This document shows positions 1 through 64,000 of a stretch of DNA of 64,000 nucleotides, piece after piece. Origin of the DNA: Eledone cirrhosa (Eukaryota); NCBI GenBank assembly GCA_964016885.1, contig CAXHJY010000624.1:4220-68219 (forward strand), given 5' to 3'. Below the pieces are notes generated by a model that made no database searches, was not told the DNA's origin, and was given only the letters and a program-made list of their open reading frames with translations. The translations under genes and the position numbers were made by a program. Position 1 is the first letter of the stretch. Every line of letters starts with the position of its first letter.

Positions 1-12511: not shown

Positions 12512-13718
12512 ACGTCAACACCGTCAACACCGTCATCGCTGTCAACACCGTCAACACCGTCATGGCCGTCAACACCGTCAACACCGTCATCGCTGTCAAC
12601 ACCGTCAACACCGTCATGGCCGTCAACACCGTCATCACCGTCATGGCCGTCAACACCGTCATCACCGTCATGGCCGTCAACACCGTCATCACCGTCATGG
12701 CCGTCAACACCGTCACCACTGTCATGGCCGTCATCGTTGTCGTCATCACAGTTATCGCTGTTATCATCATCGTCGTCGTCGTCGTCGTCGTTTTCATCAT
12801 TGTCGTCACCGTCATCACCATTTTCGTCAACATCATTGTCGTCGTCACACTGCCATTGCTATTGTCGTCATCATCGTCATCGTCATCATCATCATCGTCG
12901 TCATTATCCTTATTACCGTCAATATCAGTATGATTCTCATCATCATCATCACCACCACCAGCATCATCATCTCCACTACCATCACCACCACTACCCCCAT
13001 CATCATCACCACCACCACCATCACCACCACCAGCATCATCATCTCCACTACCATCACCACCACTACCCCCATCATCATCATCACCACCACCACCACCATC
13101 ACCACCACCAGCATCATCATCTTCACTACCATCACCACCATCATCATCTTCACTACCATCACCACCACTACCCCCATCATCATCACCACCACCACCATCA
13201 CCACCACCAGCATCATCATCTCCACTACCATCACCACCACTACCCCCATCATCATCACCACCACCACCATCACCACCACCAGCATCATCATCTTCACTAC
13301 CATCACCACCACTACCCCCATCATCACCACCACCACCACCATCACCACCACCAGCATCATCATCTTCACTACCATCACCACCACTACCCCCATCATCATC
13401 ACCACCATCACCATCATCTTCACTACCATCACCACCACTACCCTCATCATCATCACCACCACCACCATCACCACCACCACCATCACCACCCCCATCATCA
13501 TCACCACCACCACCACCACTACCATCACCACCCCCACCACCACCACCATTATCTTCACTACCATCACCACCATCATCATCATCTCCACTACCATCACCAC
13601 CACTACCCCCACCATCACCATCACCACTATCACCACCACCACCAGCATCATCATCTTCACTACCATCACCACCATCATCATCATCTTCACTACCATCACC
13701 ACCACTACCCCCACCATC

Positions 13719-13752
<34 letters not shown>

Positions 13753-13756
13753 CCAT
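12512..13756. repeat. 9/27-bp CGTCAACAC repeat followed by a higher-order CAC/CAT trinucleotide array
   Basis: Direct inspection; this is the source of the poly-His/Thr/Gly ORFs. Confidence 0.9.
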
Positions 13757-13799
13757 TCGACTGCACTAGCCGACGGTCACAATCCCCGTTTCACCCATT

Positions 13800-13965
13800 T
13801 GAACCTTTCAAAATCAGTTGTGGTTCCATGGTTGAATGATTAGCCCCGGTGGACATCGGCGGGATTTGAAAGTCCCTCGGCGGAATGTGCACTCAGAACG
13901 CAAAGTACCGTATCACAGCTTGCAAGATATCCTATTCGACGCTCTAACAATTACGCTAATCCACC
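13800..13965 (-). mobile_element. Diverged SINE fragment
   Basis: CGGCGGGATTTGAA, ACTCAGAACG and GACGCTCTAAC motifs. Confidence 0.5.
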
Positions 13966-14014
13966 TCAATAGACTAATAATTTATTTTATTGACTACATT
14001 AAAAATATCCCAAC

Positions 14015-15880
14015 TTTAGTAATGAAATAATTCATAATTTTAGTGAATCCCTAAAAATTAATTTTGATGCCATCCAGGCCAAAACTAGCTCTGGGTTCTA
14101 AGAAGCGAAGCCCTTCCCTTCTAAAAAAGAACCATATGTTATGCTACTACTTTAGAATTGAAAAAGTAATTTTAGTAAATCCCTAAAAAAAATATAAATT
14201 AACTATTTTCATTTGATGCCATCCAGGCCAAAACTATCTCTGGGTTCTAGGAAACAAAACCCTTCTATTCTAAAGAAGAACCTTATGTTAAGTTACTATT
14301 TTAGTCATGAAATAATTATTAATTAACTATTTTCATTTGATGCCATCCAGGCCAAAACTATCTCTGGGTTCTAGGAAACAAAACCCTTCTATTCTAAAGA
14401 AGAACCTTATGTTAAGTTACTATTTTAGTCATGAAATAATTATTAATTAACTATTTTTATTTGATGCCATCCAGACCAAAACTATCTCTGGGTTCTAGGA
14501 AACAAAACCCTTCTATTCTAAAGAAGAACCTTATGTTAAGTTACTATTTTAGTCATGAAATAATTATTAATTAACTATTTTCATTTGATGCCATCCAGGC
14601 CAAAACTAACTGTGGGTTCTTGGAAACGAAAGCTCTGGTTTAAAAAAAAGAACCATAAGTTAAGTTACTACTTTAGTAATGAAATAATTGATCATTTTAG
14701 TGAATCCCTAAAATTTATTAATTAATCATTTTGATTTGAGGCCAAAACTAGCTCTGGGTTCTAGGAAACAAAACCCCTCGTTTAAAAAAAAAAAAAAAAA
14801 AGAACCCTTTGTTAAGTTACTACTTTAGTAATGAAATAATTAATAATTTTAGTGAATCCCTAAAATTTATTAATTAACCATTTAGATGCTATCCGGATCA
14901 AAACTAGCTCTGGGTTCTAAGAAGCGAAACCCCTCCCTTCTAAAGCACAACATATGTTATGCTACTACTTTAGTAATGAAATAATAATTTTAGTAAATCC
15001 CTAAAAAAATATAAATTAACTATTTGGATTTGATGCCATCCAGATCAAAACTAGCTGAAGGTTCTCGGAAACAAAACTCCCCGTTTAAAAAAAAAAAAGA
15101 ACCCTATGTTAAGTTACTACTTTAGTCATGAAATAATTACTAATTTTAGTGAATCTCTAAAATGTATTAATTAACCATTTAGATACCATCCAGGCCAAAT
15201 CTAGCTCTGGGTTCTAGGAAACATAAACCCTTCCATTCTAAAGAAGAACCCTATGTTAAGTTTAGTAATGAAATAATTACTAATTTTAGTAAATTCCTAA
15301 AATCTATTAATTAATCATTTTGATTTGATGCCATCCAGGCCAAAACTAGCTCTGGGTTCTAGGAAACAAAATCCTACCATTCTAAAGAAGAACCATATGT
15401 TAAGTTACTACTTTAGTAATGAACTAGTTTTAGTAAATCAATAAAAATTCTTAACCATTTTGATATCTCCCAATATAATTTTATAGAAGATCAATATGTT
15501 AAATTACTACTTTAGTAATGAAATATTGGTAAATCTAAAAATCTTGGTAAATCACTTACAATTCTTAACTAATCAATTCTATATCATGCAGGCCAAAACT
15601 AGTTCTGGTTCTATAAAACAAAACAAACTATTTAAAAGGGTTCCTTTTTCAATTAAAATCTAACAATTTTATAAACGAACCATATCTTAGTAATGAAATA
15701 ATTTATATTTAAGTACATCGCTCAATTTTTAGCCCATTTTATACATAACAGGACAAACCAACTATTTAAAAGGGTTCGTATTTCAATTAAAATCGTCTAC
15801 CATAAATTCATATAAGAACCATATGTTACATTGCTATCTTAGTAATAAAATAATTTATAATCTTAGTAAACCTCAGAATT
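14015..15880. repeat. About 148/124-bp AT-rich tandem repeat
   Basis: GATGCCATCCAGGCCAAAACT anchors at 14066, 14215, 14339, 14463, 14587, about 14738, 14885, 15032, 15182 and 15327, then decaying. Confidence 0.9.
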
Positions 15881-16096
15881 GTTCCTTAATTATTTGACAT
15901 AGCGTATGTTTCGTTAAAAATATGGCCAGGAAAGTGTTAAGAAAATGGTAAATATGTAAATATTTCCACAGTCATTAATAAAACAAATGATATTGATGAA
16001 GCGGAAAAATTGTGTGGAAATATCAAAGGTTTATCTTGTCTGGTTTAACCAGTAATATACTGACACGTGTGTATAATATTGCACACACACAGAGAG

Positions 16097-16165
<69 letters not shown>

Positions 16166-16250
16166 AACTCTTTTCCTACTATGTCAAGCGTTAAACTAAT
16201 ATATCAGTGTACTGTATCGTTTTACCGTGTTGTTTTTCCTTGTTGACTTT

Positions 16251-16281
<31 letters not shown>

Positions 16282-16285
<4 letters not shown>

Positions 16286-16457
16286 AAAAGAGTCAGGACC
16301 CCGACGGCTGAGCTCCGGTCGTTTCGACAGCTAGATCCGAATGTTCGGAACTAGCTGTTGAAAGACTCTTTTCCTATTACCCACTCTATCACCCTAAGTA
16401 TCGAGTACTCTGGTGCGTTATGGTCCAGCTGGTTTCTTACCACACTTTCTTTGTTTT
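16282..16457. mobile_element. Family D fold-back element (second helix-II subfamily, internal deletion in right arm)
   Basis: AGGAAAAGAGTC...GACAGCTAGATCCGAA-TG-TTCGGAACTAGCTGTTGAAA-GACTCTTTTCCT, followed by the shared tail. Confidence 0.65.
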
Positions 16458-16592
16458 ATATAATATATATACACACACACACTCACACAATATATTGTAC
16501 CGATTGTGTTGTTATTTCTTTTATATATATATATAAGAATGAAAAAGTTCTAGTACCTTACTGTGGTTACCCCCGATTGAACCCGGGATATA

Positions 16593-16636
<44 letters not shown>

Positions 16637-16764
16637 AAGTTATATTTAAAATTGTTGGGTTACAACTAGTAAATATTTATAACTGATATAAAAGCACTCG
16701 ACAAATATTTGGAGTATATTTACAATATTAAATAAATGGAAAACTATATTTATAAAACCATATT

Positions 16765-16830
16765 TATTTCATTATATATATTTCGGGGATATCATATTAA
16801 CAATATGCTATGCCTTCATCAGACAAAATA
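16765..16830 (-). ncRNA. Minimal hammerhead ribozyme, family A inverted copy
   Basis: Reverse complement of 616-681 (TCATCAG at 16816-16822 on +). Confidence 0.6.
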
Positions 16831-16917
16831 CAATACTGCTAGAGTAAACCTCTTCAAATGAAGTTGATGTTTATTACGGTATGTCGAATATATTTATCTA
16901 TAAAACTGTTTATATTG

Positions 16918-16983
16918 TATTTTGTCTGATGAAGGCATACCATATTGTTAATATGATATCCCCGAAATATATATAATGAAATA
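16918..16983 (+). ncRNA. Minimal hammerhead ribozyme, family A copy
   Basis: Near-identical to 616-681 (CTGATGA 16926-16932, GAAA 16964-16967). Confidence 0.6.
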
Positions 16984-17021
16984 AATATGGTTTTATAAAT
17001 ATAGTTTTCCATTTATTTAAT

Positions 17022-17090
<69 letters not shown>

Positions 17091-17091
17091 G

Positions 17092-17260
17092 TAGAACACT
17101 GGAAGGTAATATCCGTAGTGGTAGAGAATTCAGTCCATGGGACGAATTGGTAGAAGTAGTAACACAACAGTTAGTTCACCATACCGAGCACAATTGTTTG
17201 AAAACAATTGTTCTCGGTATGGTGAACTAAATGTGTTACCACTTATAAATATATATAACT
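17092..17260. mobile_element. Family C repeat with fold-back
   Basis: Homologous to 1196-1295. Inverted arms about 17159-17199 / 17202-17239 (TTAGTTCACCATACCGAG...CTCGGTATGGTGAACTAA). Confidence 0.5.
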
Positions 17261-17414
17261 GTGAAACTTAACCGGTGGGTTGAGAGGCTGAAGCTTCATG
17301 CCAAAAGACGATTTTCAAACCAGTTTCAAAAGACTTTCAAACAAGTGGTCTTAGGCAAGAATCACCTGGCTCTGGTCTCACACATATATCACTGAAATGT
17401 ATTGAATATATATA

Positions 17415-17617
17415 TAACAAAGAAAGCGAGGTAAGGAACCAGGTGGACCATAACGCACCAGAGTACTCGATACTTAGGGTAGTAGAGTGGGTAATAGGAA
17501 AAGAGTGACGACCCCGAAGGCTGAGCTCCGGCCGTTTCGACAGCTAGATCCGATCTATCTGCGTTCGGATCTAGCTGTCGAAAGGGCCGGAGCTCAGCCG
17601 TCGGGGTCCTCACTCTT
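17415..17617. mobile_element. Family D fold-back element (second subfamily)
   Basis: Arms about 17500-17553 / 17565-17617 around an 11-nt loop; shared tail on the left. Confidence 0.7.
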
Positions 17618-17658
<41 letters not shown>

Positions 17659-17659
17659 T

Positions 17660-17830
17660 TGGGAGCCCCTACATGGACACACTAGAAGAGGAAGACCAAG
17701 GTTAACGTATGTTGATGCCCTAAGGACAAACACTGGTCTGTTGGAGACGCAGGACAAGGCAGCGATAATGAGGGACAGAGACCGCTGGAGAGAACTCGTC
17801 CATGGATCTCGGGAATTTTACCCGCCTTAG
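17660..17830 (+). pseudogene. 5'-truncated RTE-clade LINE, ORF C-terminus
   Basis: WEPLHGHTRRGRPRLTYVDALRTNTGLLETQDKAAIMRDRDRWRELV...* contains the RTE-type RGRP..DR..WR motif. Confidence 0.8.
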
Positions 17831-17849
17831 AATAGAAATATATATATAT

Positions 17850-17895
<46 letters not shown>

Positions 17896-18041
17896 ATTGA
17901 GCATATGCATATATGAGAGAGAGAGAGACATTGAGCATATATGAGAGAGAGAAAGCGATATAGAGAATGTTTGATAAACTAGGCACACACATACACCTAT
18001 ATATATATAGTTTGAATAACTATATGTTGTAGTTGATTGAT

Positions 18042-18079
<38 letters not shown>

Positions 18080-18829
18080 TGTTGTTGTTGCTAGTAACCG
18101 AGATTATTTTTACTTTTATTCTTACAGCACAGCATTCCATCCTCCGCCCCTATATTTTCTTTTTTCATTTTTCATTTTGAACCGTTATTCTCCCCGTTTC
18201 TCGTTATGTTCGCTCATAAATCGGCCATTTTAACAATGTCTCCCATTGTGCTGTTGCAGTGTAGAGGTAAACTGCTTTCATTGTACTGCAGGTAACTGCA
18301 TCTAGCTGGTGCACAATCAACAGCACAACAGCACAACACTAAAACACGAAAACGCCACAGCCATACTTGTAAGAGGAACTACGCTGTTCCGGTTTCCCGG
18401 CTGGAACACACCAGTGGTCCGTGTTTACGGAACAGTCACGGTTGGTATGTCACAGCAGGTGGGTAAGAGTAGGTGTGTAGATGAGTGTGTGTGTGTGGGG
18501 GGGGGGGGCTTGTTGGAGACGTGGAATGGAACGGCGGAGTAGTGGAATGGAACGGCGGAGTAGTGGAGTGGAGTGGAAGGGAGGTGCATTCCACAACATA
18601 TTTTCTCTTTCAGCCTCACTCACTCTCTCTCTCTCTGTCTCAGTCTCTCTATTTCTCCCCGTCTCTCACTCCCTCTCTCTCTGTCTGTCTTTCATTCTCC
18701 TTCTCTGCCACAGTCTCTCTCTGTCACTCATTCTCGCTCTCTGCCACAGTCTTTCTCTCTGTGTCTCGTTCTTCCTCTGCCACACTCTCTCTCTCTCTCT
18801 CTCTCAATATATCTCTGTCACAATCTCTC

Positions 18830-20445
18830 TCATTCAATAACTCTCTCGCTCGCTTTCTCTGTCCCAGTCTCTCTCTTTATCTGTCCCACTCTCTTTCTCA
18901 CTGTCCCAGCCTCTCTCACTCTCTGCCACAGTCTCTCTCTCTCACTCACTCAATATCTCTCTCATTCAATAACTCTCTCTATCGCTTTGTCGCTCTCTTT
19001 CTCTGTCCCACTCTCTTTCTCTCTGTCCCAGCCTCTCTCACTCTCTGCCACAGTCTCTCTCTCTCACTCACTCAATATCTCTCTCATTCAATAACTCTCT
19101 CTATCGCTTTGTCGCTCTCTTTCTCTGTCCCACTCTCTTTCTCTCTGTCCCAGCCTCTCTCACTCTCTGCCACAGTCTCTCTCTCTCACTCACTCAATAT
19201 CTCTCTCATTCAATAACTCTCTCTATCGCTTTGTCGCTCTCTTTCTCTGTCCCACTCTCTTTCTCTCTGTCCCAGCCTCTCTCACTCTCTGCCACAGTCT
19301 CTCTCTCTCACTCACTCAATATCTCTCTCATTCAATAACTCTCTCTATCGCTTTGTCGCTCTCTTTCTCTGTCCCACTCTCTTTCTCTCTGTCCCAGCCT
19401 CTCTCACTCTCTGCAACAGTCTCTCTCTCTCACTCACTCAATATCTCTCTCATTCAATAACTCTCTCTATCGCTTTGTCGTTCTCTTTATCTGTCCCACT
19501 CTCTTTCTCTCTGTCCCAGCCTCTCTCACTCTCTGCCACAGTCTCTCTCTCTCACTCACTCAATATCTCTCTCATTCAATAACTCTCTCTATCGCTTTGT
19601 CGCTCTCTTTCTCTGTCCCACTCTCTTTCTCTCTGTCCCAGCCTCTCTCACTCTCTGCCACAGTCTCTCTCTCTCACTCACTCAATATCTCTCTCATTCA
19701 ATAACTCTCTCTATCGCTTTGTCGCTCTCTTTCTCTGTCCCACTCCCTTTCTCTCTGTCCCAGCCTCTCTCACTCTCTGCCACAGTCTCTCTCTCTCACT
19801 CACTCAATATCTCTCTCATTCAATAACTCTCTCTATCGCTTTGTCGCTCTCTTTCTCTGTCCCACTCTCTTTCTCTCTGTCCCAGCCTCTCTCACTCTCT
19901 GCCACAGTCTCTCTCTCTCTCACTCACTCAATATCTCTCTCATTCAATAACTCTCTCTATCGCTTTGTCGCTCTCTTTCTCTGTCCCACTCTCTTTCTCT
20001 CTGTCCCAGCCTCTCTCACTCTCTGTCACAGTCTCTCTCTCTCACTCACTCAATATCTCTCTCATTCAATAACTCTCTCTATCGCTTTGTCGCTCTCTTT
20101 CTCTGTCCCACTCTCTTTCTCTCTGTCCCAGCCTCTCTCACTCTCTGCCACAGTCTCTCTCTCTCACTCACTCAATATCTCTCTCATTCAATAACTCTCT
20201 CTATCGCTTTGTCGCTCTCTTTCTCTGTCCCACTCTCTTTCTCTCTGTCCCAGCCTCTCTCACTCTCTGTCACAGTCTCTCTCTCTCACTCACTCAATAT
20301 CTCTCTCATTCAATAACTCTCTCTATCGCTTTGTCGCTCTCTTTCTCTGTCCCACTCTCTTTCTCTCTGTCCCAGCCTCTCTCACTCTCTGTCCCAGCCT
20401 CTCTCACTCTCTGTCCCAGCCTCTCTCACTCTCTGTCACAGTCTC
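18830..20445. repeat. 122-bp CT-rich tandem repeat (about 12-13 copies)
   Basis: CATTCAATAACTCTC recurs at 18963, 19085, 19207, 19329 and onward to 20307; units near-identical. Confidence 0.92.
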
Positions 20446-20474
20446 TCTACGTACTATTGCATTTGCCACCACCA

Positions 20475-20645
20475 CTAACACTACCATCATAACACTACCA
20501 CCAACACTACCATCATAACACTACCACCAACACTACCATCATAACACTACCACCAACACTACCATCATAACACTACCACCAACACTACCATCATAACACT
20601 ACCACCAACACTACCATCATAACACTACCACCAACACTACCAACA
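20475..20645. repeat. 26-bp tandem repeat AACACTACCATCATAACACTACCACC
   Basis: About 6 direct copies. Confidence 0.85.
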
Positions 20646-20832
20646 ACTATAACATTAACAACAGCAACATTCATAACAACAACAACAACTGTAAGAGGAA
20701 AGGTGAGATAAGAGGCGTTGTGAGAGGAATGACAGGAAGGAAGTAATGAAATATGAATGAATGAAGAGATCGATGAATAGAAATCACATACACTAAATAT
20801 ATTGAAATATTAGTGTATATATATATTTACCC

Positions 20833-20871
<39 letters not shown>

Positions 20872-20913
20872 ACAATATATATATATATATATATATATAT
20901 ACATTTACCCACA

Positions 20914-20944
<31 letters not shown>

Positions 20945-20954
20945 ATATTAATAT

Positions 20955-20986
<32 letters not shown>

Positions 20987-21215
20987 ATATACAATATATT
21001 AATATTATATATATATTAATATTATATATATATATATACAATATATTAATATTATATATATATTAATATTATATATATATATATACAATATATTAATATT
21101 ATATATATATTAATATTATATATATATATATTATATATATAATATATATAATATATTAATATTATATATATATAATATTAATATATTATATATATATATA
21201 TATATATACAATATA

Positions 21216-21258
<43 letters not shown>

Positions 21259-21277
21259 ATATACAATATATTAATAT

Positions 21278-21309
<32 letters not shown>

Positions 21310-21820
21310 ATATACAATATATTAATATTATATATATATTAATATTATATATATATATATTATATATATAATATATATAATATATTAATATTATATATAT
21401 ATAATATTAATATATTATATATATATATATATAATATATTAATATTATATATATATATATATATAATATTAATATATTATATATATATATATATAATATA
21501 TTAATATTATATATATATAATATTAATATATTATATATATATATAATATATTAATATTATATATATATATATATATATCTGTGTGTGTGTGTTTATTTCC
21601 ATTGGCATTATATATACATCAATACACATATATATAAACACACATATATAGCATCTACATATATCTCTCACTATCACACACACATCACACATCACACATA
21701 TATATATATACACACATATATAGCATCTACATATATCTCTCACTATGACACACACACACACACATCACACATATATATATACACACACATATATAGCATC
21801 TACATATATCTCTCACTATG

Positions 21821-21853
<33 letters not shown>

Positions 21854-21893
21854 CATATGAGAGAGAGTAAGCTACATTTTGTGTTTGTGTATG

Positions 21894-21930
<37 letters not shown>

Positions 21931-22178
21931 AAGCATGTATGTGTGTTGTGTGTACAATGAAGGGCCAGATTAATATTATGGGGGTAGCTTTAAATATCCG
22001 GTTGTATATAAAACCTTCTACAAGCCATTTGAACAATGGCTGCCAACCCACCTACTTCCTGCTACTACATAAATACATATACCTCCACACACACATACAC
22101 TATATATATATATATATATACCTATATACACATATACTATGTATATATATATATATATATATATACCTATACACACAC

Positions 22179-22217
<39 letters not shown>

Positions 22218-22392
22218 GTACACATACATATACTATGTGTATATATATATATATATATATACCTATACACACACATATATGTATATATATATATACCGTA
22301 CACACACATATACTATGTGTATATATATATATACCTATACACACACATATACTATGTATACATATATATATATACCTATACACACACATATA

Positions 22393-22440
<48 letters not shown>

Positions 22441-22987
22441 ATAGATATTTACAAACACACATATATACATACACACACACATATACTATGTATATGTATA
22501 CATATACACATACACACAATGTAAATATATATATATATATATATACCTATATATATATATACATATATATATACATACCTATACACATATTTACAAACAT
22601 ATATATATATACATATACACACATACACTATGTATCTATATATACATAATATCTATACATTATGTGTATATAAATATATATATATATATATACATACCTA
22701 TACATTATGTATATATATATATATACGTATACACACACATACACTATATATTTATGTACATACCTATACACGCACAGTATATATATACATATAAACATAC
22801 CTACACACACACACACATATATATATATACATGTACATACATATATGCACACATGTATATTTTTATATTGTGAGTGTATGTGTGTGTGTGTAGACAAATG
22901 ACGTACATATATACATATGTGTGTACACGTTTATGGATATTTGAAAATGTCTACCGAAAAATGTATGAGCTCTTATGAATCTACGTC

Positions 22988-23029
<42 letters not shown>

Positions 23030-23114
23030 TATATTTGTGTTATATTTGTATATGATATACATATGTATATATATATCTATATATACATATATGCATATGT
23101 ATACACACACACAC

Positions 23115-23149
<35 letters not shown>

Positions 23150-23462
23150 AATACACATACTTTTTATATATATATACATACATAAACACACGCATACATT
23201 ATGTATATGTATAGTGTATGTATGTCTGTGTGTGTTTGTATTGGGTAGGTAGGTAGGTAGGTAGGTAGGTAAGTAGGCGTTAGACCATGTCTGAGGTAGG
23301 GTGGAATGTCAGTCAAAAATAAACCAAACGTAGCAAGAATTCCAACTTCCGACTCCAGTCTTTGGCAATATCGTAACATGGGTGAACATGCCATTTTGTG
23401 TCTGTATGTTGGTGTATGTATACATATATATATATATATACACACACACATATGTACATATA

Positions 23463-23504
<42 letters not shown>

Positions 23505-23684
23505 TTGATATATATATATACATATACATATATACACTTAATATATATATGATATATATATATACATAAATATATACATGATATATATATGATATATATA
23601 CATATACATGTACATGATATATATATGATATATATACATATACATATATATGTACATGATATATATATATATATATATATATAT

Positions 23685-24327
23685 GGTGGCTGCCAACTCG
23701 TTTTCGAGTACGGCCACTACTTTATATCCATGTAGGAGAACCCCTACAGATGCGCTGAACGAGTGTGACTTTTTAGTCCAGCCAGCGACTTGAAAACTCT
23801 GGTACAGACACTACACTTGTGACAATTATTGACACATAGTGCTGGGCCAATGGTAACATGTGATGACAAGTGCAGAGAGATCTCCAGATATAAAGCAATG
23901 CCTGTGCCGTGAAGCTTTTATAGTGAGCAAAGGCACTGCACAAAGCCAGTCCCACTCTCTTAACCAAGATGATATTTACCAAAAAGAAGAACAAGTCAAC
24001 ATCATTGGATACCATCAGGGTTGCAGGTGTTATATCAGAGTTTTCCTTCTCCTAGAATTCTGCCTTGACAAAGGCTAAGGGGTCATCTCTCCCGGTGATT
24101 TTGGATGGCCATTGACTCTTACGAGCTCCTTTGCCCTTTGACAGGTTTTGTTTTTAGTCCTGCAGGATGTCCAAAGCCACCCTCCTCACCAAGAAACCTT
24201 GGTGGGGTTGCCAGTTTAGTCGCCAACGACCCGACCATGAGACAGGTTGTACTGGGATACATGTTACCAGTAGCACCAACTGGTGACCATACAAGTGTAT
24301 ATATGTATATGTATATATATATATCAA

Positions 24328-24369
<42 letters not shown>

Positions 24370-24416
24370 TATATGTACATGTACAACTGGTGACCAGTAG
24401 CACCAACTGGTGACCT

Positions 24417-24420
<4 letters not shown>
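23685..24420 (-). mobile_element. Bipartite RTE-derived non-autonomous retroelement, copy 2, with rearranged 5' junction
   Basis: Intact C2H2 motif CSVCTRVFKSLAGLKSHTRSAHL* at 23744-23815; 5' terminus repeated at 24384-24420. Confidence 0.75.
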
Positions 24421-24454
<34 letters not shown>

Positions 24455-24801
24455 CATATATATATACACTTGATATATATATATGATGTATATATATATA
24501 CATATATATACATAAATATATAGATGATATATATATGATATATATACATATACATATATATGTACATGATATATATATATGATGTATATATATATACATA
24601 CATATATATATACACTTGATATATATATATGATGTATATATATATATATACATATATATATATACACATATATACACTTGATATATATATGATGTATATA
24701 TATATACATATATATATATATACATATATATATATACACATATATACACTTGATATATATATGATGTATATATATACATGATATATATATATATATATAT
24801 G

Positions 24802-24832
<31 letters not shown>

Positions 24833-25311
24833 ATATATATATATATATACATATGATATATATATATATATATGATATATATATATATACATATGATATA
24901 TATATATATGATATATATATATATGATATATATATATACGTATGATATATATATATATATGATATATATATATACGTATGATATATATATATATGATATA
25001 TATATATATATACATATGATATATATATATATATCCTGTATATATTTCGAGGTTTAGTGGGTAGGGTTCTCGGTTGATGCTCCTACGTCCCTGGGTTCGA
25101 TTCCACGTGATCCTTTGTGTCTTTGAGCAAGACCCTTTATTTCATGTTGTTGTTGGGTTAGCTGGCAAAAAGGAGTTGTAATCTCCCTGAGAACTTCGAT
25201 AACGGTACATGCATGTGTGGAGTATTTCGTTGTTACCAACATATTGACAATATTCAAGCAATGAATGCTATAGCAGTAATAATTGTTGCTACTTTTGGAA
25301 CAAGGCGGGCG

Positions 25312-25460
25312 GTGAAGGCGTATGGCTCAGTGGTTAGAGCATTGGGCTTGCAATCGAAAGGTTGTGAGTTGAATTCTCGGACAGGGTAATGTGTTGTTTC
25401 CTTGATCAAGACACTTTATTGCACGTTGCTCCAGTTTACTCAGCTGTAGAAATGAGATGA
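25312..25460 (+). mobile_element. SINE family 2
   Basis: A-box TGGCTCAGTGG, degenerate B-box GAGTTGAATTCTC, CORE-like body. A more diverged copy lies at 25053-25150. Confidence 0.75.
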
Positions 25461-25565
25461 TAGGACTGGTGTCCCTATCATTAAATCACCCAAGACACCT
25501 CCAACGAGATATACCTTGGAGGAGACCCGCTAAACCTGCATAGGTGTGAGCTGTCACACACACAC

Positions 25566-25731
25566 ACAAGGCCAGCAATTAACCAGTGCATTACTGGTGC
25601 TTTATTTCATCGACCCCGTAAGGATGAAAGGTAAAGTTAACCTCGGCGGGATTTGAACTCAGATCATAAAGGGACGTAACTATGCTGGAAAGCATGGCGT
25701 CCGACCCTCTACCGATTCTGCCAATCCACCG
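25566..25731 (-). mobile_element. SINE family 1
   Basis: Reverse complement of the family 1 sequence. Confidence 0.85.
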
Positions 25732-25849
25732 AATAATAATAAAATATGTCGATAGTCGATCGACTCTCGTCAAATCGGACCGAGGAAACAATGTTTCCAT
25801 TGGTCTTTTCAATTGCTAATACTATCTATCGGTTGCAACTCCAGGTAGA

Positions 25850-25971
25850 AGGAACAACGTGAAATAAAGTGTCTTGCTCAAGGACATAACGTATCAACAG
25901 GTCCGGGAATCGAACTTACAACCTCACGATTGCGAATCCAGTTCTCTAACCACTCAGCCACACGCCTTCAC
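25850..25971 (-). mobile_element. SINE family 2, inverted
   Basis: Minus strand TGGCTGAGTGG...GTTCGATTCCC...CTTGAGCAAGACACTTTATTTCACG. Confidence 0.75.
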
Positions 25972-26093
25972 ATAAAATAGGTACTAGCCTAAATTACGGT
26001 GTTACTACAGCATGGCCGCAGTCCACTGACTGAAACAAGTAAAAGAATACAAAGGGCCCAGCATATCCCGTAATTTAATTGTTTCTACTTTTG

Positions 26094-26357
26094 GATTTGA
26101 ACTCAGACCGTAAAGGGACGTAACTACGCTGGAAAGCATGTCCGACCCTCTACCGATGCTGCCAATTCATAGCAGTAATAATTGTTTCTACTTTTGGCAC
26201 AAGGCCAGCAAAAACCCAGTGCATTACTGGTATTTTATTTTATCGACCCCGTAAGGATGAAAGGCAAAGTTAACCTTGACGGGATTTGAACTTAGATCGT
26301 AAAGGGACGTAACTACCATGGAAAGCATGTCCGACCCTCTACTGATACTGCCAATTC
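26094..26357 (-). mobile_element. SINE family 1: head fragment (26094-26166) plus full copy (26176-26357)
   Basis: Reverse complement of the family 1 sequence; head duplicated. Confidence 0.8.
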
Positions 26358-26607
26358 ATAGCAATAATAATGATAGACCCATGCGCTCCAACAAACATCT
26401 CGGCTCCCACCCCCTCGCGCTGGATTACTAACTCACCCACCTCCCTCTTCTGATTAACCCCTCTCCTTGTTTTCGTCCCCAACCTTCTAACCTCTTTTTT
26501 TCTAAGCTTTCCTCCTTTCCGATGAAAGCACTAACGTCCGATATGTTGAAATATTTTTTTCCATCAAGACTGTTATTGTATACCTGTGTGCCTCTTGATA
26601 TATATAA

Positions 26608-27045
26608 TAAACGTAATGAAGGAGTAACCATTCGTCCTTGTATTACTATATTATATTATATTATATTATATTATTAAAGTACCAGTAATGCACTGGGTAA
26701 TTGCTGGCCTTGTGCCTAAAGTAGAAACAATTATTATATTACACTCTAGGGCGGTGAATTGGCAGTATCGGTAGAGGGTTGGACGCCATGCTTTCTAGCA
26801 TAGTTACGTCCCGTTACGGTCTGAGTTCAAATCCCGCCGAGGTTCACTTAGCCTTTCATCCTTACACTGGTCGATAAAATAAAGTACCAGTAATGTACTG
26901 AGATAATTGCTGGCCTTGTGCCAAAAGTAGAAACACTTATCATATTACACACTGTCTAACTCTACACCGCGATACTGATGTGAACCTGAACATCGAGTGC
27001 TCGCCCGGGTGAACCTACAGTAACTCCACGTTACACTCCCTGGAT
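26608..27045. mobile_element. Family B PLE-like copy interrupted by SINE insertions
   Basis: 26608-26640 and 26950-27045 are together the reverse complement of about 748-895; the gap is filled by SINE sequence. Confidence 0.6.
26749..26940 (+). mobile_element. tRNA-derived SINE family 1, full length
   Basis: A-box TGGCAGTATCGG, B-box GAGTTCAAATCCC, body GCCTTTCATCCTTAC..GTCGATAAAATAAAGTACCAG, tail GTAGAAAC. An extra 3' fragment lies at 26674-26736. Confidence 0.85.
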
Positions 27046-27088
27046 GGATTGATATATATATATATATATATATGAAATGTATGGCCTT

Positions 27089-27169
27089 ACACACGCTGAT
27101 GAACCGAGACTAGACCATTTCTTTCAACAAATTTTTTGGTGAAACATATCTTTGGATTTGTACGTGTGT
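27089..27169 (+). ncRNA. Type I hammerhead ribozyme (PLE-associated)
   Basis: Stem I ACACACG/CGTGTGT; core CTGATGA 27096-27102; stem II ACCGAGA/TTTTGGT (with GU pairs); GAAA 27141-27144; stem III CATATC-TTTG-GATTTG (one mismatch); cleavage triplet GUA 27160-27162. Confidence 0.85.
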
Positions 27170-27579
27170 TATATAGTTATAAAGGTATTTATTTACGCTT
27201 TAATTTATATTTTTAATTATCGTGTCTATAGTCTGCCTTTCATAGGTTATAGATTCCATACACTGGTGGTTTTTTTCCCTGTATTATTGGTAACGCACTA
27301 TATATCTCTCTCTGGTGTGTTACCTTCTCAACATATTATATTTTAAAGGGCTCAGGATCTCTTCCCCTTTGAGCACATTATTTACAGGGAATAACGACGG
27401 CCTATGCCTCCGTTAATTTATCGTGATATATATATATATATATATTTATTGGTTCTTATATATTTGATATATATTTATCCTTATCGAGCCCTCTTTGGAT
27501 TTTAGTCTTCAAATTTATTATTATTATTACTATATATATTAACCCTTGTGGTTAATAAAGAAAACATTATTACTATATA

Positions 27580-27855
27580 TATAGGAACGAGTGGGACCCC
27601 GACGGCTGAGCTCAAGCCGTTTCGATGGCTAATTCTGGACTAAATGAAAATTTTTATCCTGGTATATTAATAGCCGAGCTTCTCATATATTCATATACCA
27701 CGATAAACATTTCATTTAGTCCAGAATTAGCCGTCGAAACGGCTTGAGCTCAGCCGTCGGGGTCCCACTCGTTCCTATTACCCACTCTACTACCCCAAGT
27801 ATTGAGTACTTTGGTGCGTTATGGTCCACCTGGTTCCTTACCACATTTCCTTCGT

Positions 27856-27856
<1 letters not shown>
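27580..27856. mobile_element. Family D fold-back element with long spacer
   Basis: Arms about 27581-27649 / 27709-27778; partly self-complementary spacer of about 60 nt; shared tail to (TA)n. Confidence 0.75.
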
Positions 27857-27886
<30 letters not shown>

Positions 27887-28057
27887 TGATATTGGTACCG
27901 TCTCAATAAACCACAGATCTACTGAATCACATAATCTCTCTCTCCCTCTCTCTCTATATATATATACACATACACCACAAAAAATAGGTACACACATACT
28001 CATATATATATGTATATACATACATAAATAAATAAATACACATACATCTACCTACTT

Positions 28058-28108
<51 letters not shown>

Positions 28109-28410
28109 AATATTCAATAATAATAATAAAATAATTTCTTTGTCAGTTAATTCAATATTGTTTTCCACCCGTAACACTCCCCACCAACGTTACTGTTATA
28201 ATATATAATACATTATATCGCCATGTTTAATCTTAATTTAAAAAAAAAAAAAAAACTGAACTGAAAAGCAATTTCTGGTAAAAGAGTAAAACAACAACAA
28301 CAACAACAACATCTACAAGGCCCCCCCCCCAAAACAACAACAAAAATAAGACTATAATGACAACAACAATAACTACAACCAAAACAACACAGCATTGAAC
28401 GTCAGACAAA

Positions 28411-28429
28411 ATGGCGGTTTACTATGTGC
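28411..28429 (+). CDS. Possible short first coding exon (MAVYYV + phase 1) of an unidentified gene
   Basis: CAAAATGGCGG start context followed 19 nt later by the consensus donor GTGAGT (28430-28435); no homology recognised. Confidence 0.25.
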
Positions 28430-28566
28430 GTGAGTAAATGTGTGTGTGAAAGTGTGTGTGAAAGTGTGTGTGAAAGTGTGTGTGTGTGTGTTAAGTTTCT
28501 ATTAATTAAAGCTATTATAATATATCTTGGTGTAGTTAATTTATAAAAACGACACACGCACGTATG

Positions 28567-28597
<31 letters not shown>

Positions 28598-28760
28598 TTA
28601 TATCTACATACATGTTATATATATTTACACACAGACACAAACACACACATATAATATATATATATATATATTATATATAAATTTTTACACACACACACAT
28701 ATATTTTCTTATTTACTTAACCAGAGAGATCGACTCACAGACATATACATATATACACAT

Positions 28761-28794
<34 letters not shown>

Positions 28795-28935
28795 TACATA
28801 TATTAAGAGAAGGAGTGGGTGAGAGAAAGTGGGGGGGGGGATTCTAACATTTCTAATCTTGTTAATAATGAAAATCTGTTCAAGACTTCTAAATAAATGA
28901 AGTTAGATTGAAACAAACACCGCACTATATATATA

Positions 28936-28985
<50 letters not shown>

Positions 28986-29557
28986 GGGGGGGGGGGAGAT
29001 ACGTGTACTTTAATATATATATATATCCACACACACATGTATATATATATATATATATATACATGTGTGTATATATATGTATGTCATACCTACCTGAAAG
29101 AAAAGAAAATCAAGAATAATAAATAGATCAATAAATATAAATTTAATATCGATATTAAAAAAGTAAAACTATTTAACAATCACGGCGATAAGTGTTTCGA
29201 TATTGAAAGGATAGAAATGAAAGGAAAGGAAAGGAAACAAGAACAGAGAAGAAAAGAGAAAAGAATTCATCAGGAGGACTTCAAAGAAATATTATTATTA
29301 GTTTAAATTAAAGCATTTTAAAAATGTGATGCAATTTGATTTACGATGCTAATGCCGTCTCTGCTACTACTGTTGTGACACTACTACTACTACTACTACC
29401 ACCACCACCACCACTGCCACTACCATTACGACCACTACTATTACCACCACCATTACCACCATTATTACTACAACTACTACTACCACTACCAACTACTGCC
29501 ACTACCATTACGACCACTACTATTACCACTACCATTACCACCACTATTACTACCACC

Positions 29558-29589
<32 letters not shown>

Positions 29590-30190
29590 CAACTACTGCC
29601 ACTACCATTACGACCACTACTATTACCACCACCACCATTACCACCACTACTGCTACTACTACTACTAATATTACTACTACTGCTACTACTAACACCTCTA
29701 CAACTAACACTACCCCATCCACCACTAAAACTACCAACACCCCTACGACTACTACCACCACTACTACAACTACAACTAATACCACTGCTACCACCACCTC
29801 CACAACTAATATAACCCCCACCACTACAAAATCTACCACAACTACTACCATCACTATAATTACTACTACCACCCTTATTACCTCTACTACTACTACTACT
29901 ACTAACACTACAATCAATACCACTACTATTACTGTCACTACCACCACCACAGTACTATCACCGCTACTACTACTACTACTAAATTTACTACCAATACCCC
30001 TACTATTATTAGTACGACCACCTGTACGATTACCATCACCACTACTAAAACTACCACTACTACTATTACTATCAGCACCACCACTACTACTAAGACTATC
30101 ACACCCACCTACCACTACTGTTATTATCACCACCCCACCATCACTACTACTACTACTACTACTACAAAAGCTACCACCAAAGCTACTACT

Positions 30191-30372
30191 ATTGGCAGTA
30201 TCGGTAGAGGGTTGGACGCCATGCTTTCCAACATATTTACGTCCCTTTACGATCTGAGTTCAAATCCCGCCGAGGTTGACTTTGCCTTTCATCCTTACGG
30301 GGTCGATAAAATAAAGTACCAGTAATGCACTGGGTAATTGCTGGCCTTGTGCCTAAAGTAGAGACAATTATT
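30191..30372 (+). mobile_element. SINE family 1
   Basis: Same head, B-box and body. Confidence 0.85.
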
Positions 30373-30820
30373 ATCATTATCACCACCTTTATTACCACCA
30401 CTATTACTACTATTATCAATACTACTATTACTATCATCACCATTACCACCACCACCAACACTACTACTACTACCAATACTACTACTACTACTGTTATTGC
30501 TATTTTGTTAATTTAATGATTTTTTTAAATATTTCTTTTCTCTCTTTTTCATCTCCTCCTTCACCATCCCCATCTTATCCTTGTTCACCTTTCATTTCCT
30601 TCCTTCATCTTGTATTAAATCGATATCTGGACCAATATTCTATATTTAATGAGTGTATTGAAAATCAGAAGGGCTGGAAAAATAATCGTATGAAATAGTT
30701 ACATAGAGGTTCATTTAGTTCCATTCCTTTAGTAACTGGGAGTTCGAGTTTAAACCCCACCCAAAGGGGAACTTTTCCTTTCATCCTTCTTGGATTGATG
30801 AAATAAGAACCAGTAATATA

Positions 30821-31517
30821 GGCGGCGAATTGGCAGAGTTGTTAGAACGTCAGATAGAATGGCAGAGTGGTTAGAACGTCAGATAGAATGGCAGAATGGT
30901 TAGAACGTCAGATAGAATGGTAGAGTTGTTAGAACGTCAGATAGAATGGTAGAGTTGTTAGAACGTCAGATAGAATGGTAGAGTTGTTAGAACGTCAGAT
31001 AGAATGGCAGAGTTGTTAGAACGTCAGATAGAATGGCAGAGTTGTTAGAACGTCAGATAGAATGGCAGAGTTGTTAGAACGGCAGAGTGGCTAGAACGTC
31101 AGATAGAATGGCAGAGTGGTTAGAACGTCAGATAGAATGGCAGAGTTGTTAGAACGTCAGATAGAATGGCCGAGTGGTTAGAACGTCAGATAGAATGGCA
31201 GAGTGGTTAGAACGTCAGATAGAATGGCAGAGTGGTTAGAACGTCAGATAGAATGGCAGAGTGGTTAGAACGTCAGATAGAATGGCAGAGTGGTTAGAAC
31301 GTCAGATAGAATGGCAGAGTGGTTAGAACGTCAGATAGAATGGCAAAGTGGTTAGAACGTCAGATAGAATGGCAAAGTGGTTAGAACGTCAGATAGAATG
31401 GCAGAGTGGTTAGAACGTCAGATAGAATGGCAGAGTGGTTAGAACGTCAGATAGAATAGCAGAGTGGTTAGAACGTCAGATAGAATGGTAGAGTTGTTAG
31501 AACGTCAGATAGAATGC
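30821..31517 (+). repeat. 29-bp minisatellite derived from a SINE head (about 24 copies)
   Basis: Unit TGGCAGAGTGGTTAGAACGTCAGATAGAA, preceded by the SINE start GGCGGCGAAT. Confidence 0.9.
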
Positions 31518-31551
31518 TCTGAAGCTCTCCCCTCTGAGACGCGTATTTCTA

Positions 31552-32235
31552 CCAGAAATTACCCCGACATACATATTTCACCTAGAAATTATTCCGACAT
31601 AAGTCTTTTCTCCACAAAGTACCCCGATACACTTCTTTAAGTCTGAAATTACCCCGACATATGCCTTTCAATCAGAAAGTACCCGACATATGCCTTTCAA
31701 TCAGAAAGTACCCGACATATGCCTTTCAATCAGAAAGTACCCGACATACACCTCTCAATGAGAAAGTACCCGACATATGCCTTTCAATCAGAAAGTACCC
31801 GACATATGCCTTTCAATCAGAAAGTACCCGACATACACCTCTCAATGAGAAATTACCCCGACATATGCCTTTCAATCAGAAAGTACCCGACATACATCTC
31901 TCAATAAGAAAGTACCCGACATATGCCTTTCAATCAGAAAGTACCCGACATACACCTCTCAATAAGAAAGTACCCGACATATGCCTTTCAATCAGAAAGT
32001 ACCCGACATATGCCTTTCAATCAGAAAGTACCCGATATATGCCTTTAATCAGAAAGTACCCGACATACACCTCTCAATGAGAAAGTATCCGACATACACC
32101 TTTCAAGAAGAAAGAATCTCGACATGCGTGTTTCTATCATAAAGTCCCTCGACATACGTATTTCTGCCACACAAATTTCATCCAGAAAGTGACCCGATAT
32201 ACGTCATTCATCCAGAAAGTGACCCGATATACGTC
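31552..32235. repeat. 29-bp minisatellite AGAAAGTACCCGACATATGCCTTTCAATC with variant units
   Basis: About 15 well-conserved units (31660-32100) and decayed flanking units. Confidence 0.9.
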
Positions 32236-32864
32236 TGTCTGTATGCTTGTTTGTTTGTCCCTTCTGTCTAAAGCATTTCCAGTCTGTCTTTCTGTCTGTT
32301 CTCTCTAAAACACTGTCAATCTGTCTGTCACTTCTGTCTAAAACACTATCTGCCTGTCTGTCTCTATGTCTAAATCACTGTCTGTCTGTCTGTCTGTCTG
32401 TCTGCGGGCCTATCTGTCAGTTTGTCAGTCTGTCAAAATCACTGTCTGCCTGTCTGTCTATCTGTGCGTGCCTCTGTGTCAGTTTATCTGCCTGTGTGTC
32501 ACTCTGCCTGACTCTTCTGTCTAAAACACTAAATCTGTGACCTTTAACCTCTTAGTTTTCAATGACACGAGACGACAAAGATGTTTGGATGATGACGATG
32601 GTGATGACTACCGGTGATTGTTATCGTCTCTCTCTCTCTCTCTCTCTTTTACCTTATCTACAAGTAATGTGTTGTTTTCTTTCATGTTGTACACGTTGAC
32701 ATCCTTAATTCCAGCTTTAACGGTTTCGCGCCCTGCCTATTCCCGGCCGCACCACAACAACCTCGGGACATACAAATCTATTGAAGATATATTCTTATCT
32801 TCATCATCATCATCATCACTATAGTTATCTTTATAAATGTGTATGTGGGTCTATGACTATATAC

Positions 32865-34141
<1,277 letters not shown>

Positions 34142-34502
34142 TCTTCAAACTTGCAATTTTATGTATATATATATATATATATGCACGTATATATAATAGG
34201 TATGTGTGTATTTGTATGTATACGTTTATTTGTGTCCCCATGCTGTATATATTCTTAACAGTGCGTATTATATGCACATATATATATACACACACATATA
34301 TATGCGTACGTACACACATAAAGACACATACATATATGCATACATACATACATACACATATATATATATACACACACACACATGTATGCATACATATACA
34401 GATACGTACATTATACATATATATATACACACACACACATATATATACACACACACACATATACACACACACATATATACACATATATACACACACACAC
34501 AC

Positions 34503-34551
<49 letters not shown>

Positions 34552-36687
34552 TTAATACATCAGTACTAAAAGCACGGCGCCGATTGTTAAGGGATGCCGG
34601 ATTATAGATTTTGGTCAATATTGTGGGGTTGGGGGTGAGTGGAATGGTGTGGTAGGGAATTAAACGGAAACATTCTTGGTAGAGTGAGAGAGAGAGAGAG
34701 AGAGTGTGTGTATATGTGAGAGAGAGAGAGAGTGTGTATATGTGAGAGAGAGAGAGAGTGTGTATATGAGAGAGAGAGAGAGAGAGTGTGTATATGTGAG
34801 AGAGAGAAGCGAGGATGTGTAATTTGTATATGTATCATGTTATGTTTGTATTGTACTGTACTGGATTGTTGTTGTTATTGTTGTTAGTGTTGTTATGGTT
34901 GTTATTGTTAGTGTTATTATTATTATTGTTAGTGTTGTTATGGTTGTTATTGTTAGTGTTATGGTTGTTATTGTTAGTGTTGTTATGGTTGTTATTGTTA
35001 GTGTTGTTATGGTTGTTATTGTTAGTGTTGTTAGTGTTATTATTATTGTTATTGTTACGGTTGTTATTGTTAGTGTTGTTATGGTTGTTATTGTTAGTGT
35101 TATGGTTGTTATTGTTAGTGTTGTTATGGTTGTTATTGTTAGTGTTGTTATGGTTGTTATTGTTAGTGTTGTTAGTGTTATTATTATTGTTATTGTTACG
35201 GTTGTTATTGTTAGTGTTGTTATGGTTGTTATTGTTAGTGTTATGGTTGTTATTGTTAGTGTTGTTATGGTTGTTATTGTTAGTGTTGTTATGGTTGTTA
35301 TTGTTATGGTTGTTGTTAGTGTTGTTAGTGTTGTTAGTGTTGTTAGTGTTGTTAGTGTTGTTAGTGTTGTTGTTGTTAGTGTTGTTGTTAGTGTTGTTGT
35401 TGTTAGTGTTGTTGTTAGTGTTGTTGTAATGATATTTTGGTTAGTTTTGCTTTGTTTTGTTTAGTTTTCTATTTATTGCTCATTTGTGTGTTTCGTTAGA
35501 AACCCTCAATATGTTTGTAGTGCGGTTATGTTTAGCTTTTATATCCTCAATGAATATATAATCGAAAAGGAAACAACGCCTTCTAATGTGTTGCCTCGAC
35601 CCTCCCTTAACTCCCTTCCGTCCTCCCCCCAGTCCACTTGCACCCCTTGCAGTCACAACGCCATATTCATTGCCCCACACCCGATCTATGTCCACCCCCG
35701 CAGTCCCAAGGCCGTATTCAATCCCTCACACCCTAATCTGTTCCACCCACACCGCCATTGTACAATACAAGGCCATACACCCCAATCTATGTCCACATAC
35801 ACCACCCCTGCACTTCCAAGGACATATTCGTTGTCTCACACCCCGATCCAAGTCCATCTACACCACCACTGCTACCATACAAGGCCATATACATTGCCTC
35901 ACCCCTATCTATGTCCACATACACCACCCCTGCAGTCCCAAGGCCATTTTCATTGCGTCACCCCCCCCCCCCCCCCTATCTAAGTCCATCCGCAACCCCC
36001 GACACACCAAGGCCATATACCTCGCCTCACCCCCCCCCAAGTCCATCAACACCATCGCCGACATGACACAGCAAGGCTGTATTCCAGCCATTCACCGCTG
36101 CCACCGCCGCCGACATACCAAGGCCCTATTCTCCCACCGCTACTCTACCACCACACCAAAACCCCTCCTCTCTCCTATATACACACAACACCGTGTTCTT
36201 TGCTTGACCTACGGGGTTAAGAGATTTAGATTGGACGTGATAGTTGAATCGGAAATGGCAAGCAATAAGCTCGGATGTGGCCGAATCTGGAATTACGTTT
36301 CATCGATGTGGCCAACAAACAATTATGCAAGATAATGGCGTTGCCATTGAACAGTGAGGCTGGGGTAGCCACGGCGGCGGTGGTGGTGGTGGTGGTGGTG
36401 GTGGTGTTGTTGTTGTTGTGGTTATGGTATCGATATAGTGGTGTTCCAGGGAGCAACACATACGTAGATGCAAGTACGAACGTGCATACATACACATCCT
36501 ATATTTCTCTCTCTCTCTATATATATATACATATACACACACACACACATATATACACACATATATACGCACATATATATATACACACACACATTATATA
36601 TATATATATATATACATACATACACACATATATATATACATATATACATATATATATACATATATACATATATATATACATATATAC

Positions 36688-36730
<43 letters not shown>

Positions 36731-36830
36731 CATATATATATATATATACATACATATATATACATACACACATATATATACATACACACATATATATATA
36801 TATATACATATATTCTATATATATATACAT

Positions 36831-36873
<43 letters not shown>

Positions 36874-37632
36874 TTCTATATATATATACATACACACATA
36901 TATTATATATATATCGAACCAGACAAATTGAATTTGTGCTAGCCCGCCGAACTTTCCTCTTGGTGCATGAGAGAGAGACAGAGAGAGAGACAGAGAGAGA
37001 GACAGAGAGAGAGAGAGAGACAGAGAGAGAGACTGAGATAGAGACACAGAGAGAGACACAGAGAGAGACACAGAGAGAGAGACAGAGAGAGACAGAGAGA
37101 GAGAGACAGAGAGAGATAAAGCGAGACAGAGAGACAGAGAGAGACAGGAAACCAACAAAATACAATCCAGAGATTCTTATTCAATAAATTCCACACATAC
37201 ACCCAGACACACACACACACAACACACACACACACGTATACATACACACACACAAAGAAAAATGGACGATTTTATTGTTTGTTTGTTTATTTATTTGGGG
37301 TTTTGTACTTTTTTTGTTGAGATAAGAAACCGTTTGGACAAGAATAAAATGTCGGACAGAAGGAAGTGGACAGTAGAAGGATATTAACATATGTGTGGCT
37401 AACTTTCTTATTTAATCAACCTACTCACCTCTCCCTCCTCCTCTTCTATATTGTTGTGGCGTTTCGCTCTCAGTGTTCTATAGTCAAAATATTTCACTCA
37501 CTCACTCTTAACCTCTTCTCTTCTCACCCTCTCTACTGAACCCCTTGCTCTATTGCTATTGTTCTATCTCTGTGTTTCTCTCTCCTGCTAACCTATATAT
37601 CCATCTCTCTCCTGCTATCCTGACTGTCCGTT

Positions 37633-37694
<62 letters not shown>

Positions 37695-37710
37695 TGTGTG
37701 TGTGTGTGTG

Positions 37711-37744
<34 letters not shown>

Positions 37745-38004
37745 TGTGTGTGTGTAACCAAAAGTTTGTATATGGATTTGACTTAGGTATGTGTATATAT
37801 ATATTTCTGTATCTACAAACGTATTCCCACATACACCCCCCCTCTCTCATGTGTGTGTGTGTGTGTGACTCGTCTACTTGTTCCGGAATGAACGGTAACG
37901 ACCTTAATGTACGGAAACTCTAGTGATTTTCAGAGATTGACTGTCCGTCTTTCCGTTTTCGTTTTCAATTGTCTTTGTCCTGTGTATACCTTATTTTGAA
38001 TATT

Positions 38005-38058
<54 letters not shown>

Positions 38059-38225
38059 ATAATAAAAAGGACGATTTGTTAAGTCTTCAATAAGTTTGAG
38101 TAGTGACGCGCGTTTCGCTATTGATCAGCTCAAGGTTCGATCTGTATCGATCTGGCCCCACTCTGGAATCAAAAGCTCGTCGGACTTCTGTTATTGTAAT
38201 GACAGAATAAATAAATACATATATG

Positions 38226-38277
38226 CTTCGGATCTAACTGTCGAAACGGTCGGAGCTCATCCGTCGTGGTCCTGACC
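38226..38277 (+). mobile_element. Family D single-arm fragment
   Basis: TTCGGATCTAACTGTCGAAACGGTCGGAGCTCATCCGTCG matches the second-subfamily arm. Confidence 0.55.
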
Positions 38278-38279
38278 CC

Positions 38280-38330
<51 letters not shown>

Positions 38331-38391
38331 CCCCTCTCTCTCTCTATAATATATATATATATATATATATATACCCCTCTCTCTCTCTATA

Positions 38392-38426
<35 letters not shown>

Positions 38427-38626
38427 TACATACACTCGCCTATAGGTTGTATCTGACAGAAATGCACTTTACGTTAGAGAGCGAAAACAAGATAAATGTG
38501 TGGCAGAATATACACAGTTTGTATCACATATTTATTTCATCAACCGCATATCTCGTGTCATCGTTTACCTTCCCTACTTCTCATAGGTCACTCTTGTTCA
38601 TACAATGACATAAAATAAGGTTGTAC

Positions 38627-38670
<44 letters not shown>

Positions 38671-38678
38671 GCACACAC

Positions 38679-38810
<132 letters not shown>

Positions 38811-40501
38811 CTACACACACACACATATGTATATATACCTGCGCACACACATATATATAGATATGCATACATATATGCTTATATATATACACACATATAC
38901 GCGCACACATATATATATATATATTTACTGTGTCCACTACTTTTAACAACACACACAAAATACAATACGATTACTGAAAATGATGAATAATATTAAGAAA
39001 AAGAAGAAAAAGAAAAAGAAGAAAAAGAAGAAAAAGAAGAAAAAGAAGAAAAAGAAGAAAAAGAAGAAGCAGAAGAAAAAGAAGAAAAAGAAGTAGAAGA
39101 AAAAATAAGAAGTAATAAACAAATATGACCGAAAGAGAAAGAAATAGATAACAACAAGAACAACAACATCATCATCAACAATAACAATGACGACAACAAC
39201 AACAACAGTACCACAACAACAACAATACCACAACAACATCAACAATAACCACCACGACATCAACAAAAACAACGACGACATCAACAAAAACAACGACAAC
39301 ATCAACAATAACAACGACAACATCAACAATAACAACGACAACATCAACAATAACAACGACAACATCAACAATAACAACGACAACATCAACAATAACAACG
39401 ACGACATCAACAATAACAACGACGACATCAACAATAACATCAACAACATCAACAAAAACAACAATAACGACGACAAAGAACCTCGGGCGCGAAATTAGTA
39501 TTCATGACGATCATTTTTTTTATTTTAATGGCCGGCCTTGATAACAATCTTAATATGGCCGGCCACAAAAGCTGAGATTCTGCTTAATATCCACTATTTC
39601 CCGCCAATTACGGAAGCTATAAAAATGAGGCTAGCACAAATTCTCTCGACTCCTTTTCTTTCTTTCCAGAATTTCATTTATTTTTATTTATTTTTTCTCA
39701 TAATCGTTCATTTAATCATTCATTTTTTCTTTCTTTTAACTAAGTTTTTTCTTTTAACTAGGTTTTTTTCTTAATTTTTCCCCCTTTCTCTTTCATTTTG
39801 GAACTTCATTTCTTTTTATTTATCTTTTCATAATTGTTCTTTCTTTTTTCTTTCATTCGTTCTTTCATTCTTTCTTTTTTTCTATTTTCATTTCTTCACT
39901 TCCTTAATTCCTTCCTTTTTTTTTTCATAATTTCATTCCTTTGTATTTATCTTTTCATAATCGTTCATTCAAACATTTTCTTAATTTTTTCCTTTACTTT
40001 CTTTCATAACTTCAGTTCTTTTTATTTATCTTTTCATAATCGTTCTTTCTTTTACTTTCATTCTTTTATTTTCATTTCTTATATTTTTCAATTTCTTCAC
40101 TTCCCTATTTCCTTCCTTCTTTTTTCATAATCGTTCATTCAAACATTCATTCTTTCTTGATTTTTTCCTTTCCTTCACTTTCTTTCATAAATTCATTTCT
40201 TTTTATATATCTTTTCATAATTGTTCGTTCACTCCTTCCTCTCTTTCCAGAGTTTTATTTCTTTCCTTTAGCTTTCATTTCAGTTTATTCTTAGGTGCTA
40301 TCGTTTATTCTTTTCTTTCCTTCTGTTATAATTTCTTTTCCTTTTCCTTCAACGTTTCCTTCACTTCATCTTTTCGTTTCTCTTAAGATTGCCATTTTTA
40401 TTGTTATTCTTTCGTCTTTCTTATTTTCTTCCTTCACCACCACGGGTCTGTTTTTCTTTTATTTTCTTCTTTACTGATTTTCATTTTTATAGTTTTTATT
40501 A

Positions 40502-64000: not shown

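What the first reader, a model, noticed from the sequence alone, without database searches (positions are those of the whole stretch)
27089..27169. Canonical, apparently intact type I hammerhead ribozyme with a real helix III
Seen: all conserved core nucleotides (CUGAUGA, GAAA, GUA), a perfect 7-bp stem I, a 7-bp stem II with a 24-nt loop and a 6-bp stem III with one mismatch. Established: most PLE hammerheads have only a vestigial stem III and are thought to cleave as dimers. Inference: this copy could self-cleave as a monomer after 27162 if transcribed.
Basis: partly seen in the sequence, partly recalled or inferred. Interest (0 to 1): 0.75.

Follow-up and report, generated by a model that had tools for sequence, protein, structure and literature searches.

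The report
Long-helix hammerhead in Penelope-pasted retrozyme
The flagged motif is a complete hammerhead self-cutting-RNA pattern inside one truncated copy of a 541-base protein-free repeat found over a thousand times in this animal genome, a known kind of genome parasite that is likely pasted by Penelope-type jumping genes, and its unusually long third stem means it is predicted, but not shown, to cut without a partner.

Summary
The hammerhead is real: all three stems and the core are as described, and 0 such motifs arose in 200 window shuffles. It is not a lone element. It sits in a 5'-truncated copy (27073-27426) of a 541-nt non-coding tandem unit; the genome holds 232 exact 27-mer matches and 1,130 family hammerheads. 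Copies lie mostly in (TA)n, with two fixed 3' ends 85 nt apart and head-to-head arms, like intact Penelope-type elements in the same genome. This fits a metazoan non-LTR retrozyme, a known class. Helix III (6-8 pairs, non-palindromic loop) is kept across subfamilies about 70% alike, with changed pairs, which is long for animal hammerheads. 'Canonical' is overstated: no G10.1-C11.1 pair, 24-nt loop II, no Rfam match, and the active fold is under 1% of the predicted ensemble. This copy has one ribozyme and cannot make a circle. Cleavage and expression are untested.

The parts
27073..27426 (+). 5'-truncated single copy (unit positions 189-541) of a 541-nt non-coding tandem repeat, non-LTR retrozyme type
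   Evidence: 99.15% identical to a full unit in L018, 3 differences; unit length and ends
27089..27169 (+). Type I hammerhead ribozyme motif
   Evidence: sequence; descriptor 1 hit against 0 in 200 shuffles; family of 1,130 pattern matches
27089..27095 (+). Helix I 5' strand (pairs with 27163-27169)
   Evidence: mean pair probability 0.93
27096..27102 (+). Core CUGAUGA
   Evidence: 12 core positions 0.93 conserved against 0.84 outside the motif
27103..27140 (+). Helix II (7 pairs here; A10.1-U11.1, A-C mismatch in most older copies) with 24-nt loop
   Evidence: predicted pair probability only 0.02
27141..27144 (+). Core GAAA
27144..27161 (+). Helix III, 6 pairs plus U-U mismatch, non-palindromic tetraloop
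   Evidence: pairs change between subfamilies and are kept
27162..27163 (+). Predicted cleavage site, after the GUA triplet (unit position 278/279)
   Evidence: hammerhead consensus; not tested
27170..27185 (+). Conserved 12-nt 3' bulge (27170-27181) and predicted distal helix I (27085-27088 with 27182-27185); candidate tertiary partner of loop II
   Evidence: folds; conservation 0.91 over unit 281-300; no covarying loop-bulge pairing found by inspection
27341..27341 (+). Second fixed 3' end used by other copies (unit position 456), internal in this copy
27342..27426 (+). 85-nt 'tail' between the two fixed 3' ends; this copy ends at unit position 541
27052..27072 (.). (TA)n target, 5' flank
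27427..27445 (.). (TA)n target, 3' flank

Best explanation
The motif is the hammerhead of a 541-base protein-free repeat family (a non-LTR retrozyme), which likely cuts tandem transcripts into unit lengths as a single ribozyme, these would be closed into circles, and a Penelope-type reverse transcriptase and endonuclease likely copies them into TA microsatellites. Shown: the motif, the tandem unit, copy number, (TA)n flanks, two fixed 3' ends 85 nt apart, head-to-head arms, read-through across the cleavage site, intact RT+GIY-YIG elements with the same kind of ends. Inferred: transcription of arrays; cleavage after unit position 278 by a monomeric fold (helix III needs no partner); ligation by a host ligase (by analogy with PMC7229834); target-primed reverse transcription starting at AT-rich points 456 and 541 of the RNA, one for each side of the cut in (TA)n. 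The window's copy is a one-armed, 5'-truncated product with one ribozyme: if read through it could be cut once, but it cannot release a unit-length RNA.
For: Unit of 541 nt in head-to-tail arrays. 232 exact 27-mers, 961 and 1,130 pattern matches, controls 0; top 40 scored copies 98-100% identical, older subfamilies down to 69%. No PLE protein match joined to the unit in 95 loci; the nearby hits examined were separate insertions. In 83 loci picked by a 3'-end 20-mer, 35 of 51 two-armed insertions have one arm ending at 456 and one at 541, 2 have the same end twice, 14 have another end; 39 of 52 in an earlier, partly overlapping set, and 94 of 113 insertions have a TA-rich flank. An RT+GIY-YIG family with 67 of 69 scored matches stop-free and 98-100% identical also ends in (TA)n at two fixed points about 50 nt apart (8 and 8 of 16 rows), matching the PLE 'tail' and inverted-copy layout in PMC8557442 (passages). 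Arms cross the cleavage site without a scar: 7 of 68 arms stop in positions 275-295, and the neighbouring 20-nt bins hold the same number of 5' ends (6, 6, 6), so the template was continuous there. Helix III is kept in all three subfamily groups with G-U, A-U or U-U at 15.4 and U-A/C-G and C-G/U-A swaps at 15.6 and 15.7. Circular unit folds at -124.4 kcal/mol against -106.0 +/- 5.6 for 25 shuffles.
Against: No cleavage or RNA data. Nearest-neighbour folding puts the full hammerhead fold at 0.7% of the ensemble in this copy and at most 27% in any other copy tried, most near 0; helix II is weak and G10.1-C11.1 is replaced (A-C in 46 of 54 older variants). In bioRxiv 2026.07.22.740005 only 1 of 9 predicted retrozyme dimers cleaved in vitro. 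No sequence link ties the unit to a particular autonomous PLE. Continuity across the cleavage site fits an uncut linear multimer as well as a circle. The two double changes in helix III are adjacent, separate only two clades and may involve a one-base shift. 40 of the loci behind the pair counts were chosen with a pattern that fixed part of helix I and the first pairs of helix III. Core conservation exceeds background only modestly (1.8% of random 12-position sets reach it).
Confidence: 0.68

Rival explanations
1. Same parasite, but the ribozyme is slow or misfolded; it cuts rarely, only with a chaperone, or not at all, and new copies are made from uncut linear multimeric transcripts of existing arrays.
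For: Hammerhead fold is a minor predicted state; A10.1-Y11.1 in place of G-C; an alternative pairing of the helix I/core junction with the 3' strand of helix II is the consensus fold; no pile-up of 5' ends at the cleavage site; 8 of 9 Xenopus retrozyme dimers did not cleave.
Against: Core and three helices are kept across subfamilies about 70% alike, which implies selection on the fold in the lineages that spread; folding models omit core and tertiary energy; arrays reach five units and 31 of 127 arms hold more than one unit.
Confidence: 0.22
2. The 541-nt unit is the pseudo-LTR or 3' UTR of an autonomous Penelope-like element whose coding part I did not find, and the copies are its truncated ends.
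For: PLE-type ends, tails and inversions; PLE terminal repeats carry type I hammerheads (PMC4209133); only 35 GIY-YIG loci of 150 listed (10,596 first-look candidates) were fetched.
Against: Going 5' from unit position 1, copies run into position 541 of another unit or into flank, never into an open frame, in the loci mapped; an alignment profile of the unit finds only one 65-nt fragment among the 35 PLE loci, and it sits in its own (TA)n run.
Confidence: 0.08
3. A host-serving, locus-specific ribozyme, or a chance match.
For: None beyond the motif being intact.
Against: Three differences from a distant array copy, so intactness reflects youth; no host coding exon recognised near it in an open-frame scan; chance excluded by shuffles and controls.
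Confidence: 0.02

Closest known systems
Metazoan non-LTR retrozymes (Acropora, Mytilus, axolotl; Cervera and de la Pena 2020, PMC7229834, parts 2-4 of 6 read; Li, Clavereau and Pollet, bioRxiv 10.64898/2026.07.22.740005, parts 1-3 of 5 read)
   Same: Non-coding tandem unit with one type I hammerhead per unit, GC under 50%, dispersed monomers and short arrays, co-occurrence with PLEs; like Mytilus, the archetypal loop 1-loop 2 nucleotides are not recognisable (by eye).
   Different: Unit of 541 nt (170-400 nt in the 2020 paper, inside the 51-972 range of the preprint); helix III of 6-8 pairs against 1-2 in typical animal hammerheads; 24-nt or longer loop II; A10.1-Y11.1; two fixed 3' ends and head-to-head arms in (TA)n, which I did not see described for retrozymes in the parts read. 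Expression, cleavage and circles are untested here.
Large-helix-III type I hammerheads of fungal and protist PLEs (Cervera and de la Pena 2014, PMC4209133, passages)
   Same: Type I, large helix III, no recognisable tertiary contact; the Serpula example cleaves as a monomer (1.97 per min at 10 mM Mg2+).
   Different: Those lie in terminal repeats of coding, endonuclease-less PLEs of fungi and protists; this one lies in a non-coding animal repeat.
Minimal dimer-type hammerheads of metazoan PLEs (PMC4209133, passages)
   Same: Type I; PLE-type insertion. One such motif with a palindromic four-base loop III sits in the 3' UTR of an intact PLE family of this genome.
   Different: Here helix III is long and its loop is not palindromic; no coding frame.
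EN+ Penelope-like elements, Neptune-type insertion layout, and non-autonomous Chlamys/MRC1 (Craig et al. 2021, PMC8557442, passages)
   Same: Partial tandems, inverted 5'-truncated copy, one-sided tail, microsatellite targets.
   Different: No RT or GIY-YIG frame; tail is 85 nt against the 30-40 nt described; no shared 3' sequence with an autonomous family was found.

Membership tests
Type I hammerhead ribozyme | Core CUGANGA, GAAA and NUH triplet joined by three helices, helix I open | tested here: met
Type I hammerhead ribozyme | Helices kept among homologs with changed pairs | tested here: met
   helix III 88% paired against 30-58% slid; helix II first four pairs 76% against 10-43%; double changes only in helix III, few independent events
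Type I hammerhead ribozyme | Site-specific self-cleavage in Mg2+ | not testable with these tools
   needs an assay
Canonical metazoan type I hammerhead (PMC4209133) | G10.1-C11.1 closing pair | tested here: not met
   A-U in 14 of 15 young variants, A-C in 46 of 54 older ones
Canonical metazoan type I hammerhead (PMC4209133) | Helix III of 1-2 pairs with small palindromic loop (dimer type) | tested here: not met
   6-8 pairs, non-palindromic loop
Canonical metazoan type I hammerhead (PMC4209133) | Conserved loop 1-loop 2 tertiary nucleotides | tested here: inconclusive
   a conserved 3' bulge exists, but no covarying contact was seen by inspection
Rfam hammerhead families | Score above gathering threshold | tested here: not met
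   no match at gathering or E up to 10
Non-LTR retrozyme | Non-coding tandem units each with a type I hammerhead | tested here: met
   the window's copy itself is a truncated monomer
Non-LTR retrozyme | No LTR/PBS/PPT layout and no own RT | tested here: met
   unit-only structure in mapped loci, no joined PLE frame; PBS and PPT were not searched for separately
Non-LTR retrozyme | Expressed as unit-length linear and circular RNA | not testable with these tools
   needs RNA reads or blots
Non-LTR retrozyme | Co-occurring autonomous PLEs | tested here: met
Penelope-like element (autonomous) | RT plus GIY-YIG open frame | tested here: not met
Penelope-like element (insertion layout) | Partial tandem, inverted 5'-truncated copy, one-sided tail, microsatellite target | tested here: met
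Penelope-like element (partner) | Sequence homology of the unit to the terminal repeat of an autonomous family | tested here: inconclusive
   none with four families' 3' regions or 35 GIY-YIG loci; most PLE families not sampled

The most novel reading that the evidence does not exclude
A monomer-competent animal retrozyme whose hammerhead has traded the usual G10.1-C11.1 pair and dimer-type helix III for a long helix III plus a new tertiary contact between a 24-nt loop II and a conserved 3' bulge of helix I, and whose RNA circle is copied by two Penelope reverse transcriptases priming 85 nt apart, one on each side of a cut in (TA)n.
Probability: 0.25. Interest if true: 0.6.

Novelty: new member of a known kind. 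Interest (0 to 1): 0.38.

Why it matters
It adds a young, abundant retrozyme family from an animal group for which my searches found no retrozyme paper, with a hammerhead shape that Rfam misses. Because subfamilies of different age differ at helix II and helix III, the family is a ready natural series for asking whether animal retrozymes need dimer or monomer cleavage. Its two fixed ends give a direct test of the proposed but unshown idea that Penelope enzymes copy retrozyme circles. The single window copy has no special importance.

Tried and rejected
Rfam: nothing in the window, the motif region or a unit dimer. Expression: no RNA holder listed; laying contigs of runs of unrecorded kind showed presence of the family only, no ends, no empty-site joint. 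RNAalifold on a MAFFT alignment of 12 motifs did not recover the hammerhead, partly because gaps fell out of register in helices I and III; I used core-anchored counting instead. Partner search: a 16-17-base AT-rich match to one PLE 3' UTR was reached by 31 of 300 shuffles and is not at that family's ends; the best-scoring match to another 3' UTR (8 of 1,500 shuffles) is TA/TG low-complexity sequence; PLE frames near L097, L103, L105 and L035 are separate insertions (L097 judged from coordinates only). A pile-up of 5' ends at the cleavage site, which would have marked cut linear templates, was not seen. No CUGANGA core on the minus strand of the unit. A loop II-bulge pseudoknot was looked for by eye: 3-5 possible pairs, in different places in different subfamilies, so not claimed. 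A Pol III A/B box was considered by eye and dropped (weak match, internal T runs). No paper was found holding A10.1 and C11.1 with hammerhead, so the cost of that pair to activity is left open.

Full report
Observation. A strict descriptor finds it once in the window and never in 200 shuffles. Rfam does not match it. The pair at 10.1-11.1 is A-U, where PMC4209133 calls G-C highly conserved (passages).

The host element. A 326-base query gave 48 matches from 40 scored candidates of 2,298, the top 40 at 98-100% identity. Several lie head to tail with a period of 541. The window holds unit positions 189-541 (27073-27426) between two (TA)n runs, with three differences from a unit in L018. Whole-genome counts: 232 exact matches to a 27-mer of the young subfamily, 961 and 1,130 matches to two family-wide hammerhead patterns, 1,870 to a 20-mer at the unit's 3' end; all four reversed controls gave 0. 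Older subfamilies align over the whole unit at 69-95%. The genome is 3.0 Gb; its SINE-like repeats look like those of an octopus (recalled, not tested), and earlier scan notes call it a cephalopod.

Is helix III real? I counted pairs outward from the core in 69 distinct variants from 115 copies (the 35 GIY-YIG loci were left out, and a copy had to keep the core to be counted). Helix III: 363 of 414 cells paired against 30-58% in slid registers. Position 15.4-16.4 is U-U in the young group (15 of 15), mostly G-U in the middle group (33 of 48) and A-U in the most distant group (5 of 6). Positions 15.6 and 15.7 switch from U-A and C-G to C-G and U-A in the distant group (5 of 6 each). These two double changes are adjacent, mark one split and may include a one-base shift, so they are support, not proof. 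Helix I is nearly invariant and says little; 40 loci were also picked by a pattern fixing part of it. In 36 copies from 43 loci found without that pattern, the 12 core positions are 0.93 conserved against 0.84 elsewhere, reached by 1.8% of random sets. Position 10.1-11.1 is A-C in 46 of 54 older variants and A-U in the young group, so the young subfamily has a stronger helix II and a weaker helix III than its elders. Loop III is not palindromic in this copy. PMC4209133 gives 1-2 pairs and a palindromic loop as usual for animals, and large helix III for fungal and protist PLEs, one of which cleaves as a monomer.

Would it fold? Not certainly. The 81-nt motif folds no better than shuffles. With flanks, the hammerhead fold is -18.4 kcal/mol against a minimum of -19.4, with ensemble share 0.7%; helix I has probability 0.93, helix III 0.13, helix II 0.02. 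Copies from 21 other loci range from 0 to 27%, most near 0. These models omit core and tertiary energy, so they do not exclude activity, but they do not support 'canonical and ready to cut'. In the retrozyme preprint only 1 of 9 predicted dimers cleaved. A conserved 12-nt bulge on the 3' side of helix I (27170-27181) and the large loop II are candidates for a tertiary contact; pseudoknots are common in hammerheads (PMC3088659, passages), but I found no consistent pairing.

How copies were inserted. Ends are not at the cleavage site. They fall at unit positions 541 and 456, each followed in the unit by a short AT-rich run and in the genome mostly by (TA)n. In 83 loci taken in order from the first 100 listed hits of the 3'-end 20-mer, 35 of 51 two-armed insertions pair a 456 end with a 541 end, 2 have 541 twice and 14 have another end. 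An earlier set of 106 loci, sharing 12 with this one, gave 39 of 52, and 94 of 113 insertions had a TA-rich flank. This is the PLE layout of partial tandem, inverted truncated copy and one-sided tail (PMC8557442, passages). The genome has intact RT+GIY-YIG elements: one family has 67 of 69 scored matches without stops at 98-100% identity, a minimal hammerhead with a palindromic loop in its 3' UTR, and two fixed ends about 50 nt apart in (TA)n (8 and 8 of 16 rows); another ends at one seen point in (TA)n in 5 of 5 loci and showed no hammerhead to my descriptor. A CxxxxCxxC linker before the nuclease suggests the Neptune clade (motif seen; clade name, no tree built). 5' ends are spread along the unit with no spike at the cleavage site (7 of 68 arms stop at 275-295, one a likely TA artefact), so templates were continuous there: a religated circle or an uncut multimer.

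Mechanism. Most likely (0.68): arrays are transcribed, each hammerhead cuts on its own, unit RNAs are circularised by a host ligase as shown in vitro for axolotl and mussel retrozymes (PMC7229834), and a PLE protein cuts (TA)n and primes reverse transcription at the two AT-rich points, giving one arm or two opposed arms of variable length. All RNA steps are inferred. The window's copy has one ribozyme and lacks positions 1-188, so it is probably a dead end. Main rival (0.22): the ribozyme is slow and uncut multimers serve as template.

What is known. Non-LTR retrozymes and their proposed link to PLEs are in print. Searches for hammerhead ribozyme with octopus and Penelope, with cephalopod, and octopus with retrozyme returned no paper describing such a family in cephalopods, judged from listings; supplements were not seen. 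The scan's own notes describe two-armed, PLE-type retrozyme arrays of 310-311 and 422 nt in this genome; I had seen both ends and the inverted arms, and the notes led me to count them.

Verdict. Observation confirmed, interpretation partly supported. A new member of a known kind with a mildly unusual ribozyme shape. Interest 0.38.

Noticed in passing
window 61427-64000 (-): Open frame of 858 aa or more with AP-endonuclease and RT domains (Pfam PF14529, PF00078), a LINE-type element running off the window.
   Followed up: partly
window 27581-27778: Head-to-head inverted repeat (90% self-match) of another dispersed non-coding repeat beside a TA run; pieces recur in L003, L008, L017.
   Followed up: no
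window 27431-27539: Short AT-rich repeat right after the 3' (TA)n run that also matches L002 and L023, a separate small insertion in the same microsatellite.
   Followed up: no
window about 25575-25730, 26100-26360, 26675-26940, 30195-30370: Several copies of a SINE-like repeat; resembles octopus SINEs (recalled, not tested).
   Followed up: no
L054, L063, L065, L103, L151-L162: Young intact PLE family (open frames mostly 775 aa) with a minimal hammerhead in its 3' UTR: palindromic four-base loop III, U-U at 10.1-11.1, two fixed 3' ends about 50 nt apart.
   Followed up: partly
L051, L052, L056-L058: Second young RT+GIY-YIG family ending in (TA)n, with a 3' UTR over 1 kb in which my descriptor found no hammerhead.
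   Followed up: partly
window about 30830-31500 and 31580-32000: Two minisatellite arrays with units of roughly 23 and 29-30 bases.
   Followed up: no
window about 50000-54000: About 4 kb with essentially no G or C, a very long A/T-only simple repeat.
   Followed up: no
unit positions 361-420 and 481-508 across L163-L233: 5' ends of arms cluster here, about 40-100 nt upstream of the two fixed 3' ends; may be early truncation or pausing at predicted hairpins.
   Followed up: no
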